Assembly (NCBI GenBank): GCA_963713855.1
Contig: OY970209.1
Coordinates: forward strand, 96,001 to 160,000
Source: an uncultured bacterium
GTDB lineage: Bacteria > Babelota > Babeliae > Babelales > Babelaceae
Direction: 5' to 3'
Length of the DNA stretch: 64,000 nucleotides
The notes beneath the pieces were generated by a model. The model had not been told where the DNA came from and made no database searches. It was given only the letters and a program-made list of their open reading frames with translations. Shown in pieces: positions 1 to 64,000 of this stretch; within the stretch, counting starts at the first letter, position 1, and the number at the start of each line of letters is the position of its first letter. A program made the translations under genes and the position numbers.

Positions 1-127
1 GCTTTTTTAAGTGAAGCGCTCCGTTTTTTATGTTCTGCCCGCGGCGGCAAGCATGCTCTGAGTCCTACGTGGGCCATACTTAAAAAAGGCAGCCACGCAT
101 GGATAACTCATTCATAAAAAGCCTAGG

Positions 128-422
128 TAGCTTTCCCTAAATAGCTCAGTCAAAGAGAAATAGGCGCCTACGCGGCGAGCGCTCATAAGCCTGTACACAG
201 GCTTTATGACCCTTGACCCACTTCTTAAACTTTTTATGTGGGTTTAATATACCAGAAAGGGAACTCCCTTTCTGGTATATGTGCCATGAGATAGACCCGG
301 TAAACCGGGTCTATCTCATACACAATAAGCATGTAACACTCAAACAACAGGTGCAGGACAATGTCCTGCCGCGCGCCGAGTAGGCGTATTTTTCCCTCAT
401 TTTTATTTAGGCACAGAAGCTA
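128..422. repeat. Nested-palindrome element A (MITE/REPIN-like)
   Basis: Imperfect outer inverted repeats (128-133/417-422, 136-143/404-411, 155-181/370-394) enclose perfect 16-bp stems at 247-280 and 286-319 and further stems at 183-209 and 353-369. Confidence 0.8.
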
Positions 423-522
423 GACTTTTGATAATTATTGTTATTGCTCTATTTCTTGAAGCGACCTAGACAGAAAAGCTCTTTAGAGCTAAACTTCTTG
501 TCGTACAGGCGCAAAGGAAACG

Positions 523-1827
523 ATGGCAAAAATAGTAATTATTGGAGCTGGTCTTACAGGACTTTCGGTTGCTTATCATTTGGAACAAGAAGGTTTTTTT
601 GACTATGTCCTTTTAGAAAAAGAGCCAACCCCTGGCGGACTTTGTCGATCGGTTGTAGAGGACGGTTTTACCTTTGACTATACGGGCCACTTATTGCATA
701 TCAACGACCCCTATTTTGAGTTATTTATCAAAAAGCTTGTAAGCATTGAGCACTTTAATCATATTGTTCGCCGTTCTTTTATTTATTCTCAAGAGCGGTA
801 TACACGTTACCCCTATCAAAGTAATTTGTTTGGCTTACCTATAAAAACTATTGCAGAATGCATAGAAGGTTTTATACAAAGGCCACGAGCTAAAACGAAT
901 CCACGCTCTTTTTATGAGTGGGTGCGATGCTCATTTGGAAAAGGCTTTGGCAAGAATTTCTTTTTTCCCTACCAGCGAAAAATTTTTGATTATGATGTAA
1001 AAAAACTTTCTTCCTCATGGACAAGCCGATTTGTGCCTAAAACATCCCTTCACGAGATCATTGAAGGTTCTTTAAAAGATCAAGCTGACACTTCGGTTGG
1101 TTATAATGCACAGTTCTTGTACCCTAAAAAAGGTGGCATTTACAGTTGGATTCAAGAGATAGCCAAAAAATTGATTCAACCAATACACTATAATAAAGCA
1201 GTTAAAAAAATAGATCTTTTAGAAAAGCAAGTGCTCCTTCGTGATGGCTCTCGGCATACTTTTAAACACCTTGTAACTACGATGCCCCTTGACACCTTTT
1301 TAAACGCTTTAGTTGACAAAAGCTCGTCATCTTTTGGGTCTGCAGCTCGACCATTGCGCTGCACAACTGTTCTTAATTTCAATATAGGTGTCAAAAGAGA
1401 AAAACTGGAAAATATGCACTGGATATATTTTCCAGAAAGCATTTACCCATTTTACCGCATCGGCTTTACATCAAACTTTTCCGACGCCATGACCCCAGAA
1501 GGTTGTAGCTCGCTCTACGGCGAAGTTTCATTTTTAGCAAAACCACAATGGTATCAAAAAGATCGCTTAAAAGAATCACTTACTATGGCTAAAAAACTAT
1601 TCAAGATCGAGGAATCCGAAATTGTAACGGAAAAGATAATTCCTATAAACCACGCGTACGTAATCTACAATAGGTGGCGGGATACGCATCTTCCTATACT
1701 ATTACAACGATTAGAAAATGAACGGGTACATTCAATAGGGCGCTATGGAGCATGGAAGTATTCAAGCATGCAAGACGCGGTGCTTGATGGAAAATCATGC
1801 GCCTTAAAGCTCCTAGCACGTACCTGA
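523..1827 (+). CDS. FAD-dependent oxidoreductase (protoporphyrinogen oxidase/UDP-galactopyranose mutase-like)
   Basis: N-terminal GAGLTG dinucleotide motif, GGLCRS, FDYTGH, C-terminal GRYGAWKY; adjacent to a sugar epimerase. Confidence 0.75.
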   Translation: MAKIVIIGAGLTGLSVAYHLEQEGFFDYVLLEKEPTPGGLCRSVVEDGFTFDYTGHLLHINDPYFELFIKKLVSIEHFNHIVRRSFIYSQERYTRYPYQSNLFGLPIKTIAECIEGFIQRPRAKTNPRSFYEWVRCSFGKGFGKNFFFPYQRKIFDYDVKKLSSSWTSRFVPKTSLHEIIEGSLKDQADTSVGYNAQFLYPKKGGIYSWIQEIAKKLIQPIHYNKAVKKIDLLEKQVLLRDGSRHTFKHLVTTMPLDTFLNALVDKSSSSFGSAARPLRCTTVLNFNIGVKREKLENMHWIYFPESIYPFYRIGFTSNFSDAMTPEGCSSLYGEVSFLAKPQWYQKDRLKESLTMAKKLFKIEESEIVTEKIIPINHAYVIYNRWRDTHLPILLQRLENERVHSIGRYGAWKYSSMQDAVLDGKSCALKLLART

Positions 1828-1843
1828 GTAAAAGGAGACAGCA

Positions 1844-2815
1844 ATGGCACGCTCGTTATTAGAGCTTAGCAGAATTGGCATATCAGAGTATGAGCATTGG
1901 TCTTTACTTGCCAAATATTACAAAAATAGCGAAGTGCTTGTTACTGGCGGCGCAGGATTTATTGGCTCGCACGTGGTGAGTATTTTAGTAAAGCTTGGTG
2001 CACGTGTTACCATTCTTGACGATTTTTCCACTGGTTCATTGGCTAACGTCCAGTCTATACAAAATGCGCTAACTATTATTAACGGCAGTGTTACAGACTT
2101 TCAGAAATGCCTCGAGGCTTCACGGGGTAAAAAATATATTTTCCATCTTGCTGCAATTGTATCGGTTCCTGAGTCTTTTAATAATCCAGTAAAATGTAAT
2201 GCCGTCAACATTACGGGCACACTCAATATGCTCGAAGCTGCGCGCGTGCATAATGTACAAAGTTTCACTTTTACCTCCTCGTCATCTATTTATGGTAATC
2301 AAGAACGTATTTGCCAAGAGGAAGTTGCTGCAAATCCTACGTCACCCTACGGCTTTTCAAAACATCTTGGAGAACTATCTTGCCGCTATTACTCGGCCTA
2401 CCAAGGGCTTAAGACCGTTGTTTTACGTTACTTTAACGTATTTACCCATGGAAATACTGGACAATTAGGAAACGGTGTTATTGCTCAATTTAAAAAGCAA
2501 ATGGCGCTCAATGAACCAATTCTCATCTTTGGAAACGGTAAGCAGCGACGTGATTTCGTTCCCGTTGGAGCTGTGGCTCAAGCGACTTTGCTCTTAAATC
2601 TTCTTCCCCAAGAACACATCGGAGGCCAGAGCGTTAATATAGCTACTGGCACAAGCGCAACTATCTTAGACGTCTTTAATCAACTTCGCCTAGAATTTCC
2701 CTTTTACGACAAAGGTCCCGTCTATCAGCCCGCAAGGCCCGGAGACGTTTACGTATCGTTAGCAGATTGCACCAAATATAGAAACCTCGTCGAACTATGC
2801 AAACTCATTCTCTAG
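1844..2815 (+). CDS. NAD-dependent nucleotide-sugar epimerase/dehydratase (extended SDR)
   Basis: TGGAGFIG, HLAA, YGFSK (YxxxK), LRYFNV, RDFV motifs; SD AAGGAG upstream. Confidence 0.9.
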   Translation: MARSLLELSRIGISEYEHWSLLAKYYKNSEVLVTGGAGFIGSHVVSILVKLGARVTILDDFSTGSLANVQSIQNALTIINGSVTDFQKCLEASRGKKYIFHLAAIVSVPESFNNPVKCNAVNITGTLNMLEAARVHNVQSFTFTSSSSIYGNQERICQEEVAANPTSPYGFSKHLGELSCRYYSAYQGLKTVVLRYFNVFTHGNTGQLGNGVIAQFKKQMALNEPILIFGNGKQRRDFVPVGAVAQATLLLNLLPQEHIGGQSVNIATGTSATILDVFNQLRLEFPFYDKGPVYQPARPGDVYVSLADCTKYRNLVELCKLIL

Positions 2816-2991
2816 GCGTAGCTACTTGATGCATTCGAACGAATTGGTGATCACTAAATAAAAGAGTGCTTTTTGAAAAAGAGCTCTGAACCGAACACTG
2901 CGATGTTGCCGCAGGGTATAATTAGCTCTCACCATTCTTTTATGATATACTTCATCGTATACACTTACCTTTTAAATACACATTCACACCC

Positions 2992-4110
2992 ATGGCCAAA
3001 AAAGATTATTACGAAATACTAGGAGTAAGCCGCAGCGCTACGGCAGATGAGATTAAAGCGTCGTATCGAAAACTTGCTCTTAAGTATCATCCTGATCGAA
3101 ATCCAGATAACAAGGAAGCCGAAGAAAAGTTTAAGGAAGCAACTGAAGCTTATGAGGTTCTCTCCGATGCTCAAAAAAGAGCACAGTATGACCAATTTGG
3201 CACCGCAGCTACTGGATTTACCGGTGAGTCTGCTGCCAATATGGAAGATATTTTTGAAGGTTTAAGCGGCCTTTTTGGAGACTTTTTTGGCGGTGGACCA
3301 CAACGACGCAAAAAAAGGACAGGTCCAACACCTAAAAGGGGTCATGATCTTTCAAAAGATGTTACCATAACACTTGAAGAGGCCTACAAAGGCACTAAAA
3401 AAGACATTACCTATTACCACTTTATTACTTGCGAAGCATGTAAGGGTAAGGGTATGCCTGCAGGTGCTTCGGCAACAATTTGCCCTAACTGCCAGGGAAC
3501 TGGTCAAACCACAATACGAGATGGCTTTTTTGCGTACAGTCAAACATGCGCCATGTGTGGAGGCGAAGGGTTTACCATACCCAACCCTTGCTCTACTTGT
3601 AAGGGACAGTCACGTATACAGCAATACGAAACACTTTCTGTAGCAATACCTAAAGGAATCTATGACGAAGCCGATTTACGATTGGCTGGCAAGGGCGATG
3701 CAGGCGTATTTGGGGGACCACCCGGAGACCTGTATCTGCGCGTGCACATAGCACCGCACCCTTATTTTAAGCGTGTTGCTGATGATATTGAATGTACCAT
3801 GACACTGACGTACCCGCAGCTTGTACTTGGGGCTCAGATGGAGATCAAAAATATCGATGGCGCTTCAGAAGCCTTTAAAGTGCCAGCTGGAACCGCTGTT
3901 AATGATAAAATTGTGCTTCAAGGCAAAGGATTTCCTAAGCTTCGTGGAAAGGGGCATGGTAATTTGATTATTAGCGTAACCTGTGATATTCCTAAAAAAC
4001 TGACTGCTGAAGCGGAGCAAAAATTACGCGAATATGCTGAATTGATAGGCACTAAAACGGCAAGCAGCAAAAACTCTATAGCAGGCTTTTTTAAAAAATT
4101 TTTGGGCTAA
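2992..4110 (+). CDS. dnaJ: Chaperone DnaJ
   Basis: J domain with HPD, G/F-rich region, four CxxCxGxG-type repeats, C-terminal domain. Confidence 0.97.
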
Positions 4111-4136
4111 TTGACGCTGACGGAAAAAGGATACCA

Positions 4137-4559
4137 ATGGAGCACTTTATAAAAAGATTTATCTGTTCAAGCTCGTTACTTTTTGTAAGCATCGCAATCT
4201 TTTCACTCTATGCAAAAAATAGATCCTCCATAGATTATGAGACCACAGTCCCTGAGCTTTACTCCTTGAAAAATACCCTCGCCCAATTTTACGATAACTC
4301 AAGACAAAAGCTTGCCGAACTGTACGCAAAGGCATCAAGAACACGAACTACTATATGTCTTGAAACACATTACGAAAAGAAGCACTTTGACTGGGGCGTA
4401 TACAGAGAGCTCGAAGCAATCTCTTCAACATTAGAAGATATACAAAAGCGTTTTGAAGAGATCCAGCATGAAGTTAGGCAAGCGATGCAAACTCAATACC
4501 ATAACGAACCTGCAGCCGAACTTAAAAAAGAGGACCAAAGCTTTAAACCTAACGGTTAA
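4137..4559 (+). CDS. Hypothetical protein, N-terminal hydrophobic segment and helical/coiled-coil body
   Basis: SD AAGGA upstream; signal-like N-terminus; no recognisable domain. Confidence 0.65.
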   Translation: MEHFIKRFICSSSLLFVSIAIFSLYAKNRSSIDYETTVPELYSLKNTLAQFYDNSRQKLAELYAKASRTRTTICLETHYEKKHFDWGVYRELEAISSTLEDIQKRFEEIQHEVRQAMQTQYHNEPAAELKKEDQSFKPNG

Positions 4560-4697
4560 GTTCGGTTTTTAAACTGCTCCCCCACCCAAAGTCTTTAACT
4601 TTTAAGTCTGATTTTTATACATAAACCCCTAAATTAAACCTTGATTTTTCTGCGAAAAGAGTTCAATCTTAGTTTGATTTTTATGCACGATTTATGT

Positions 4698-5037
4698 ATG
4701 AAGCGAATTATAGATTATTTTCTTCTAGATTGGAAACACCGGGCAAACAGAAAACCTCTTATGGTTAGGGGAGCGCGACAAGTCGGAAAAACACATGCAG
4801 TTCGAGAACAAAGAGCAGGTAATTCCCATCGAGGTAAAAGCAGGGCCCAGTAAACGAATCAAAAGCATGCAAATATACCTTGACACCCACCCACATTCTC
4901 CTTACGGAATAAGGTTTTGGGCTTCTCAAAAGGAAATAAGTCAGAAAATAATTTCTTACCCCTTGTATGCTGTTATAAAGCCATTATGCGATAATAACAA
5001 GCACATGCTTCAGGCTATCCTACACCTTGCAGATTAA
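4698..5037 (+). pseudogene. Internally deleted AAA+ ATPase/DUF4143 gene remnant
   Basis: N-terminus MKRIID...RKPLMVRGARQVGKT (Walker A) is joined out of frame near 4805 to the family C-terminus EQVIPIEVKAG...YPLY; the whole middle is missing. Confidence 0.8.
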
Positions 5038-6131
5038 ACGTTCATACGTCTTTTTCTCATGCTTTTAACCGATGGGCCAATCTGGTTTTGCAAAGGCTGC
5101 AATGACTGTAACATATGGTAAAAAAACTCTTTATCTCCATTAGTTACAACTGCTTGCTCATGGGCTTCTGCAAGTGCTATTGGATATCCTTGTCCCTTAC
5201 ACGCCTGATCATAGACAATAGAGGTAACACTTTCCAAAAGCGCTGAGTCGAGAGCCACAAAAGCTGGTAACTCAACACGTGCTATCTCTTGGCCCGTATT
5301 AAGGTAATAAAAATAGGGTTCACTGCCTTTTGGATAGGAAGAACAGATGGGCGATTTGCTTTGAAAAAGCATAGATCGCATTCCTGGTTTTAAATAAAAA
5401 TGGGCTATGGCGGAGTCGCTTAAAGTGGCAAAATCGACAGCTTGACTCTGATGCGAAGCTACAGCTCTTAAAATGTTAACAAGGTCTCTACTTTTCGGAC
5501 AACTTATATAACCCACAAGTGGATACTTATTCTTGCAAAATTGATCCATCAAGCTAAACATGCCTTTTAGAAAATCAAGGGAAGGATTTGTAGCTTGTAG
5601 CGTAACAAGATGCCAAAAAATAAGAGAACCATCCACCATAAATAAGCAAGGATTTTTAGCCTTGTCAACAATGTTTTGCATCCACAAAAGGCCTGTACTG
5701 AGTTCTTTTTCACCTCGTTGCGCGTTCACTATTTCAGGGGTATATTCGCCTGAACCTTTTTCACCTTCAAACACAACGATCGGGTTAGAGTCGAATCTGA
5801 CTCTGCTTTCATACACGAGGTATTGAAGATGCACAATTCCCATGTTTAAAAGATAGCAGGAGGTTGCTTGATGCCTGTCAGGGTAGATCTGCGAACCGTC
5901 AACAGCAAGCACCTCATACCAAGATGGTTTTTCGATCCCTACGACAGCCCCCAAAAGCCCTTGCCACGAAGGACACGGTAGCCGTGAGCCTGAAACAACT
6001 GATTCAAGATCGATATTATATGCTGACTGATGCCAAAGTTCTTGCGCTAAAGCGTATTCGTTACTAACAATCTCTGATGCAGCCACATACCGCAATGATA
6101 GCTCTTTAATGATTTTAGTTCGATCTAACAT
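5034..6131 (-). CDS. nurA: NurA-domain nuclease
   Basis: LAVDGSQ, MVDGSL, GYIS, ARVELP and GYPIALAEAHEQA motifs of NurA; likely start MLDRTK at 6131. Confidence 0.85.
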   Translation of the reverse strand: MLDRTKIIKELSLRYVAASEIVSNEYALAQELWHQSAYNIDLESVVSGSRLPCPSWQGLLGAVVGIEKPSWYEVLAVDGSQIYPDRHQATSCYLLNMGIVHLQYLVYESRVRFDSNPIVVFEGEKGSGEYTPEIVNAQRGEKELSTGLLWMQNIVDKAKNPCLFMVDGSLIFWHLVTLQATNPSLDFLKGMFSLMDQFCKNKYPLVGYISCPKSRDLVNILRAVASHQSQAVDFATLSDSAIAHFYLKPGMRSMLFQSKSPICSSYPKGSEPYFYYLNTGQEIARVELPAFVALDSALLESVTSIVYDQACKGQGYPIALAEAHEQAVVTNGDKEFFYHMLQSLQPLQNQIGPSVKSMRKRRMNV

Positions 6132-6498
6132 AATTTCGTATACCTTGCTTAAGCGCATGAAGGGCAACTAAGGCACATTCGAGTCGATTAGGCCCCAAGG
6201 TACTATTTCCTAAGGCGCACAATTTCTCTGAAGTAAGACCTAGTAGAGAATCAATGTTTTTTCCGAGTGCATATTCAGCCAAAAGAGAAGCAAATGCCTG
6301 ACTTATAATGCAGCCCTTGCCCTCTTGACGTATATCCATCAAAACCCCCTCTTTAATAGAGCCACTCATACATACTACATCTCCACAGGCTTGATGGGTC
6401 AGCTCTACGACAAAATGAGCACGCTCCAGAACGCCGGATAAGCGAGGATTATGATAATGATCCATTAAAAGCGGGTTATAAAGAGAAATAATTGCCAT
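6115..6498 (-). CDS. Fe-S cluster scaffold/sulfur-transfer protein (SufU/NifU-N family)
   Basis: MDHYHNPR, CGD, GCIISQA, R..CA motifs (three Cys plus Asp). Confidence 0.88.
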   Translation of the reverse strand: MAIISLYNPLLMDHYHNPRLSGVLERAHFVVELTHQACGDVVCMSGSIKEGVLMDIRQEGKGCIISQAFASLLAEYALGKNIDSLLGLTSEKLCALGNSTLGPNRLECALVALHALKQGIRNYVRSN

Positions 6499-6683
6499 AG
6501 GTAAAGTTAAAAACAAACATTTTAAAGAGTATACATCAACCAAAGATTATAAAACAATCAAAAGAGAAAAAGCGCCGAATAAATACGCATACACAGTATA
6601 AATGGAACAGATTAGAAATTAAAGTTGTTTTTGAGCTTCGCACGGTATTATACTGACTCGTGTAAAAAAATAATATTATTTAA

Positions 6684-7583
6684 ATGGTAAAGATAGCCAT
6701 GAAAAATTGCCTAAAAAGCTTTAATCAGTTACTTTTTTTAGCCTACCTACTAAACCCGGTAACAGGATACCCTTTAGCGATTATCTGGGATTTAGGATAC
6801 ACCCTTCTAAAGCCCGATTCGCTCATGATAGCCAAAGTTATAGGGTATAATAATTGTTTGAGGATGTATCTTAAGCACGGAGACTTGACACAAGAATTGA
6901 TGGCTACAATACTGCGAGAAGCTCTCTGTCGTCCGGGCGAGAAAATAGACCCGTTTGGACCTTGTGACTTATCTGGTAAGCCGATGCCAAAACTTATGTG
7001 TGACTGGTTTGAAGGCAACCTTACTAATAAACAAGTTTTACACGAAGCACTACAGATGGCTAAAACCTACCGACATTTTAAAAGCCCTTTAGAAAAAGAG
7101 TGTTTTACAAAAATTATAACCTGGATGTTTACACCAAAGCTTCTTGCTGACAGCATGAAACCGATCAAAAGCATGGTCAGAGTGTTAAAAGCATGCGCCC
7201 AGGACCCAACTATTCAGCTTTACATACTTTCAAATTGGGACCCCGAGTCTTTCCTAGAAGTTTGCGATCTGCCTTCCACAAAAGCCGTTTTTAAACATTT
7301 TAAGCGCAAAAACATGTACATTTCGGGTCTTATTGGTTATATGAAACCCGATCCCCGTTTTTACAAATACCTACTCAAAGAAGCCCACCTTGACCCTAAA
7401 GAGAGCATTTTTGTAGACGACCAGGAGGAAAATATATGTGCAGCACGCCAATGCGGTATGCGAGCAATACATTATAAAGGTGACGCAGAAGAGGTTGAAA
7501 ATCAGCTTAAAAAATGGAAAGTATTACCTGGAACCCAGCTCGAAAAAAAGAAAAAGAGAGTAGGACAGGTAAAAGCAAGATGA
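6684..7583 (+). CDS. HAD-family phosphatase with signal-like N-terminus
   Basis: WDLGYTL (motif I), LSNW (II), KPD (III), FVDD (IV). Confidence 0.82.
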   Translation: MVKIAMKNCLKSFNQLLFLAYLLNPVTGYPLAIIWDLGYTLLKPDSLMIAKVIGYNNCLRMYLKHGDLTQELMATILREALCRPGEKIDPFGPCDLSGKPMPKLMCDWFEGNLTNKQVLHEALQMAKTYRHFKSPLEKECFTKIITWMFTPKLLADSMKPIKSMVRVLKACAQDPTIQLYILSNWDPESFLEVCDLPSTKAVFKHFKRKNMYISGLIGYMKPDPRFYKYLLKEAHLDPKESIFVDDQEENICAARQCGMRAIHYKGDAEEVENQLKKWKVLPGTQLEKKKKRVGQVKAR

Positions 7584-7622
7584 ACATTCAGGAATCTTGT
7601 AGCAATGTTCACCGATTATTTA

Positions 7623-7652
7623 TTGACAAATATTTATATTTAATGCTAGTAT
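7623..7652 (+). promoter_or_regulatory. Sigma70-type promoter for the 7705 ORF
   Basis: TTGACA-18 nt-TAGTAT with TG extension. Confidence 0.5.
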
Positions 7653-7704
7653 TGATCAAAAATATGCCGTAAGAAGCTTTCATCTTACTAGCAGGAAAAT
7701 GTAA

Positions 7705-8529
7705 ATGTGGTTTGTAAAAAAAGGTCTAATCTTACTAATGTGTTGTACACTCTACCAAGTGTCCATAAATCAAACCTTAACGGAAAACAATAATCAGGAT
7801 GCTACTGCGCTGCAAGCATATTATAAAAACCTCTACGGATTTACAGAGCCTTCAGAAAAAACAAGAAAAGTATTCGACGAAATCATGGCTCAATCGCCTA
7901 TACAAATACCTCTTTTAGAATACCCTTCAAATGAAAATGAAAACCATACACGCTCCTTAGGGCCAAGTCAATTACGGGTCATAGTCATGCCCAATCTGAG
8001 CACCCTTGAAAAAGAGCATTTAGACTATGAGATTTTTGCTCTCTATCGCGAGCTTAATAAAATTATAAACTGGAACGGCATTAGCCTCGTTGGTGGTGTT
8101 TTGGGATTTTTTGGATCGTTACTCACATTACCTATAATTATAAACGCATTTCCCCATATTAGGCATGATATTAAGCACGCTTACGATTTAGCCCAACTTC
8201 ACATCATTTCACCCCGAGCTCTTTGGCGCATTGCATCGCCACTTCTACTTATCGGAGCCTATATTCTTTCAGTAACAGTGAGTAGTGCAATTTATCTGCA
8301 GTTACTCTTTATGCAACCGATCGAAACGGGACTCGATATTAACGCTTGCAAGCAACTTATTGCGGACGGCAAAACAGACATCCTTGAAAATGCGATTACT
8401 TACCTTAAAAATCATAAACCACATGAAAAAGAGCGAATCAGAAAATTGCAATTTTGTAAAGACAACGTAACTTTACCTATGTGGCAGTGGAAAAAAGGTA
8501 TGATGATGAATCATTCTGATGCTCTATAG
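7705..8529 (+). CDS. Membrane protein, degenerate M48-peptidase-like
   Basis: Signal peptide, two TM segments; YRELNKII, ETGLDINA and KPHEKERI sit where M48 motifs HELGH, E..AD and THP...ER would be. Confidence 0.6.
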   Translation: MWFVKKGLILLMCCTLYQVSINQTLTENNNQDATALQAYYKNLYGFTEPSEKTRKVFDEIMAQSPIQIPLLEYPSNENENHTRSLGPSQLRVIVMPNLSTLEKEHLDYEIFALYRELNKIINWNGISLVGGVLGFFGSLLTLPIIINAFPHIRHDIKHAYDLAQLHIISPRALWRIASPLLLIGAYILSVTVSSAIYLQLLFMQPIETGLDINACKQLIADGKTDILENAITYLKNHKPHEKERIRKLQFCKDNVTLPMWQWKKGMMMNHSDAL

Positions 8530-8739
8530 GTTTAACCGCGAAAACACCCTACCAGCCACCACCTCGGCCGCTCGTTCAGCATTTGCTCATTGTGCTCAGT
8601 GCTCGATAGAGTGCTTTTTCTCGAACATAATCCCTCTATTTCAAAGGAAATTCTCTAGAGCTGTATATCTATTTTGTTGCAAAATAGGCAATAAAATCGC
8701 TATACTTATTATGATATTACTTTAAATCAAGAGGTCTGT

Positions 8740-9315
8740 ATGCGTAAAATCAATCATTTTTATGCATTTTCGTTGATGTGTTTTTCTATTTTTAACGTTC
8801 TTTCAGGTCAAGTTAAAGCTAATGTACTTGAAGAAAAAGCTGAAAAGCTACGTGCAGATCTTAATATTGAGAAATTAGTAAAGGACACATTTTATGAAAG
8901 TCTTTTAAAGGATTTAGCAACAGAGGTTAATAGATTTGATCAAATCCATAAGGTGGTTCTAGAATTACCAGAACAAGACGATGACTCCGATACCATTGTA
9001 ACCGACTCAGATGAATTTGAAGAAGAATTACTCAAGCTACAAATTAAGATTTTTAAGCTTGCCATCGAAGTTCAGGATACTATTAATGATATTAACAATG
9101 CACTGGCGGAACGAATAAATGATGCTGTTGAAAAAATAAAGAAACAACCTTCAAAATACGTGACTCGAGATGACATACGTGCTCTTGTTCAACCGATATA
9201 TTTTCAAGTATTTTCTCTTGATATAGAAGGGCTTCATCATCTTAATGACAACTTAGAAGCAGCAATTAATGAGTATAATGATGTAGCTAAAAAATACCAT
9301 CGGGACGAATTATAA
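8740..9315 (+). CDS. Secreted acidic coiled-coil hypothetical protein
   Basis: Signal-like N-terminus, SD GAGG, heptad-rich acidic sequence. Confidence 0.7.
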   Translation: MRKINHFYAFSLMCFSIFNVLSGQVKANVLEEKAEKLRADLNIEKLVKDTFYESLLKDLATEVNRFDQIHKVVLELPEQDDDSDTIVTDSDEFEEELLKLQIKIFKLAIEVQDTINDINNALAERINDAVEKIKKQPSKYVTRDDIRALVQPIYFQVFSLDIEGLHHLNDNLEAAINEYNDVAKKYHRDEL

Positions 9316-9358
9316 AAGAAGTTTTATTTGTTCCAATGCATTGCTCTAGGCGTAAAGA

Positions 9359-10111
9359 TCAAGTTTTGATTGCGCGAAAACAAATGACCGAACTTTCTTT
9401 AGTCGGTCTTTCCAGAGTATAATCTCCGTAGATTTTTATCTCTTTAAAGCCGGCTTGCTCTAACAGTACTGCAAGCTCATAAATACCATACCAGCGCCAA
9501 GTGGCAGCAGCTTGTTCAACTTTGACAAGCTCATTGTGCTTATAGTGCTCAAATCGATACAACGCTTTTCTAAGCTGATGGACAGGATCATGCTTTAAGC
9601 TTTCATACCAGGTTATTGATAGCCCGGGCTCCAAAGGAATACCTTCTGCACGCACCTGCAAAACACCATCTTTGGTACGCTCGTGCCATGGCACAAAGAG
9701 TGATATAAGTACCTGTCCACCTGGAAGAAGGTGCTCGTAAAAGCGCTTTAAAGCCTCCACTGCTTGATCATACTCTGATATAAGCATAAAAGATGCTGAG
9801 GGTATATAGATCGTCGCGTACTGCTTTTTAATTGCTAAAGTTTGCATGTACTGCTCATATAAAACGGGCTTAAAGCCGCTTTTTTGAGCTTTCTCGCGAC
9901 ATAATAAAAGCATTTCTTTTGAAGCATCAACACCTTCAACGTCATAACCCCCTTTTAAAAAGTGCACCAAAAACTGACCCGTTCCACAAGCAAGCTCTAA
10001 TGAAGTACCCGGTACTACATCAAAAAAAGAGCGATAAAAAGAAAGCTCCTCGCTTGATGGCTCGAACAAAGTGTCATACAGTTTTGCAAAAATACCCTCG
10101 TAAAGTGTCAC
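9359..10111 (-). CDS. Class I SAM-dependent methyltransferase
   Basis: LELACGTG motif I, GVDASKEML, HLLPGG. Confidence 0.9.
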   Translation of the reverse strand: MTLYEGIFAKLYDTLFEPSSEELSFYRSFFDVVPGTSLELACGTGQFLVHFLKGGYDVEGVDASKEMLLLCREKAQKSGFKPVLYEQYMQTLAIKKQYATIYIPSASFMLISEYDQAVEALKRFYEHLLPGGQVLISLFVPWHERTKDGVLQVRAEGIPLEPGLSITWYESLKHDPVHQLRKALYRFEHYKHNELVKVEQAAATWRWYGIYELAVLLEQAGFKEIKIYGDYTLERPTKESSVICFRAIKT

Positions 10112-11328
10112 GTTGTCAACCTTCCTAAAGCTTTAATAAGCTTAGAAACCTCTTCATGAGTTGAATAGAGATAAAAGCTTGCGCGAACGGAGGCCACAAT
10201 ACCACGTTTTCTATGAACTTCTTGAGCGCACTGCATACCGGCACGCACAGCAATACCCTCGGTATCCAAAAATGCCGCAACATCATGGGGATGTATTCCA
10301 TCCAGCGTAAAACTGACAAGATGGTCTTCATTCGCATCACTTAGCGGACCGAGAATCTGGGCACGAGGGAGCTTTAAGAGGGCCTCTTTTAACTCATTAC
10401 ATAAAGCACTTTCATGCTTTTTCAACCAAGCAAAATCGATTTGTTCTAAATATTCTAACGCTTTTCCATAAGCAATCACTTGAGCAGCACTTTGAGTGCC
10501 CGCTTCGTAAAGTCGGGGAAAGGGCTCGAACTGCATGCCTTGCTCTGACCACGAAGCAAGCATACCTCCACCAACTTGATGAGGATAGAGCTCGCTATGA
10601 AGTTTTGAAGACACATATAATATCCCCACGCCCTGTGGACCGAGCATCTTATGAGCAGAAAAGACCATAAAATCACACTTAAGGTCTGCAACATCAATCC
10701 TCTTATGGGGAACAAGTTGTGCAGCGTCGATAAGAACACGTGCTCCAACAGCGTGGACCATTTTAGTGACCTGCGTTAAAAATGAAACAGTGTCTTGGGC
10801 AATTGCTCCCAAGACATTAGAATATCCGGTTACGGCCAGAAGCTTCGTTTTAGGAGTTAGCAGTTTAGAAAGTTCAGAAAGAGCCAAATGACCTTCGTCA
10901 TTAAAGTCCCACCAACGTATAACGAGTTTTTTTTCTTGGGATAACAAAAGCCAAGGAAAGCTATTAGCTGAATGCTCAAGGCGTGAAAGTATGATCTCGT
11001 CACCTTCGCGCAACGCATGGGCAGCCCAACCAGAAGCTACAATGTTTATACTTTCTGTAGCGCTTTTGGTAAAAACAATTTCTTCGGGAAGCGCATTAAT
11101 AAACCGAGCGCATCTTTGACGAACATCTTCATACCGCTTTGTCGCTTTTTCTGCCAAAAAATACATACTTCGTTGCGTCGAAGCGTATTCATAGGCATAA
11201 AAATCATAAAGCTCGCGAATCACGCTTTCAGGTTTTTGGCTCGTTGTGGCGCTATCAAGATAAGCACAATGGGGATGCTTTTTAAAAAAAGGAAAGTCAC
11301 TGCGATAGGGATTCATACGAAAAACCAT
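10108..11328 (-). CDS. sufS: Cysteine desulfurase, SufS type
   Basis: YLDSATTSQKP, EHSAN, DAAQ, SAHKMLGP (PLP lysine), RAGMQCA (catalytic Cys). Confidence 0.93.
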   Translation of the reverse strand: MVFRMNPYRSDFPFFKKHPHCAYLDSATTSQKPESVIRELYDFYAYEYASTQRSMYFLAEKATKRYEDVRQRCARFINALPEEIVFTKSATESINIVASGWAAHALREGDEIILSRLEHSANSFPWLLLSQEKKLVIRWWDFNDEGHLALSELSKLLTPKTKLLAVTGYSNVLGAIAQDTVSFLTQVTKMVHAVGARVLIDAAQLVPHKRIDVADLKCDFMVFSAHKMLGPQGVGILYVSSKLHSELYPHQVGGGMLASWSEQGMQFEPFPRLYEAGTQSAAQVIAYGKALEYLEQIDFAWLKKHESALCNELKEALLKLPRAQILGPLSDANEDHLVSFTLDGIHPHDVAAFLDTEGIAVRAGMQCAQEVHRKRGIVASVRASFYLYSTHEEVSKLIKALGRLTT

Positions 11329-12477
11329 TTATATGGCACGAGCAACCTCGGCAATAGACGTAATACCGCTTTCTATCTTATCGACAGCATCATGATGTAA
11401 ACTCAGCATACCATCTTTGAGCGCAGCATCATAGAGCCTATCGTGCAAAGCGTGCTTACTTAGCTCATAACGTAATGAAGGAGAAACTAATAGTATTTCA
11501 AAAATACCAGTCCGTCCCTTGTATCCACGCCCATAGCATTGGCTACACCCTTTAGCCCCATACGATTGCTTGACCTCTATGCGCAAATATGAAAGCACGG
11601 CTTTTTCAAGATCGGTAAGAAAAGTACTCATTTCTCTACAATTCGAGCATAATACTCTCACTAATCGCTGAGCAAGTATGCAAGTAACTGTCGCGTTTAT
11701 TAGGTAGGCCGGTACACCCATATCAAGAAGACGAATAAGAACGCTAGGCGCATCGTGAGTGTGTAGGGTGCTTAAAACAAGATGGCCTGTAAGCCCGGCT
11801 TGTAAAGCCACTTCGGCAGTTTCTGTATCACGTATTTCACCAACCATAATAATATCTGGGTCCTGCCGTAAAAGCGCGCGTATACCACGAGCAAAGGTAA
11901 AGCCAATCTCGGGGTGAATCTGTCCTTGCGTTACTCCCTCTATCGTATATTCTATAGGATCTTCAAGCGTTACAATATTTTTTTCAGCTGTTTTTAAAGC
12001 ATTTAAAAGAGCATAAAGAGTCGTCGTTTTTCCCGAGCCCGTAGGCCCGCAAACAAGAAAAAAACCAGTAGCTCTCATTAATTGTGAACTTAAGAGCGTG
12101 TACGCTCTTAAAGATAGGCCGAGTTCGGCTAGACTTTTAGCACCGCTAGAACGCTCCAGGATACGTATAACAACTTTTTCACCATATAAGCAGGGAAATG
12201 TAGCAACGCGTAAATCGAATACGCTGCCCTGCTTTTCATAAGAAAATTTACCGTCCTGGGGTAACCTTTTTTCAGCCGTATCTAAATATGAAAGCACTTT
12301 AATCCGAGCCACAATTTGTGAGGCCGCTTCAACCGGATACGAAATAGCTGCATACAAAAGACCATCGATTCTAAAACGAGCTTCAAGTCTCTGTAAGCCA
12401 GGCTCAAGATGAATATCCGAAGAGCGACTGGACAGAGCTTTATTGATGAGCTCATCCACAATCTCTATAGCAGACAT
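11329..12477 (-). CDS. GspE/PilB-family secretion ATPase (short, no N-terminal domain)
   Basis: SDIHLEP, GPTGSGKTT, LEDPIE, LRQDPD..GEIRD, TGHLV, CxxC zinc motif. Confidence 0.92.
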   Translation of the reverse strand: MSAIEIVDELINKALSSRSSDIHLEPGLQRLEARFRIDGLLYAAISYPVEAASQIVARIKVLSYLDTAEKRLPQDGKFSYEKQGSVFDLRVATFPCLYGEKVVIRILERSSGAKSLAELGLSLRAYTLLSSQLMRATGFFLVCGPTGSGKTTTLYALLNALKTAEKNIVTLEDPIEYTIEGVTQGQIHPEIGFTFARGIRALLRQDPDIIMVGEIRDTETAEVALQAGLTGHLVLSTLHTHDAPSVLIRLLDMGVPAYLINATVTCILAQRLVRVLCSNCREMSTFLTDLEKAVLSYLRIEVKQSYGAKGCSQCYGRGYKGRTGIFEILLVSPSLRYELSKHALHDRLYDAALKDGMLSLHHDAVDKIESGITSIAEVARAI

Positions 12478-12490
12478 TCAATCACCCAAC

Positions 12491-12853
12491 TTAAAGGCCA
12501 ACTTTCCACCCTAAAAGAAATCCTATAAAGAATGCCACCACAGCTGGTACATGCTCCTGTGTCCATGCTTTAAGAAAAACGTTAAGCTCGGTCAGTGAAT
12601 TAAATGCTGGCATTCCTACAAAAGCATGCAGCTGCTCCTGATGAATACTTATGATATGAAGCGATTCTGCAAACCATAAAATACCCACGCTTACTAAAAG
12701 CCCAATAAGAAGATAGCGGCCTAAGCTTTTGAGTAAAAATCCTAAACCAAAACCGAGAGGACCAAAAATTACTATATCAGCAACATAAGGCGGATATCCC
12801 TCAAACTTGGTTACCAGTGAATTATACCAATCGACCGCTGCATGCTTTGCCAT
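12491..12853 (-). CDS. FUN14-family membrane protein
   Basis: GFGLGFLLK...hydrophobic helix...FFIGFLLGWK pattern typical of FUN14. Confidence 0.65.
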   Translation of the reverse strand: MAKHAAVDWYNSLVTKFEGYPPYVADIVIFGPLGFGLGFLLKSLGRYLLIGLLVSVGILWFAESLHIISIHQEQLHAFVGMPAFNSLTELNVFLKAWTQEHVPAVVAFFIGFLLGWKVGL

Positions 12854-12879
12854 AGACAGGAACTCCCTAAGAAAGTTAG

Positions 12880-12913
12880 AAAAAAGACGCTTAGATTAAG
12901 CGGCTAAGCGTCT
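12880..12913 (-). terminator. Intrinsic terminator after hup
   Basis: 10-bp stem AGACGCTTAG/CTAAGCGTCT followed by a T run on the minus strand. Confidence 0.7.
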
Positions 12914-12949
12914 CTTTCCTGTATACTGAACGTATTGTACGAACAATAC

Positions 12950-13228
12950 TTAATGAATTGAAACGAGGTCGCGTAAAGCTTTACCAGGTTTGAACTTTGC
13001 AACCTTTTTCGCAGGTATTTGCATCTTTTGCTTAGAAGCAGGATTGATACCCATTCTGCTTTTTCTCTTAGCAACGCTAAAAGTTCCAAAACCTGTCAAA
13101 ACCACCGATTTGCCACCTTTAAGCGTTTGACCAACCGTTTTGATAAACGATTCAATCGCTTTTTTGCAAGTAGCTTTTGGCAGCTTGGACATTTTGTGCA
13201 TCTGCTCGATTAATTTTGCTTTATTCAT
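12950..13228 (-). CDS. hup: DNA-binding protein HU
   Basis: MNKAKLI, GFGTF, R.GINP, FKPGKALRD. Confidence 0.95.
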   Translation of the reverse strand: MNKAKLIEQMHKMSKLPKATCKKAIESFIKTVGQTLKGGKSVVLTGFGTFSVAKRKSRMGINPASKQKMQIPAKKVAKFKPGKALRDLVSIH

Positions 13229-13268
13229 AGCAATAACCCTTTAGTCAACAAATGATACTCTGCTTCTC

Positions 13269-13353
13269 TGGTGCCGAGAGCCGGACTCGAACCGGCACGG
13301 AGTTACCCGAAGGATTTTAAGTCCTTTGCGTCTACCACTTCCGCCACCTCGGC
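13269..13353 (-). tRNA. tRNA-Leu(TAA)
   Basis: GCCGAGGTGGCGGAAGTGGTAGACGC...CTTAAAA...long variable arm...GTTCGAGTC...GGCACCA. Confidence 0.95.
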
Positions 13354-13360
13354 TTTTGCC

Positions 13361-13434
13361 TGGAGGCGGCACCCGGATTCGAACCGGGGATCAGGGTTTT
13401 GCAGACCCTTGCCTTACCACTTGGCTATGCCGCC
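13361..13434 (-). tRNA. tRNA-Cys(GCA)
   Basis: GGCGGCATAGCCAAGTGGTAAGGC...CTGCAAA...GTTCGAATCC...CCTCCA. Confidence 0.96.
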
Positions 13435-13960
13435 CAATCAATTATTTTATTCCGTAATACAGTCATTCCCGCTTTATCGGCATTTTCTATTTCATCTTTT
13501 AAGACTCTCAGACATCCATCAGCTTTACGTCTGCAGGTGCTCCATGAGGTGTTGCTGTCCGACATTTGCCAAATATCCTTCTTTAGCGGATCCCTCAAAG
13601 GAAATCCTTTCTGCTTCCATTCAGCTGTGCCGCCTTCATAAGCAAATACATCTAGAAAACCCATTTTTTGAAGTCTGACGGGCAGCTTCGGCACTGGCGC
13701 GCACATATAATTGGCGCAATAGACTACAATACGAGTTTCTTATTCCCAACCTTGAGGATGATTGTTCAAGCTTGTCAAAGGTACATTGATTGATCCCTTA
13801 ATATGAGCATCCGCATATGCAGCGAGGGACTCAAGAACATTGACCACCATTAGTCGTTGCTTTGCCTGGCTGATATCTTCTTGACTTCCCAACAACCAAA
13901 AGAATACAAAGACCAAACACAGCAAGCTGTAACTAAAGAACTAAAAATCCTCACAAGCAT
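13425..13960 (-). pseudogene. Rhodanese-like lipoprotein, disrupted (pseudogene or read errors)
   Basis: Pieces VVNVL..YADAHIKGSINVP, IVVYCANYMC and GF.DV.AYEGGTAEW; in-frame TAA at 13740-13742 plus several indels; lipobox-like FGC near the start. Confidence 0.7.
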
Positions 13961-14043
13961 TATACCTGCTGATATACGCTTTTGGTTGCTTACTTTATCA
14001 CAAATATATACATCTGCAAGTTTTTATTAGCAAATTTATTCTC

Positions 14044-14910
14044 CTATTTAACTTGCTGGAAGCATCGGCTCCAACGTATACGCTTCCAGAAGTCGATAGG
14101 ATGCTTAATAAGGTCAATGATCCACCAGTTTTCAGTACTATCAATAGACCACAACCTATAAACTATCCGTCCATGGATTAGTTTGCCGGGAAGACTACCA
14201 AAACTACGAGAGTCCGAACTATTGAGTCTGTTATCGCCCATAACAAAGTAGTCATCGGGACCAAGGTTGAGCTCAAAAATATCCTCCGCTTCACCAGTTG
14301 GTGTACCAGGATAACGCATAACCATTTTTCCGTCATGCGTCACAATAGCTGCGGGATTGATGCGATAAAAAGGCTGCTTATCCCAAGCATAAGAAGGATC
14401 GAATGAGCGCATATCAACATGCCCTTTTTGACCGTTTCTCCAAACACCGATCAATGGATACTTATTTAGGTACGGCTCTGAAAGCTTAGAACCATTAAGG
14501 TATACAACCGGTTTTCCATCTTCTATTCGGCCTTTGATATGATCACCCGGAATAGCGATAATCCGTTTTGTAAGATTGATAGGTCCCCATACATACCTTT
14601 GAAACCAGTTTTTTAACGGGTTAGTAGAATAACGAAATGAAGGGTCGTTAACGGTAATAATTTCGCCACGTAAAGGAGGCCTGAACCAATAGGTGAGCTT
14701 GTCGCCCAAAAAGCGCTCGCCTACCAACATGGTAGTTTCCATAGATCCTGTAGGCACTTGATAGAGGCCATAGATAAAGGTTCGTATGAGAAACGCTGCG
14801 AGAATCAGAATTAAGAACTGGTTTACGCTATGTATAAAACCGTGCAGACCGCTTTGCTGCTTTTTATGTGTATCTCGCTTTCTATCAAACATGTTTTCCT
14901 TTCTTTCCAA
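14044..14910 (-). CDS. lepB: Signal peptidase I
   Basis: PTGSMETT (catalytic Ser), TKRII (Lys), VMGDNR..SSDSR. Confidence 0.95.
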   Translation of the reverse strand: MERKENMFDRKRDTHKKQQSGLHGFIHSVNQFLILILAAFLIRTFIYGLYQVPTGSMETTMLVGERFLGDKLTYWFRPPLRGEIITVNDPSFRYSTNPLKNWFQRYVWGPINLTKRIIAIPGDHIKGRIEDGKPVVYLNGSKLSEPYLNKYPLIGVWRNGQKGHVDMRSFDPSYAWDKQPFYRINPAAIVTHDGKMVMRYPGTPTGEAEDIFELNLGPDDYFVMGDNRLNSSDSRSFGSLPGKLIHGRIVYRLWSIDSTENWWIIDLIKHPIDFWKRIRWSRCFQQVK

Positions 14911-15592
14911 TAAGCAACAAGAGTGGGTCTATAGGAACGTCTCCCAAAAAGACCTCAAAATGAAGGTGCGAACCATCTCCGCCTTTGCTCGGCCGCACAT
15001 GACCAGTATTTCCAACAGTACCAATAAGAGCATTCTTTGCAACAAAATCACCAGCTTTGACACTCATAGTATCAAGATGAGCATAGCGCGTTTTTGTCTG
15101 ACATGCATGGACTATAAGCACCATATTGCCATAACCTTTGTGGTAGAACGCTGTGATCACTTTACCCGAAGCTGCAGCTTTTACTGGTGTACCCCTTGCT
15201 GTTGCAAAATCGCAACCGGCATGAAAACCGATTTTACCGTCGGGATTTTTACGTGGTCCGAAATGCGAGCTAATCCGGAACTTACACGTCTCATCCAGAG
15301 GCCATGCAAAAAACTTTTCTTCTCGGAGCTCATTAATGCCCTTTCTTTTTATATTCTTATAATGAACAGCACTTTGTACTAAAGGGGTATTCTTTTTTGC
15401 CGGCAGCTCTTTTGGTGGATGAGGTCGATTATGTGCCGTAAGTGGCTTTTTTTGAACCTTTTTTGGCTTATTAACGCTAACCGATTCCTGTTGCTCATAC
15501 AGTTTTTTTAAAGAGCGCTCAAGATTTTTTTGTTGACCAAAAGCGATTGCCTCTTTTTTAATGTGCTCAGCCTGCCGATTTAAAACGAGCAA
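14885..15592 (-). CDS. M23 metallopeptidase (C-terminal part, probably continuous with 15601-15846)
   Basis: HAGCD (HxxxD), YGN, YAHL, HLHFE; TTG start without an obvious SD. Confidence 0.85.
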   Translation of the reverse strand: MLVLNRQAEHIKKEAIAFGQQKNLERSLKKLYEQQESVSVNKPKKVQKKPLTAHNRPHPPKELPAKKNTPLVQSAVHYKNIKRKGINELREEKFFAWPLDETCKFRISSHFGPRKNPDGKIGFHAGCDFATARGTPVKAAASGKVITAFYHKGYGNMVLIVHACQTKTRYAHLDTMSVKAGDFVAKNALIGTVGNTGHVRPSKGGDGSHLHFEVFLGDVPIDPLLLLIGKKGKHV

Positions 15593-15600
15593 TGAAGCTC

Positions 15601-15846
15601 TTACAGGATTACCTTTTTTTCTTCAGCCTCTGGCAAAGGTGCTTTAAGCTCTTGGTGGTTTTTACGCTTAAGTATTTGAAGACACGTTTGATAGTGGCTT
15701 TTTATGCGTATTAGTTCGTGAACTTGTTGACGAAAAAATCGGTATTCAACAACCAAGCAGACACTTACACACGTCATACTTATTACAAAAAGGAAGGCGA
15801 AAACCGAATATAACCAGCCAAAATCTTTTTTCATGCAAGTGCGCAA
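15601..15846 (-). CDS. TM plus coiled-coil ORF, probable N-terminal part of the M23 peptidase
   Basis: One TM helix then coiled coil; ends GAA AAA AAG GTA ATC CTG TAA; the -1 frame is open into the M23 ORF. Confidence 0.65.
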   Translation of the reverse strand: MRTCMKKDFGWLYSVFAFLFVISMTCVSVCLVVEYRFFRQQVHELIRIKSHYQTCLQILKRKNHQELKAPLPEAEEKKVIL

Positions 15847-16074
15847 AGCTCCTGTTTGCAGGTACTATCGATCTTTTCGAGTTATCCACTTAAAGCCGAT
15901 ACCGTCATAGAGTATCAAAAAAATAAATGGAGCACTAGAGATAGCACTCCAAACTCGAGGCCTCAGTATACCGCAAAAGAAAAAAGTTCCAAAATTTCTA
16001 AAGCTGCAAGCACAAGAAACATCGACAAAAAGCAAATATTTTGCTATTATTGCGATAGTACATTTTGAGGAATT

Positions 16075-16323
16075 TTGATGGTTATTGTAGTGCTACCTAC
16101 GGCTTTCCTGGCTCTTATAAGCCTAGGAGTAATGTTACTTGTTGGGCTATTGTGGAGCATCGGTTTTTGGCTTATTCTTGGCGTAGCGGTTGCAGCAGCA
16201 TGGATTTTGGGGTTTCCGCTCGTTCTATTAAGTGGCATTATAGTTGGAATTACGTGCATACCCATACCACTGCTAGTGCTTGCTATAGTTGGTATTTTCC
16301 TCATGCGAAAAAGGCGAAGTTAA
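16075..16323 (+). CDS. Small very hydrophobic membrane protein
   Basis: SD GAGGA; about 75 hydrophobic residues then a basic tail RKRRS. Confidence 0.55.
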   Translation: MMVIVVLPTAFLALISLGVMLLVGLLWSIGFWLILGVAVAAAWILGFPLVLLSGIIVGITCIPIPLLVLAIVGIFLMRKRRS

Positions 16324-17045
16324 TCCTTATTCCGCTCTAAAAACCATGCATACACTCTGTCTGAAAAACTTTGAATAGTATCTTGAGTCTGCCAATACAT
16401 AGGTTTTCCAATCGTTGCGCCAATCGGTTTTGGATAAAACCATACACTTCGCGGTGGACGTACGACGCCTGTATTATGTAAAAAAACTGGAATAACTGGA
16501 TAGTCAGTTTTTTGGGCAATAAGCGCAAAGCCCCTTAAAAAAGGATGTACGTTCCCATCCACGTATCGACCACCTTCTGGAAAAATGAGAAGATGGCAGC
16601 CATATTTTTGTGAACGAGCAATCCCATTTAGTAATGCTTTGCCTGCTTTTATAGGATTTTCCGGGTCAACAAAGATACCCATCCTTTTTGCAAAAAATCC
16701 CAAAAGTGGCGTTGAACGCAATGATTCTATAACATACCAAATATGGGCATGTCCATTCATGAGAGAACCCAAAAGCGGTATATCAAGCGAAGATTCGTGA
16801 TTAGCAACAAAAATGGTAGGCCGGTCAAGAAGATTGTCACTTCCCGTCACTGTTATCTTCACCCCTAACGTATATAAAAACCCTTTATACGTTTTATGTA
16901 AAAACCAAAAAAGAAGTTTGTTGTAACGATACCGTTCAGGTAAGAAAGAAAGAAAAAGGCACGGCACAAAAAAAATGAGCATCATGAGCACCATTGCTAG
17001 ATAAATGGCTATAACGCGAAAAAAACTAAGGGCACCTTTAAGCAT
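16320..17045 (-). CDS. plsC: 1-acyl-sn-glycerol-3-phosphate acyltransferase
   Basis: NHESSLD (HX4D), FPEGGR, VIPV. Confidence 0.9.
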   Translation of the reverse strand: MLKGALSFFRVIAIYLAMVLMMLIFFVPCLFLSFLPERYRYNKLLFWFLHKTYKGFLYTLGVKITVTGSDNLLDRPTIFVANHESSLDIPLLGSLMNGHAHIWYVIESLRSTPLLGFFAKRMGIFVDPENPIKAGKALLNGIARSQKYGCHLLIFPEGGRYVDGNVHPFLRGFALIAQKTDYPVIPVFLHNTGVVRPPRSVWFYPKPIGATIGKPMYWQTQDTIQSFSDRVYAWFLERNKD

Positions 17046-17715
17046 AATAGATGCCCTCTTGATAGACTCTGCGAAGATACAAAGTGGTTAGAGCACCTGC
17101 ATAAAAGGGAAGATACAAAAGGCTTGCAAGCACAAACAAAAACGTATTTTCAACACCCAAAAAACTCAAAAGCACTATAATAAGCCATGAGCTGAATACC
17201 CTAAAAGCCTCTACAAGAACGATGGCAGGGTAATTATAGAGTAAAAAATAGGCAGCGTGATGCAGTGCTTTAAGGTACGCTTTAAATTGAAACGATGCAT
17301 CAGCTAAAAAAAGGAGCAGTAAGCTCAAAAAAGCAAATCCATGAGCTTTTAAAACAAGCATTCCCGGCCACATAAAGTCGGAGGTGCTCGTGATAAATGG
17401 CATAATCAAAATCGCATAAGGCGCGAGAAAGAAGAATGATTTGATAATAAAATAGGACATGCTTTTAGGAGCTATAGAGGAACGGGCGGCAAGAAAAAGG
17501 ATACACAAAAAAGCCCCGTAAAAAAATAATCCCCCCCAGCTCAACCATGCTGCAACAAGAAAACCAAGCCATAACCAAGTCACTTTATTAAGAAGTACCG
17601 AAATGAGCTTATATCCAACTTTAAGCACGCTTACTAAAAAACTATGTAATTCGCTTCTTTTAAATAAAGCTAAAACGTCTTTCCAGGCAAGAATAATCTT
17701 AGAATGAGTCATCAC
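17038..17715 (-). CDS. Hypothetical integral membrane protein
   Basis: About six hydrophobic segments; overlaps the plsC start (operonic). Confidence 0.7.
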   Translation of the reverse strand: MMTHSKIILAWKDVLALFKRSELHSFLVSVLKVGYKLISVLLNKVTWLWLGFLVAAWLSWGGLFFYGAFLCILFLAARSSIAPKSMSYFIIKSFFFLAPYAILIMPFITSTSDFMWPGMLVLKAHGFAFLSLLLLFLADASFQFKAYLKALHHAAYFLLYNYPAIVLVEAFRVFSSWLIIVLLSFLGVENTFLFVLASLLYLPFYAGALTTLYLRRVYQEGIYYA

Positions 17716-17866
17716 CGCTTGTACCTCTTTTTGGCTCTAGTATACCAAGCAACGTTAGCTTCTTGAAAGATCCAATTTCATTTCTGACGACCAAAAAATT
17801 CTGATCCTGGGCTCGAAGGCTCGCCTAATCCAGGGTCTCATTGTTTACAATAGGGCAGAATGTCCA

Positions 17867-19501
17867 TCATTCTTTTCTTTGATAGCTTAGATAATCCCTA
17901 TTAATAAGCCCTAGCGAAACTAATGTTCCACGCCTATACATAATCAACCAGTCGCTCAAATTTCCCGGCACAGGAAAATCACGCTCTGTCGCAAGTAAGT
18001 TGGCTAAAGCTCTAGAAACAAACTCTTCTCTTTCGTGGTGCTCATACATTTCATTATTATCGAGAAATGTTCTGAGCATAAAGCAGATCTTTGTAAATAG
18101 GCAATTCAAGTCCTCGTGAGTTATAACGTTGTCTTCTTCTCTTTGCCCAGGATTAAGCATCGCCTGAAAGACACGATCTTCCCAGACTCTTTCGCTTCCC
18201 AAAAATCTTTCAAATTGATCCCGTTCTTCTACCGACAGTGACCTTATACTATAATGAAATTCTGGATGTGGCGCTGTTTCTCGAACTTCGTGAATCCGAT
18301 CTTTTTTTATAAAGACGAATTCGCCACCGCTATCAAAGCTTTCATCGAGATCTAGTCTCGTAGTATTCAGTCCAACAGGAGCTCCGTCTGATTGATCAAA
18401 TAACGGGTCAAATACCGTATCAAAGTTTTCTGTCTTTTCAGTTTCCTCCACATATCGCGCAATATCGGAAACTGCCATTTTATCAGCTGCTCTTTCGTTT
18501 CTTTGATTTTTTTGCTCAATAGAATCTTGTGCTTCTTTTTGTTCTTGCATAATACTGCGCAGGCGAATATTCTTATCCGACAAGCGCTCCAGACGGCGTG
18601 CTTTAGCAATAAAAACCTCCTCAATCGAACTGGAGTCACTTTCACAAATGTCATTTACTAGTTTATGCATATCTGTGGGAAAAAACTGAGCATAAGGCCT
18701 GAGTAACAAGACCAGATAGTGCAGTATAGTAAATTCCAGCTTGAGCAATTTAATGTATTTGTGCCTTATATCCTCCGACAGCAAAGTGTGATTTTGAGAA
18801 AGTAGCTGTCTATTCTTTGCCATGCGATCGTTGATTACAGCAGCTTGTACCGCTGCCGCGAATATGTTGGGGTAAAGATCAAAATACGTTCTTATTAATA
18901 TCTGCCAAGTGAACTGGGCAGCGGCAAGGTCCGACCTAATACCTGGAATTCTGATCAGCCCTTTTTTTTGCAAGACTTGCCGAAGCATTTTAAGCAACAG
19001 AGCACTATAAACAAAAACGTCTTTCAAGCTTTTCAAGCGAACAAGCATGAGGTGTCGTGGTACTTGCATTAGCAGATGATCTGTTAAAGGGTTATCTTGA
19101 AGCAACGCTCTAGCCCAACGCGGTAGTTTAATTTTTTTTATCTGCAAAAACAGCTCAGTATCATTTCGGCTTACCGTAGGCAAAATAATAGGCAACGATT
19201 GCGTCCTGAGAAAAGCTGCCACCTGCTCTGGCAATAATTCAAACTCAATCAGCCCAGGATCTGCATAAAGAGTTATCTCACCAGTCGCGTTAGCAAAGTC
19301 TACGCCACCAAAAGCCTCGCGCAATTCAATACTAACCTCTCCCTCGGGAATTTGCATTTCTGGATCCCTGGGAGCATTTAAGGAAAAAGCTTCATTTATT
19401 TTTCGAACCATCTGATCGACAGTAACTATGTTGCCACAAAATAAAGGCTCACAGAAAAAGCAAACTATACTGAATGTAAAAAAAATTATTTTCATTACCA
19501 A
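17867..19501 (-). CDS. Secreted hypothetical protein with central coiled coil
   Basis: 544-aa ORF, signal-like N-terminus, no known motif recognised. Confidence 0.7.
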   Translation of the reverse strand: MVMKIIFFTFSIVCFFCEPLFCGNIVTVDQMVRKINEAFSLNAPRDPEMQIPEGEVSIELREAFGGVDFANATGEITLYADPGLIEFELLPEQVAAFLRTQSLPIILPTVSRNDTELFLQIKKIKLPRWARALLQDNPLTDHLLMQVPRHLMLVRLKSLKDVFVYSALLLKMLRQVLQKKGLIRIPGIRSDLAAAQFTWQILIRTYFDLYPNIFAAAVQAAVINDRMAKNRQLLSQNHTLLSEDIRHKYIKLLKLEFTILHYLVLLLRPYAQFFPTDMHKLVNDICESDSSSIEEVFIAKARRLERLSDKNIRLRSIMQEQKEAQDSIEQKNQRNERAADKMAVSDIARYVEETEKTENFDTVFDPLFDQSDGAPVGLNTTRLDLDESFDSGGEFVFIKKDRIHEVRETAPHPEFHYSIRSLSVEERDQFERFLGSERVWEDRVFQAMLNPGQREEDNVITHEDLNCLFTKICFMLRTFLDNNEMYEHHEREEFVSRALANLLATERDFPVPGNLSDWLIMYRRGTLVSLGLINRDYLSYQRKE

Positions 19502-19617
19502 CCTTCAAACATAAAGCGCCCGCTTCGATGACAATGTCAAATCGAGAATTTTGTCTAAGTAATGTGATGCAATCGGATATATCATCTTTTAAAACTGTTG
19601 TTTTCCATTATGGTGGT

Positions 19618-21896
19618 TTAAAGCGAGCTATCTGCGGAAGTAGTCAGTGATTCATCGCCAAAGTTAACACTTCCCGCCCGATGTTTATGCAAGTACTTAT
19701 ACAGTAAGCAAGAAGTGACAGCGCCAGTTACCGCTAAGAGGCCAAATGCTACCGGAACCCCCACCGTCGTTCCTATAATAACGCCCAAAGGCAGATTACT
19801 ACCTCCATCTCCAGTTCCTGTACTTGTACCAAGCAACGGAAAGACTGAAACGTCATTTGATGCCTTATTTGCTGTTACAATAACCATATTTCCACTGCTT
19901 TCAAGAGGTGAAAAAGTTAATGCTTCATCATCACTCGACTGATCAGGCAAATAATAAGAAGTCCCCTGATCTAATATATCATTGATAGAGCTGAAAAGCG
20001 TAATACTATTGGAGCCGCTATTGGCCGTAGCAAGATAGGCCCCATTCGATGAGACCGCAATAAAAACTGGCTCAACAGCGCCTGCAGGTAATGGATAGGA
20101 TGTTCCAGCGCTTAACCTACCTACTTTTATAGGAAAAATTGTTATATCATTAGAGTCACTATTAGCGGTGGCAACAAGAAATTCACCGGTGCTCGTAGGC
20201 ACAAAGACAAGTGACCGAGGCTTTTTAGAACCAGCAGGCAGAACTTGAGATGCTATACTCTTCAACACCCCGTTTGTTGCATTAAAAAGCGTTACGTCAT
20301 TTGAAGCACTATTTGCCGTAGCAAGATACACACCATCAGAAGAAAAAGCGACTGCTACCGGATCCAAAGATCCTGCGGTAATCATAAGAGTGAGCATTCC
20401 CGTAGAGCTTGTCCAACGAACTTGAATATGGTCACATCGTTCGAATTACTATTTGCAAGAGCAAGATATGCATCGTCGGGCGAGAAATTAATTGAAGCAG
20501 GGTTGGATGAATTTGCAGGCAATGCATACGAAATACCACCTGTTAATTGCCCTCCGATCACTTTAAAAAGGGAGACATCATTGGATTTACTATTGGCAGT
20601 GGCTAGATACGACGCATTGTTTGAAAAAGCAAGATCGAACGGGAACAATGAGCCGGAAGGTAAAGGAAAAGATATTGCATTATTGAGCGTACTGTTCGCG
20701 TTCACCGTAAACAATGTTATATCGCTTGAGTTATAATTTGCTGTTGCAAGATACAAACCTATCTGGCAAAAAGTCACTGCGTCGGGTTCACTGATCCAGG
20801 TGGTAAAGGATAAGACCTCCGAGCTTGCTTGAAAACAAGCCAGAGCCGTAAAGACCGTTATGCTATTTGAATTGAAATTAGCAGTTGCCAAATACGCACC
20901 GGAAGGCGAAAAAGTTGCTGATTCTGGATAGGTGGAGCCAGAGGGTAAAGCATAAGAAGCAGCCCCGCTTAATACTCCTCCTGTTTGCACGTTAAATACT
21001 GTTACATCATTTGACTGAGCGTTAGCAGTAACCAAGTAAGTGTTCGAGGGCGAAAAGTTTACTGAGATAGGACCTAATGAACCAGCGGTAACGGATATGA
21101 AGCGCCATCATTCAAGGTTCCTCCTGCTTGCATGCTAAACACAGTGACATTAGCTGAAGTGCTATTAGCAGTTGCCAGATATGCACCAGATGGCGAAATT
21201 GCAATTGATTCCGGACCTGTCGAGCCAGCAGGTAAAGGGATAGGAAATACCGGTACTTAAAACTCCTCCTGTTCCCACCGTAAACACCGTAACATCATTG
21301 GAGAGGTCGTTAACAGTGACCAAATAATTGCCCGATGGTGAAAATGCTACTGAAGAGGCCCCGAGAAACTCCGGGCAAAGAATACGTCGTCCCTCCGCTT
21401 AATACTCCTCCTCCTACTGTAAATATGGTCACATTATTTGAAGGGCTATTAGCAGTGGCCAAATAATTGCCGGATGGGGAAAATGCCACTAACTGGGATC
21501 AGTAGGCCCCGAAGGTAAAGCATACGAGTCCCTCCGCTCAATACTCCGCCTGTCACGGTAAATATGGTGACATCGCTTGAGCTGGCATTGGCAGACACTA
21601 AGTAAGCACCTGAAGGCGAGAACTTTAGCGAAACAGACTGATTACTACCAGCTGGTAAAGATACGAGTACCGCACACTTAAGGTCCCCCCTGTTTCCACC
21701 GTAAACATTGTTACATAGGATGGATTGAAGGCGTTTGATGTAGCTAAATAGGTGCCTGAAGGCGAGAATGCTACTGTGGTAGGACCAGGCCCGCCGCTAA
21801 AGGGTAAGATATACCTGATTGCAGGGAACAAATAGCACCAGATTCTGAACTCATGAGAAGAGATGAGAGCAGGCTCAATACTATAGTAATTTTCAT
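19618..21896 (-). pseudogene. Double 7-bladed beta-propeller surface protein with C-terminal TM anchor, multiply frameshifted
   Basis: ATG at 21896 after GGGGAGAG; signal peptide; 14 repeats of FSP.G.YLATAN..S.DVT.F spread over several frames; paralog of 50068-51348. Confidence 0.8.
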
Positions 21897-22319
21897 TATA
21901 CTCTCCCCGTTTTAGTTTGAGACCTGAGTACTGCGAATTGCTCCTAGCCCTTATCTCGTTTTAAAGCTTCTTCTTGCTCTTTAGACCCGCTAATCCATAG
22001 TCAATCTGTTGCCGCGAAACAGCGTGTAAAAAAAAGCATACTGCTGAAAGTAAAAAAAATTACGAGCTTATCTACCAAACAAACTTTATTCGCTTGATAA
22101 TAATATCAAATGGGATCATTGTCCACCGCAAATCTTTTTTTTAATAAGCAGAACTCGTTAGGCACGATGTGAGCTCAAAATTAAGCTTCTAACAAATAAA
22201 AGCCGCAAACTGACTCATGCGGACGCATATCTCAGAAAATCAACGAAGCTTCTAGACACGAAACCGTGTACTCAGAAAAGGCCTTCATTCAGCTCAAAAA
22301 ACGCTCTTTCTCTAGGTAT

Positions 22320-22349
22320 TTGACTTTTTGTCAATATTCATTTTACTAT
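22320..22349 (+). promoter_or_regulatory. Putative topA promoter with TTGAC-N5-GTCAA inverted repeat over the -35
   Basis: TTGACT-18 nt-TACTAT. Confidence 0.45.
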
Positions 22350-22408
22350 AAGACTAAAGAAAGTAATCGCACCATCTCTGGTGTATCGCTGTAGGATGAT
22401 ACGTAAGC

Positions 22409-24646
22409 ATGAAAAAACTACTTATAGTTGAGTCGCCTGCCAAAATTAAAACCATAAGCAAGTTTTTGGGCAGAGACTTTAAAATTTTATCTACTGTTGG
22501 GCACGTTAAGGACCTACCACAAAAAAAGCTCGGTGTAACCGTAAACGGTGGCGTCAAAATTGATTATGTCGTTCTTGAAAAGAAGGACAAGGTGCTCCAG
22601 GAAATTTGCAAAGAAGCATCTAAAGCGGCGGAAGTATTTTTAGCGCCAGACCCTGATCGCGAAGGCGAGATCATTGCCTGGCACGTCGAGCAAGAAATAA
22701 AACATTGTGCATTCTAAAGTACCAGCCATTTACCGCATTACCTTTAACGAAATTACAAAACCCGCAATAGAAGAGGCGCTAACGCATCCGACCGATGTAG
22801 ACCTTAATAAAGTTGCAGCGCAGCAGGCACGTCGCATTTTAGACCGCTGGGTAGGCTACGAGGTATCGCCCATCCTCTGGCGTAAAATAAGCAAAGGTCT
22901 TTCAGCCGGCCGTGTACAATCAGTTGCACTACGGCTTATTTGTGACCGAGAAGATGCAATACGCATCTTTAAGCCCGAGGAATACTGGACCATCGAAGGA
23001 CGTCTTTAATGCCGAAGGCACCCCACTAACAGCTTCGCTTACTCATAAGAACAAGAAAAAAATTGAGCTTCCTTCAGAAAAAGAAGTAAAAAAGATCGTA
23101 GCCGACCTTGATGCACAATCGTCATTTACAGTAACCACTATTAAAGATACTAAAAGAGCAAAAAATGCAGCTCCACCATTTATGACGAGTACGTTACAAC
23201 AAGCTGCTTACAATCAGCTTGGTTTTTCTGTCGAAAAAACGATGATGGTTGCTCAACGTCTTTACGAAGGTATACCCCTTGAGGACGCCCAAACTCCAGT
23301 CGCCCTTATTACGTATATGCGTACCGACTCACTACGTATAGCGGATACAGCTCTTAAAGCTGCCCGAGGCTACATACAAGAGGCCTACGGAGCTGATTAT
23401 CTACCGGCAAAGGCACTCGTATATAGTAAAGCGGGTGGACAGGACGCGCATGAAGCGATTCGCCCAATTGCTGTAGCCGTGACACCAAACGAGGTTGCTT
23501 CGTACCTTGACAAAGATAGTATGAGACTTTACGAGCTTATTTGGAAACGCTTTGTTGCGTCTCAAATGAAACCGGCGCAGTATGCTCAAAGGCAAGTTAC
23601 CATAGACGGCGGACCTTACACTTTTAAAATTACTGGCTCGACACTTCTTTTTGATGGATTTTTGCGCGTCTACGCCGAGCAGGACGACGAGTCAGAAAAA
23701 GAGCAAAAGGTCGTTATACCCGCTCATTTACGTGAAAAGATGCCACTTACCTTAAAAAAACTATTACCAAAACAACATTTTACAGAACCTCCGCCACGGT
23801 ACACACAAGCATCACTTGTTAAAGAGCTTGAAAAAGAGGGGATTGGTAGGCCAAGCACCTATGCTACGATTTTAAAAACAATCCAAGCTCGTGCGTATAC
23901 GCAATTAGATGCAAAAAAACGCTTTGTGCCCACAGAGCTTGGTATGATTGTAACAAAGCTTCTTGTTGAAAATTTACCCCATATCATGGACACCAAGTTT
24001 ACTGCTTACATGGAAGAAGAGCTCGATGCTATAGCGCGTGGAGCTTTGGAGCGTGATGCTGTCTTAAAAACCTTTTACGGTGATTTTTCAAAAAACGTAG
24101 CAACATTTGCAGGCGATCAAGCAAAAAGGGCAGTTGAAGAAACAACAATCGCATGCCCAGGTTGCAAAGAGGGCACCCTTTTAGTCAGGTTTGGAAAAGC
24201 AGGGCCTTTCGTCGGCTGCAACGCATTCCCGGCATGTACATTTACCAGTAAATTTACAAGGACTCCTGAAGGACAAGTCATCTTGCAGGAATCTGAGCCA
24301 CCAAAAATGCTCTCAGAAGCGTGTCCTACGTGTAAAAGCCCTCTTCGCGAAGTTCACGGCAAATTTGGGCCTTTTATAGCATGTTCTGGGTATCCTAACT
24401 GTAAATACATTAAGCCAAAAACAGCATCTTTTGCCTGTCCATCCTGCAAAGGAAATGTAGTAAAACGCATGGGTAAAGGTAAAACTTTTTGGGGTTGTTC
24501 TCAATATCCTAGCTGTACCTTTACGATAGGCGGAGACATAGAAGAGACACCATGCCCAAAATGCAAAAGCCCCTACCTACTAAGACGTTCAACGAAATGG
24601 TCAGGATATACGCTTAATTGCCCTACCGCCGGATGCGAATACATGC

Positions 24647-24669
<23 letters not shown>
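22409..24669 (+). CDS. topA: DNA topoisomerase I (two apparent +1 frameshifts near 22705 and 23000)
   Basis: [44 protein letters not shown]-terminal Zn ribbons, spread over three ORFs. Confidence 0.93.
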
Positions 24670-26589
<1,920 letters not shown>

Positions 26590-27696
26590 TTAGCGTGATT
26601 TAACATCGACCCATACCTGATGTAATACTTCTTCAGAAAGAATAGGGGTAAAAAAGAGCACATGTTTTTTAAATTCTTCACGTGACCTGCTTAAAAGAAA
26701 GAGGATCGCGTTTTTAATTTCATCGTCAAATTCAAGATTTTTGAGAATGTTTGTTGTCGGCAATGAGGAAAGTTCATCAAAGTGATACTTCATGACCGAA
26801 GGCGTATACAGATAATTTAGAAATTCGTATGCCGCATCCTCATTACGAGCATGGGCTGGAATTGCAAAATTCTCAATACTAATAAACGTTCCTTCTTGAG
26901 GAATCGCAAATCCCACATCTAACGAGATTTTGCGCCCACGTAAAACGTTTGAAAACTGAGTAACAACAAGTGGGCAATCCTTACTCAAAAGAAAATAATC
27001 TGGCCTAAAATCGCTGTATGCTTCAACCCACTGCTTTTGTTTTATAAGTAATTGCCTAACACCTTCAGTCTGCTCTTCATTCAAAAACGGCAAAGGCCTC
27101 TGGGTAAACCGGTACAAATGGAAAGCTGCCAAATTTACAGCTTCAACAGAGTCATTCACCATAATAATCTTAAAGGTTTTTGGGTCCTCAAAAATCCATT
27201 TCCACGAGGGATTTAAAAGAGATCCTCCAAAAAAACTTTTACTAAAGCCAAGCCCAAAAATCTCCCACATATAAGGCAAAGAGTAGTCATTAGAGGGGTC
27301 AAAATCATACCCTAAAAAAACCGGGTTAATCGTATCTAAAAAAGAAAGCCTCTTTTTATCAATAGGCTTTAATAGGTTTTCTTCCCTTAGTATTTTTACT
27401 GCATAATCAGAGGGCACTACAAGGTCATACTCTGCACTTTTACCAGCATGCAGCGAGGATAAAAGCTCTTCATTGGTCGTATAATAGCTTACATTAAGCG
27501 TTATACCCGTTTTACTTGAAAAATCCGCTATTGTTCTTTCATCGAGAATTCCCGTCCACGTAAGAACATTGAGCGTTCTACTTGCCGACCAGGACAACGG
27601 AATACGTGAAATAAAAAAGCTTCCAATAATAACAATGCTCCAACCTAGCACTATAAAGAAGGGGATAGACCAATCGAAAAACGTTGTTTTCTTCAT
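26590..27696 (-). CDS. potD: Spermidine/putrescine ABC transporter substrate-binding protein
   Basis: LNVLTW, TNEEL, YDLVVPSDY, PYMW, PQEG; operon context. Confidence 0.88.
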   Translation of the reverse strand: MKKTTFFDWSIPFFIVLGWSIVIIGSFFISRIPLSWSASRTLNVLTWTGILDERTIADFSSKTGITLNVSYYTTNEELLSSLHAGKSAEYDLVVPSDYAVKILREENLLKPIDKKRLSFLDTINPVFLGYDFDPSNDYSLPYMWEIFGLGFSKSFFGGSLLNPSWKWIFEDPKTFKIIMVNDSVEAVNLAAFHLYRFTQRPLPFLNEEQTEGVRQLLIKQKQWVEAYSDFRPDYFLLSKDCPLVVTQFSNVLRGRKISLDVGFAIPQEGTFISIENFAIPAHARNEDAAYEFLNYLYTPSVMKYHFDELSSLPTTNILKNLEFDDEIKNAILFLLSRSREEFKKHVLFFTPILSEEVLHQVWVDVKSR

Positions 27697-28496
27697 TAAA
27701 ATACCTTCATCCTGGCCGCTCTTGAACAGAAAAAGAGCACCAGAAGACTACTTATTACCAAAAGACATGCCGATAAAGCGTTAACTACGGGAGATACACC
27801 ATTCCTGAGCATTGAAAGAATGTACACTGGCAGTGTTTGAGAAGAGGGTCCGCTGCAAAAATAGGAAAGGACAAAATCATCAAAAGAAATAATAAAAACA
27901 AGCATACCAGCGACTAACAGTGCTGGACGTAAAAGGGGAAGCACTATTTTCACAAGCGTTTGAGCTTGCGTTGCTCCAAGGTCTAACGAGGCTTCTAAAA
28001 GCCGGTAATCTATTTCACCATACCGTACATATAAAAGAGGAACGGCATAGCCCAAACCCAAAACGGTGTGTGCCGCAATAAGTGTCATAATGCCGAGCGG
28101 GACTTTACTCAAGGTAAAAAGGCTCAAAAGTCCCACGGCAAGAACAATCTCAGGCACGATAAGGTTTGCATAAAAAAAAGTTAAGATTCTCTGCATGCGG
28201 CGATATTGAGCAGTAGCAAAAATAATTGCTATAGCCATAAAGAGGGTGATAACCGTTGTAAATGCACCTACGATTAAAGAATTGTAGAATGCTGACCACA
28301 ATTCACCGGATTCCCACCAGAGCTGTTTATACCAAAAAAAGGTAAATCCAGTCCACGGGGCCGGCAGCGCCTCTTGGTTAAAAGAAAAAACAACTAACGT
28401 TACAATAGGTACGTACAAAAATATATAGAGACAAGCAATAAAAAAGACGTTTAGTCCAGACACCATAATTGCGCGTGTGTTTATTTTAACTACCAT
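27696..28496 (-). CDS. potC: Spermidine/putrescine ABC permease
   Basis: FLYVPI..FSFN, PEIV, EASLDLGA, SFDDF. Confidence 0.9.
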   Translation of the reverse strand: MVVKINTRAIMVSGLNVFFIACLYIFLYVPIVTLVVFSFNQEALPAPWTGFTFFWYKQLWWESGELWSAFYNSLIVGAFTTVITLFMAIAIIFATAQYRRMQRILTFFYANLIVPEIVLAVGLLSLFTLSKVPLGIMTLIAAHTVLGLGYAVPLLYVRYGEIDYRLLEASLDLGATQAQTLVKIVLPLLRPALLVAGMLVFIISFDDFVLSYFCSGPSSQTLPVYILSMLRNGVSPVVNALSACLLVISSLLVLFFCSRAARMKVF

Positions 28497-28510
28497 AACA
28501 CGGTCTTTCT

Positions 28511-29365
28511 TTATAATGCTCGAGCTACTTTTCTAATTACTGGAATGAGGACTAACGCACTAAAAAGGAGCGTCAGCGAGCTTATCACGGTAAACGCTGC
28601 CCCTGCAGACATCGTTGTTCCTCCCAAAATGTAATAAGAGATCACTGAACCCACATACATTTTTTTGTCCCCGCCTAAAAGTTCGGGAATCGCAAACTCA
28701 GCAAATGAAGGAACAAAAACAAGAAAAAAACCGGACAGAATACCAGGCACCGTCACTGGTATTAACACTTTTTTAAGAGTCTGAAACCATGTAGCACCCA
28801 AGTCCAAGGAAGCCTCTATAAGCCTTAGGTCAAATTTTTCTAAAATTGAATAGAGCGGCAAGACCATAAACGGCAAATAATAATAGACGGTCATTAAGTA
28901 TACGGCGGATGTTGTATTGAGCACCTGGATCGGCTGCCTTATAAACCCGATGCTTAATAGGGTATTATTGAGTAAACCTTCGCGCTCAAGCACAAAAAAC
29001 CACGCGCAGATATGGAGCAAAAAGTTGGTCCAAAAAGGAACTATCAAAAGAAAAAGGAGAAGCAATTTAAATTTACCCGCTTTAAAAGCAATAAAATAGG
29101 CAGTTGGATACGAAATTAAAAGGCAAATCAAACCACTTGAAAAAGCAAGAAGCAATGAACGCGCGAGAATCCGAAAATAGGCCTCCCTAAAAAAGGGCTT
29201 GAATGATGCTAAAGTAAATCCCGTTTGCAGATCGGGAAAAAAGCTTAACCCAAAGACAATACAAATGGGGATCGCAAAAAAAAGAAACTGCCATAAAAGC
29301 ACCGGTGTACTTAAAAAAAGGGGCAGGTAAGGAGTTGTATAGGTTTTTAGGCGCTCCCAGCTCAT
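28511..29365 (-). CDS. potB: Spermidine/putrescine ABC permease
   Basis: PFWTNFL, LPFMVLPLY, EASLDLGA, PELLGG. Confidence 0.9.
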   Translation of the reverse strand: MSWERLKTYTTPYLPLFLSTPVLLWQFLFFAIPICIVFGLSFFPDLQTGFTLASFKPFFREAYFRILARSLLLAFSSGLICLLISYPTAYFIAFKAGKFKLLLLFLLIVPFWTNFLLHICAWFFVLEREGLLNNTLLSIGFIRQPIQVLNTTSAVYLMTVYYYLPFMVLPLYSILEKFDLRLIEASLDLGATWFQTLKKVLIPVTVPGILSGFFLVFVPSFAEFAIPELLGGDKKMYVGSVISYYILGGTTMSAGAAFTVISSLTLLFSALVLIPVIRKVARAL

Positions 29366-29368
29366 AGA

Positions 29369-30448
29369 CTACCGCTCCAACAAAACGACATTTTCTTTTT
29401 GCCAATATAAATATACTTCGTTATCGTAATCGATAACTTCCTGAGAAAAATGTTCATCATTTTGCTCAAATACCTGTAACCGTTCACCATTTTTTAAGCG
29501 CACGTTATATTGAGTGGATCTTCCATGATAAACGATGCTATCTACGGATCCACGAAGCATATTAGAAAAACCCTCTTTACGACTTTTACTAATAAGCACT
29601 TTTTCTGGTCGCAAACTCATGACAATCGAAGCGCCCTCGCGAAGCCAATCTTTTTTATGAGTGAGGTCGATGTTAAACGAGCCCAAGTCTCCCACTTCAA
29701 GTGTACCATCACGTACTACGCCTTTGAGTATGTTAGTGCTTCCAACAAAACGTGCAACAAACGAGCTTATAGGAAACTCATAGATTTCTTTAGGAGTTCC
29801 AACTTGCTCAATCTCGCCATCAGCATTCATGATCGCCATTTGATCAGCAACCGTCAATGCTTCAAATTGGTCGTGCGTTACGTAAACGAATGTTGTTTTA
29901 AGCTTGTCTTGAAGATCAATCAGCTCAATAAGCACTTTTTCACGTAGCTTTACGTCAAGCGCTGCAAGCGGCTCATCTAAAAGCAATACCTCAGGCTCAT
30001 TAATAATAGCACGCGCTAAAGCGACGCGCTGTTGCTGACCACCCGAAAGTTGCTGAATAGATTTATACATCTGAGTCTGAAGATTTACTGAGGTTAATAT
30101 TTTTTCTACTTTCTCTTTAATCAAGAAAGCGGGAACCCCTTTTATCACCTGACTGTAGGCAACGTTTTCGTACACGTTAAGATGAGGAAAAAGAGCATAG
30201 CTCTGGAATACGGTATTGACTCGTCGCTGATTTATAGGCTTATCGGTAATTTCTTCATCACCTATATAAATCTTGCCAGAGTCGACTTTTTCAAAACCAC
30301 CTATAAGACGCAACAAAGTTGTTTTGCCACTTCCGCTTGGACCTAAAAGTGCAAAAAATTTACCCCCCGGAATAGTCAGGCTTAAGTTTTGAAGAATAAC
30401 TTCATCATGATAACTTTTGGTAACTTTTTCAATGCGTATGCTTTTCAT
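29369..30448 (-). CDS. potA: Spermidine/putrescine ABC ATPase
   Basis: GPSGSGKT, VFQSYALFPH, LSGGQQQR, LLLDEP, TOBE tail; likely start MKSIRI. Confidence 0.92.
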   Translation of the reverse strand: MKSIRIEKVTKSYHDEVILQNLSLTIPGGKFFALLGPSGSGKTTLLRLIGGFEKVDSGKIYIGDEEITDKPINQRRVNTVFQSYALFPHLNVYENVAYSQVIKGVPAFLIKEKVEKILTSVNLQTQMYKSIQQLSGGQQQRVALARAIINEPEVLLLDEPLAALDVKLREKVLIELIDLQDKLKTTFVYVTHDQFEALTVADQMAIMNADGEIEQVGTPKEIYEFPISSFVARFVGSTNILKGVVRDGTLEVGDLGSFNIDLTHKKDWLREGASIVMSLRPEKVLISKSRKEGFSNMLRGSVDSIVYHGRSTQYNVRLKNGERLQVFEQNDEHFSQEVIDYDNEVYLYWQKENVVLLER

Positions 30449-31139
30449 TATTCCTGTGTGCAAAATACCAAGGTACAACAACATCTGACAAAGTGCAAGG
30501 TACAACCACGGCGATTATGAGAAAAAAGAACAGTAATCCCATTGATTCATGCCAATTATTAAATCCGTACGAAACCATGTAAAAGAGCGATGCTAAAGAG
30601 CTAATGAGAATATGAACAAAATGGGAACCGAGTGAAAAAAAGCTCAAAAGCGCTTCGTGGTGAGCTCTTAACACGATACCTGTTATAAGGCCAATGGCAA
30701 GTAATGGAACAATATTATGAAGTTCTGATATAAAGCAGATATGCATAGCCATTTTAACGCCGAGAATGTTACCTGCTAATGTAGGTAACGCAACATCCGA
30801 AAGCGTACAAAAAAATGAAGGAGAAAGTATCGATAACACGATGCCACTCCAAAAAGCTTTTGAAAAGCGCGAGAAAGTAACGAATGTTCCCACGACTGCG
30901 TACACTATGTGAAGATAATGAAAAGAGTGAAAGAGAATGTGGTACCCTTGCAAAACAGCTGCTCCTCGCATTATACCCAGTCCTATAAAATGAAGAATAC
31001 TCAAAAGAATGAACCCGAAAGCTATAGAGAAGGTAGCCCAGGGCAAATGGCAGGCTATCTCCTTCAAAATCGAAGATTCATGACTTTGATGAGCATGATC
31101 GTGATAATCTTGGTCCTGTTTATTTGTACCGGAATGCAT
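30429..31139 (-). CDS. His-rich uncharacterised membrane protein
   Basis: About seven TM segments, many His in or near helices, CTLSD occurs twice. Confidence 0.7.
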   Translation of the reverse strand: MHSGTNKQDQDYHDHAHQSHESSILKEIACHLPWATFSIAFGFILLSILHFIGLGIMRGAAVLQGYHILFHSFHYLHIVYAVVGTFVTFSRFSKAFWSGIVLSILSPSFFCTLSDVALPTLAGNILGVKMAMHICFISELHNIVPLLAIGLITGIVLRAHHEALLSFFSLGSHFVHILISSLASLFYMVSYGFNNWHESMGLLFFFLIIAVVVPCTLSDVVVPWYFAHRNNEKHTH

Positions 31140-31349
31140 AAGTAGTCGCTTTTCCTGATCTATAAAAAGAAGTAAAAATCTGTCTATCTATGAATATAAA
31201 GCTTTTTTTACATAAAGCAAAAAATACAAAAAGTTAGACCTTCATCCAATTGAGCCAGGCAATAGCAAACTGTGCAACCAAAAATCAATTTTTACAAGAA
31301 CGAGTGAATATAAAGACAATAAGGGATACAGCTCATTTTGATATGCGGA

Positions 31350-31625
31350 CTAAGCTATAATACGAAAGACACCACGATAGTCTTTATCCTTTAAAAAGGG
31401 TTCAACTTCGATACTAAAGGGCTTTTTAGCTGCACCTTCCTTATACAAAAAATCAACAAAGCTTTCAATGCTATCTATTGAACCGCATGCTATTAGTCTG
31501 ACACTATCCGGCGGAACCTGGTGTAAAATCCCCTCAACGCCTAGCTTACGGGCTTGTTTTTGCAAGACCTCCACGAAAGCTTTGGTTATTTTGCCGGTGC
31601 ATATAATCCTAACACATTTTATCAT
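31350..31625 (-). CDS. Acylphosphatase-like protein (catalytic residues apparently absent)
   Basis: Fold pattern G...F...A..LG..G......V...A.G and C-terminal FRI retained. Confidence 0.6.
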   Translation of the reverse strand: MIKCVRIICTGKITKAFVEVLQKQARKLGVEGILHQVPPDSVRLIACGSIDSIESFVDFLYKEGAAKKPFSIEVEPFLKDKDYRGVFRIIA

Positions 31626-31761
31626 ACCTCTCCCTTTTGGCATTTTAACATGCTGATGAATGAGGGTACCAAATCATTTTCGCATCTGTCAAAAGCAAAA
31701 GATATAATCCCGACGTCGGCCCCCAGAGACACTGGTTTGCCATCTTTATTTAAAAATGCCC

Positions 31762-33150
31762 TTACTTTGATGCTCCTGGCGGTAAAAATCCGCCCACTTC
31801 AGCAGGTAAACAGATTGCCCTTGATAGCCATTCTTTCAATGCTTTATTAACATCGATACCGTGATCAGCCAGAAAACCTGCCATATAAAGTACGCGTTCA
31901 AAATCAGAAGGATGCGTACTATCTTCGCCAGCAGTTATTTTATCTTCTTCTAGAGGAGTGGGAGCAGACAAGTGCATATCAGTGAGAATTGTCGAAATTT
32001 TGTTTTGTTCTAATAAAGTATCAAGAGCAAATAAATCAGCCCTTTTTTCCGCTATTCGTGATCTTAGAAGCTCATTATAGTCTTCGCGCGATGGGGGTAT
32101 CTCCCACAAAGCAGGTTTTTTAGCAATAATTTCGCGCATGTTTCGACCAATAGATGTCGTATCATCTAACACGTTTTTCCCAAGTTCGCGGTAGTGATTA
32201 ACTCGCTTAAGATCTTTTCGAACATCAGGCCGTCGGTTTACTGTGCTCGGTGAAAGCTTACCTTCTTCAATTTCCTTATAAATTCTGTGGTCATCATGAA
32301 TGATATGACCCAACTCATGGTAAATAGTAAATAGCATGGCATCTAAATCGGGTTCCTGACAAAGCGCTATATAAGCCTTGCTTTTGGAAACGGTTCCTAC
32401 TTGTCCACCGGTGGTAATATCAGGGTACCATAAGGTCAGGAGCTTATCTTTGAGCCCAATAATGGCCTGCGCCTCTTTTACCAGTTGCTTTTGGGCAAGT
32501 GTTGCAGGTAGTGCGCCTGTCAACAAGGATCCTATTTCCAGAGCCTCTGCTACATTCTTTATCTCCTTTTCCGCGCTAAGACCTTTCAAGTGCAACGTTT
32601 GAAGCCATTCTTTGTCGACATGGTGTATCGTTTTTGCAAGCGGTGCGTGAAGAAGCTCTCTCAAAAAGTTATAGGCAAAAAGGTAGCTTCTCGAGATCTC
32701 CAGTTTTTCCGTATGAAAGATTGCTTGTTCAAGATCTGACTGTTCCTCGCTTATAAGCCACAGAAGGTTTGCTATTTGAGCTTCTAAAAAGATATAGCCA
32801 TCATCACGCCATCCTAGCTTTTTAAGTTCTTTCCAGATTGTGAAATCACGGCGCTTAAGCCATACCGACTTAATATCCTCAATGCCTTTTACTTGCTCAA
32901 CGTGAGCTAAGCTGCGCAATCGATTGTAACTATCAAGCGCTTTTTGTTCGTGATTGCCAGCTTCTTGATAAGGGTCATTCTTCATATCCTCAAGAGCTTC
33001 CTCAACTGATTGAATAAGACCCTCTTGCTCTATAAGAAGGCTTTTCTCGTCAGTTTTTTGGGCTAATGCTTCTTGTACATGTACATTCTGAGTAGCTGAA
33101 CAGGCAATAAGTATCAAACACAGCGCAACTACTTTTCGTATTATTTTCAT
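31762..33150 (-). CDS. M48-like zinc metallopeptidase lipoprotein
   Basis: Lipobox LIAC; YHELGH, EKRAD, THPS..ER. Confidence 0.75.
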   Translation of the reverse strand: MKIIRKVVALCLILIACSATQNVHVQEALAQKTDEKSLLIEQEGLIQSVEEALEDMKNDPYQEAGNHEQKALDSYNRLRSLAHVEQVKGIEDIKSVWLKRRDFTIWKELKKLGWRDDGYIFLEAQIANLLWLISEEQSDLEQAIFHTEKLEISRSYLFAYNFLRELLHAPLAKTIHHVDKEWLQTLHLKGLSAEKEIKNVAEALEIGSLLTGALPATLAQKQLVKEAQAIIGLKDKLLTLWYPDITTGGQVGTVSKSKAYIALCQEPDLDAMLFTIYHELGHIIHDDHRIYKEIEEGKLSPSTVNRRPDVRKDLKRVNHYRELGKNVLDDTTSIGRNMREIIAKKPALWEIPPSREDYNELLRSRIAEKRADLFALDTLLEQNKISTILTDMHLSAPTPLEEDKITAGEDSTHPSDFERVLYMAGFLADHGIDVNKALKEWLSRAICLPAEVGGFLPPGASK

Positions 33151-33415
33151 TATCCACCTATCGAACAATTAACGGCTTTTATTTCTAATCGTATAATAAA
33201 TTATTATATTAAATCAAGAGTAGAACCTTTAAATAGAGACCCGTGCTAAGCCGCAATGGGCACATACTAGGAGGTCTCGATGGAAAAATCTACATTTAAT
33301 CGCTTTGCAATTTTTAATCTAAGTCGAGAAAGTAAGGTTAGATTGAGAAGGTTTAACAAAAAAGCAGTATGTACTATACTAAAAATAATACACCTTCGAA
33401 ACTGTCAAGGAATTC

Positions 33416-34822
33416 ATGAATCGTCGTCCAGTTGTTCGCTTTGCACCTTCACCAACAGGATTTATGCATCTAGGAAACGTACGCGCTGCTCTTCTTAACT
33501 TTCTTTTTGCTCGCCAAAAAGAAGGCACATTTATTCTTAGAATCGAGGATACCGATCCCCAAAGAAATGTGGACGTTGGCGCAAAGCATATTCTTGACGA
33601 TCTTTCTTGGCTGAACCTGACCTATGACCAAGGCCCTATTAAGGGTGGTCCCAATGCTCCTTACTTTCAGTCTGAACGAACAAACTATTATAAAACGTAC
33701 TTAGAAAAGCTTAAAGCCAAAAACATGGTATATTCCTGTTTTTGCAGTCCAGAAGAGCTTGAAACAAAAAGGCAGAGGCAAATCGCTTTACGCCAGCCAC
33801 CGCGTTACGATAGAGCGTGCCTTCGATTAAGCCCTCAAGAAAGAACCGCGCGAGAGGCGTCTTCAGGCTGCATTTGGAGATTTATGCTTCCCGATGAAAC
33901 AGTTTCCATTAACGATCTAGGGCGAGGAACCGTTGTTTTTGATTTTAAGCATTTTTCAGATTTTCCCTTAACGCGCCAGGATGGTTCTTTTACCTTTATT
34001 TTTGCAAACTTTGTTGACGATCTTTTGATGGGCATTACCCACGTAATACGCGGTGAAGACCACCTTACCAATACTGCATTACAGGCAGCCCTTTACCAAG
34101 CGTTTGATCATGAGCTTCCTAGTTTTTGGCACCTACCTATTATATGTAACGCTCAAGGCAAAAAACTATCAAAGCGAGATTTTGGTTTTTCATTGAGTGA
34201 TTTACGGATGAATGGGTTTCTGCCTGAGGCTATCTGTAACTACTTGGCGATACTTGGTGGTTCTTTTGAGCAAGAGATCATGAGTTTTGACGAGCTTATT
34301 AAAACGCTTGATTTTAACCATACGTCCTCTGCAAGCACTATCAAATATGACACTGAAAAGCTACGCTGGATGAATCATAAGTGGCTATCAAAAATTTCTC
34401 TTGATGAGCTTGCAACTCGCTGTCGACCGTATCTTATTCATGCGTACAAGAACGCGGAGCATATTTCGCAGGAAAAACTTATGTTCATCCTCTCTTTCGT
34501 ACGCACAGAAATGGTAACGCTTCACGACTGCGTTAACGCTTTAGCCTTCTACTTTAAAGAGCCAAAAATAGTTTCACCCATTAATCAGACAGCTCTTTCC
34601 ATTCTAAAAAAGATATTAAAAAGCCCCGAAGATCTTGCGGATAGTGAAGCATTCATTGAGCGCTTACGTAAAGAAGGAAAGACACAAAACCTTTCTACCA
34701 AAGAGCTTTTTGCAGCGCTGAGGCAGGGACTTACAGGCCAAATGCATGGTCCGAGCATCAAAGAACTCATTGAACTTCTAGGCGCTCAAGAATCGTACGA
34801 ACGCCTAAACAATATTGGGTAA
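33416..34822 (+). CDS. gltX: Glutamate--tRNA ligase
   Basis: RFAPSPTG.MHLG, LRIEDTD, HVIRGEDH, KLSKR, anticodon-binding domain. Confidence 0.96.
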   Translation: MNRRPVVRFAPSPTGFMHLGNVRAALLNFLFARQKEGTFILRIEDTDPQRNVDVGAKHILDDLSWLNLTYDQGPIKGGPNAPYFQSERTNYYKTYLEKLKAKNMVYSCFCSPEELETKRQRQIALRQPPRYDRACLRLSPQERTAREASSGCIWRFMLPDETVSINDLGRGTVVFDFKHFSDFPLTRQDGSFTFIFANFVDDLLMGITHVIRGEDHLTNTALQAALYQAFDHELPSFWHLPIICNAQGKKLSKRDFGFSLSDLRMNGFLPEAICNYLAILGGSFEQEIMSFDELIKTLDFNHTSSASTIKYDTEKLRWMNHKWLSKISLDELATRCRPYLIHAYKNAEHISQEKLMFILSFVRTEMVTLHDCVNALAFYFKEPKIVSPINQTALSILKKILKSPEDLADSEAFIERLRKEGKTQNLSTKELFAALRQGLTGQMHGPSIKELIELLGAQESYERLNNIG

Positions 34823-34877
34823 TAATTACAATTAAGCTTCAAGTTCACTTTTAGTGAGCTCTTTAACTGAGGTAAAA

Positions 34878-36434
34878 ATGAATAAAATTATTTTTTACAT
34901 TGCTGTCGTGGCAGCTTTTACCACCTTTTATTCAGCCCATACAATGGAAGAAGGCTTTCTTGAAGAATGTAAAAAGCTTAGTGAGCCGACAAATGATGAT
35001 GAGCAAAACGAACGAGACTCTAATCCAATAGCTCCGGAAGATCTTATTGAACAGGCTAGAGACCTTATCGGTGATCCTACAGCTCTATTAACTGACCTCT
35101 ATCAGGACGAATATTTTGTAATAAACAGCGCTCAAATTATTCTCAGTCTTCTTGAACAAGGAGCTAACCCAAACATTTATTCCCCTGATGGAGGTGGACT
35201 TCTCAATAATGCCGCGCACTATAATCCTACTCTGGTGCCCATTCTACTAAGTTTTGGTGCAGAGTTAGAAAACGTTAGCGAGCGAGACAAACTCGAATTC
35301 CTCGCACAAAATGGTATTACAGTTGAAGACGTAAATATGCTTGATGACAAGTACCTAACGATGCTTTTAAGAGTTCTTAAAGAAGCCGTCAAACAAGATA
35401 CCACGTGTCTCAAAGAGGCTTTACTTGGACAGCATTACGATACAGCAGATGAGCTTTGTTTACATGGAGCATCTTTGAGTCTCTTAAATAACTTTAGTCA
35501 GTTAAAACGGATAGACATGGATTGCGCGGTAAAAATTGCCCATTGGATGTTACTACATGGCTGCGAAATTTCTGTGGAATTTAGAAATATTATTTTTAGT
35601 CGCGTTGGGAAATTAACGTTGTTTGTTCTTATTGACGAAATTAATGACGCACAACTAGCTCTTAATGATTTCAACAATGAGCCATCTGCCTCACAAATTT
35701 CCGATCTTACAAATGCTTTTTTGCTTATGGCAGCTAGAGGTCAGCAAACACTAATTGATGAGACCTTAAGGTTAGCTAATTATCTTGACAGAAAAACTAT
35801 TAAAGATGCTCTTACACTGAGTGCTTTACACGGACAGTTACCGACATTTACCAACTTATTCAGAGCCATTGAAGGAAGGCTACAGTTGCAGCCATTAAGC
35901 TCCCAAAATTTTCTAAAAGCAATTACTAGAAGCTTCCAAGCGAGCGTAAGCTTGCTTTATAACGCTCTGCAACAAAGGTTTTTGTCAAACCGTGCGCCCG
36001 AAGTTCTTATGTCTCAGGAAGAATTTGAGGAAGCTCTAGGAAAAGCTCTTGCATGGGCAGTATTGCATAACAAAGAACCGATAATTAATTTTATTTTAGA
36101 TAGTGGCATCATGTTTTTTAGCACCTCGCTATTACTTCCCGCGCTTATGGTGAGTGCGAGGCAAAATAATGTACCTATGCTTCGAAGACTCATAAGCCTT
36201 TCAGAAATATATTTAACGACTGAAGAATTTAAAAATGCACTAGCTGGAGCTTATAGATGGGGAGTTTTACGAATAAATGAGCCCATAATCAATGAGCTTC
36301 AAGCATATGCGGCTAATCACGGTATTGATCTTAGTATTTTTGCCGAAGCTAATCGTATTGGAGCATTCATGCGCAATTGGCGCTTTTCTTACCTAGACAG
36401 ACTCGTACCTGCATCTCAAGAAAAAATACCTTAG
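34878..36434 (+). CDS. Secreted ankyrin-repeat-like protein
   Basis: Signal peptide; LLEQGANPN..GGGLLNNAA, LLSFGA and further degenerate ankyrin-like repeats. Confidence 0.7.
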   Translation: MNKIIFYIAVVAAFTTFYSAHTMEEGFLEECKKLSEPTNDDEQNERDSNPIAPEDLIEQARDLIGDPTALLTDLYQDEYFVINSAQIILSLLEQGANPNIYSPDGGGLLNNAAHYNPTLVPILLSFGAELENVSERDKLEFLAQNGITVEDVNMLDDKYLTMLLRVLKEAVKQDTTCLKEALLGQHYDTADELCLHGASLSLLNNFSQLKRIDMDCAVKIAHWMLLHGCEISVEFRNIIFSRVGKLTLFVLIDEINDAQLALNDFNNEPSASQISDLTNAFLLMAARGQQTLIDETLRLANYLDRKTIKDALTLSALHGQLPTFTNLFRAIEGRLQLQPLSSQNFLKAITRSFQASVSLLYNALQQRFLSNRAPEVLMSQEEFEEALGKALAWAVLHNKEPIINFILDSGIMFFSTSLLLPALMVSARQNNVPMLRRLISLSEIYLTTEEFKNALAGAYRWGVLRINEPIINELQAYAANHGIDLSIFAEANRIGAFMRNWRFSYLDRLVPASQEKIP

Positions 36435-36849
36435 ATTCTATCAGATCAATTTATGCGAGAAGAGTGGGACAATAAAAATTACCTCAGTTAAAGAGAAAAG
36501 GATTCTTTAATGGTGCTTTCCTGAAAGCATGCTTTTCATGATCACTGCATGAACAATTTGATATACGAAAAGCTCGGTGCCCTCTCTGCAAAAACAAGCA
36601 TAAAAAACCCGTGGAAGAAAAGAGGCCAGCAGACTGGTGGTTAACGGTTTTAGACTTTTTCCTAACTAACCTGACTTCGATCAAACGAAGCCCAATCCTT
36701 GTAATATTTTTGAGCCCCTTACTTTCACGGCTAAGCTAACTCATAACTGCTTACTTAAGACTTTTTGGGCAAGCTGGTCAGGAATAACCCTGACTGCTTG
36801 CCCGACAATAGGTGTCGTCTTCGAGAAACTCGAAAATCAGATCTCATGC

Positions 36850-37302
36850 CTATTTAACGGCCGTGCGTTCTGTTTTACTTGAAGAAGCAAGTGGCTTTCC
36901 TGCTCGGCATTTGCTATCAGCCCCCACTTTATACGACACAATCCATTTATTCTGCGGCCCACTAGTAATATAGAAAGTAACCGCTTGAGGCCCTTTATCA
37001 ATAGGTAACTTTACAGTCTTGGATAATGAGCTTTTAACCTCAATATCTTCATCGCCTGTGGCTCTGTAAACTTTAGACTTATTTAAATCAATAACATTGC
37101 ATCCCTGCCTTGCGCACCAATCAGCTCCCACCATGAAGCTACCTTTCGGCTCCATCCGAAGGGGGTGCCAAAAATGGCTAAGCCAGAAAGCTATCTTTTC
37201 ATTGGTTAGGTTGCAGATATAGTACTCGATATTATCGGCGTTGCAGGAATGAACAAACCCAGCCAGAACCGCGAGCATCAGTAATCTTTTTAAAAATACC
37301 AT
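36850..37302 (-). CDS. Small secreted hypothetical protein
   Basis: SD AAGGAG; signal peptide; several Cys. Confidence 0.7.
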   Translation of the reverse strand: MVFLKRLLMLAVLAGFVHSCNADNIEYYICNLTNEKIAFWLSHFWHPLRMEPKGSFMVGADWCARQGCNVIDLNKSKVYRATGDEDIEVKSSLSKTVKLPIDKGPQAVTFYITSGPQNKWIVSYKVGADSKCRAGKPLASSSKTERTAVK

Positions 37303-37960
37303 AGATATTCTCCTTAATTATCGCTTTTTATTGAGACTTCTTGATAGCTGCAGCATACCAAAAATCATGGCCAAATTGCAATATTATGACGAATCATGGC
37401 TTTATAATGGGATTACTTTATTATTAGAGTTTTGCGTAATAAGATGGGTTCTGAGGGATATTTGGGCGGCCTTCGGGCGTCTCTTTTGGCGGCCTTTACA
37501 AAAAAGTACTTTTTAGAGGATAATAAGTGATAATAAAAGGGTAATCCAACGAGAGTTTTCTATGATACAAAATCTGCACCCCCTGTCCTTTGAGTTGAAA
37601 GCCAATTGTGCTTGCAGTAATTTAACGATATCAACAAAGCGGGAAGTGCGGGTAATACGCAAAATTAAGGAAGCTGCAGAATTAAGATCTTTCCTTTATT
37701 CAAGGAAAGATTTGCGTTAAACTTTCCTAAAATAAAGGAAAGTTAGCAGTGAACCACATGGATACAAATGTTATACGTCAGATCTTGCCAGGAGAATTTC
37801 GCGATAGGCTTTCTTCTCTTGAAAATATTGTTGCCCTGACATCGTATTTCCGTGCCAACTAAGATAAAAATTATTATTGCTATGCGGCGTACAGGAAAAA
37901 CGTATTTTGTGTATCTTAACGTCCTTTTTATTTTTGCCATCTAGCAATCGACTACCAGTA

Positions 37961-38203
37961 CTAAAGAGTTTGAAAGCGATTTGGAAGTTTAACAAGCTGT
38001 GAAACTATAGCTCGCTTTTTAAGAGAGTCCATGATACTGCAAAAAAGCTCTTCTTGGCTTTCGGGCACAAAGAACTCAAAGAGCGATTGCTCTTTGTCGA
38101 GTGTACGATCAAAGGCCAGATGTTCATGGCTTCTTAAAAACGAAACGAGCAACCACGTGTCTTTACGTACAACCCGAGCTTGATAATAAGCACAATACGG
38201 CAT
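37961..38203 (-). CDS. Small conserved-looking hypothetical protein
   Basis: SD GAGGA before MPYCAYY; the longer ORF start would overlap the permease. Confidence 0.6.
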   Translation of the reverse strand: MPYCAYYQARVVRKDTWLLVSFLRSHEHLAFDRTLDKEQSLFEFFVPESQEELFCSIMDSLKKRAIVSQLVKLPNRFQTL

Positions 38204-38252
38204 ACAATTTCCTCTAAGGTTATACTGTGTATTATACCAAACGGAAAGAAAC

Positions 38253-39428
38253 ATGACTACTAAATCACCAGCTAAAATGAGCACCTTTATGGCCACGATC
38301 GTAGGTATGAATGCCATGATCGGTGCTGGCATTTTCACCATACCCGAACAACTTCAGCGAACTGTAGGACCAGCTGCTCTTCTTACGTATGCATTTGTTA
38401 TCGGTGCTGTATGGAGCATAGCTTATTCTCTATCTCGAGTCGCTTATCATTATCCCCAAGAAGGCTCTTTCTACACCTACATTCAAGCATGGGCAGGAAA
38501 AAAAGTTGGTCTTGCAGCTGCTTTTCTTTATTGCACAGGTCTCGTTGTAGCCCTGGGGCTTCTTACTTATATGACGGGTATTTACCTTTATCGATTCTTT
38601 CCTCAGCTTTCGCCCCAGATACTTGGCAGTATTGCTCTTGGCATATTGGTATTTACCATTTTAGCCGGGACTAAGATCCTTCATTGGGGGCAGATAGTAC
38701 TTATTATTTTTACGATACTGCCATTAGCAGTTATTACTGTTTTATGTTTAAGCAAGGCGGATGTACGTAACCTTACGCCGTTCATGCCTTATGGACCACA
38801 AGCAATTTTTCGTGCCGCTAGAATAGTGATCTTTGGATTTTTTGGATTTGAATCTGTTGCAGCACTACACGCACTCGTTGCTCATCCTACGCGTACAGTA
38901 CCACGCGCTATAACTGCCTCCATCATTGCTGTAAGCATTGTATATGTAACATTTATACTCGCCACCCTCTTGGGCATACCACGTGCGATGGTATTACAGG
39001 GTGGGACCTTGCCCGACTTTCTATATAAATTGTTTCCAACATATTCATGGCTCATTACCCTAATCAATTGGGGTATAATCATTACCATCATGGGAACAAT
39101 ACATTCAATGATTTGGTCAGTCGGTACTCTTTTGCAATCCTTGACACGAATGACTACTCACTCTTTCTATTTAAGCTCCAGACAAGCTACACTCATCTTA
39201 AGTTTTTTTGTATGGCTAAGCAGTATTATGTTTAAAAGTCTTGATTTATTTTTCAATATTGCAGCACTTTGTATTATTATTGCACTGACTGGAGCGATTT
39301 GGCCCCTTGCAAGCAATATGATTCCAAGTACGAAAGGCCAAAGAATGATAGCTTGGGCAGGTATAGTGAGTGCGTTCATTATGTGTACTTATGCACTTGA
39401 AGGAATTTGGAAACATATGCTAAGTTAA
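38253..39428 (+). CDS. APC-family amino acid permease
   Basis: MIGAGIF, EGSFY, FGFFGFE, about 11-12 TM segments. Confidence 0.9.
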   Translation: MTTKSPAKMSTFMATIVGMNAMIGAGIFTIPEQLQRTVGPAALLTYAFVIGAVWSIAYSLSRVAYHYPQEGSFYTYIQAWAGKKVGLAAAFLYCTGLVVALGLLTYMTGIYLYRFFPQLSPQILGSIALGILVFTILAGTKILHWGQIVLIIFTILPLAVITVLCLSKADVRNLTPFMPYGPQAIFRAARIVIFGFFGFESVAALHALVAHPTRTVPRAITASIIAVSIVYVTFILATLLGIPRAMVLQGGTLPDFLYKLFPTYSWLITLINWGIIITIMGTIHSMIWSVGTLLQSLTRMTTHSFYLSSRQATLILSFFVWLSSIMFKSLDLFFNIAALCIIIALTGAIWPLASNMIPSTKGQRMIAWAGIVSAFIMCTYALEGIWKHMLS

Positions 39429-39504
39429 AGGTGCTTTAAGTATATACAGCTCTTTTTTAAGGCGGTCAGTAGCGCCTTAAAAAAGGTCGGAAAGGATAGT
39501 AGTA

Positions 39505-41046
39505 ATGTCAGCACGTCGACTTCTCACGTATGCTTTTGTTGTATGCTGCCTTGCATCGCAAACGCTTGAAGGATATTTAACAAGACTTACTAACAACGAT
39601 CCTTATCCGCTTTTTGCCTCAAGTGACCCTTATGAATTTTTAGCGCGCTGCTACAAAAATGACCTAGAAGACTACTGCGAACCTTGCAATGCTGGGTGCT
39701 TTAGAATGGCATTTTCAGGTTTTCGACAATCAGCACTAGCAGGCACTGATATGGAAGAAGTTGAAGACACGCCTTTGGGAGATCTTAAAGGTCGTTGGAA
39801 CATGATCGGGCTCTTTTATGACCCGAATGCCGCCGATGTTCTTATATCCGGCCTTGACCTTGTTACCAGCTTTACCTCATGTATTACAGATTCACCACTT
39901 AATATTAATCTGCTGACCGATCCTGCTGGAGCTGACCCTAAGCAACAATTCGGTTTTCTTTCTGTGCCAATACTCTACCGCAAGTACGGAAGCCGCTTTA
40001 TTGGTGAATTTGCTCTCCCATGCGGCTTTAGCTTAGAGCTTCGTGGAGGTTTAGTCCAAGTATGGCAAGAACCTAAATTTGTAGACCTTTCCTGCACGGC
40101 AACTGGTCAAACATGTCCAGTGCGTGACTGTACCGGCACTGATAATACAATACAAAATTTTCCGAACAGTTGCCCACCAGTTAATACTCTCAGCGAACAG
40201 GGAGTTACTGCAACAAATTGTGTAAATGCCAACTGTTGCATTGACGTACCACGATGCGAGTGTAAAACGCTGGTTATAGACAAGATTATTAAGCGAAAAG
40301 ACTTAATTGAAGACCTTCTTGGCTTCAAAGCAGATGAAAGCCTCTTCACCTCCGCGCCTTTCGTACAAACGGGACTTGAAGATACTGAAATAAACGTAAA
40401 TTGGCTTCAGCTCTTCCCGGTCAATAAAGGTAGAGCAGACTGGCCATTCTTCGTCCTTATGCCTTTTGCAAGCTTTGGTATTACCATTCCAACGGGCACC
40501 AGAGTTAACAAGGCCAATCTTTTTGCCCTACCTACAAGTAATAATGGACACTGGTCTTATGGTGGCAATTTTGGCATGACTATAGATTTTGTTGATGCTT
40601 TTACCATTGGCGGCGAGCTTGGCTTTACAGGCTTTACGCCTAGAGTGTATAACCGGTTTCCAGCGCCAACACAACAACTTCAATCAGGCGTATTTCCAGA
40701 GATAGTAAGTATGCGCGTAAGTCCTGGATTTAACTGGCATGCTGCCGTGTACTTTGGCTCATATCGCTTTTTAGACAGATTCTCCGCATGGGGTCAATAC
40801 GCTGTAATAAGCCACCAGAGAGACCACTTCCAACTAGTGTCACGAACATTCCACCCCGATAATACTCCTATCTTATTCGATAAACTCAAGCAGGAGTCGA
40901 GTTTTAGGGTACATTATGTTAACGTGGCTCTCAATTACGAGATATCACCTAATTGTCAGCTTGGTGTAGTGTGGCAGATCCCTGTGTTCCAGCAAAATGC
41001 CTATCGCTCTAGTATGGTTATGGGGACATTCCAAATATTCTTTTAA
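39505..41046 (+). CDS. Putative outer-membrane beta-barrel protein with Cys-rich insertion
   Basis: Signal peptide, amphipathic beta-strand pattern, C-terminal aromatic FQIFF. Confidence 0.6.
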   Translation: MSARRLLTYAFVVCCLASQTLEGYLTRLTNNDPYPLFASSDPYEFLARCYKNDLEDYCEPCNAGCFRMAFSGFRQSALAGTDMEEVEDTPLGDLKGRWNMIGLFYDPNAADVLISGLDLVTSFTSCITDSPLNINLLTDPAGADPKQQFGFLSVPILYRKYGSRFIGEFALPCGFSLELRGGLVQVWQEPKFVDLSCTATGQTCPVRDCTGTDNTIQNFPNSCPPVNTLSEQGVTATNCVNANCCIDVPRCECKTLVIDKIIKRKDLIEDLLGFKADESLFTSAPFVQTGLEDTEINVNWLQLFPVNKGRADWPFFVLMPFASFGITIPTGTRVNKANLFALPTSNNGHWSYGGNFGMTIDFVDAFTIGGELGFTGFTPRVYNRFPAPTQQLQSGVFPEIVSMRVSPGFNWHAAVYFGSYRFLDRFSAWGQYAVISHQRDHFQLVSRTFHPDNTPILFDKLKQESSFRVHYVNVALNYEISPNCQLGVVWQIPVFQQNAYRSSMVMGTFQIFF

Positions 41047-41047
41047 C

Positions 41048-41076
41048 TGGACAATAACGGCTATAGGCTATACAAT
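41048..41076 (+). promoter_or_regulatory. Putative rpsU promoter
   Basis: TGGACA-17 nt-TACAAT. Confidence 0.5.
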
Positions 41077-41122
41077 AAGGAAAACACCTTTTTTATCTAA
41101 GCTATAAGGAGTATTGATTATA

Positions 41123-41341
41123 ATGGCTACCATGAGACGCAAAGGCAACGTTACTGTTCCTGTGAATGATAACATTGAGCGCGCTTTGCGCCAACTTAAA
41201 AAAAAGATTGAAAGAGAAGGCGTAGTGCGCGATATGAAGCGTTTAGTATACTATGAATCGCCTACTCAAAAGCGTCGTAAAAAGCTCATGCGCGCTATCA
41301 AGCAAAATTGGATTCGCATGGCAGCACATAATATCATTTAA
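41123..41341 (+). CDS. rpsU: 30S ribosomal protein S21
   Basis: IERALRQLKKK..REG, YYESPTQKRRKK. Confidence 0.92.
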   Translation: MATMRRKGNVTVPVNDNIERALRQLKKKIEREGVVRDMKRLVYYESPTQKRRKKLMRAIKQNWIRMAAHNII

Positions 41342-41344
41342 GCC

Positions 41345-41719
41345 ATGTCCTCCCCTTCGCCGATTCAAAGCATAAAAAAATCACAACGAGAGTCTCAGTT
41401 ACTTAAAGAAGTTACCGAACTACTAAGGCAAGCAGCTCTTGACGATCCGCGGCTCGGTCATGTTTTTGTAAGCAGAGTAGAACTTTCTCCTGACAGTAAA
41501 GTATGTACCGTTTATTTTTATTCGCTTGAAGGCGAAGCTCATTTTGAAAAAACGCTTGAAATATTAAAACTATATAAACCTTCTTTACGAAAAGCCCTCG
41601 CCCAACGCGTTAATAGAAGATATACACCTGAGCTTCTTTTTAAGTTCGACACAAGATTTAAAAAGCAGCAAAAGCTTGAAGAGCTCTTCGAGAAAATAAA
41701 AACGGAAGAATCCTCATAG
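41345..41719 (+). CDS. rbfA: Ribosome-binding factor A
   Basis: DPRL, VELSPD, RYTPELLFKFD. Confidence 0.9.
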   Translation: MSSPSPIQSIKKSQRESQLLKEVTELLRQAALDDPRLGHVFVSRVELSPDSKVCTVYFYSLEGEAHFEKTLEILKLYKPSLRKALAQRVNRRYTPELLFKFDTRFKKQQKLEELFEKIKTEESS

Positions 41720-41721
41720 TT

Positions 41722-42483
41722 TTGTTCATTTTTTTTGGAGCTCTTTGTTGGGGCTCCCTTTTAAACGTTATTGCATATAGTTGGCTCAATGCAGTTTCCT
41801 GGAGCGGCCGCCGCTCTACTTGCCCAAGCTGCAAGCACGCACTTTCTTGGTATGACCTTATTCCGCTCATATCCTGGATATTCCTTAATAGACAATGCCG
41901 TTATTGTAAAACCACCATTTCATGGCTTTATCCCTTGGTTGAAGCTATCACCGCTTTGTCTCTTACGCTCGCTTGGCTCTTATTGCCAATCGAATATATC
42001 CCCGCCTACTGGACGTTCTTTTCTGGGCTTATCATTACACTACGAACAGATTTAGAAGCCTACCTCGTTTTTAGACCTGCAACAATGGGTCTTCTTCCCA
42101 TAGCTTTTTTAACAAGTGCAATCGGGTTCCTACCTTTGACGCTTTTTGAAAGCATATTTGGAGCAATTACAGGTTACGCAATTCTCTGGATCATACGCAC
42201 CTTATTTTTTCGTCTCACGGGAAAAGAAGGGCTTGGAGAAGGGGACCTTGACATCTTAAGCATGGTTGGGGGATTTACCGGTATTACTGGTGTCTGGATA
42301 ACCCTTACCTTAAGCTCCATTTTGGGCTTAGTGGCTACCGGTCTTTATTTACTCTTTTATGGCAAGTCAACTACAACATCTTTTAAAGAGCTTCCTATAC
42401 CTTTCGGTCCATTTTTAGCGCTCGGAGCGATTTCATATGTCCTCTGGGGCAAAACGTTAACATGGTATATTTTGCATTGTTGA
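41722..42483 (+). CDS. pilD: Prepilin peptidase (A24)
   Basis: GSLLNV, RSTCPSC, CRYC, YPLVE, GLGEGD, PFGPFLA. Confidence 0.9.
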   Translation: MFIFFGALCWGSLLNVIAYSWLNAVSWSGRRSTCPSCKHALSWYDLIPLISWIFLNRQCRYCKTTISWLYPLVEAITALSLTLAWLLLPIEYIPAYWTFFSGLIITLRTDLEAYLVFRPATMGLLPIAFLTSAIGFLPLTLFESIFGAITGYAILWIIRTLFFRLTGKEGLGEGDLDILSMVGGFTGITGVWITLTLSSILGLVATGLYLLFYGKSTTTSFKELPIPFGPFLALGAISYVLWGKTLTWYILHC

Positions 42484-42584
42484 TTTTTTCCCCAATTATG
42501 ATACCTTATAGTTAATCATATTAGACAATTTTTTGTTTTCTCTAATCGGATCTTCATGTTTTAAAAACAATCGCAGGTTAGTAT

Positions 42585-43688
42585 ATGAATTTATATAATA
42601 AAATATTTTTAGCTATTCTCTTTAGTATTATACCTTTATATGCTATTGCCCAGCATAAAAAAATAGTTACTGTTAACTATGTAAAGGGAATACATTTTGA
42701 TAGCGAAGGTCATTTTTATAGTAATGACGATGCAGTAAGATTTTTAGGGCAAGCAGCCAAAGAAGGCAAGGTTTCCAAAAATTTTAATACCATAAAAGCA
42801 GTACGAAAACTCTCTAAAGAATCTGCTGAAGGCTTGGCAAATGAGCAATTACTTTTAGTTAAATGTCAACAAGATGACTATATTATTAAAGAAATTAGAA
42901 GAGATAAAGATCCGCGTGGAGAAATTGCACGGTTAGAACACGCTCGCCAAGCTCAGAGCCTACAAGAGTATATTCATCCCAAAAATAAAGGAAAATTACA
43001 ATTTATCTTTCCGCTTAGTTATTTACGATATATCTATAATGACAAAGAACACATTTTAGTAGTGATGCCACGAGCAAAGGGTGAACGTTTGCAATCGATT
43101 ATGGAGAAGTTTAAGAATAATCCCTATGATCGAAATGTTATTGCTTTAGCATGTAGAGCATATGACGATCTTGGTAATGCAATGGGCAAATTTTACCAAC
43201 ATCAAGGTAATCTCGATCATACTATAGTTCATAATGATTTTCATCACGGTAATATTATGTATGATGCAAAGCAGCATCTAATTACGCTCGTTGATAATGA
43301 GCGAATTTCTCGATCACTTAATTCTCCTACAGATATAAGTAGTGATTTGGGTTATCTATTTGTTACTTCGCCTTTTGTTATTGAATGGGCCCATCCAGAG
43401 TTCATTAAAGGTTTAGACGTTCATCGTTGGTATAAAATTTCGTTAACAAGCTTTATACTTGGCTTTATGCGGGCTTATCCACATGAACAACGCCTTGACG
43501 TATTTAAAAAAGTGATGTCATTATTACTCAGATGGAATGTTGAAGTAAATAAAGATGCTTCACGAGAAATGCGTGGTATTATCAAAGAAATTCTTATTAA
43601 TAATGACAAAAACGATCAGAATCTTGAGCGGCAGTTATTACACGAAGGGAAGAGTCTGCAGGAAATCCGAATTTGGATACAGCGGTAA
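42585..43688 (+). CDS. Secreted protein-kinase-like/phosphotransferase protein
   Basis: Signal peptide; YIIKE, HNDFHHGN catalytic loop, LVDNE (DFG-equivalent). Confidence 0.7.
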   Translation: MNLYNKIFLAILFSIIPLYAIAQHKKIVTVNYVKGIHFDSEGHFYSNDDAVRFLGQAAKEGKVSKNFNTIKAVRKLSKESAEGLANEQLLLVKCQQDDYIIKEIRRDKDPRGEIARLEHARQAQSLQEYIHPKNKGKLQFIFPLSYLRYIYNDKEHILVVMPRAKGERLQSIMEKFKNNPYDRNVIALACRAYDDLGNAMGKFYQHQGNLDHTIVHNDFHHGNIMYDAKQHLITLVDNERISRSLNSPTDISSDLGYLFVTSPFVIEWAHPEFIKGLDVHRWYKISLTSFILGFMRAYPHEQRLDVFKKVMSLLLRWNVEVNKDASREMRGIIKEILINNDKNDQNLERQLLHEGKSLQEIRIWIQR

Positions 43689-43856
43689 AAATTACGCTTA
43701 ACGAAAACAGTAGAGCATTTAACAAAAAAGACTTAGAGGCAATATTTGTTGCATGAGTGCCTATCTTAATTGAAGCACACGACAATCAGCTATTTGAAGC
43801 GGCCCATGAAAAGGAAGAGCGGAATTTATAAGATCGGTTGTTGACTTAAGAGATTG

Positions 43857-43889
43857 AAAGAGGCTCATTTTAAAATGAGCCTCTTTTTT
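43857..43889 (+). terminator. Perfect 30-bp palindrome with T run, probable terminator
   Basis: AAAGAGGCTCATTTT/AAAATGAGCCTCTTT followed by T's. Confidence 0.6.
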
Positions 43890-44617
43890 CTTGTTTAATT
43901 TCTTTTTTTCTTAAAGTGGAATATCTAAAACAGGTCTTTCTGTCAAAATACGGATGTATCGTTTCAAATTGTAGATGTGCAAGGGCCGCTTTTATAAGAG
44001 GCGGAGTTTGCACGCCGTTGATATACTTTTCCAGATCGCTCATAAGCTCAGCAATTCGCGCTGGCGGAGGTAGAATAAGCCTACCAACACGTACCGCTCG
44101 CTTTCTATAGAAGCCGGGATCAGCTTCATCCTCGATGCCACCAAGAAGTGCCCTGTGCGCGTCCAATATGACTTGTGAATTGATGGATATATGTTCTTGT
44201 TGGATGCTATTAAGAGCACTCGTAAGAGCAGAAATATAATTCATAACAACTGACTACCTTTATCAGGCGTCGTAGATGATAGTCGCTACAAATATCAGAT
44301 ATAGTAGCGTAGATCTTTTCGATAGCAGACGAAAATACTGCTTCTTTAATAACGAATGCTTGTGCAAAATGATCTACGTTAGGCAAACGCTTTACCAGTT
44401 CATCAAGCCTTGTTACGCATATCAGAGCTTCATCATGAAGCGGCGATGGCTTAAAATCGAGCTCATCATAGGAAGGAAGATCGTATGGCACAAAGTGCTT
44501 TATCTCATTAATCACTTCATAAAAACCAGCCGTAGTACCTTGGCCCTCACCCTTACATAAAATAAGCAAACTTAAGACAACAAGCATCGTTCTTGTAATC
44601 ACAGCATATACTTTCAA
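43870..44617 (-). pseudogene. Fic-family (Fic_N plus Fic) protein, frameshifted and truncated
   Basis: KEAVFSSAIE, PG.YR and AHLQFETIHPYFD, after which GNGR is lost; two frames. Confidence 0.8.
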
Positions 44618-44712
44618 TAACGTCTAAAATACCTTAGCGAAATCTCGATGACGTTGTAAAGATGGTGGTAGTAAAGGAAAGAATCAATAACATTTATTAA
44701 TCAAAAAAAAGC

Positions 44713-45501
44713 TCACATTAGACACCGATAAAGAAAAGCGCTATAAAGTATCGCAAGACCCACGAGTGCTGTTGAACAAACGTACTCCTTAAGCACCTTA
44801 TTGCTAATCTCATCCATCTCTTCAGTTAACTTTCTTAGACTCGTCGCTTTCTCAAGAAAAAATAGAGCATCTAACTCTTTTGAATTCGCTTTTTTTAAGT
44901 ACTCTTCAGCAATTTGATATTTCTCTTTCAGAAGATAGAGCGCGCCAAGTTCTACGTATATCCTCGGATAAATGCGAGGATCAGCATTTGAGTTTCTCAT
45001 TGATTTTAGGAGATATTCCTCAGCAATATCTAATTCTTGGCGCTTTAAATGTTTAACCCCGATAAACCCTTGTGCGTAACTGTCACCTTGATCAGCTGCC
45101 AATTTAAAATAGTAGTATGCCAATTCATCATTTTTCTCTTCGCTATAAAGGGAGGCCACAAATCCTTGAGCTTTTAAATGTCCCCGATCAGCAGCTAATT
45201 TTGCATAGTGCTTACATTGTTCAGTTTGACCATTTTTATAATATAGACCTGCGAGTAAATATTGAGCATGTGAAACCCCAAAAACATCCGCCACATGTTT
45301 AAGGACTTCTTCATTGCCCTGGTCATAAAAGTACCCTAGTTTTGATTTTATCTCATCGTCAACAGCGCCTCTCAAGACCTTAATTTCTTCAAAGAGTTGT
45401 GACAGCTCTTTTTCAGCATCTGACACTTTTGAATGTCCAAAGACGTTTGAGCTGATTAACGAAAACAGACATATCACTTTTAAGGTATTTTTGCCGCTCA
45501 T
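44713..45501 (-). CDS. Sel1/TPR-repeat protein, signal peptide and C-terminal TM
   Basis: AQY.LA.LY...KLAADRG..KAQ and KLAADQGDSYAQ repeats. Confidence 0.8.
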   Translation of the reverse strand: MSGKNTLKVICLFSLISSNVFGHSKVSDAEKELSQLFEEIKVLRGAVDDEIKSKLGYFYDQGNEEVLKHVADVFGVSHAQYLLAGLYYKNGQTEQCKHYAKLAADRGHLKAQGFVASLYSEEKNDELAYYYFKLAADQGDSYAQGFIGVKHLKRQELDIAEEYLLKSMRNSNADPRIYPRIYVELGALYLLKEKYQIAEEYLKKANSKELDALFFLEKATSLRKLTEEMDEISNKVLKEYVCSTALVGLAILYSAFLYRCLM

Positions 45502-45550
45502 ACTATTTCTCAATTCCACCATTTTCAATTTATGAAGCTGCTTAAGCATC

Positions 45551-46003
45551 TTAAGATAGATCATCCCGTTCTATTTTAATAACGCCATTTTGATCAATGG
45601 TAAGAACATCTAGCTCCGAGTCGCCATCAATGTCTCCAGCAGCAGCTATTTTAAATCTGTCCTTATTCACACTTGCTCCTTTAAGAGCACTTGATGAAGC
45701 TTTTGAAGATCCAATAACATTATTAATTCCCCCTTTTCCGCTAAACCCATACGTATAGAGGGGTTGACCTTCTGTTTTCCAGCCGAGGCTTTCGGGACCT
45801 GTAAGGCGATCGGTGTAACGACCATGTTCTGCGAAATAAGCTTTTTGAGCTATGTATAAAGCCCTTAAATGAGTATACGCCTCAGTTCTTTTAGCTTTTG
45901 CAAAAAAACGTGTAAAACTGGGCAATGCGATTATGGATAAAAAAGCAATGATTGCTATGACCACCATGAGCTCAAGTAAGGTAAATCCATTTTTTGGGCT
46001 CAT
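45551..46003 (-). CDS. Type IV pilin
   Basis: Class III signal G|FTLLELMVVIAII; AGDIDGDSELD. Confidence 0.9.
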   Translation of the reverse strand: MSPKNGFTLLELMVVIAIIAFLSIIALPSFTRFFAKAKRTEAYTHLRALYIAQKAYFAEHGRYTDRLTGPESLGWKTEGQPLYTYGFSGKGGINNVIGSSKASSSALKGASVNKDRFKIAAAGDIDGDSELDVLTIDQNGVIKIERDDLS

Positions 46004-46287
46004 AATATCCTTTTTAGGTCAACTTTTACGGAATTCGGGCACCGAATAAGCCCGGTTTTAAGATGTAAAGTTTAATAACTATAAAAAAAGCTAACGAATT
46101 GTAAAGGGGCAACGCGCTTAAGATGGGCGGTTATTAACATTTATATTTATTTGAAAATTTAAAATTCGGTCCATAATTAAACTATTTTTTCTTTGACATT
46201 TTAATAAATAACGATAGATTATTCAAAAATACCTTTTTTACCTTCGGGTAAAAATACTATTAAGAGCAGCCCAAATGGAGATACAGT

Positions 46288-47712
46288 ATGATGGATACGA
46301 TTAAGCAATCCGTACCTAAAGGAGTGTTAGGAGCAAACAAGCAGCGCACGTATTCAGAGATTAATGATTTTTTGGATAAGCGCTGGAATGTACCGCAGGA
46401 CAAGCATTGCCTTGAGCGCATGAAAGCTTTAGATGCTGCGCTTGGGCTTCCTTCGCAAAAAATACCTACCATTCTTGTTGCTGGAACCAATGGTAAAAGT
46501 TTGACCATTCAGTTCACCACTCAGCTTCTAAAAACTGAAGGGTTGAAAGTTGGTTCATTTTATGCACCGCATGTATTGACCTACAACGAGCGTTTTAGCA
46601 TTAACAATGAGACTATTTCTAATAAAAGCTTTACCGAAATAGCGAATGAGGTTCTTAATGCCGCTGAGGGCCTTGAGCTCAAAGCTGGTGCTCAAGAACT
46701 TTTAACGATGATAGCTCTTTGTTATTTTGTGCAGCAGAAGGTTGAGGCGGCCGTTCTTGAGGTTGACAAGCTTACAAGCTTTAACCCTGCGGCAATTTGT
46801 ACGCCAAAAATTGTTACAATTACACGTATCACACCAACAAATACCAGTATTGATGATGCAAAGCTTGAAGAAATAACGCGTGAAATTATGAGCCTTGTTA
46901 AAAAAGGTACTCATGTCATCGCTGGTGATCAGAGCAAAAACCATCTACACATCATGCAGGAATCGACGGAAAAGCTCCATGCTCATTGGGCTATGCCGAT
47001 ACGTAAACTTGCTGCACTCATTTATCCATTTGAGCAATTGCACGGCCGCTGTGCTGCTTTAGCTGAGCGAACTGCTCAGATCTTTGTTGAAAAAATACTT
47101 GCCCGTAATGCCACCCTTGTTATGGACAGCCTTCTTACCAAGCAAAAGGGCCAGCGCGGAAGGCCAACAATCGAGGAAAAGCGTCGCGCAGAACTGTACC
47201 CTAAAAAGACTATCGATCAATTCTGGAAAGAGACAACTAATGAGTTGCCCTGCCGTTTCCAGCTTCTTGATAAAGAAAAACCAAGTATACTTCTTGATAA
47301 TGCGAGAAACCTAGACGCATTCAAAAATCTTCTTCTTGGTATTCGCTTGCTTCATTACCAAAGACCGCTTAAAGGCTTGAGCATCGTTGTTGCTGCTGCG
47401 CACAATACGCTGCACAACGAAGAGTTTCTCAAACTCCTTCGCTATTTCTTCAAAAAGACTTCAGGTCAACTTTTCATTTGCCCTATTGAGGATGCTCTAC
47501 CTGGACTTCAAGAAGAGACCACTTGGAATGTTGAGCAAGTGACCAATGATGTTAAAAGCATGAAGATTAAAGCTCGAGCATGTAAGAATTTTGAAGAAGC
47601 GCTCGATCTTGCTAAAAAGTCTGTTGATGAGCGTAGTGGATTGGTTGTTGTTACCGGTTCACAATCGATTATCTACCAGTACTGGAAGCAAAAAGGCATC
47701 AAAAAGCTATAA
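46288..47712 (+). CDS. Divergent FolC/Mur-ligase-like protein
   Basis: VAGTNGK, PHV..YNERF, VLEV, PCRFQ, LLDNARN, VVTGS; several catalytic motifs altered. Confidence 0.75.
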   Translation: MMDTIKQSVPKGVLGANKQRTYSEINDFLDKRWNVPQDKHCLERMKALDAALGLPSQKIPTILVAGTNGKSLTIQFTTQLLKTEGLKVGSFYAPHVLTYNERFSINNETISNKSFTEIANEVLNAAEGLELKAGAQELLTMIALCYFVQQKVEAAVLEVDKLTSFNPAAICTPKIVTITRITPTNTSIDDAKLEEITREIMSLVKKGTHVIAGDQSKNHLHIMQESTEKLHAHWAMPIRKLAALIYPFEQLHGRCAALAERTAQIFVEKILARNATLVMDSLLTKQKGQRGRPTIEEKRRAELYPKKTIDQFWKETTNELPCRFQLLDKEKPSILLDNARNLDAFKNLLLGIRLLHYQRPLKGLSIVVAAAHNTLHNEEFLKLLRYFFKKTSGQLFICPIEDALPGLQEETTWNVEQVTNDVKSMKIKARACKNFEEALDLAKKSVDERSGLVVVTGSQSIIYQYWKQKGIKKL

Positions 47713-47719
47713 CCCCTTC

Positions 47720-47752
47720 GAGGCAGGGTTATGCACCCTGCCTCTTTTTTTT
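47720..47752 (+). terminator. Intrinsic terminator
   Basis: 10-bp stem GAGGCAGGGT/ACCCTGCCTC plus T8. Confidence 0.85.
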
Positions 47753-47754
47753 GC

Positions 47755-47910
47755 CCTTTTTTGCACGAAGTGCTTGCATGTAACGTAAGACACGTGTCGT
47801 GTCTTACGTTTATTTACGGGCAACGCCCGACTGGCTTGAGGTGCAGGAGGCACATAAGCGCGGGACCCTCGCTTTATGTTCCCGCCGCTGAACGCGTAGT
47901 TCGCTTTTTT
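47755..47910 (+). repeat. Structured element B
   Basis: Homologous to 58339-58470 (minus strand) with compensatory stem changes. Confidence 0.85.
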
Positions 47911-48009
47911 TGTAGTTTGCTTTTTTTAAAGCCACTATTTTAACAGTTGCATGCTTACGACCTTCCTCTTATACTGTTAAAAAGGCCTTTACCAAAGGAC
48001 ATAACTACT

Positions 48010-48744
48010 GTGCAATCGATGGAACTTTTTGAGCAACATACCTGGCGACCCTTTGAGGCTATGGGTTTTACGCATTCTTTTTGGTCTCTCAACAGAGAAA
48101 CGATCCTTTACACATGGGTTGTCTTAGGCATACTTACAGTATTTGCCCTTTTTGTGCGCTATTTTATACGCAGGCCTGATACGATTCCTGGAACTATTGC
48201 GGAGACGTATGTACGTTCGTTCATGCAAATGATTACGCAGACGCTTGAGTATTTTGAGTATCGTTACTGTGCTTTTATCGGATCACTTTTTACGTTCATT
48301 TTCGTATGTAACGTGCTCATTCTTTTTCCCTACATGGAAGAGCCGACCAAGGATATTAACACGACGCTGGCACTTGCGATTATTTCATTTTTATACGTAC
48401 AGAAAGAGTCTATTCGTGCTCATGGTATTGGTGGCTATATTAAGGAATTTTTTAAGCCCTTTTTCATTTTTTTCCCACTAGAAGTACTTGGGCGGCTAGC
48501 GACTGTTGTATCACTTTCATTTCGCCTTTTTGGAAACATTTTTGGCGGCTCCATTATTAGCACCATGTGGAATTACGCTATATCAGGCTCGATTTTAGCT
48601 CAGATTGCTGGTACTTTGCTTGGTATAAACATTGTAATCATGCTTTTTTTTGGTATTTTTGAAGGCTTTATCCAGGCCTTTGTATTTTCTATTTTAAGCT
48701 TAACGTACCTTTCTATGGCAGTTTCTGAGGAGCAACATGAATGA
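48010..48744 (+). CDS. atpB: F0F1 ATP synthase subunit a
   Basis: PTKDINTT, SLSFRLFGN (essential Arg), IQAFVF..L...Y; start GTG 48010 or ATG 48019. Confidence 0.93.
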   Translation: MQSMELFEQHTWRPFEAMGFTHSFWSLNRETILYTWVVLGILTVFALFVRYFIRRPDTIPGTIAETYVRSFMQMITQTLEYFEYRYCAFIGSLFTFIFVCNVLILFPYMEEPTKDINTTLALAIISFLYVQKESIRAHGIGGYIKEFFKPFFIFFPLEVLGRLATVVSLSFRLFGNIFGGSIISTMWNYAISGSILAQIAGTLLGINIVIMLFFGIFEGFIQAFVFSILSLTYLSMAVSEEQHE

Positions 48745-49675
48745 CCTAGCCCACTCATTCACAGTCGCGTCATTGGTTGTTCTGCCTGCCTTAGGTGTAG
48801 GCATTGGCCAAGGTCGCGTGAACAAGGCTGCTGTTGAAGCGATTAACGAGCAGCCTGCTGTTGAAAGCGCTATTAGGCGATTAGCACTTATTTCACTCAC
48901 CTTAAGTGAAACGGCTGTACTTTTAGGCGTCGTTATGGCGAGTCTGATTCTTCGTGGCCCTGTTTTAAAAGCACCGCTTAATCTTTCTTACATCGGAATC
49001 ATCTTTGGCTGCGCTATTCCTGGCTTTATGGTCGGTCTTGTATCTGCGGGTCCTGGTATTGCTGCTCTAAAAGCTGCAGCGCGTCAGCCGCTTTTCATTG
49101 CCAAAATTACTCAACTTTTACTGATTAGCCAGGCCGTTATTCAAACTTCGACCATTTTTGGCTTTATTATAGCGCTCGTTTTACGAAGCCAGGCTTCGAC
49201 AGGAAACTCATCTGATGGCATACGCCTATGTATGAGTGGGGTATGCTTTGGTATTGCGGTTATCGGACCACTTTTGGGCCTAGGCTTTTTTACGAAAGCG
49301 GTGTGCACTGTTGCAGGCCTTAACAGAGCTATTTACCCGCGCCTTAGAACCTTTGCTTTTATAAGCCAAGCGCTTATAGAAGCACCGGTCGTTTTTTCGC
49401 TTATCATCGCACTTGTTTTAGCTATAAGCGGATCTAAAAGCCCCTCTATTGCAAGAAACGCAGCTTTTATAGCGGCAGCATTTATTATGGGACTTACAAC
49501 GCTTGCAACAGGCCTTAATTCAAGCCGCACTGCAACAACCACCGCCAAACTTCTTTCTAAATACCCTGATCAGTACCCTACCCTATCGAAAATGAGCATG
49601 GTCACCCAAACCTTCATCGACACTTCAGCAATTTACGGGCTTCTTGATTGCCTTATCATACTCTGGGCAAGCTAA
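48737..49675 (+). CDS. atpE: ATP synthase subunit c, four fused hairpins
   Basis: Directly after atpB; GVGIGQG, EQP and RQP loops; four ~75-aa c repeats. Confidence 0.85.
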   Translation: MNDLAHSFTVASLVVLPALGVGIGQGRVNKAAVEAINEQPAVESAIRRLALISLTLSETAVLLGVVMASLILRGPVLKAPLNLSYIGIIFGCAIPGFMVGLVSAGPGIAALKAAARQPLFIAKITQLLLISQAVIQTSTIFGFIIALVLRSQASTGNSSDGIRLCMSGVCFGIAVIGPLLGLGFFTKAVCTVAGLNRAIYPRLRTFAFISQALIEAPVVFSLIIALVLAISGSKSPSIARNAAFIAAAFIMGLTTLATGLNSSRTATTTAKLLSKYPDQYPTLSKMSMVTQTFIDTSAIYGLLDCLIILWAS

Positions 49676-49753
49676 AAATCGGACATTAATCATTGATTTT
49701 TATCTATAATTTATTCTAATATAAAATTATAAGTTTTATTAAACGGAGAATGT

Positions 49754-49975
49754 ATGAAAAAGCACGTACTATGCTTGACGCTCTTTCTTTTCATGTCTTC
49801 TGGAGTGCAAGCACTTCATGAGGCATCTTACACTAAATCAAACTCATGGGCCACGGCCATTGAAAAATTACTGTCTCCACTCTTTCAAGAATTAATGCCC
49901 GCAGATGAAGTTACAAGTTGGATCTCATGGGCTAGCGGATTAGTCAAAAAAGTCGCATCAACAATAAGCGAATAA
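49754..49975 (+). CDS. Small secreted protein
   Basis: SD GGAG; signal peptide ending VQA. Confidence 0.6.
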   Translation: MKKHVLCLTLFLFMSSGVQALHEASYTKSNSWATAIEKLLSPLFQELMPADEVTSWISWASGLVKKVASTISE

Positions 49976-50067
49976 AAGCTGCCCTTTGTTATTTTTAAAA
50001 AACGGTAAATCACACCAAATTGAACTGTCACCTAAATATTCCCAAGCAGATGTGCCAAAGCAAAATT

Positions 50068-51348
50068 TTAACTATTAATCAACTGAGCATTCTCTCCCGT
50101 GCGCCGATTGTGCAGGTATCTCTTGAGAATGAACCCGGAAACCACTGCCGCAGCAACAAAAACAACGGCAGCACCGGCTCCCACACTAACACCTATAACA
50201 CAATCCATATTACAACTCTTGTTACTGTTATTTCCATTATTGCTCTTGCCACAGCCGAATACAGTGACATCATTTGAATTCTCATTAGCAGTAGCAATAT
50301 ATAAGCTGCCTGGTGAAAAGGCGATTGAATTCGCGCCGCTCGACTCAGATGGTAAATTAGTCACTTCACTTTTGCTCAATCTACCTTCATTGTCTACGTC
50401 AAACAGTGCTATTGCGCTAGAAGAACCACCAATAACAATAGCCAGGTACATACCATTTGGTGAAAATGCCGCAGCAGTGAAATAGCCGTAAAAGGAAGGT
50501 AATGCGTATGAGGTGCCCTTACTCAGGGAGCCATCTGGCTCCACACTAAATATGGTTACGTCAGCTGAAAGAATATTAGCAGTAACAAGATACGAGCCGT
50601 TGGGTGAAAAAGATACGGAATTGGGAGTTTTAGAGCCGGAGGGTAATGCATATGATTTTCCTGTGCTCAGTTTGCCGTCTGGGCCGACACCAAAAATCGT
50701 CACATCGCGCGAATTCTGATTAGCGATAGCTAAAAGGGCACTATTTGGTGAAAATGCTATCGACGTAGGAGTAGCTGTCCCCGATGGTAATGCATATGAT
50801 ATTCCACCCGTTAGAATACCGCCAATTCCTACAGTAAACACGCTAATATTAGTTGAACCGATATTAGCAGTAGCAAGATATGAGCCATTGGGCGAAAATG
50901 CTAGGGCAATAGGTTGATAAGAACCAGAAGGCAGCGAATACGAAGCAGCAACTTTCGAGACACTCCCATCTCCTACAATATTAAACACTGTTACATCATT
51001 TGATTCACTATTGGCAGTAGCGAAATACCGGCTATCGGGCGCAAATGCTGCTGCACAAGGATTTTTAGAGCCCGACGGTAAAGGAAGCGAAATAGGTGTA
51101 CTTAGCACTCCAGACTCTTCGACGTTAAACACTGTTACATTATTTGAAACAGGAGGTGGAAAACTTCCTTTGTAAATAGTTGCTGTAACAAGGTATGAGC
51201 CATCGGGTGAATATACTACTGATGAAGGTGCTGAAGACCCGACTGGTAACGCATAGGAAGTGCCGCCATTATTTAGGGAGCAATCAGCATTGAGTCTTCC
51301 GTTTGTTGCCATTACTAGTAGCGTAGCAAGTAAAGTTGTGTTGTTCAT
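50068..51348 (-). CDS. 7-bladed beta-propeller (lactonase-like repeats) surface protein with C-terminal TM anchor
   Basis: Signal peptide, seven ~46-aa SYALPSGS..P..AFSP.G.YLATAN repeats, Asn-rich linker, TM helix, basic tail. Confidence 0.85.
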   Translation of the reverse strand: MNNTTLLATLLVMATNGRLNADCSLNNGGTSYALPVGSSAPSSVVYSPDGSYLVTATIYKGSFPPPVSNNVTVFNVEESGVLSTPISLPLPSGSKNPCAAAFAPDSRYFATANSESNDVTVFNIVGDGSVSKVAASYSLPSGSYQPIALAFSPNGSYLATANIGSTNISVFTVGIGGILTGGISYALPSGTATPTSIAFSPNSALLAIANQNSRDVTIFGVGPDGKLSTGKSYALPSGSKTPNSVSFSPNGSYLVTANILSADVTIFSVEPDGSLSKGTSYALPSFYGYFTAAAFSPNGMYLAIVIGGSSSAIALFDVDNEGRLSKSEVTNLPSESSGANSIAFSPGSLYIATANENSNDVTVFGCGKSNNGNNSNKSCNMDCVIGVSVGAGAAVVFVAAAVVSGFILKRYLHNRRTGENAQLINS

Positions 51349-51976
51349 CCTGTTCTTTCCCAGTAGATTACTTGACAGTTTTCACGGCACTATATAAGCA
51401 CTGTTGACTCTAATGGGGTAAAATTTTAATGTCAACAATCGCATACATCTAGATTGGGTATCACAAGAAAAAGAAATATGCCGCTATGGGTGAAGAATCT
51501 TCAGCTATGAAGCAAGTACCTGATAGCTAATGAAAGTAATTAGCCTTTAGACGCCGAACTCATACGCACATGACCTAAAATTTGATGAATGATTTTTCTG
51601 GCAATGTTTCAAATATAGTTCCTGCCTGTGCACCATATAACCCTTGATGAGCCCCAGCTATCGTTTGACCCAGGTAGTTAGCTCGTTGGTGGGTAGTCGA
51701 TGAGCGTGTTTTGAATGAACTTGAGGCTATGAAGGTGCAAAACATCTTCTAAGACCGTTTACTTAACGCTATTGTTTTTAGAAAGTTTAGCGAGATTTTG
51801 AATTTGTTAAAGGAGAAAACTAGTATAGAAAATATAAGCAGTCTGAAGTATTCCATTACTATTACAAAATTACAATGCTGAAATTTTAACCACTTTCACT
51901 ATTTTAGTACCAAATAAATAGTCGAAACATAAGTTCGAATAAAATGCGCGCACGCCTTGCGGCTCAGAATAAGCGA

Positions 51977-52699
51977 CTATGTCATACTGCGATCTTTCAA
52001 CACATAGAGTTTATGAACATCAATATATTTGATTACCTTGGAGTCAACAAACTCATAAACACTTAAACCGCGCGATATCATCGAGCGAACGGCTGAAGAG
52101 CTTATGGTGTTTTCAAAAGGCGAAGGTACGACAAACAAAGCATTTTGGTGCTTTTTTAATATTTCGTTATTGTTAATAAGCGCAGTAAGAGGAATACCAA
52201 AGCGAGGTATTACGAGTATCCCATGGTTATCATCCATCAGCGTTTCTTGATCCTCTAATGACCATAGCCCTGGGGTATTAAACGAGCTTAAAAGATCAGC
52301 CCCGCATACGAGAAAAACTCGGACGTCTCGTTTGTAACAGTCATTTAAACCTTTGCGTAAGTGCTCAATAACTGAAACTGTGGTCTGATACTTTTCTTGC
52401 TCAGCTTCCCAAGTATCAAGCGCTATCCAAGAAGAACGTTCTAGTGCTAATTGCGCCATAGCGATTCTATCAGCAGATGGAGCAAGCCCTTCTTTTTTGT
52501 AGGCGTCTGATACTGGAGATATAAAGCCACCTACAACGTATATATCGGGACGCACGCGACTCAAATGATTTTTACCACTTTCAAGCATTTCGAGGTGAAA
52601 AAGGGTAATGGGCGAAAAAGAGCCACAAGCTATAAGAACGGCGGGTTTTCGCGCATCCCATTCTAAGATTGGCGCCAATTTTGAGCAATCAATGGACAT
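51977..52699 (-). CDS. Nicotinamide/nicotinate mononucleotide adenylyltransferase, eukaryotic NMNAT type
   Basis: ACGSFSPITLFH, SPVSDAYKKEGL, DTWE, CGADLL.SF..P.LW, ISSS.VR, YI..HKLY. Confidence 0.9.
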   Translation of the reverse strand: MSIDCSKLAPILEWDARKPAVLIACGSFSPITLFHLEMLESGKNHLSRVRPDIYVVGGFISPVSDAYKKEGLAPSADRIAMAQLALERSSWIALDTWEAEQEKYQTTVSVIEHLRKGLNDCYKRDVRVFLVCGADLLSSFNTPGLWSLEDQETLMDDNHGILVIPRFGIPLTALINNNEILKKHQNALFVVPSPFENTISSSAVRSMISRGLSVYEFVDSKVIKYIDVHKLYVLKDRSMT

Positions 52700-52721
52700 A
52701 GTCTTTATAAATCTTTAGCTT

Positions 52722-53627
52722 TTAATAACCATATACCGACTTGCGATCAGCATCATTCATAAAGGTGACGTGCTTTTTAGCTTGTTCTAGAAGATCTGCT
52801 TCGTACTCAGAAAGCGCAACCTTAAAGCGTTCAGCACGAATAGTTGCTTCGATTTTTTTATAACGCTTTTCATCAGTCTCTTTATGACCTGTTTTTAAAG
52901 GTATTAAACGATCTTCGGTTTTTTCTTTAAGTTTAGTGACTTCAAAGCCACCAGCTGCGGGCTCGATAAAAACGATGTTACCGATGGCCTCATTTTTTAT
53001 AAACCCTTTATCTTTAGGCAAATCTCGAGCTTTAATCACAAACGGCTCACTCCACGCAATCGCTGATTTAAGCGTTTTATTTTTGATCGCGCTTTCAAAT
53101 TCAGTAGCGGGTAGCGTACTTGGCACAAAAGCGTTCAAGAGCGTAAACGTGGCTTCCTCGCGGTCTCCGTGCTTATCCCAATAAGCATCAACATCGCCCT
53201 CTTTTAGCGTTGGCATTTTATTTCTTAAGCGATAAGATTGTGCCTGCTCGATTTCTTGTTGACGCTTTAGCTGCTCTTTTCCTTCCTTGACGGTGTATCC
53301 GACAGCTTTAAAAATAGCCTCAATTTGCTCAAAACCACAATTATTTATCTTTTGCAGTTCTTTAAGAAATTTATCAACCTCTTCATCAGTCACCTTGATT
53401 GCAAGCGTGCGTGCATCAAAAGCCTTGAGCTGCTCAAGAACCATGTCGCGCAAAGTACGTTGTTCACCATTAAGGTTGGGGCGAATATCAAGGGTGGTAA
53501 TAATAACCTTTTCTTGCTGAGGACCAAAAATGATAGCTCGCGTCTGATTGAAAATGATATCTTCGCCAAATGCGCTGACTGACCACAACAATAAGCAGCC
53601 TAAAAACAGTAAAACTTTTGTGTGCAT
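52722..53627 (-). CDS. SurA-like periplasmic chaperone
   Basis: Signal peptide; SurA N-domain pattern VTDEEVD; degenerate parvulin region. Confidence 0.6.
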   Translation of the reverse strand: MHTKVLLFLGCLLLWSVSAFGEDIIFNQTRAIIFGPQQEKVIITTLDIRPNLNGEQRTLRDMVLEQLKAFDARTLAIKVTDEEVDKFLKELQKINNCGFEQIEAIFKAVGYTVKEGKEQLKRQQEIEQAQSYRLRNKMPTLKEGDVDAYWDKHGDREEATFTLLNAFVPSTLPATEFESAIKNKTLKSAIAWSEPFVIKARDLPKDKGFIKNEAIGNIVFIEPAAGGFEVTKLKEKTEDRLIPLKTGHKETDEKRYKKIEATIRAERFKVALSEYEADLLEQAKKHVTFMNDADRKSVYGY

Positions 53628-53690
53628 AAAAGGTCCCCCTCGAAAGCCAGCGAGTAAAAGAGTGATCCTTTACTCGCTAGACTAATTTGT

Positions 53691-54743
53691 TTAGCCAACC
53701 TGCGGCTTTATCGGTTGTGGTAAAGCAGTAGGTTGCGTTGACTGTTCTACAGCCTTCTTTTTACGTTTTTGAACGTAATCCTTATTAACTACTAGTTTAT
53801 ATTTTTCTTTAAGTTCGGCCAGCTTTTTCTCATGCAGCTCATTAAATTTCTTATTTTTAATGACGTGTTGGACTGCTTCTTTGACAGACTCGAAATCGGC
53901 ATACTTAGGCTCTTGGCGGCTTAATAGCTCTATGACACGATACTTGTCATCTGAGCCTTTTACGATTATTATCGTCGGCAAGGTCGCTTTATTTTCAAGA
54001 ATGACGTCTTTTACCGTCTCGTCTAAAAAGCTGCTTCTATTAACAAGGCCATAGTCAACCACGTGCTTATTAGCTTCTTTAGCTACTTGAGCAAAAGTAC
54101 TTGCGCGGGCTTTTTGAGCAAGCTCACCAGCTTCTTTCTCATCTGATACCTCAAAACCCTCAGCCTTTATACCACCAGCCGTTATTAGAAAGGGAGGCTG
54201 CTGAAGCATAGGTTCGGTACTGCGCTCCTGATAGAACTTCTGAGCTTCAGCATCACTGACCGTGACTTCTTTAAGAACCTGATTTTCAAAGGCCCTTAAA
54301 GCCAGGTCTCCATCAACTGCCTCGTGAATCCGAGAAGCATTGCGGACGTATTCAGGCTGATGGTCAAGGCCCGTATCATGTACCCAGTGCATCATAAGCT
54401 CTTTTATGGCCTTGCCCTCGATAATGCGTCCAAATATTTCATCTTGTTGGTCCTCCGGAATAAGAGGCATAAGCTCTTTTATAGAAGGCTCCGTCTGCAT
54501 CATCAGCAGGATATCTCTTTCAGTATCTTCTCCAGTTACTACTGGTTTTTCGTTTAAAGAAACGACCGTTTCACGAAGCAAAACAGGATCATATCCTTCA
54601 AGTTTTACGTCTTCATGCGCGTGAGGGCAACCGCACGAAGCATTTTTGACCATTTTCCACGGCCAGTAATCACAACCAGGTAGCAGCGCAATTGCTGACA
54701 GTAACAGTACATGACTTAGAAAATAACGTGAACGCTTTATCAT
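53691..54743 (-). CDS. PpiC/PrsA-like foldase lipoprotein
   Basis: Lipobox LPGC; VSDAEAQKFY, FAQVAKE, FESVKEAV. Confidence 0.65.
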   Translation of the reverse strand: MIKRSRYFLSHVLLLSAIALLPGCDYWPWKMVKNASCGCPHAHEDVKLEGYDPVLLRETVVSLNEKPVVTGEDTERDILLMMQTEPSIKELMPLIPEDQQDEIFGRIIEGKAIKELMMHWVHDTGLDHQPEYVRNASRIHEAVDGDLALRAFENQVLKEVTVSDAEAQKFYQERSTEPMLQQPPFLITAGGIKAEGFEVSDEKEAGELAQKARASTFAQVAKEANKHVVDYGLVNRSSFLDETVKDVILENKATLPTIIIVKGSDDKYRVIELLSRQEPKYADFESVKEAVQHVIKNKKFNELHEKKLAELKEKYKLVVNKDYVQKRKKKAVEQSTQPTALPQPIKPQVG

Positions 54744-54827
54744 AAGTGCCTCAATGTTTATTGAATAATAGGTCCTGTTTACGCTGTGTAGCGTATCACA
54801 GAACTTTACATACTGCAAAAGCGGTAG

Positions 54828-55475
54828 CTAGACCGCTCTACAAGCAACAACAGCAGAAAGGCTATTAAGCTCTAAATGTTCTAATGCCTCTGCTGCTGCT
54901 CGAAGCGTTGACCCAGTCGTTACAAGGTCATCAACCAAGATTATGCTTTTCGATTGCCAGTGCGCTCGCATGGCATTACTCATAAAAGCACCCGAACTAT
55001 TTTCATGCCTTTGTAAAATCGTCAAACCCGACTGAAAATCTGTCTCTTTTGGCCGTAAAAGTAAGGAAACTACAGGTATCTGCCACGCTTTTGAAAGCAC
55101 ATGGGCTATGGTAGAAGCCTGGTTAAAACCCCTTGCAGCATACCGTTTCCAATGAAGTGGAATCGGCACTAAAGCATCAGCTTTCTGGAGCTCTAATTGC
55201 TCGGCCATTAAAATACCAAGATGCTCTGACGCCGCTTGCACCCCAGAATGTTTTGCAAGAACAAAAGTTTTTAAAGGCTCTTTATATGCTCCAAGAGAAG
55301 ATACCTGCATCACCTTACCGCTAGAAATCGGGATGCAAAACGGAAGCGTGCCTTCTATAGCGTTCTTACATACTCCACATAAAGGCGTATCCTTTTTTGT
55401 CAACGCGTGACAATAAAAACAGACATAAGGCAAAAAAGCGTCCCTAAAACAGGCAACTAGTGATTCAAGCATCAT
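54828..55475 (-). CDS. comF: ComF-family competence protein (phosphoribosyltransferase fold)
   Basis: CxxC..CxxC, VPIPLH...RGFNQ, LVDDLVTTGST. Confidence 0.88.
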   Translation of the reverse strand: MMLESLVACFRDAFLPYVCFYCHALTKKDTPLCGVCKNAIEGTLPFCIPISSGKVMQVSSLGAYKEPLKTFVLAKHSGVQAASEHLGILMAEQLELQKADALVPIPLHWKRYAARGFNQASTIAHVLSKAWQIPVVSLLLRPKETDFQSGLTILQRHENSSGAFMSNAMRAHWQSKSIILVDDLVTTGSTLRAAAEALEHLELNSLSAVVACRAV

Positions 55476-55930
55476 TAAAATGGGTTGAAAAAAGCATAAC
55501 AAGAGCACCGACCACAATAGCAACATCAGCTGCATTAAAAAGCGTGGGAAATTGCCATTGGCCAAGAGCCACGCTGCAAAAAATCCACCACGGCACCATA
55601 CCAAACTCTGTCGATCAAGTTACTCACAGCCCCTGCAAGAATAAGGACCTCGCCAAAGAGAGTTTTGTGCGTTTTATAGCGCTCATACGCATGGACGCAT
55701 AAAGCGAGTATAATAAACGCCAAACCAATCGAGAGCAAAAACCAGGAGAGCCACGTCCTTGCTTGAAACATCCCCCAAGAAATGCCTTTGTTATAAAGAA
55801 GCTCGCATGTCAGGCCCGGAAATAATGTACGAGGAGAGGCACAGTAATAAATAGCCGCCAGTTTTGATAATCGGTCAATAAGGAAAATACTGATAAAAAG
55901 TAACAAGTACCTTTCTATCTGGCTCTTCAT
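55465..55930 (-). CDS. lspA: Lipoprotein signal peptidase (apparent +1 frameshift in a T6 run near 55580)
   Basis: DRLSK, NKGISW, SNLIDR, VVDF, then FNAADVAI in the +1 frame ending at TGA 55465. Confidence 0.88.
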
Positions 55931-58242
55931 CGTATCGTTGCTCCTTTTTGACGTAATCGCTCAGAGACCCTACTACTTACCTCGTCGATTTCGTCTTTGG
56001 TTAACGTCTTATCAGCATCACACAGCCTGTAGCGTAATGTTATCGCGCGCTGGGCGAACCACTCCGAACGCTCATAATAATCAACAAGCTGTACATGCCT
56101 AATACGTTCATCCTCATTATATATCGCCCGTTCAAGCTCGCTCACGGTCATTTCTACTGGTATAAATATGCTGACATCAAGCTCAGTGCAAGGATACTTT
56201 AGCAATTGCTGTACCTGAACTCTCGGTTTTGCAAATTGTTTAAGAAAAGTACCATCGAGCTCAGCAATACAGGTAAAACCCGCAATCTCTTCTACTTTTG
56301 TAGATCCGATACCAACATAGCCTACATGCTGACGATCACAAAATAACGCAGCTATTTGGTTTGGGCTATACCAAAAAGGTATCTCTCCCGTAGGCTTTAC
56401 CCACTCAATAGATGCTCCAATAAGGTCGAATAAGGAAGAGACAGCTGCTTTAAATTCATAAAAATTGGGTTGCTGCGCACTGTGCCATATAAAGCTGAGT
56501 GAAGACCCTTCACGTATGCTCTCTTTTTCCAAAGACCATAGACGATTCCATTCAAAAAACCGTACATCGTGCGCCTGTGTTTTATTCATTGTTACAGCTT
56601 TAATAAGGTGCGGAACGAGCGAAGCGATGAGGCGCCGCGCGTTTTGCGATACTGGATTATTAAGCTCAATGTCTTGATCGGGTTTAAAGCCCAGTACACG
56701 TAAAAAATCTTCATCGTAAAAAGGGTAACTTGCTATTTCATGCATTCCAAGAGAAAACGCGCAATGATTTTTTAAAGCTCGTATACGATTTACTACATGA
56801 TTGTCAACAGGACGCATTAAGCGCGCTGGAACCGTTGCATGAATATTGCTGTAGCCAATTAATCGAGCAACTTCTTCAACGGCATCTTCGCGTAAGCGAA
56901 TATCGCCTTGCCTAAAAGTAGGTACCAAAATTGTATACTCTATTCCTGAAGAAAGAAATTTCTCTTGAACGCCAAATCCCAACTTAGAAAGCGTTGCGCG
57001 AACATCTTCTGGCAAAAGCGCGCTACCAATTTTTTTAGTAATATACTCATGCGTTACGGTAATGGTGCGTTCAACGGCGGGAAGGCCCAAAGAAACAATG
57101 TCCGGTGAACTATCAGCTTTAATACCCCACGCTTTAATAAGGTATAAAAAGCGCATAAGAGCAGTAACATTTTGATTCGGATCAAGACCTTTTTCAAAGC
57201 GCGACGAAGCTTCTGTTCTCTTTTTGTGTTCAATCGAACTGCGCCGTATGGCTACGGGACGAAAATGCGCACCTTCAACGACAATCCTGACACTTGAAGT
57301 GCGTACAGCAGCATAAGATCCCCCCATAACGCCTGCGAGCGCAAGCGGCTTTGTTGAATCTGCTATAACACAATCTTTTTCGTTAAGCTCAAGCACGGTA
57401 CCATCGAGTAATTCGATACGCTCTGAAGGCTTTGCCATGCGTGCTTTCAACTGAGCTTCCTTAATAGCAAGGCCATCAAAAGCATGCAGTGGTTGGCCAA
57501 GATCATACATCACATAATTGGTAGCATCGACGATTGCATTGACGGGTTTACCTCCAACCAGCACCAGGCGCTGTGCCACAAAAGGTATCGATGACACATT
57601 ACTAACGTGATTTAACGTGAGAGCTGCAAATCGATCGCATACTGGTTGAGCGTCAATGCGCAGCGTAAGACCGTCAATTACGCCAGTCTGCTCATAATTT
57701 TTAACTAAACGGGAAGCAATAAGTTGGTCTTCAGGCACGAGAGTTACTGAAAGCAATGCGGCAATTTCACGAGCAAACCCGCGGTGACCCCATAAATCAG
57801 GTCTGTGCGTAAGAGACTTATTGTCGATTGTTATAATGTAGTCCTCTTTTTGCAAAGAGGCCTTCCATAAGCCTTCTTTGTCCGATGCGGGAACATAAAG
57901 AGCCGGCATCAGGCCTTCTTTTTCGCCGTGAAAATCGAGCACAGTAGCATACGAAACTTTTTCACCTTCGCGGCGCACTAAATAAAGACCGTCCAAAACT
58001 GCATCAGGACGTAATGGCAAGCGTACCTCTTTTTGCATTTCCGGCATAAAAAAGAGTGCTTGACCCTTCTCTATGCTTTTAAGCTCAGCAAGAGCAAAGG
58101 CGCTTAAATCAAAAGAAACTTTACAATACGAATCAATTTCTGCTGTAGAGGTACTCAGTTTCTGAATGAGCTTATCTACGGACACATCCTGTAACCGCAC
58201 ATCAAGAATATGGTCAAAAATCCACGCAAGGGATAATTTCAT
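55927..58242 (-). CDS. pheT: Phenylalanyl-tRNA synthetase beta subunit
   Basis: HRPDL, VDATNYVM, LAGVMGG, RFEKG, EEVAR.IGY, FDX-ACB tail; pheS is not adjacent. Confidence 0.95.
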   Translation of the reverse strand: MKLSLAWIFDHILDVRLQDVSVDKLIQKLSTSTAEIDSYCKVSFDLSAFALAELKSIEKGQALFFMPEMQKEVRLPLRPDAVLDGLYLVRREGEKVSYATVLDFHGEKEGLMPALYVPASDKEGLWKASLQKEDYIITIDNKSLTHRPDLWGHRGFAREIAALLSVTLVPEDQLIASRLVKNYEQTGVIDGLTLRIDAQPVCDRFAALTLNHVSNVSSIPFVAQRLVLVGGKPVNAIVDATNYVMYDLGQPLHAFDGLAIKEAQLKARMAKPSERIELLDGTVLELNEKDCVIADSTKPLALAGVMGGSYAAVRTSSVRIVVEGAHFRPVAIRRSSIEHKKRTEASSRFEKGLDPNQNVTALMRFLYLIKAWGIKADSSPDIVSLGLPAVERTITVTHEYITKKIGSALLPEDVRATLSKLGFGVQEKFLSSGIEYTILVPTFRQGDIRLREDAVEEVARLIGYSNIHATVPARLMRPVDNHVVNRIRALKNHCAFSLGMHEIASYPFYDEDFLRVLGFKPDQDIELNNPVSQNARRLIASLVPHLIKAVTMNKTQAHDVRFFEWNRLWSLEKESIREGSSLSFIWHSAQQPNFYEFKAAVSSLFDLIGASIEWVKPTGEIPFWYSPNQIAALFCDRQHVGYVGIGSTKVEEIAGFTCIAELDGTFLKQFAKPRVQVQQLLKYPCTELDVSIFIPVEMTVSELERAIYNEDERIRHVQLVDYYERSEWFAQRAITLRYRLCDADKTLTKDEIDEVSSRVSERLRQKGATIR

Positions 58243-58338
58243 GCTTTAATACCCTTTATTACGCTCTAAAAAGCTCATTTATATACAGAATACGCAAAAA
58301 GCACAAAAGCAGCAACTTGATCAACCTTAGAGAACTTT

Positions 58339-58470
58339 AAAAAAACGAACTACGCGTTCAGCGGAAGGAGGCTAGCCTCCTTCACCTCAAGCAAGTATGG
58401 CGTTGCCAGTAGATAAATTTAAGACACGGCACGTGTCTTAAATTGCATGCAGCACTTCGTGCAAAAAAGG
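58339..58470 (-). repeat. Structured element C
   Basis: Homologous to 47755-47910. Confidence 0.85.
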
Positions 58471-58705
58471 ATAGCGAAAACCTAGAGCACATGACTTACG
58501 CTCTGAGGCGTTTGGATGTAATCAATTACTTAGCTCTTTTAAGAATGAGCTCTCCCAATTTTCTACTAGTGCTCACGTTCAGCTCATGAGCTTTTTTCAG
58601 TTCACCCTTCTCCCAAAAGAATTGCCGTACTAAACACGTGCTTTTTAAAAGCCTATGAAAATCGATCAGCACGTGTTATGATTTTCACAAACCTTAGGAT
58701 TTAAT

Positions 58706-59875
58706 ATGTTTTTAGAAAGAGATATAGCAGACCGCGTACGAAGCGGGGCGAGGAAAATGCCTATAGTAGCCATCATTGGCCCGCGACAATCTGGCAAAAG
58801 TATGCTTGTAAAAGAGTTATTCAAGAATCATAGGTATATAGATATGCAAGATCCTGAGCTTTCGGATTATGCAAACAAGGATCCTAAGGGTTTTTTAAGC
58901 ACTTTCAATACTGAGCATGGTCTAATTCTTGATGAGATACACTATGCTCCCAAGTTGCTTTCTCAATTAAAAATGGAGGTGGAAAAAAATTCGCGGCCGG
59001 GGTATTACATTCTTTTAGCACCGCATGATTTTTTTCTTGATGAAATTTTAAGCGAGTCTCTTGCAGGGATCATGTACCTCTATATATTACTTCCTCTTTC
59101 TATAAGTGAGCTTAAAAAATCACGGCTACTACTCGAGTGTGCGGAGGAACAGCTATTACATGGTTTCTACCCTCGTGTTTACGAATCAGCTATCGATACA
59201 CGTGAGTATTACGAACAGTATATCTCAGTGCGCATTGAGAGAGATATAAGGATGGTAAAAAATTTTGAAAAGAGCGTAGCGTTTAGAAGGTTTATACAGC
59301 TTTGCGCTCTTCGTATTGGCTCACCGATCAATTTCAGCGAGCTTGCACGGGATGCACGTATCAGCATTAATACTGCCAAGAGTTGGCTTTCTCTCCTTCA
59401 AACAAGCTTTACAGTATTTTTCCTTCCGTCTTACTATAAGAACCTGTCTCGAAGGATTATCAAGTCGCCAAAGCTGTATTTTTATGATGTTGGGCTTGCT
59501 TTAATGTTCCTGAACGCCAACAAGGAAACGTTTACAAAAAAACGGGACCTTTATGGTTCATTGTTTGAAAACATGCTCATTGCTGATGCTTTAAAAAATT
59601 GTCACAACCGCGGACTTGATTCGAGGTTATCATTTTTTAGGGATACGAATCAAAATGAGATCGACCTCATAATCGAATCAGCGAGCGTAACTGTACCGGT
59701 GGATATCACGGAAATAAAGAGCGTAGACAGTGTTTCTGGCACCTTAACATGGTTTATAAAACAAACAGGTGGTGATCAAAAACCCCTAGTTTTCTACGGC
59801 GGTGATCAAGAACTAGAGCTTTCAGGTTCCAAAGCTATGCCATGGAACTATATAGACTCGACGCTTTTTGTGTGA
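58706..59875 (+). CDS. AAA+ ATPase with DUF4143 domain
   Basis: GPRQSGKS, ILDEI, IERDI, KSPKLYFYDVGL, LFEN, EIDLI. Confidence 0.9.
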   Translation: MFLERDIADRVRSGARKMPIVAIIGPRQSGKSMLVKELFKNHRYIDMQDPELSDYANKDPKGFLSTFNTEHGLILDEIHYAPKLLSQLKMEVEKNSRPGYYILLAPHDFFLDEILSESLAGIMYLYILLPLSISELKKSRLLLECAEEQLLHGFYPRVYESAIDTREYYEQYISVRIERDIRMVKNFEKSVAFRRFIQLCALRIGSPINFSELARDARISINTAKSWLSLLQTSFTVFFLPSYYKNLSRRIIKSPKLYFYDVGLALMFLNANKETFTKKRDLYGSLFENMLIADALKNCHNRGLDSRLSFFRDTNQNEIDLIIESASVTVPVDITEIKSVDSVSGTLTWFIKQTGGDQKPLVFYGGDQELELSGSKAMPWNYIDSTLFV

Positions 59876-59963
59876 GCATTCGGGGCTTTAAATCTCGGAT
59901 TTGGGCTGTTAAAAAAGCGTATAAGTTATAGTATACTGGAAGCATAATTTAACTGAGTCCATT

Positions 59964-60884
59964 ATGGAAAAAATCATCCTTTATTACAAGTATGTACCTA
60001 TCGAGCATACGGACGTTATTGCCCTGTGGCAAAAAGAGCTTTGCCAAAAACTTGACCTTAAGGGGCGGATCATTATAGCTCCGGAAGGGATTAATGGGAC
60101 ACTTGGAGGCCAAGAATACGCTATAAAAGACTATCAAGCTGTTATGGCCGCTCATCCGCTTTTTGGCGACATAGATTTTAAAAGTAGCTCAGGCTGTCGT
60201 GATGATTTTCCTCGCCTACAAGTTTCTGTAAAAAAAGAGATTGTGCGGCTTGGTATAAGTCCTGAAACTGTTAGATCAGAAAACGCGGCCGTTCACTTAA
60301 GCCCCCAGAAAGCGCATAAGCTTATAGCAAAGAAAGATAAGCATCTTGTTATCTTCGATGCTCGTAATGTCTATGAATCTGATATTGGTGCCTTTGAGGG
60401 AGCGATAACTCCTGATATTAAAACCTTTAGAGAACTTCCGGGCTATATTGACGCTCATCTTGAGCTTTTTAAGGACAAGGATGTTCTTATGTACTGCACA
60501 GGTGGTGTTCGGTGTGAACGGGCATCTGCATATCTTGCTACTAAGAATGTAGCGCGCAGTATTACGCAAATAGCTGGAGGGATACATCGCTACTTAGAGG
60601 AATATCCGGAAGGCTTTTTTAAAGGTAAAAATTTTGTTTTTGACGGCCGTATGGCTCTTAAGGCCACCGATGACGTTCTTGGGCGCTGTAAAGAGTGTAA
60701 TCGACCATATGATATTCATAAGCCTTGTTCATATACCCATTGCCATGGACTTATATTGTTGTGCCCGGACTGTGCGAAAGTATCAGATAGCACCTGTAGT
60801 CCTTCGTGCAGCAGCCTAATTAGCCAAGATGGCACCAAAAAAAGGCCTGACACTCAAAAAACCGTTGGAGCCCATGGAATATGA
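59964..60884 (+). CDS. trhO: Rhodanese-domain tRNA U34 hydroxylase (UPF0176)
   Basis: LKGRI.IA.EGINGT, DARN.YE..IG.F.GA, YCTGGVRCE, FVFDGR. Confidence 0.88.
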   Translation: MEKIILYYKYVPIEHTDVIALWQKELCQKLDLKGRIIIAPEGINGTLGGQEYAIKDYQAVMAAHPLFGDIDFKSSSGCRDDFPRLQVSVKKEIVRLGISPETVRSENAAVHLSPQKAHKLIAKKDKHLVIFDARNVYESDIGAFEGAITPDIKTFRELPGYIDAHLELFKDKDVLMYCTGGVRCERASAYLATKNVARSITQIAGGIHRYLEEYPEGFFKGKNFVFDGRMALKATDDVLGRCKECNRPYDIHKPCSYTHCHGLILLCPDCAKVSDSTCSPSCSSLISQDGTKKRPDTQKTVGAHGI

Positions 60885-61822
60885 GTATCTGCATACAGCA
60901 CAATGTTTCTTTAGCAGAAAAGACGTGGTTTAGGACGGGTGGACCTGCCCGCTTTTACACGGAGCCGCGTTCGGCGGAAGAATTTCGGCGAGCGCTGACG
61001 CACGCAAAGCACTATGATTTACCGCTTTTCATTTTGGGAGAGGGAGCGAATGTCCTTATAAGTGATGAGGGGTTTTCGGGGCTTGTCATTAAACCTGGCA
61101 TTACCTCGCTTTCACACTTTTATACCGAGGAAGGAAGCTACGTAAAAGCGGGGGCTGGTGTAGCTTTTAGGGATTTAATCAGTTATTGCCTGGAACATGA
61201 GCTTATTGGTCTTGAAGAATTTAGTGGGATACCTGGAACTGTTGGCGGCTCAGTGTTTATTAACATACACTATTTTGAGTTTCTTTTAAGTTCTTTTTTG
61301 ACGCATGGGACGGTCATTGAAAAAGCGACAGGTTCTATTATATCTGTTGATCGTCCTTGGTTTAATTTTTCCTATAACTATTCGACGCTTCAGGAGGGCA
61401 AGCATTATCTTGTTGATGCTACATTTGCTTTAAAAAAGGGTTCACCTTTCGATGCTTTTTACGCCAAAGGGCGAAGTGATGAAATTGTTAGGCACCGGAT
61501 GCGTAGGTATCCGCTTGAAAGAACATGTGGGAGTTTTTTTAGAAACTTTTTTGAGCATGAGCTTCTAGAGAGCAAACACCCGCATAAAATCGTCCACGTT
61601 GCCTACTATTTCGATACCTTAGGCTTTAAGGGACAACTTAGCAGTGGTCATGCTTTTGTATCTCACAAGCATGCAAACATGATTGTAACGAACCCCCAAG
61701 CATCATCTAAAGATGTTATTAATCTTGCTCGCACGATGCAAACGCTGGTTCACCAAAATTTTGGTATTACTCCGCAACCGGAATGCGTACTTTTAGGCTT
61801 TAAAGAGCATCCGCTGCTATAA
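60881..61822 (+). CDS. murB: UDP-N-acetylenolpyruvoylglucosamine reductase
   Basis: GGPA, LGEGAN, GLEEFSGIPGTVGG, CGSFFRN, SHKHAN. Confidence 0.93.
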   Translation: MSICIQHNVSLAEKTWFRTGGPARFYTEPRSAEEFRRALTHAKHYDLPLFILGEGANVLISDEGFSGLVIKPGITSLSHFYTEEGSYVKAGAGVAFRDLISYCLEHELIGLEEFSGIPGTVGGSVFINIHYFEFLLSSFLTHGTVIEKATGSIISVDRPWFNFSYNYSTLQEGKHYLVDATFALKKGSPFDAFYAKGRSDEIVRHRMRRYPLERTCGSFFRNFFEHELLESKHPHKIVHVAYYFDTLGFKGQLSSGHAFVSHKHANMIVTNPQASSKDVINLARTMQTLVHQNFGITPQPECVLLGFKEHPLL

Positions 61823-61864
61823 AAGCGAACTATTAGTTATTATTATTTGTTCTCCAGAGAATCT

Positions 61865-62007
61865 ATCCGCCGAGGGCGGATTGCTATTGCCTCAAGAACA
61901 AATGTTCTTGAGGTATAATTTCAAGATTTAAATCAACGGGTGCAGGGCGCAGCACTGCCGCTCTACGCGGAGTAGCGCCCGCTGCGTAAGCGCGACTTTA
62001 GCTTTTT
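61865..62007 (+). repeat. Structured element D
   Basis: Stems at 61865-61881 and 61890-61913; CAACGGGTGCAGG...CTGCCGC shared with 345-372; two pentaloop hairpins at 61963-61975 and 61980-61992. Confidence 0.75.
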
Positions 62008-62469
62008 TTAAAATTCGGCCCATGATCCATCCTCGTACGCGGCGCGACTTACGTAGGTATGTGCGGCGATGGTTGTAGAAATGCGGTAGAAGCATGCCCC
62101 TTCTTTATTACTCAGGTAAACGGAGCCTGCATCGGTGTGTCCACTTGGGTAAAAAACTACTCGATCGTGGCTAAACGTAAGAGCTCTAGAAGATGGTGCT
62201 TTAAACATCACTGGATCTTGTAGGTGGTGTATCAGCCCATCTTTGACCTTATAGGCGTTTTGGTTTTTTAAAAACGTGAGCGTGACCTCTTTGTTGCTCG
62301 AGACTGCCTCCTGCTGGAGGGAAAGAAAAATGAGATAGAGCCTGTTGCAAGCCATTCGCACACGTAGTTCACCAAAAACTCGAAACGACACGGAGGTGCA
62401 AAACGCCAAAAAGCTAACAAGAACGCAAACAAGGACAAGCTCTAGGAGCATGAACCCTTTTCGCGCCAT
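62008..62469 (-). CDS. Minor pilin/pseudopilin (GspH/FimT-like)
   Basis: Class III signal KG|FMLLEL; VVFYPSG..AGSVYL. Confidence 0.75.
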   Translation of the reverse strand: MARKGFMLLELVLVCVLVSFLAFCTSVSFRVFGELRVRMACNRLYLIFLSLQQEAVSSNKEVTLTFLKNQNAYKVKDGLIHHLQDPVMFKAPSSRALTFSHDRVVFYPSGHTDAGSVYLSNKEGACFYRISTTIAAHTYVSRAAYEDGSWAEF

Positions 62470-64000
62470 TATACTTCGACGTCCTGGGAGGTAGTAGCGG
62501 CCACAGATAGAACTTCCTCAATTGTTGTAAGTCCCATCTTAATTTTTCGAATACCGTCATCGAGGAGTAGGGTCATTCCTTCTTTCATGGCCTCTTTTTG
62601 TATTACTGAGGCATCGGCTCTTTCAACGGTAAGTCGTGCGATAGGATTGGTCATAGGCATTACTTCAAAGATAGCCATACGTCCTTTGTATCCCGTATTA
62701 GAGCATTCCTCGCAGCCTACGGCCTCATAAAACTTGATCGTCTTAGCCTCAGATGCGGATATACCTAACCGTTTTAATAAGTCTGGATCTGGCTTATATT
62801 CCTTTTTACAATACGGGCAGAGTTTACGAACAAGGCGCTGTGCAATGACGCACGTAAGCGTTGATGCAATTAAGAAGGGCTCTATTCCCATATCAAGAAG
62901 TCGAGTAATGCTTGCTGCAGCGCTATTCGTGTGTAGGGTACTTAACACAAGGTGTCCGGTCAAAGCGGATTGTATAGCAATCTGTGCGGTTTCTCGGTCA
63001 CGAGTTTCACCGATCATGATTATATCGGGGTCTTGACGCAAAATGGACCTAAGAGCGGCTGCGAATGTTAGACCTATGCTCTCACGTACTTGCACTTGCC
63101 CGACACCCTGCATTTGGTACTCGACCGGGTCTTCAACGGTGATTATATTGACTCCGGGCTTATTGAGCCTTCCTAAAATTGCGTAGAGCGTTGTCGTTTT
63201 ACCAGAACCTGTTGGACCTGTAATAAGAACGATGCCATTTGGCTGCTCGATGCTGTAAAGCACTCCTTTATAATCATGCTCGCTAAAGCCAAGATCTTTA
63301 AGGTCGGCAAAGCTTTTGCTTTTATCTAAAAGTCGCATTACGATACGCTCACCAAAGGTGACGGGTAGAACGGATACACGTATGTCGATTGGTTTATCGG
63401 CTATCTTTATCTGAATACGTCCATCTTGCGGTTGGCGTTTTTCAGCAATGTTAAGGTTTGCCATGATTTTAATACGCGACGTAATAGCTGCTTGTGCACG
63501 CTTTGGGGGGGACATGACTGGATACAAAACACCATCGATACGATAGCGCACCTGTAGCTCTTTTTCAAAAGGCTCGATATGTATGTCGGACGCATCGCGC
63601 TTTACTGCTTGATAGAGGATATGATTAACCAGCTTTATGATAGGCGCCTCATTAGCCATACCGAGTATGTCTTCTTCCTCAATCGCGCCAAGGTCCATCT
63701 CGGATGCAAGCTCTTTTTCCTCTTCAAGCTCCGCTATCATCTGCTTTGTACCTTCTAGGGGGTAATAGCGATTAATAGCATCAATGATGGTTGATCGCGC
63801 TGCGACTGCTCGAGTCGTATTCCCACCAAGTAGCATATTCAATTCGTCTGCTGGCTGATAATTAAGAGGATCAGTAAGCGCAATAACGACTGAACCGTCA
63901 GGGTTTCGAACCGGTATAATGCTATTTTCTCGTAAAAACTTTAAGGGGATTCTTCCAAGAAGTTCAGCATCCGCCATCTTATCAGTTATGGCTTCAAGAT
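62469..64000 (-). CDS. gspE: Type II secretion/T4P ATPase GspE (5' end beyond window)
   Basis: N-terminal domain ALTDP, EAPIIKLVN, GPTGSGKTT, LRQDPD, TGHLV, CxxC; frame is open to the window edge. Confidence 0.92.
   Translation of the reverse strand, partial: LEAITDKMADAELLGRIPLKFLRENSIIPVRNPDGSVVIALTDPLNYQPADELNMLLGGNTTRAVAARSTIIDAINRYYPLEGTKQMIAELEEEKELASEMDLGAIEEEDILGMANEAPIIKLVNHILYQAVKRDASDIHIEPFEKELQVRYRIDGVLYPVMSPPKRAQAAITSRIKIMANLNIAEKRQPQDGRIQIKIADKPIDIRVSVLPVTFGERIVMRLLDKSKSFADLKDLGFSEHDYKGVLYSIEQPNGIVLITGPTGSGKTTTLYAILGRLNKPGVNIITVEDPVEYQMQGVGQVQVRESIGLTFAAALRSILRQDPDIIMIGETRDRETAQIAIQSALTGHLVLSTLHTNSAAASITRLLDMGIEPFLIASTLTCVIAQRLVRKLCPYCKKEYKPDPDLLKRLGISASEAKTIKFYEAVGCEECSNTGYKGRMAIFEVMPMTNPIARLTVERADASVIQKEAMKEGMTLLLDDGIRKIKMGLTTIEEVLSVAATTSQDVEV

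Follow-up and report, generated by a model that had tools for sequence, protein, structure and literature searches.

The two hairpin-rich units upstream of atpB and pheT, copies B and C, are probably one-ended members of a palindromic repeat family resembling MITEs and the Rickettsia palindromic elements (RPEs). Repeats of this hairpin-rich family are dispersed through this small genome and its relatives, so B and C are most likely selfish DNA of a mobile type rather than a switch for the neighboring essential genes. The unit is best explained as related, with one end only, to a MITE-like family of palindromic repeats in this genus that has a patchy presence in other genomes of the phylum. Both copies were analyzed in a 64,000-nt window (positions 96,001–160,000 of contig OY970209.1, assembly GCA_963713855.1; genome labelled G000), using one model of the full B/C unit (R1) and one of the two-hairpin module that forms its 3′ third (R2). 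G001 denotes a congener. The features, in window coordinates, are as follows.

138–428, + strand: complete two-ended element of ~300 nt (nhmmer match G000 96138–96428; R2; alignment of copies)
164–213 (− strand) and 348–387 (+ strand): outward modules of that element (R2 matches)
47720–47752, + strand: intrinsic terminator for the preceding 474-aa gene, directly before B (10-bp stem with seven GC pairs, T run)
47755–47911, + strand: copy B, one-ended repeat unit (sequence read, fold, alignment to C, R2 match)
47757–47762: first T run of B
47763–47773: hairpin H1 of B (GCAC GAA GTGC)
47782–47810: H2 of B (13 bp)
47818–47828: H3 of B
47843–47885: H4 of B, lengthened by a palindromic insert at its tip
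47890–47902: H5 of B (GAAC GCGTA GTTC)
47905–47911: closing T run of B
47947–47975, + strand: putative atpB promoter, TTGCAT-N17-TATACT, downstream of B (conserved in G001; not called by a consensus scan)
58287–58315, − strand: putative pheT promoter, TTGCTG-N17-TATTCT, downstream of C (TTGCTA-N17-TATTCT in G001)
58339–58470, − strand: copy C, one-ended repeat unit with hairpins as in B and a short H4, GAAGGAGG CTAG CCTCCTTC (R2 match)
61860–62008, + strand: copy D, diverged one-ended unit between two convergent genes (R1, R2, fold)

The sequences that the earlier note had placed at B and C were recovered there and align along their length (156 columns, 87% mean column identity, indels of 1 nt and 23 nt), and every hairpin it described (H1, a 13-bp stem, H3, a variable stem and H5 with its T run) is present in both. 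H1, GCAC-GAA-GTGC, is common to the two copies. H2 is a perfect 13-bp stem in each, with CG/CG changed to TT/AA between them, and H3 reads GGGC-AAC-GCCC in one copy and TGGC-AAC-GCCA in the other. H4 varies in stem length above its base, G(C/A)AGGA..TCC(C/T)(G/T)C, and H5, GAAC-GCGTA-GTTC, is followed by seven T. The H4 of C is an 18-bp palindrome without spacer, and H2 is likewise a perfect palindrome in both copies. With sizes of 132 nt (C) and 157 nt (B), the units are short and, as in MITEs, non-coding; a 70-aa ORF across B has no equivalent across C. Runs of six or seven T stand at both sides of B and C and may be a target-site duplication or part of the unit. No terminal inverted repeat was read in B or C, the module lying at the 3′ end only, with no reverse-complement copy at the 5′ end.

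B and C differ by 18 substitutions. The ten that fall in stem columns leave every pair intact and include four double, compensatory changes. When 18 substitutions were placed at random (n = 200,000), four or more compensatory pairs arose with P = 2 × 10−5 and an absence of broken pairs with P = 1.5 × 10−4, values somewhat flattered by a structure derived from the same two sequences. A strong signal also came from 44 modules (37 distinct), in which 91.9% of pairs were formed compared to 71.3% in shuffles, a level reached by 0 of 500 shuffles, with double changes in 9 of the 12 base pairs. Selection on structure, which had been proposed from the covariation of two copies, is therefore upheld by both the module shuffles and the B/C test. 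Wobble pairs were rare among the modules, with seven G.U versus four A.C in 421 cells (G.U, 1.7%), and no strand bias was found; the scarcity of G.U and the absence of strand bias point to pairing at the DNA level as much as at the RNA level. Clean compensatory changes between two copies alone do not indicate a riboswitch or a small RNA: they are not diagnostic of RNA, since palindromic repeat families yield the same signal.

The same changes could have a mutational origin. Imperfect palindromes can be corrected by intrastrand template switching, and the units might then be unconstrained, decaying duplicates. The exact symmetry of the changes within perfect palindromes would suit this explanation, as would the length changes: between B and C, and likewise among the ~300-nt copies, hairpin tips have gained or lost palindromic inserts. 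However, none of the ten stem substitutions breaks a pair, and across at least four families of the phylum the stems of the module change but its architecture and unpaired bases do not. We therefore regard a purely mutational account as highly improbable.

The module (GGTGCAGG..CCTGCCGC, loop GCGTA) consists of an H4 with the conserved base GGU-NN-AGG..CCU-N′N′-CGC and a tip of free length, and an H5 with a 4–6-bp stem and the conserved loop GCGUA; its conserved unpaired bases are GGU, CGCU and that loop. R2 matched B at 47838–47903 (51.3 bits) and C at 58346–58388 (55.5 bits). This genome carries 24 R2 matches and G001 carries 48, at other places. The module was further detected in seven genomes of the phylum, eight in all with G001: 22 matches in G064, 12 in G008, 10 in G063, three in G185 and one in G162, and also in G076 and G230. 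Like a MITE, it thus has dispersed copies whose presence differs between genomes. A strict regular expression found 28 modules in this genome, of which 26 lie within ~300-nt elements and the other two are B and C.

The whole B/C unit is far more restricted, being represented in this genome by two close copies and D only. Searching 40 other genomes of the family with R1 gave a single partial module match (G008), and BLAST of B against 60 relatives gave only a 22-nt match. Exact-pattern searches with B/C blocks in other collections returned two loci in genome contigs (from a Chloroflexota MAG and a Paraburkholderia MAG), 23 loci in metagenome contigs and, for four patterns, 3, 9, 13 and 0 loci in viral contigs. 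These were taken as chance matches, scoring at most 16.5 bits with R1 and aligning only at the block searched.

Most often the modules bound non-coding elements ~300–470 nt long, as inverted ends that face outward. Four such pairs occur in this genome, and pairs 300–470 nt apart were also found in G063, G064, G008 and G001. In most two-ended copies the boundary of similarity adjoins CTAG or CTAA, with a central TA, on both sides (read by eye). The genes beside module-bearing elements are unrelated to one another. In G001, an element lies between lspA and a comF-like gene, a place that is empty in this genome; the flanks of the two-ended element in the window map to two distant places in G001, where synteny is broken. 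Apart from the module, no common sequence was detected between B/C and the two-ended elements, and a profile of the ends of two-ended elements aligned to C over the module only, not over its flanks. The mobile, single-strand-folding repeat that the earlier note had listed among its options is therefore the best supported of them, given the 24 modules here and the 48 elsewhere in G001, usually as inverted ends.

The setting of B and C had suggested cis-regulation, and its description proved accurate. B lies ~107 nt from the ATG of atpB (48019) and C ~96 nt from that of pheT (58242), both in the sense orientation, and the terminator reported just before B is real (hairpin 47720–47744, then a T run). 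A cis-regulatory 5′ leader such as a riboswitch or attenuator would occupy this position, and RNAalifold can alternatively pair the CUGAAC segment to a GCUUGAG lying upstream of it. A 5′ leader, however, would lie within the transcript and be conserved with its gene. A search for empty sites, as had been proposed, found both elements missing at the syntenic upstream regions of atpB and pheT in this one same-genus genome. There the atpB spacer measures ~160 nt, compared to ~306 nt here, and the empty site reads TTGCC-AAAAA-TCTAAAC. Conserved hexamer pairs downstream of B and C, which we infer to be the atpB and pheT promoters, would place the elements outside the presumed 5′ UTRs. The single partial match of R1 among family genomes and the location of D between two convergent genes also argue against leaders.

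Rfam 15 gave no match in the window at gathering thresholds and none for the elements at E values up to 10; the best scores at B were 9–15 bits against cut-offs of 50–181. Nine further loci (module-bearing sites in other genomes, plus a second one here) matched only tRNAs and their antisense echoes. The absence of a recognizable riboswitch, T-box or ribozyme, first judged by eye, thus stands. Group II intron remnants, ribozymes, tmRNA, SRP, 6S and omega or bridge RNAs were considered and are unsupported, with no Rfam match and no associated gene. B and C share with the riboswitches, T-boxes and leader RNAs of Rfam 15 a covarying multi-hairpin structure upstream of and sense to a gene, but they match none, are not conserved at orthologous genes and lie upstream of presumed promoters. 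Since they are missing in G001 and promoter-like hexamers stand between element and gene, the two units are almost certainly not leaders of atpB or pheT, and the cis-regulatory option is close to refuted. As mobile repeats, B and C would have entered the spacer between a terminator and the promoter that follows it, once this lineage and that of G001 had separated, and would exert no leader-type regulation of atpB or pheT.

Although whole-unit copies had been counted as two, which holds for close copies of the 130–155-nt unit, the 3′ two-hairpin part is multi-copy and a diverged third unit lies at 61860–62008. This copy D aligned end to end with R1 (18.3 bits, E = 4.5 × 10−6 in a 501-nt search) and matched R2 at 61937–61976 with 28 bits. 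It contains a GAG-triloop hairpin, a 10-bp hairpin (12 bp with G.U pairs), a module-like H4/H5 in which two H5-like hairpins stand in tandem, and a T run. Its H1 and H2 have no sequence in common with those of B and C, and D is best explained as a third, older copy of their unit. In this genome no module copies other than B, C and D lie outside two-ended elements, and these three are confined to 14 kb, a spacing as compatible with local duplication as with transposition.

All three one-ended copies close with a T run after the module, and each folds more stably than its shuffles (z = −2.2 for B, −3.1 for C and −3.98 for D). They could accordingly be small RNA genes or RNA-level modules, with hairpins acting in a transcript (stability, processing or protein binding), H5 and the U run as the 3′ end, and two-ended elements merely carrying the same module. 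The conserved loop and junction bases, the free length of H4, the strong covariation and the sense orientation of B and C to the next gene would also suit RNA. Yet no convincing −35/−10 pair was read or scanned inside the conserved unit of B or C, and B is preceded by a strong terminator. A terminator scan, for which an intrinsic terminator is a G+C-rich stem of five or more pairs directly before a T run, called neither the H5 of B nor that of C; despite the seven T behind it, this stem of 4 bp and one G.U pair is too weak. Other genomes do not retain the T run, G008 having an A run and G063 and G001 other sequence at that place. Moreover, the module is equally frequent on both strands of the two-ended elements, and G.U is about as rare as A.C. 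A small RNA is thus unlikely.

Alternatively, the units could be DNA sites for a host protein: operators of palindromic form, sites with a nucleoid or insulator role, or back-up terminators between transcription units. Perfect palindromes such as H2 and the H4 of C, Watson–Crick pairing on both strands, and the location of B, C and D in spacers between transcription units are compatible with such sites. Operators, however, keep their bases and do not swap them in complementary pairs, whereas the stems here do, and H1 and H2 of D are unlike those of B and C. The units are also missing at the same genes in G001, and no regulator gene is common to the neighborhoods. We consider a host-protein site improbable. 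For the mobile family, the module may be the site recognized by whatever copies these elements; its stems would stay complementary if a DNA-level hairpin or palindrome is recognized or templates its own repair.

Five transposase domains (PF01797, PF13358, PF01609, PF00665 and PF01548) had no match in this genome. For the RAYT (Y1 transposase) domain PF01797, the zero matches here compare to positive control searches in 6 of 14 named genomes. IS630 was rejected as the partner: the ends of the IS630 copies in G001 are unrelated to the repeat ends, DDE_3 genes occur in G001 and G008 but also in genomes without the module, and G063 and G064, both incomplete, carry the module without DDE_3. No outward-facing module pair 1–3 kb apart was seen in the module match lists, including that of G001. 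Hence neither the five Pfam searches nor the G001 IS630 ends revealed an autonomous partner of the kind expected for a MITE in this genome.

Several known repeat systems resemble the family in part. Correia elements of Neisseria are bacterial MITEs with a TA target duplication. Like them, the present repeats are short, non-coding, multi-copy and intergenic, lack a transposase of their own and vary in presence between related genomes, and the two-ended copies have inverted ends with TA adjoining both (by eye). Unlike Correia-type MITEs, B, C and D have a single end and no inverted pair, conservation centers on a two-hairpin module, subterminal and with a conserved loop, instead of on a plain terminal repeat, and this genome has no IS630-type transposase, while the IS630 of the congener has other ends. 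RPEs, likened by description, are also hairpin-rich, 100–300 nt long and patchy among relatives, with tens of copies in a small genome without recognizable transposases. RPEs occur inside genes too, whereas every copy inspected here together with its surroundings is intergenic. REP/BIME/REPIN elements, which are mobilized by RAYT (Y1) transposases, are likewise short multi-copy palindromes with a conserved GTAG, often in inverted pairs. In contrast to these, the units here are much longer, no Y1 transposase gene is present in this genome, and GTAG lies within the loop and 3′ stem of H5 and not 5′ of the palindrome.

With no Rfam match and no paper on the family found by full-text literature search, these elements define a previously undescribed repeat family from an understudied phylum of intracellular bacteria. 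The family combines a sharply conserved, covarying module with tens of copies per 1.5-Mb genome and insertion sites that differ between two congeners. That a complete 1.5-Mb genome bears a multiplied module without any transposase family tested leads to a more speculative proposal, which we hold to be rather doubtful. The module might be the recognition element of a novel mobilizing enzyme, or else the repeats might spread an RNA motif with a function of its own, such as a site of processing or binding or a small self-cleaving RNA; in either case B, C and D would be the minimal one-module form. An alternative long-range pairing, between CUG-NN-C and a hexamer upstream, seemed promising in three genomes but did not hold at the left ends of G063 (by eye) and was dropped. 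Repeats of this kind serve as strain markers and cause assembly breaks and rearrangements, and they prompt one to ask how reduced genomes come to retain mobile DNA.

As a separate observation, the inverted pair B/C brackets a 10.4-kb block with atpB and pheT that could in principle invert by recombination.

The two hairpin-rich noncoding units upstream of atpB and pheT (B and C, respectively) each contain five successive local hairpins (H1–H5), with the sequence that the earlier note had described.

47755-47911, + strand: unit B, five local hairpins
58339-58470, − strand: unit C, five local hairpins

B and C are 87% identical over an alignment of 156 columns, interrupted by two indels of 1 and 23 nt. 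In both units, H1 is GCAC-GAA-GTGC, H2 pairs perfectly over 13 bp around a 3-nt loop, and H5 is GAAC-GCGTA-GTTC followed by seven T. H3 reads GGGC-AAC-GCCC in B and TGGC-AAC-GCCA in C. H4 is a stem based on G(C/A)AGGA..TCC(C/T)(G/T)C; that of C is the 18-bp palindrome AAGGAGGCTAGCCTCCTT, and that of B is longer by an extra palindromic piece at its tip. Ten of the 18 substitutions fall in stem columns, giving four double changes and no broken pair. Upon random placement of 18 substitutions, the probability of at least four compensatory pairs was 2e-5 and that of no broken pair was 1.5e-4; the paired structure with compensatory changes claimed in the earlier note is therefore real and not a product of chance. 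That note had also proposed a comparison with Rfam, and Rfam 15 gave no meaningful match at B with E values up to 10. At gathering score, the same scan of the window returned two tRNAs and nothing else.

The setting of the units was compared between their genome (G000, one contig of 1.52 Mb) and G001, the sole same-genus genome compared, which has 65–74% DNA identity to G000 across long matched stretches. B follows the intrinsic terminator belonging to a 474-aa gene and precedes atpB. C is placed between a 48-aa open reading frame (ORF) and pheT, in divergent orientation to a DUF4143 ATPase gene. In G001, gene order is kept on the atpB side, as is the relative orientation of atpB and pheT. Both units are absent from the corresponding sites: the terminator-to-atpB spacer measures ~160 nt in G001 versus ~306 nt in G000, and the pheT upstream region of G001 has no B/C-type unit. 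T6–7 runs border each unit at either end and may be a target duplication or part of the unit itself; the corresponding G001 site has diverged. The two spacers are poorly conserved between the genomes except for two hexamer pairs, each located downstream of its element.

58526-58672, − strand: 48-aa ORF, ending 56 nt before C and followed by a weak hairpin and a T-rich stretch
47947-47975: candidate atpB promoter, TTGCAT-N17-TATACT, within AGTTGC(A/G)TGC..TTATACTG conserved between G000 and G001
58315-58287: candidate pheT promoter, TTGCT(G/A)-N17-TATTCT, conserved between G000 and G001

A consensus promoter scan called neither hexamer pair, and we infer from their conservation that they are promoters. 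Even without this inference, absence from G001 means that neither unit is a conserved leader of atpB or pheT. The suggestion that the units are cis-regulatory leaders or riboswitches is close to refuted.

The earlier note had further proposed a covariance model search of this genome and its relatives. With a model of the whole B/C unit (R1), only B and C were found in G000, and 40 other genomes of the family yielded a single partial match, covering H4–H5 in G008 with a compensatory change in H5. The 3′ two-hairpin part (H4 and H5, termed the module) behaved otherwise, being multi-copy elsewhere. The pattern CCGCTG-NN-CGCGTAG-NN-C occurs at 13 places in eight of the 261 genomes of the phylum searched, against no match for the reversed-pattern control in the same genomes. 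The NN pairs are complementary at 12 of the 13 places, in five kinds of combination (AA/TT, GA/TC, GC/GC, CA/TG and GT/AC); two places (G044 and G182) resemble coding sequence and may be due to chance. A module model (R2) built from eight sequences of three genomes matched 24 times in G000, 48 in G001, 22 in G064, 12 in G008, 10 in G063, three in G185 and once in G162, with further matches in G076 and G230. G012, G029, G004 and G003 had no match, and neither did the other 147 members of a 151-genome sample of the order, which was run under stricter filters. The module is hence patchily distributed, being present in eight other genomes from four families. At nine module loci, Rfam returned only tRNAs and their antisense echoes.

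Pairing in the module was assessed over 44 matches (37 distinct). Paired cells amounted to 91.9% versus 71.3% in shuffles, with none of 500 shuffles reaching the observed value, in an alignment whose fitting to the model favors the pairing score; an independent MAFFT alignment of eight module sequences gave the same picture. Double changes were present in 9 of the 12 pairs, and sliding the register lowered the paired fraction to 31–47%. Conservation extends to unpaired positions, namely GGU ahead of H4, CGC(U) joining H4 to H5, and the GCGUA loop. Typical functional RNAs have more wobble pairs, and on one strand only. Here G·U occupied 7 of 421 cells and was no commoner than A·C (4 cells), which is G·U on the opposite strand, and both module orientations are used equally in the repeats described below. 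Function of the unit or module at the RNA level is the main rival explanation and is compatible with the pairing itself; rare G·U, equal orientations and spacer-less palindromes fit pairing at the DNA level, and we regard an RNA role as unlikely.

Most module copies in G000 belong to MITE-like, two-ended elements of ~290–340 nt, of which a profile from four copies recovered about 21. In a 20-copy alignment, the center holds two perfect hairpins (TACCAGAAAGGG.., GAGATAGACCGG..), an outward-facing module stands at each end, and ~40 nt more of shared sequence extends past H5. When flanks were compared by eye (19 left and 16 right), the similarity boundary of most copies met CTAG or CTAA, with central TA, on both sides, a pattern suggestive of IS630/Tc1-like TA duplication. 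One complete copy lies in the window, and a further copy lies just beyond its end (genome 160328-160664).

138-428: complete two-ended element, with outward-facing modules at 164-213 (− strand) and 348-387 (+ strand)

Comparable arrangements were found in other genomes. G063 has elements of 350–430 nt with the module as inverted ends, and G064, G008 and G001 have outward-facing module pairs spaced 290–470 nt apart. The neighbors of four G063 copies are unrelated (class II tRNA synthetase of the D/K/N type, superoxide dismutase, ankyrin, patatin and Fic). In G001, an element lies between lspA and a comF-like gene (G001:C2:741180-741590); in G000 these genes overlap with no element between them, indicating that the family changes place between congeners. 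Copies differ through whole palindromic pieces added at hairpin tips, the same kind of change as distinguishes H4 of B from that of C. Many element ends have an additional hairpin (CATAAGAGTCA..), and in four copies a structured piece some 70 nt long (AACCATACCATGCC..GGCATGATTGG..) expands H4 on the same conserved base, taking the free length of this stem to an extreme.

genome 430931-431294: H4-expanded copy
genome 974538-974908: H4-expanded copy
genome 1197377-1197701: H4-expanded copy
genome 22354-22670: H4-expanded copy

Beyond the module, which they carry at one end only, B and C have no sequence detectably in common with the two-ended elements; their module (CCGCTG..) is nearer to those of G008 and G063 than to that of the two-ended copies of G000 itself (CCGCTCGCC..). 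With a strict regular expression, 28 modules were detected in G000: those of B and C, and 26 that lie within two-ended copies. When H5-like hairpins were sought with looser criteria, the only addition was a third unit, D (hairpin at 61937-61992), the 10 other hits being at chance level (6 in a reversed-genome control).

61860-62008, + strand: unit D, a diverged one-ended unit between two convergent genes

D presents its parts in B/C order: a GAG-triloop hairpin, a perfect 10-bp hairpin (12 bp with G·U pairs), a module containing a tandem pair of H5-like hairpins, and a T run. The end-to-end alignment of R1 with D scored 18.3 bits (E = 4.5e-6 in a 501-nt search, only about 0.01 genome-wide). 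Its H1 and H2 stems differ entirely in sequence from those of B and C, yet are paired. The same arrangement (two hairpins, linker, H4, H5 and T-rich tail) is seen in the right half of two-ended elements, and by this common order B, C and D look like one-ended relatives. As these three, the only G000 module copies outside two-ended elements, all lie within 14 kb, they may equally well have arisen by local duplication or by transposition.

Among the options raised in the earlier note, a mobile repeat is best supported, by the multiple copies of the module and its use as inverted ends. On this sequence evidence, B and C probably belong, as one-ended members, to a family of MITE/RPE-like palindromic repeats. 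Their insertion into spacers between terminator and promoter would have followed the split from G001, and their stems may have been kept as the hairpins or palindromes on which a copying process or palindrome-templated repair acts. The family is new and its kind ordinary; passages matched in a full-text literature search on Dependentiae held no description of such repeats, with 'MITEs' denoting arthropod mites or unrelated matter.

No partner enzyme was found among the families searched. G000 has no match to five common Pfam transposase families (Y1_Tnp, DDE_3, DDE_Tnp_1, rve and DEDD_Tnp_IS110), despite its ~21 elements; as a control, each search gave matches in 5–9 of 14 named genomes. DDE_3 genes occur in 13 of 41 family genomes, including G001 (four) and G008 (three), and also where the module is lacking, as in G002 and G025; they were not found in module-bearing G063 and G064, which are only 77% and 74% complete. 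The four IS630-type genes of G001 (355–369 aa) appear intact, and one copy (G001:C2:319932-323351) has inverted ends, ATAGACATCACA.., unlike the repeat ends. IS630/DDE_3 was rejected as partner on these ends and this distribution. What merits follow-up is one feature, the sharp conservation of the module in genomes poor in transposases.

B and C also form inverted repeats (~130 nt, 87% identical) around the 10.4-kb block from atpB to pheT (47755-58470). Recombination between them could invert this block, although the shared atpB/pheT orientation in G001 indicates no fixed inversion. After atpB, a 312-aa ORF (48737-49675) has two stretches matching ATP-synt_C (PF00137). Such a length is unusual in a c subunit and may stem from c-subunit duplication, a fusion or a mis-set start. 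With the following gene encoded on the opposite strand, the atp cluster here looks short.

Follow-up and report, generated by a model that had tools for sequence, protein, structure and literature searches.

In rotary ATPases, the number of ions moved per ATP depends on how many ion sites the rotor ring carries. An Na+ site takes Q/E32 and E65 from one hairpin and V63, S66 and Y70 from the adjacent one (PMC3692424). In the literature covered here, the F-type hybrid rotor that has been characterised belongs to Acetobacterium woodii, whose ring contains nine single c subunits and one c1 (PMC9171764). The c1 subunit (atpE1; PDB 4BEM chain J) has two hairpins and one ion site, and both c genes are located in one operon behind atpB. 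This rotor has been explained as an adaptation to making ATP at low energy; the enzyme synthesises ATP at a low driving force with a threshold of 90 mV (PMC9171764). Clostridium aceticum has a similar c1/c2 pair, and in the c1 of both species an exchange of E for Q removes a site (PMC7911925). A. woodii is also the mixed-ring case of a 2026 preprint on the evolution of rotary ATPases (bioRxiv 10.64898/2026.10.01.756066). Tandem hairpins are further known from the c/K subunits of A/V-type enzymes, with two hairpins in NtpK of Enterococcus hirae, three in Methanocaldococcus jannaschii and 13 in Methanopyrus kandleri, in which ligands are often lost (PMC2359735).

Fused c proteins are easy to overlook, for example by a length filter, and a large survey of c-rings dropped sequences over 250 amino acids (bioRxiv 10.1101/2024.02.27.582367). 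A literature search restricted to main texts returned no paper on four-hairpin F-type c subunits or on the c subunits of Dependentiae, and no paper describing the Desulfobacterota-type c subunits with four to six hairpins. A 2026 paper mentions, in the part considered here, two to four atpE copies in relatives of Desulfatiglans, citing Brandt & Muller 2015. The sections covered of the main text of the 2026 rotary ATPase preprint contain neither Dependentiae nor Babel- or TM6, and those of a 2025 paper on Babelota contain no occurrence of ATP or ATPase. The phylum-wide fused c described below is therefore apparently undescribed.

A four-hairpin c subunit behind atpB

The window, i.e., the whole stretch of 64,000 nucleotides that was analysed, contains just two ATP synthase genes, atpB and a fused c gene. 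The features of this locus are as follows:

47720-47754, plus strand: terminator-like hairpin with a T run, found by pattern scan only, located after the upstream Mur-ligase-like gene
48019-48744, plus strand: atpB, subunit a (Pfam ATP-synt_A, E 1.7e-40), the only copy in the genome
48737-49675, plus strand: four-hairpin (8-helix) F-type c subunit of 312 amino acids, atpE1-like gene (Pfam, AlphaFold2, Foldseek, PDB sequence match)
48737-48955, plus strand: hairpin 1, in which Q25 and E58 form the Q32/E65-type half of an Na+ site; its loop reads N-x-Q-P, and the Y70-type residue is gone
48977-49201, plus strand: hairpin 2, with Q136, S at the Q32 position, an R-Q-P loop and T-S-x-x-F after the site
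49214-49426, plus strand: hairpin 3, with E215 followed by A/T-P-x-x-F, and L or Q at the Q32 position
49448-49669, plus strand: hairpin 4, with D295 and the S/T66 plus Y70 half of an Na+ site (T296, S297, Y300), directed toward the next subunit

The frame of the fused c gene is free of stops over its 312 codons, its start overlaps the atpB stop by 8 nt, and the sequence GAGGAG is located four bases 5' of its ATG. With four hairpins it departs from the form of single-hairpin c subunits, which comprise about 75-85 amino acids. Four stretches of the protein match Pfam ATP-synt_C (PF00137; E 2.5e-23, 82.5 bits, cut-off 24), and in the genome-wide scan the four fused hairpins were found with E 1e-10, 4e-4, 1.9e-4 and 4.3e-5, respectively. 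The AlphaFold2 model, which was calculated from a 35-row alignment and has a mean pLDDT of 92.9, consists of four helical hairpins spanning about residues 2-73, 81-155, 160-230 and 238-311. The best matches in NCBIfam and among PDB sequences are F-type, including TIGR01260 (45.2, cut-off 43.95), and the top PDB match, by fold as well as by sequence (E 9.6e-24), is A. woodii c1 (4bem_J). The residues equivalent to Glu65 are E58 (48908-10), Q136 (49142-44), E215 (49379-81) and D295 (49619-21), and Q25 is part of the GIGQG motif of hairpin 1. A sequence-only reading of the window had thus correctly recognised the four fused hairpins, the E/Q/E/D residues at their sites and the Na+-type half-signature of the first repeat, composed of GIGQG and ET. 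In the ESM Atlas, only clusters of the c family were obtained, with few taxon labels, mostly Thermodesulfobacteriota.

For atpB, an alternative start exists at an upstream TTG (47947). The stator Arg of subunit a is invariant in 116/116 relatives. The terminator-like hairpin at 47720-47754 suggests that atpB and the fused c gene form a transcription unit of their own; promoter-like sites occur at chance-level frequency. The gene preceding the hairpin matches Pfam Mur_ligase under the cut-off and is presumably FolC-like. Between it and atpB, a 97-base stretch (47755-47851) carries a palindromic stem of 13 pairs and recurs once in the genome, reversed, at about 58375-58470 with 87% identity. The stability of the hairpin upstream of atpB is not significant (z -1.65). 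Two other open reading frames of the window were noted by eye, a 426-aa repeat protein that appears beta-propeller-like with a C-terminal membrane anchor (50068-51348, minus strand) and an ORF of 367 amino acids that resembles kinases and starts in a signal-like manner (42585-43688).

The remaining ATP synthase genes of the host genome

The host genome (G000), that of a parasitic bacterium of the phylum Dependentiae, is a single contig of 1.52 Mb with 91% completeness. Apart from the window, its ATP synthase genes are spread over three places, in agreement with the earlier suggestion that the rest of the operon lies elsewhere. A single-hairpin c (atpE) of 85 amino acids (G000:C1:547264-547521) represents the fifth c hairpin of the genome and heads the cluster atpE-F'-F-H-A (c-b'-b-delta-alpha) at about 547-550 kb, the beta-epsilon pair is located around 294-296 kb, and gamma around 634 kb. 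The b' gene matches under the cut-off, and the b gene, an ORF without a subunit-b match, was named by its position. In this assembly, frame breaks divide atpA (G000:C1:548921-550414) into two ORFs; the breaks are probably sequence errors.

The genome contains one a, one alpha, one beta and one gamma subunit, and delta is present; a third match of the alpha/beta family is, judging from its sequence features, presumably Rho. Since a, alpha, beta and gamma are each present once, the two c genes, which are about 400 kb apart, use one stator and one F1. The fused c accordingly has a complete set of F-type partners in its genome (a, b, delta, alpha, beta, gamma and epsilon), and V-type subunit I (PF01496) is absent from the matches in this 91% complete genome. 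The features of an N-ATPase were not found either, the enzyme being the sole copy, with scattered genes and with delta. An AtpI-like ORF of about 95 amino acids (e.g., L009:1957-2262) precedes atpB in 69/164 Dependentiae loci; in 2/6 tested cases it matches Pfam ATP-synt_I, under the cut-off. In the host genome, a profile of the relatives' ORFs found no such gene, the best match having E 0.006 in an unrelated long frame.

Distribution across Dependentiae

The profile of the fused c gave one match each in 201/201 Dependentiae genomes from 20 families. A scan of genome contigs with the single fused protein found none, an alignment-based scan found 47 loci, and a search of sequencing runs listed none. 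The titles of the related loci refer to Dependentiae, Babeliales or TM6, including Vermiphilus pyriformis. From the 201 fused-gene loci, 121 were taken (30 best-scoring, 51 lowest-scoring and 40 by family), which gave, after removal of two truncated ones, a set of 119 proteins that is non-random and over-represents the clade with E at site 2. In this set atpB is located directly 5' of the fused gene in 116/119 loci, the other three being at contig ends. Subunit a was found in 199/201 genomes, with a single match in 198.

The single c accompanies the fused form almost throughout. The Pfam c model has five matches in 182 genomes, six in one, four in 17 and two in one; a single c was inferred from the match count in the 183 genomes with five or more, and 66 sequences were read directly. 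Of the 18 genomes with fewer than five matches, 15 have a single c, so that it is seen or inferred in 198/201 genomes. The three misses (G199, G183 and G187) are assembly gaps: the contig of G199 starts 383 bases upstream of delta, and in G183 and G187 (86% complete) a clear delta is missing as well. Among the 201 genomes, none without single c was found except in such gaps. The conserved fused c therefore co-occurs with a single c and a single stator, and no separate single c was found in the fused-gene loci L007-L174 themselves. Each of the four hairpin positions forms a group of its own across the phylum (support 98-100), and therefore the four-hairpin form appears to predate the radiation of the Dependentiae. 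Divergence is faster in hairpin 1 (mean identity 36%) than in the single c (56%).

Residues at the ion sites

Half-sites were scored by the rule that two adjacent hairpins contribute to every site. The glutamate on hairpin 2 of E. hirae NtpK has its partner threonine on hairpin 1 (PMC2359735), and therefore each glutamate was taken to pair with the preceding hairpin. For the Na+ motif, the criteria Q/E32, E65, S/T66, S/T67 and Y70 were used (bioRxiv 10.64898/2026.10.01.756066; PMC3692424).

In the 119 proteins, the four sites read EQED in 55, EEEE in 34, EQEE in 14, EEED in 4 and EMED in 3 cases, in addition to nine singletons. Site 1 is E in 117/119, site 2 is Q in 72, E in 42, M in 3, and G and V in one each, site 3 is E in 115/119, and site 4 is D in 63 and E in 52; four carboxylates are kept in 39/119 proteins. 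The E/Q/E/D pattern, which the sequence-only reading had offered for comparison with relatives, is thus not universal, with E at site 2 in 42/119, and appears to be specific to one clade rather than phylum-wide. In the tree of subunit a, which comprises 60 genomes with no more than 5 from any family and 8 outgroup rows, the genomes with E and those with Q at site 2 form the two sides of a basal split (99/92 and 100/98), which indicates that the difference is one switch at the base of the phylum. Since E is present at site 2 across a whole basal clade, the lost carboxylate cannot be the reason for which the fusion is kept.

The hairpins differ clearly in the halves of the Na+ site that they retain. 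Hairpin 1 has Q/E32 together with E65 in 93/119 proteins and Y70 in 0/119, with Q in its loop in 116/119. In 24/119 proteins (genomes of family f3, e.g., L055 and L077), the Q32 position of hairpin 1 is occupied by E instead of Q, which resembles the two-carboxylate site of Fusobacterium nucleatum. Hairpin 2 has P in its loop in 118/119 proteins and, in most relatives, T-P-x-x-F after the site. In hairpin 3, P67 is found in 112/119 and F70 in 114/119, and the glutamate half is intact in 44/119. Hairpin 4 carries Y70 in 116/119 and S/T66 plus Y70 in 102/119, and it is the only hairpin on which the S/T-plus-Y half is intact. The chain therefore ends in two complementary halves, the glutamate half on hairpin 1 and the S/T-plus-Y half on hairpin 4, and an internal site with a full set of Na+ ligands occurs in 0/119 proteins, including the four-carboxylate clade.

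Direction of the enzyme and coupling ion

The host genome encodes ATP/ADP translocases, and three genes of this family are arranged in tandem at G000:C1:915360-919525. Complex I subunit H and COX1 gave no match in the genome, which is 91% complete, and matches to Rnf/NQR occurred in 0/101 genomes. Subunit epsilon (G000:C1:294374-294628; L345:178-429, minus strand) has 84 amino acids and consists of the beta-sandwich only, and its open frames comprise 79-123 amino acids in all 100 genomes of the phylum that gave a match, which suggests a phylum-wide loss of the C-terminal regulatory helices. These helices are linked to the inhibition of ATP hydrolysis (PMC5990651). Running of the enzyme in reverse, as a proton pump, has already been suggested for these organisms (PMC4776705; PMC6561590), in passages in which the c subunit is not mentioned. 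The pump mode that had been proposed earlier for an energy parasite is thus supported by the translocases, by the lack of matches to complex I subunit H, COX1 and Rnf/NQR, and by the short epsilon, and ATP-driven pumping is probably the direction of the enzyme, although this is deduced from gene content.

The single c subunits (n=66) contain P28 in 64, Q32 in 62, E65 in 66, S/T66 in 61 and Y70 in 58 sequences. They carry the Na+ motif in 39/66 cases under strict and 52/66 under relaxed criteria, and the copy of the host genome has F70. Na+ coupling is, on these residues, likely but not firm. The membrane pyrophosphatase of the genome has Ala at the K+-dependence position, which we take to mark the K+-dependent enzymes, a group that includes Na+ pumps; this gives weak support to Na+ coupling.

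Comparison with multi-hairpin subunits and origin

Like A. woodii c1, the fused c belongs to an F-type enzyme, follows atpB and is accompanied by a single c. The ends are also alike: Q/E but not Y is retained in the first hairpin, and both S/T and Y are retained in the last; the motifs of A. woodii c1 are E-T-S-x-x-F in the first and Q-T-T-x-x-Y in the last hairpin. However, c1 has two hairpins and one ion site, whereas the subunit described here has four hairpins and three carboxylates, and its last hairpin keeps D/E instead of Q. In addition, the c genes of Dependentiae are located in separate loci instead of one operon, and the host is an intracellular parasite without Rnf, in which the enzyme probably pumps. 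By analogy, the fused c may work like the A. woodii hybrid rotor, yet it falls outside the two-hairpin, one-operon type.

A search with one multi-hairpin c from the profile search yielded 2451 proteins with E up to 1e-30; among the 120 matches listed, the named ones are mostly from Desulfobacterales or other deltaproteobacteria. Among 558 metagenome loci of this sulfate-reducer type, the best 80 (L260-L339) have four hairpins in 73, five in 4 and six in 3 cases. The multi-hairpin c is located behind atpB in 78 and in front of a single c in 70 of these 80, the exceptions all being cut by contig ends, and the sites read EQQQ in 52/80, mostly leaving one carboxylate. These Desulfobacterota-type subunits resemble the fused c of Dependentiae in their location after atpB, in the polarity of their ends and in the internal motif Q-T-P-x-x-F, which resembles hairpin 2 of the Q clade. 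They differ in that the number of hairpins varies, most internal sites are Q and the single c is adjacent. The Dependentiae layout appears, from the gene order, to be the sulfate-reducer-type order broken between the two c genes. In a hairpin tree with all 66 columns, hairpin 2 joins deltaproteobacterial internal hairpins, and removal of the five site columns brings all Dependentiae hairpins into one group (SH-aLRT 95), the alignment being short and the tree weak in both cases. A putative origin from an A. woodii-like c1 and two single c (E,Q + E + E) fits the 66-column tree but fails once the site columns are removed.

Like the A/V-type c/K subunits, the fused c consists of tandem hairpins with lost ligands (PMC2359735), and pairs of its hairpins superpose on NtpK with a TM of 0.84 by target length. 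Unlike them, it is part of an F-type enzyme, for which a single-hairpin c has been retained as well. Two further kinds of long c proteins were observed. P0122 (968 aa, cluster of 12) is a 13-hairpin c protein with E at all sites and many W residues where G is expected, which suggests that TGA is read as Gly, presumably in a Gracilibacteria-type code; it is possibly an F-type one-chain rotor like that of Methanopyrus kandleri. P0156 (1139 aa) and P0197 are very long multi-hairpin A/V-type c proteins annotated as 'hypothetical' in Asgard archaea (Promethearchaeota, Hodarchaeota, Thorarchaeota).

A probable hybrid rotor and its alternatives

The reading that we consider probable is a hybrid rotor of one fused and several single c subunits, forming an ATP-driven, probably Na+-translocating pump. 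In its favour are the one stator and F1 available to both c genes, the co-occurrence of these genes across the phylum, the location of the fused gene behind atpB, the half-site polarity common to the fused c and to A. woodii c1 with its mixed ring, the sulfate-reducer-type loci in which a multi-hairpin c of like polarity stands between atpB and a single c, and the AtpI-like ORF in front of atpB in 69/164 loci. One (or two) of the four-hairpin chains would sit in the c-ring together with several single c. Hairpin 1 would complete a normal Na+ site with the preceding subunit and hairpin 4 with the following subunit, and the three internal sites would be silent or non-canonical, site 2 of the Q clade being without a carboxylate. 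Such a ring would carry fewer Na+ than hairpins and translocate fewer ions per ATP. The Na+ F-type rings cited in one source all have 11 hairpins (PMC3692424); an assumed ring of this size with one fused and seven single subunits would have 8 canonical sites, or 10 with the internal E and D, as opposed to 11, corresponding to 2.7-3.3 instead of 3.7 ions per ATP. The enzyme would spend host-derived ATP, pump ions and energise the membrane. For this rotor we infer co-assembly, stoichiometry, ring size, ion and direction. A prediction of the complex of two fused chains and three single c subunits reached a score of 0.28, the mark being 0.32, and counts neither for nor against it. Earlier, a ring solely of fused chains with at most three quarters of the hairpins active had been envisaged, which is doubtful in view of the single c and of internal ligand sets that are complete in 0/119 proteins; because single-hairpin atpE exists phylum-wide, hairpin numbers other than multiples of four are possible for the ring. 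Of the alternative that had been named, a canonical atpE elsewhere next to a poorly conserved fused gene, the former part was borne out but the latter was not.

Several observations weigh against the hybrid rotor or parts of it. The half-site polarity is equally suited to a ring of fused chains only, in which hairpin 4 pairs with the next hairpin 1, and the c genes are about 400 kb apart and not co-transcribed, so that the control of their ratio is unexplained. The frame breaks in atpA and the lack of an AtpI-like match in this genome also belong on this side. As regards Na+, the strict motif is found in 39/66 single c, the host copy has F70, and the two papers on the direction assume protons in the parts considered here (PMC4776705; PMC6561590). 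Against site deletion speaks that E215 and D/E295 are each kept in 115/119 proteins; the 39/119 with four carboxylates imply that it is not the whole reason for the fusion. According to another reading, which we consider unlikely, the fused chain is in the ring for structure and not for gearing, as a pre-curved seed that sets the ring size, for coupling assembly to subunit a or as a leak-stopping parking position, while the internal carboxylates carry ions and the ratio is little changed. The retention of the fusion in the four-carboxylate clade (EEEE 34, EEED 4 of 119), the fixed role implied by each hairpin position being its own lineage phylum-wide (support 98-100) and the translational coupling to atpB would agree with this. 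However, the internal sites of that clade still lack the Y70-type ligand (0/119 complete), and one clade exchanged E for Q at site 2, as in c1 of A. woodii and C. aceticum. It is also unlikely that two interchangeable rotors exist, one of three fused chains for steep pumping, with 12 hairpins in total, roughly 3 canonical Na+ sites and at most 9 carboxylates, and one of single c for another life stage. The complementary ends could close on themselves, the c genes are in separate transcription units that could be regulated apart, and atpB is coupled to the fused gene and not to the single c; but A. woodii c1, the one relative that has been characterised, functions as part of a mixed ring, the sulfate-reducer-type loci keep both c genes adjacent in one operon, and the one-carboxylate forms with 4, 5 or 6 hairpins that are common there (EQQQ 52/80) would make pure rings nearly ion-blind. 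Moreover, genomes without single c occur only where the assembly has gaps.

A variant in which the junction sites carry Na+ and the internal carboxylates (E215, D/E295 and, clade-wise, the E of site 2) carry H+ is rather doubtful. It is very improbable that the fused c serves the rotor of another ATPase, of V/A type or N type: rotor subunits with several hairpins are usual in A/V enzymes (PMC2359735), and V-type c chains are among the Foldseek matches, but no V-type subunit I was found in the 91% complete genome, the neighbouring gene encodes an F-type subunit a and the best sequence matches are F-type, and with delta present, no second copy and a gene order unlike atpDCQRBEFAG (PMC2881411) an N-type enzyme does not fit either. 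Gene content and F-type matches thus largely refute this possibility. A misassembled repeat or a drifting redundant paralogue could be suspected from the frame breaks in atpA and from the faster divergence of hairpin 1 (36% as opposed to 56% for single c), yet the gene occurs once per genome in 201/201 genomes of 20 families, its four hairpins are distinct and position-specific, and an internal stop was found in 1/150 among the matches listed; conservation refutes this explanation, the chance of which is negligible.

Implications for rotor evolution

The four-hairpin version occurs throughout a phylum whose members are parasites that import ATP and whose enzyme probably pumps, whereas the two-hairpin subunit of A. 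woodii is explained as an adaptation to ATP synthesis. Since the fusion is also kept with all four carboxylates, site deletion as the sole purpose of such fusions is questioned. If the mixed-ion variant were true, a single rotor would translocate Na+ and H+ in a set proportion, and through the basal split of site 2 into E and Q the phylum would possess two natural gear settings. The basal E/Q switch itself provides a ready-made pair of enzymes for studying how the number of ion sites sets the gearing of a rotary ATPase.

Follow-up and report, generated by a model that had tools for sequence, protein, structure and literature searches.

The window, by which we mean the whole 64,000-nucleotide stretch of DNA analysed here, is part of a Babeliales (Dependentiae) genome, G000, represented by one contig of 1,521,901 bp. 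Positions 51977..52699 on the minus strand hold a gene for a eukaryote-type NMN adenylyltransferase (NMNAT). This gene is an intact, intron-free ORF with an ATG start and encodes 240 aa without a leader peptide. The open frame spans 245 aa, so that only 5 codons separate the upstream in-frame stop from the ATG, too few for a signal peptide to fit, and the preliminary description, which had stated that none is present, was correct on this point.

Every eukaryotic NMNAT motif quoted in that description is present in the 240-aa ORF. The N-terminal nucleotidyltransferase motif GSFSPITLFH (52595..52624, minus strand, residues 26-35) has the eukaryotic form GxFxPxTxxH, not the NadD form GxFDPxHxGH, and pairs with GSFNPITNMH of human NMNAT1 in the alignment; among 51 aligned sequences, G26, P30 and H35 are invariant and T32 is nearly so. 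The SPVSDAYKKEGL segment (52484..52519, minus strand, residues 61-72) is a conserved stretch of eukaryotic NMNATs that pairs with SPVGDAYKKKGL of human NMNAT1, and its residues S61, P62, Y67, K69 and L72 are invariant among the 51 sequences. As in the structure papers on NMNAT1, this segment is presumably the mononucleotide (NMN)-binding stretch, and the single motif residues are predicted to have the catalytic roles given there. DTWE follows at residues 95-98. The CGADLLSSFNTPGLW segment (52262..52306, minus strand, residues 132-146, with LW at 145-146) is succeeded by a 13-residue spacer, in which an insertion of one residue and a WS.EDQ signature occur that are common to bacterial-side relatives. 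Toward the C-terminus lie ISSSAVR (52085..52105, minus strand, residues 199-205), an ISSTxxR-type nucleotide-binding motif in which S200 and R205 are invariant and S201 is nearly so in the 51-sequence alignment, and YIDVHKLY (residues 225-232).

A phmmer search of the PDB matched 11 distinct sequences. Seven are eukaryotic NMNAT sequences (E 1.7e-44 to 1.9e-37), the best being human NMNAT1 (1kku, E 1.7e-44), and four are bacterial NadD (E 7.7e-5 to 2.3e-3). The protein matched PF01467 at 54.2 bits (cut-off 21) and TIGR00482, a profile that spans both NadD and eukaryotic NMNAT, at 132.3 bits (cut-off 112.45), covering profile positions 1-194 of 194. None of the NadD equivalog cut-offs was reached (NF000839, 52.6 bits against 187; NF000840, 50.2 against 150; NF005519, 56.1 against 315; NF000841, 37.3 against 197), and the GxFDPxHxGH motif of bacterial NadD is missing. 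As for the NadR/NadM type, NF006479 scored 14.3 bits against a cut-off of 164, and the 240-aa protein has a single domain, without a fused Nudix or NR-kinase domain. The AF2 model (pLDDT 95.5, pTM 0.92) has a Rossmann-like nucleotidyltransferase fold with eukaryotic NMNAT elaborations. When the model was used as a Foldseek query, ranks 1-16 were all occupied by eukaryotic NMNATs (TMq 0.83-0.88), and NadD structures began at rank 19 (TMq 0.62-0.70, 17-22% identity). Together, phmmer, the HMM cut-offs and Foldseek confirmed, far beyond chance, that the gene product is of the eukaryotic NMNAT type rather than the NadD or NadM type, as had been proposed from the motifs.

A gene for a SurA-N-like periplasmic chaperone (52722..53627, minus strand, PF09312) ends in a TAA stop 22 nt ahead of the NMNAT start codon. 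The spacer between them (52700..52721, minus strand, 22 nt, 23% GC) contains no terminator-like site that we could find, suggesting that NMNAT is probably co-transcribed with the string of genes upstream. Pfam matches identified this string as pheT-lspA-comF-like-PPIase-SurA-like, in line with the co-oriented pheT-lspA-comF-foldase string and the 22-nt distance noted previously. The SurA-like gene is the last conserved member of the string and serves as a synteny anchor; its orthologues in the same-genus genome G001 (44%) and in a second Dependentiae genome, G008 (36%), keep the gene order. The window also encodes parts of a type II secretion / type IV pilus system, namely GspE-like, GspH-like, prepilin peptidase and pilin proteins.

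A stretch of about 3 kb (49676..52721) that includes the NMNAT gene is missing at the matching junction in G001. There, atp c (8402-9346, plus strand) and the SurA-like gene (9296-10156, minus strand) converge with overlapping 3' ends in locus L103, and no gene lies between them. At the matching junction of G008, a Fic-domain ORF stands in place of the stretch, and the flanks are syntenic with both genomes. In addition to NMNAT, the stretch contains a 73-aa signal-peptide ORF (49754-49975, plus strand) and a beta-propeller (lactonase/WD40-like) repeat gene with a C-terminal hydrophobic tail (50068..51348, minus strand, PF10282, E 8.3e-25). The latter has its own promoter-like site (TTGACA-17-TAGAGT at 51435-51407), belongs to a hugely expanded family (188 matches in G001, 28 in G008) and lies outside the NAD function. 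The 628-bp gap at 51349-51976 gave no Rfam match and contains only ORFs of at most 56 aa.

The GC content (41.8%) and GC3 (36.3%) of the NMNAT gene have z values of about 0 relative to the genome, and among 1,048 ORFs its codon-usage score ranks at the 42nd percentile. Given that the best named NMNAT relatives are eukaryotic, the gene could in principle represent eukaryotic host DNA that was mis-assembled or mis-binned into a bacterial genome. We consider this extremely improbable, because the gene is intron-free, lies 22 nt from a same-strand bacterial gene, is genome-typical in GC, GC3 and codon use, and is flanked on either side by syntenic bacterial sequence within one contig of 1.52 Mb. 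Moreover, homologues occur in two other bacterial assemblies, one being G008 (410-kb contig) and the other the source of the protein P0002 (74-kb contig, probably with pheT). P0002 is a 75%-identical NMNAT copy, a PheT (P0381) is 74% identical, and the longest contig given for both is 74,383 bp; therefore, NMNAT diverges like a housekeeping gene and is probably linked to pheT in this closer relative. The best explanation is that NMNAT was acquired long ago by a Babeliales lineage, that its composition has been ameliorated and that today it is a normal resident of the genome.

The window NMNAT is the only NadD/NMNAT-family and the only PF01467 gene found in G000, and a canonical nadD was thus not found elsewhere in the genome. 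The marker-based completeness of G000 is 91%, so a gene not found in it is not thereby proven absent. Across the phylum, a profile search detected full-length eukaryote-type NMNAT in 2 of 261 Dependentiae genomes, G000 and G008, plus one 27-bit partial match; among 41 relatives, the count was likewise two. TIGR00482 had no match at all in 247 of the 261 genomes. It matched 14, exceeding the cut-off in 2, and the other 12 carry weak, divergent NadD-like genes. The preliminary description had regarded the gene as a NadD replacement. This idea is not supported: since most of the phylum is without NadD/NMNAT, the gene was gained by a lineage that did not make NAD rather than swapped in for another. 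When 185,579 species genomes were scanned strictly, with two exact motif patterns that divergent bacterial copies could escape, one prokaryote contig came up besides the window's genome, namely the 410-kb contig of G008. The organism-named relatives are all eukaryotes, comprising fungi, animals, plants, Naegleria (Heterolobosea), a dictyostelid (Amoebozoa) and Trimastix (Metamonada). The gene is thus patchy in the recipient group and broadly present in the putative donor domain, the distribution looked for in horizontal gene acquisition.

Other sources gave no close relative. An IMG/VR scan for a giant-virus or other viral source produced 16 pattern matches and no relative, the sole match in a phage collection was Bacillus phage G at 28.7%, and seven plasmid records, mostly partial, reached at most 38% identity. 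The best JGI matches (L017 and L018, 43%) were considered as bacterial carriers and rejected, as UBR box, leishmanolysin, Myb and PH domains mark these contigs as eukaryotic.

NAD kinase (NadK), which an earlier reading had missed, is found in the two NMNAT-bearing genomes. PF01513 had matches in two genomes out of 29 and in two out of 261, which were G000 and G008 as for NMNAT, and a NadK protein query against the 261 Dependentiae genomes again returned these two. In G008, nadK adjoins NMNAT, ending 15 nt before the NMNAT start. In G000, the two are separate genes about 1.1 Mb apart. The kinase is of bacterial type: its best PDB matches are 4hao (1.1e-48), 2an1 and 7mh7, and its Atlas clusters are mainly from Pseudomonadota. 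No nadK neighbourhood is common to G000 and G008, and when the G000 nadK locus was used as a DNA query, G001 gave no match and G008 a single unrelated one of 386 bp. To our knowledge, NMNAT catalyzes the step common to every NAD route and NAD kinase provides the only known NADP route; both enzymes are usually held to be indispensable. The co-occurrence of NadK with a full-scoring NadD/NMNAT in the same 2 of 261 genomes suggests that a small lineage has put the final two steps together again, using genes of differing ancestry.

Neighbour-joining trees (Kimura protein distances, 200 bootstraps) grouped the window protein with P0002 in 200/200 replicates, these two with the G008 protein in 77/200, and six bacterial-side sequences in 27/200, so that the bootstraps bearing on a single origin are 13-38%. 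No eukaryotic sister group was supported. The 13-residue spacer was found in 10 of 316 pattern-matched sequences (380 examined), including the window protein, P0002, P0003, P0005 and that of G008, and 290 sequences have 12 residues. P0140 and P0144 were rejected as members of the clade; they have the DQ motif but also the eukaryotic 12-residue spacing and an ER ending. From its distribution, eukaryote-to-bacterium transfer is most likely, being the most economical reading. The host-to-symbiont transfer proposed in the preliminary description therefore stands in part: a eukaryotic origin is favoured, but without a supported sister group the trees do not single out the host as the donor.

The opposite history, in which this NMNAT type is native to some bacteria, Dependentiae among them, and eukaryotes either received it from these or inherited it alongside them, the window gene being vertical, seems improbable to us. 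Bacterial-side sequences do lie near the base of the neighbour-joining tree, and not within any named group of eukaryotes, when it is rooted with Dependentiae NadD-like proteins, but this position is without support and is expected from long-branch attraction to a very distant outgroup. The identity between G000 and G008 is 50-51% for NMNAT, 46% for NadK and 47% for PheT, and the closeness of the NMNAT and PheT values would fit a long history of vertical inheritance in the family. Furthermore, the preprint 10.64898/2026.05.08.723234, in the portion available to us, reports that eukaryotic clades often have Dependentiae or Chlamydiota as their sister group, and leaves the direction open. On the other hand, full-length matches are confined to 2 of 261 genomes of the phylum and to one contig from the 185,579 species genomes, the organism-named relatives are all eukaryotic and broadly spread, and the gene lies within an indel relative to the same-genus genome G001.

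Whether one old gain was followed by relocation and many losses or the gene arrived more than once is a separate matter. At least two independent acquisitions, or transfer of a nadK-NMNAT cassette between bacteria within Babeliales, are possible, and we give this history minor but real weight. The NMNAT loci of G000 and G008 differ and share no common neighbours, the G008 pair is located in an accessory-gene region, with a DDE_3 transposase of the IS630 type two genes away, and both NMNAT and NadK are missing from G001. The pair itself is chimeric, combining a eukaryote-type NMNAT with a bacterial-type NadK, which implies that it was assembled in a bacterium. However, the insertion and the WS.[EA]DQ signature common to the window protein, P0002, P0003, P0005 and the G008 protein, as well as the reciprocal best identities among these five, indicate one bacterial-side clade, and the divergence of NMNAT and NadK between G000 and G008 corresponds to housekeeping divergence. 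The question concerns history only, and the function proposed below would be the same under a single old gain and under several.

What else is present of the NAD pathway bears on the substrate of the enzyme. NadE is the pathway partner of NadD. PF02540 (NadE) had no match in G000, where a NadD would thus not stand upstream of NadE, and the control matched in 14/14 genomes. Without NadE, NaAD would be a dead end, and NMN is therefore the sensible substrate of NMNAT; the use of NaMN, which had also been suggested, is not borne out. Neither NAPRTase/NAMPT nor PnuC was found, nor was any NMN uptake system identified. G000 has three to four tandem TLC/NTT carrier genes at C1:915360-919525, and NTT substrate specificities are not readable from sequence. 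Recycling of NMN from an NAD-dependent DNA ligase was considered and rejected: PF01653 was not found in G000 or in any of the 13 genomes searched, and an ATP-dependent DNA ligase was present in 13/13 genomes. Sir2 was not found.

Taken together, these data make it probable that G000 has a domesticated, catalytically intact, cytosolic NMNAT of eukaryotic derivation that operates with NadK in a route from NMN via NAD to NADP. In this route, the eukaryote-type NMNAT would convert NMN and ATP to NAD+, and the bacterial-type NadK would then convert NAD+ and ATP to NADP+. ATP would be imported via the tandem NTT/TLC carriers, and NMN would come from the host. Dependentiae in general, which are without NadD/NMNAT and NadK, presumably take their pyridine nucleotides from the eukaryotic host.

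The N-termini of several proteins fit poorly with a simple cytosolic two-step route. An N-terminal hydrophobic leader is present on the NMNATs of G008, P0003 and P0245 (Kyte-Doolittle maxima 2.5-3.1) and on NadK of both G000 and G008, and P0002 lacks one, like the window NMNAT. A crude rule flags a hydrophobic N-terminus in 21-44% of G000 ORFs, so a leader is weak evidence either way. These leaders raise the idea that NMNAT, with NadK, is exported or host-directed and acts in the periplasm, the vacuole or the host, either building NAD(P) for import or manipulating host NAD pools. The seven Dependentiae NadD-like proteins that were read all begin with signal-peptide-like leaders, and the secretion and pilus parts encoded in the window are compatible with export. 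Nevertheless, we judge export unlikely, since the window NMNAT has neither a leader nor room for one, P0002 is leaderless too, and hydrophobic N-termini are frequent in G000; the start codons of the relatives are predicted, and in P0003 a Met occurs internally, immediately ahead of the conserved core. A related and similarly doubtful scenario is that the leader-bearing NadD-like, NMNAT and NadK proteins are exported or anchored in the membrane and assemble NAD(P) from host NMN and host ATP outside the cytoplasm, in the periplasm or the host compartment, followed by NTT-type uptake, the window NMNAT being a derived cytosolic version. If true, extracytoplasmic cofactor assembly would be a strategy specific to energy parasites. 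The cytosolic NMN-to-NADP route is the one that we retain for G000, and the leaders nonetheless draw attention to an unusual group of NAD enzymes in Dependentiae that may be exported.

Eukaryote-type genes in obligate protist associates are described in the available portions of 10.64898/2026.05.08.723234 and PMC4378268, and that of PMC4776705 reports no complete cofactor pathway in any TM6 genome. In the text available from the preprint, NMNAT has 0 occurrences; in that from PMC4378268, there is no 'nicotin' term and the single 'adenylyltransferase' is a sulfate adenylyltransferase. A full-text literature search found, in the main texts of the papers listed, no report of NMNAT in Dependentiae or of eukaryote-type NMNAT in intracellular bacteria. 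The case is of a known kind, namely a eukaryote-like gene in a host-associated bacterium, and involves no new enzyme family or mechanism. What we found to be new is that, of 261 genomes, NAD kinase was found only in the two with a eukaryote-type NMNAT. The G000/G008 lineage may serve as a natural experiment on how some independence in cofactor supply returns to an obligate energy parasite, and it would offer a clear-cut example, open to testing, of a core metabolic enzyme of eukaryote type working in a bacterium. It also points to a difference in host supply, with NMN for this lineage and NAD and NADP for its relatives.

The closest known systems are the eukaryotic NMNATs, represented by human NMNAT1 (1kku/1kqn) and NMNAT3 (1nup), Arabidopsis 9rpk, Chaetomium 9iw1 and the yeast Nma1/Nma2 type. 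The window protein resembles them in identity (34-39% over nearly the full length), in structure (TMq 0.83-0.88, rmsd 1.4-2.4 A) and in the GxFxPxTxxH, SPVxDAYxKxGL, DTWE, CGADLL..F..P.LW and ISSxxxR motifs. It differs from them in that its gene resides in a bacterial genome and probably closes a string of bacterial genes, in its minimal 240 aa without N- or C-terminal targeting extensions, and in the one-residue insertion and WS.EDQ signature, which only a few bacterial-side relatives have in common with it. Compared with human NMNAT1, it lacks the internal loop (human residues ~111-135), where the alignment splits in two.

With bacterial NadD (E. coli 1k4k, Enterococcus 8aih), the window protein has in common the PF01467 superfamily and, as predicted from its sequence, adenylyl transfer to a pyridine mononucleotide. 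Yet identity to NadD is only 17-22%, the best E value is 7.7e-5, and GSFSPITLFH takes the place of GxFDPxHxGH. The divergent NadD-like proteins of other Dependentiae (G010, G040, G052, G166, G167, G168 and G198) belong to the same phylum and superfamily. Unlike the window NMNAT, they carry HxGH, the bacterial form of the motif, reach just 26-53 bits with TIGR00482 and begin, in all seven read, with signal-peptide-like N-termini, and none co-occurs with NadK. Finally, the window gene is comparable to the eukaryote-like genes of amoeba-associated bacteria (Legionella, Chlamydiota, and the UPRT, NDK and ubiquitin-system genes of Dependentiae), as far as the portions of the literature available to us describe them, in that a eukaryotic-type gene is carried by an associate of protists. 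It stands apart from those genes in that its product belongs to core cofactor metabolism and has a NadK of bacterial type as its partner.

The NMN adenylyltransferase (NMNAT) gene (51977-52699, minus strand) is an intact ORF of 240 codons with an ATG start, and every motif quoted for it in the preliminary description was located in its translation: GSFSPITLFH (residues 26-35), the segment SPVSDAYKKEGL (residues 61-72), DTWE (residues 95-98), the segment CGADLLSSFNTPGLW (residues 132-146), ISSSAVR (residues 199-205) and YIDVHKLY (residues 225-232). The gene stands, as described, at the end of a co-oriented string of pheT, lspA, a comF-like phosphoribosyltransferase gene, a PPIase-domain protein gene and a SurA-N-like gene (52722-53627, minus strand), and the spacing was reproduced, the TAA stop of the last gene lying 22 nt ahead of the NMNAT ATG. 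Because just five in-frame codons separate the upstream stop from this ATG (open frame, 245 aa), there is no room for a signal peptide, in agreement with the claim that the protein lacks one.

Pfam placed the protein only at the superfamily level (PF01467, 54.2 bits). Among the NCBIfam models, it passed TIGR00482 (132.3 bits versus a cut-off of 112.45) and fell far under the cut-off of every NadD equivalog, NadD being the bacterial NaMN adenylyltransferase (e.g., NF000839, 52.6 versus 187). A search of all PDB sequences matched seven eukaryotic NMNATs at E-values of 1.7e-44 to 1.9e-37, with human NMNAT1 (1kku) on top, and four bacterial NadD proteins at 7.7e-5 to 2.3e-3. An AlphaFold2 model built from an alignment of 51 sequences, among which the motif residues are invariant or near-invariant, had a mean pLDDT of 95.5 and a pTM of 0.92. 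Eukaryotic NMNATs, including Chaetomium 9iw1, Arabidopsis 9rpk, human NMNAT1 and NMNAT3, filled Foldseek ranks 1-16 (TMq 0.83-0.88, 34-39% identity), whereas the first NadD structure appeared at rank 19 (NadD structures: TMq 0.62-0.70, 17-22% identity). The human NMNAT1 internal loop is missing, and the alignment splits into two pieces there, so this NMNAT is a minimal form. PDB E-values, NCBIfam cut-offs and Foldseek ranking thus agree on the proposed eukaryotic type, and nesting within NadD or NadM, which had been named as the refutation, does not apply.

This NMNAT is rare among bacteria related to its carrier. It was matched in 2/41 relatives, namely its own genome (G000) and G008 (51% identity), which belongs to the same family but to another genus. 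A profile made from 11 eukaryote-type NMNAT sequences gave full-length matches in the same two of 261 Dependentiae genomes, plus one partial match of 27 bits. Two strict peptide patterns run over 185,579 species genomes returned solely the G008 contig. The IMG/VR scan found no NMNAT relative, and plasmid and phage collections gave weak matches only (≤38% identity). Among 1.84 billion representative proteins, 197 matched at E ≤ 1e-30, the best non-self one being 46% identical. All organism-named relatives were eukaryotes (fungi, animals, plants, Naegleria, a dictyostelid and Trimastix), and the best JGI metagenome loci (43% identity) were eukaryotic contigs.

The observation of a eukaryote-type NMNAT is confirmed and its interpretation partly supported; replacement of NadD is among the parts not supported. 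A canonical nadD elsewhere in the genome was looked for and not found, the window NMNAT being the only TIGR00482 and only PF01467 match there. Across the phylum, 247 of the 261 genomes had no TIGR00482 match; 14 had one, above the cut-off only in G000 and G008, and the remaining 12 carry divergent NadD-like genes at 26-53 bits. This near-absence indicates that the lineage would have gained an adenylyltransferase rather than swapped one.

An assembly chimera is very unlikely as the source of the gene. The window covers positions 96001-160000 of a single contig of 1,521,901 bp (41.4% GC), and PheT supports the assignment to the Dependentiae, its named relatives being MAGs of 'Candidatus Babeliaceae' and 'Candidatus Babeliales'. 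For the NMNAT gene, GC (41.8%) and GC3 (36.3%) differ by no more than 0.05 sd from the averages for 1,048 long ORFs of this genome, among which its synonymous-codon score ranks at the 42nd percentile. Its flanks are syntenic on both sides with G008 and with G001, a genome of the same genus. At the G001 junction, the ATP-synthase a and c genes converge on the SurA-like-PPIase-comF-lspA-pheT string with overlapping 3' ends and no gene between; the window holds here about 3 kb (49676-52721), in which NMNAT is accompanied by a 73-aa ORF and by a beta-propeller repeat gene, and G008 has a Fic-domain ORF (210 aa) in place of the NMNAT stretch. P0002, an NMNAT 75% identical to that of the window, and P0381, a PheT 74% identical, each list a longest contig of 74,383 bp. 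In this closer relative, linkage of NMNAT to pheT has thus probably been kept, and the divergence of NMNAT is probably that of a housekeeping gene.

Several neighbors deserve mention in their own right. The product of the beta-propeller gene (50068-51348, minus strand) is lactonase/WD40-like and ends in a hydrophobic tail. Its family is massively expanded: G001 has 188 matches and G008 has 28, many of them within proteins 750-1,500 aa long. The plus-strand stretch 47947-49675 holds the ATP-synthase a-subunit gene and, after it, the gene of a 312-aa protein that contains PF00137 (c-subunit) twice, whereas an ordinary c subunit has only about 80 aa; the counterpart of this protein has 314 aa in G001 and is two separate ORFs in G008. 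Upstream of the a gene, a 474-aa protein with no Pfam match (46288-47712, plus strand) has counterparts at 76-82% identity in both relatives. The Fic_N ORF (44210-44617) and Fic ORF (43870-44244) overlap on the minus strand and so look like one frameshifted Fic gene.

An unexpected result was that NAD kinase, near-universal elsewhere, was found within the phylum only in the two NMNAT-bearing genomes. PF01513 matched 2/29 relatives and 2/261 phylum genomes, in both cases G000 and G008, as did the NadK protein query (2/261); all 14 control genomes were matched by PF01513. The single nadK of G000 lies outside the window, far from NMNAT (C1:1259352-1260308). In G008, nadK (L003 346-1365) ends 15 nt ahead of the NMNAT start (L003 1381-2169). 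The top PDB matches of NadK (4hao, 1.1e-48; 2an1; 7mh7) and its mostly pseudomonadotal Atlas clusters mark it as bacterial in type. Between G000 and G008, identities are similar for NadK (46%), NMNAT (50-51%) and PheT (47%), so NMNAT and NadK appear to form one module of mixed ancestry, long resident in the lineage. Directly upstream of the G000 nadK and in its orientation lie four ORFs in tandem (C1:1260410-1263045), each about 195 aa long with a signal-like N-terminus; they are possibly paralogues that encode small secreted proteins.

NadE, NAPRTase/NAMPT, PnuC and Sir2 were not found in the G000 genome, nor was an NMN importer identified there. Since NadE was not found, NaMN adenylylation leads nowhere, and the productive reaction would be NMN + ATP to NAD+, after which NadK would convert NAD+ to NADP+. 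Of the proposed use of host-derived NMN or NaMN, NMN stands as the productive predicted substrate and NaMN falls away as a dead end. The NMN is likely supplied by the host. Its origin from LigA turnover is ruled out: NAD-dependent DNA ligase (PF01653) was not found in any of 13 genomes searched (G000 and 12 relatives), whereas an ATP-dependent ligase about 590 aa long was found in all 13, with one or two additional, shorter ligases in some. The result extends to 13 genomes the ligase replacement recorded for Babela massiliensis in a passage of PMC4378268. Three to four tandem TLC/NTT genes of the ATP/ADP-translocase family lie outside the window (G000, C1:915360-919525), and whether their substrates are ATP, NAD, NADP or perhaps NMN bears directly on how NMNAT is fed.

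Hydrophobic leaders occur on several of these enzymes. From predicted starts, signal-like N-termini are present on the NMNATs of G008, P0003 and P0245 and, as a stretch of about 28-40 residues ahead of the conserved domain, on NadK of G000 and G008; the window NMNAT and P0002 have none. The divergent NadD-like proteins, with an HxGH motif, had signal-peptide-like leaders in 7/7 N-termini read (L006 in G040, L007 in G010, L016 in G167, L109 in G166, L110 in G168, L111 in G198 and L112 in G052), several with AxA-type ends, which suggests exported NMN/NaMN adenylyltransferase-like enzymes; the G010 protein reaches 407 aa through fusion with a longer C-terminal portion. The leaders are only a lead, because start codons are predicted and the crude hydrophobicity rule flags 21-44% of the long ORFs of G000. 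Assembly of NAD(P) outside the cytoplasm by Dependentiae parasites is the bolder and less likely reading of them.

Neighbor-joining trees (Kimura distances, 200 bootstraps; 53 sequences by 225 columns and 83 by 219) grouped the window NMNAT with P0002 in 200/200 bootstraps, with G008 added in 77/200 and all six bacterial-side sequences in 27/200; no eukaryotic sister group was supported in either tree. The spacer from the conserved Trp to the following strand is 12 residues long in 290 of 316 pattern-matched sequences and 13 in 10. The latter include the window NMNAT, P0002, G008, P0003 and P0005, which share WS.[EA]DQ; P0140 and P0144 have the DQ yet keep the eukaryotic spacing. From the shared spacer and motif, we read these five as a putative bacterial-side clade. 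The gene may have been gained once, long ago, and lost many times, or cassettes may have moved within the order. Both histories stand because the G000 and G008 loci differ, the gene is absent from G001, and the G008 pair has an IS630-type DDE_3 transposase two genes upstream of it. In this part of G008 locus L105 (6495-7541 and 10741-11943), the pair is followed by genes for a PAF-acetylhydrolase-like hydrolase, for a DUF2608 protein and for a small P-loop kinase (AAA_18-like), the last with no homologue in G000.

Taken together, our data add a predicted NMN to NAD to NADP two-gene module, present in only 2/261 genomes of a phylum otherwise without both steps, where 12/261 have divergent NadD-like genes under the TIGR00482 cut-off. 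A passage of Yeoh et al. (PMC4776705) records no complete cofactor pathway in any TM6 genome. Among the papers listed by full-text searches, no report of NMNAT in Dependentiae or of a eukaryote-type NMNAT in intracellular bacteria was found. A 2026 preprint on the origins of eukaryotic metabolism (10.64898/2026.05.08.723234) describes Dependentiae-eukaryote exchange of UPRT, NDK and ubiquitin-system genes, and does not mention NMNAT. Domestication of eukaryote-type genes by bacteria associated with protists is a known phenomenon, and the NMNAT described here is a new instance of it.
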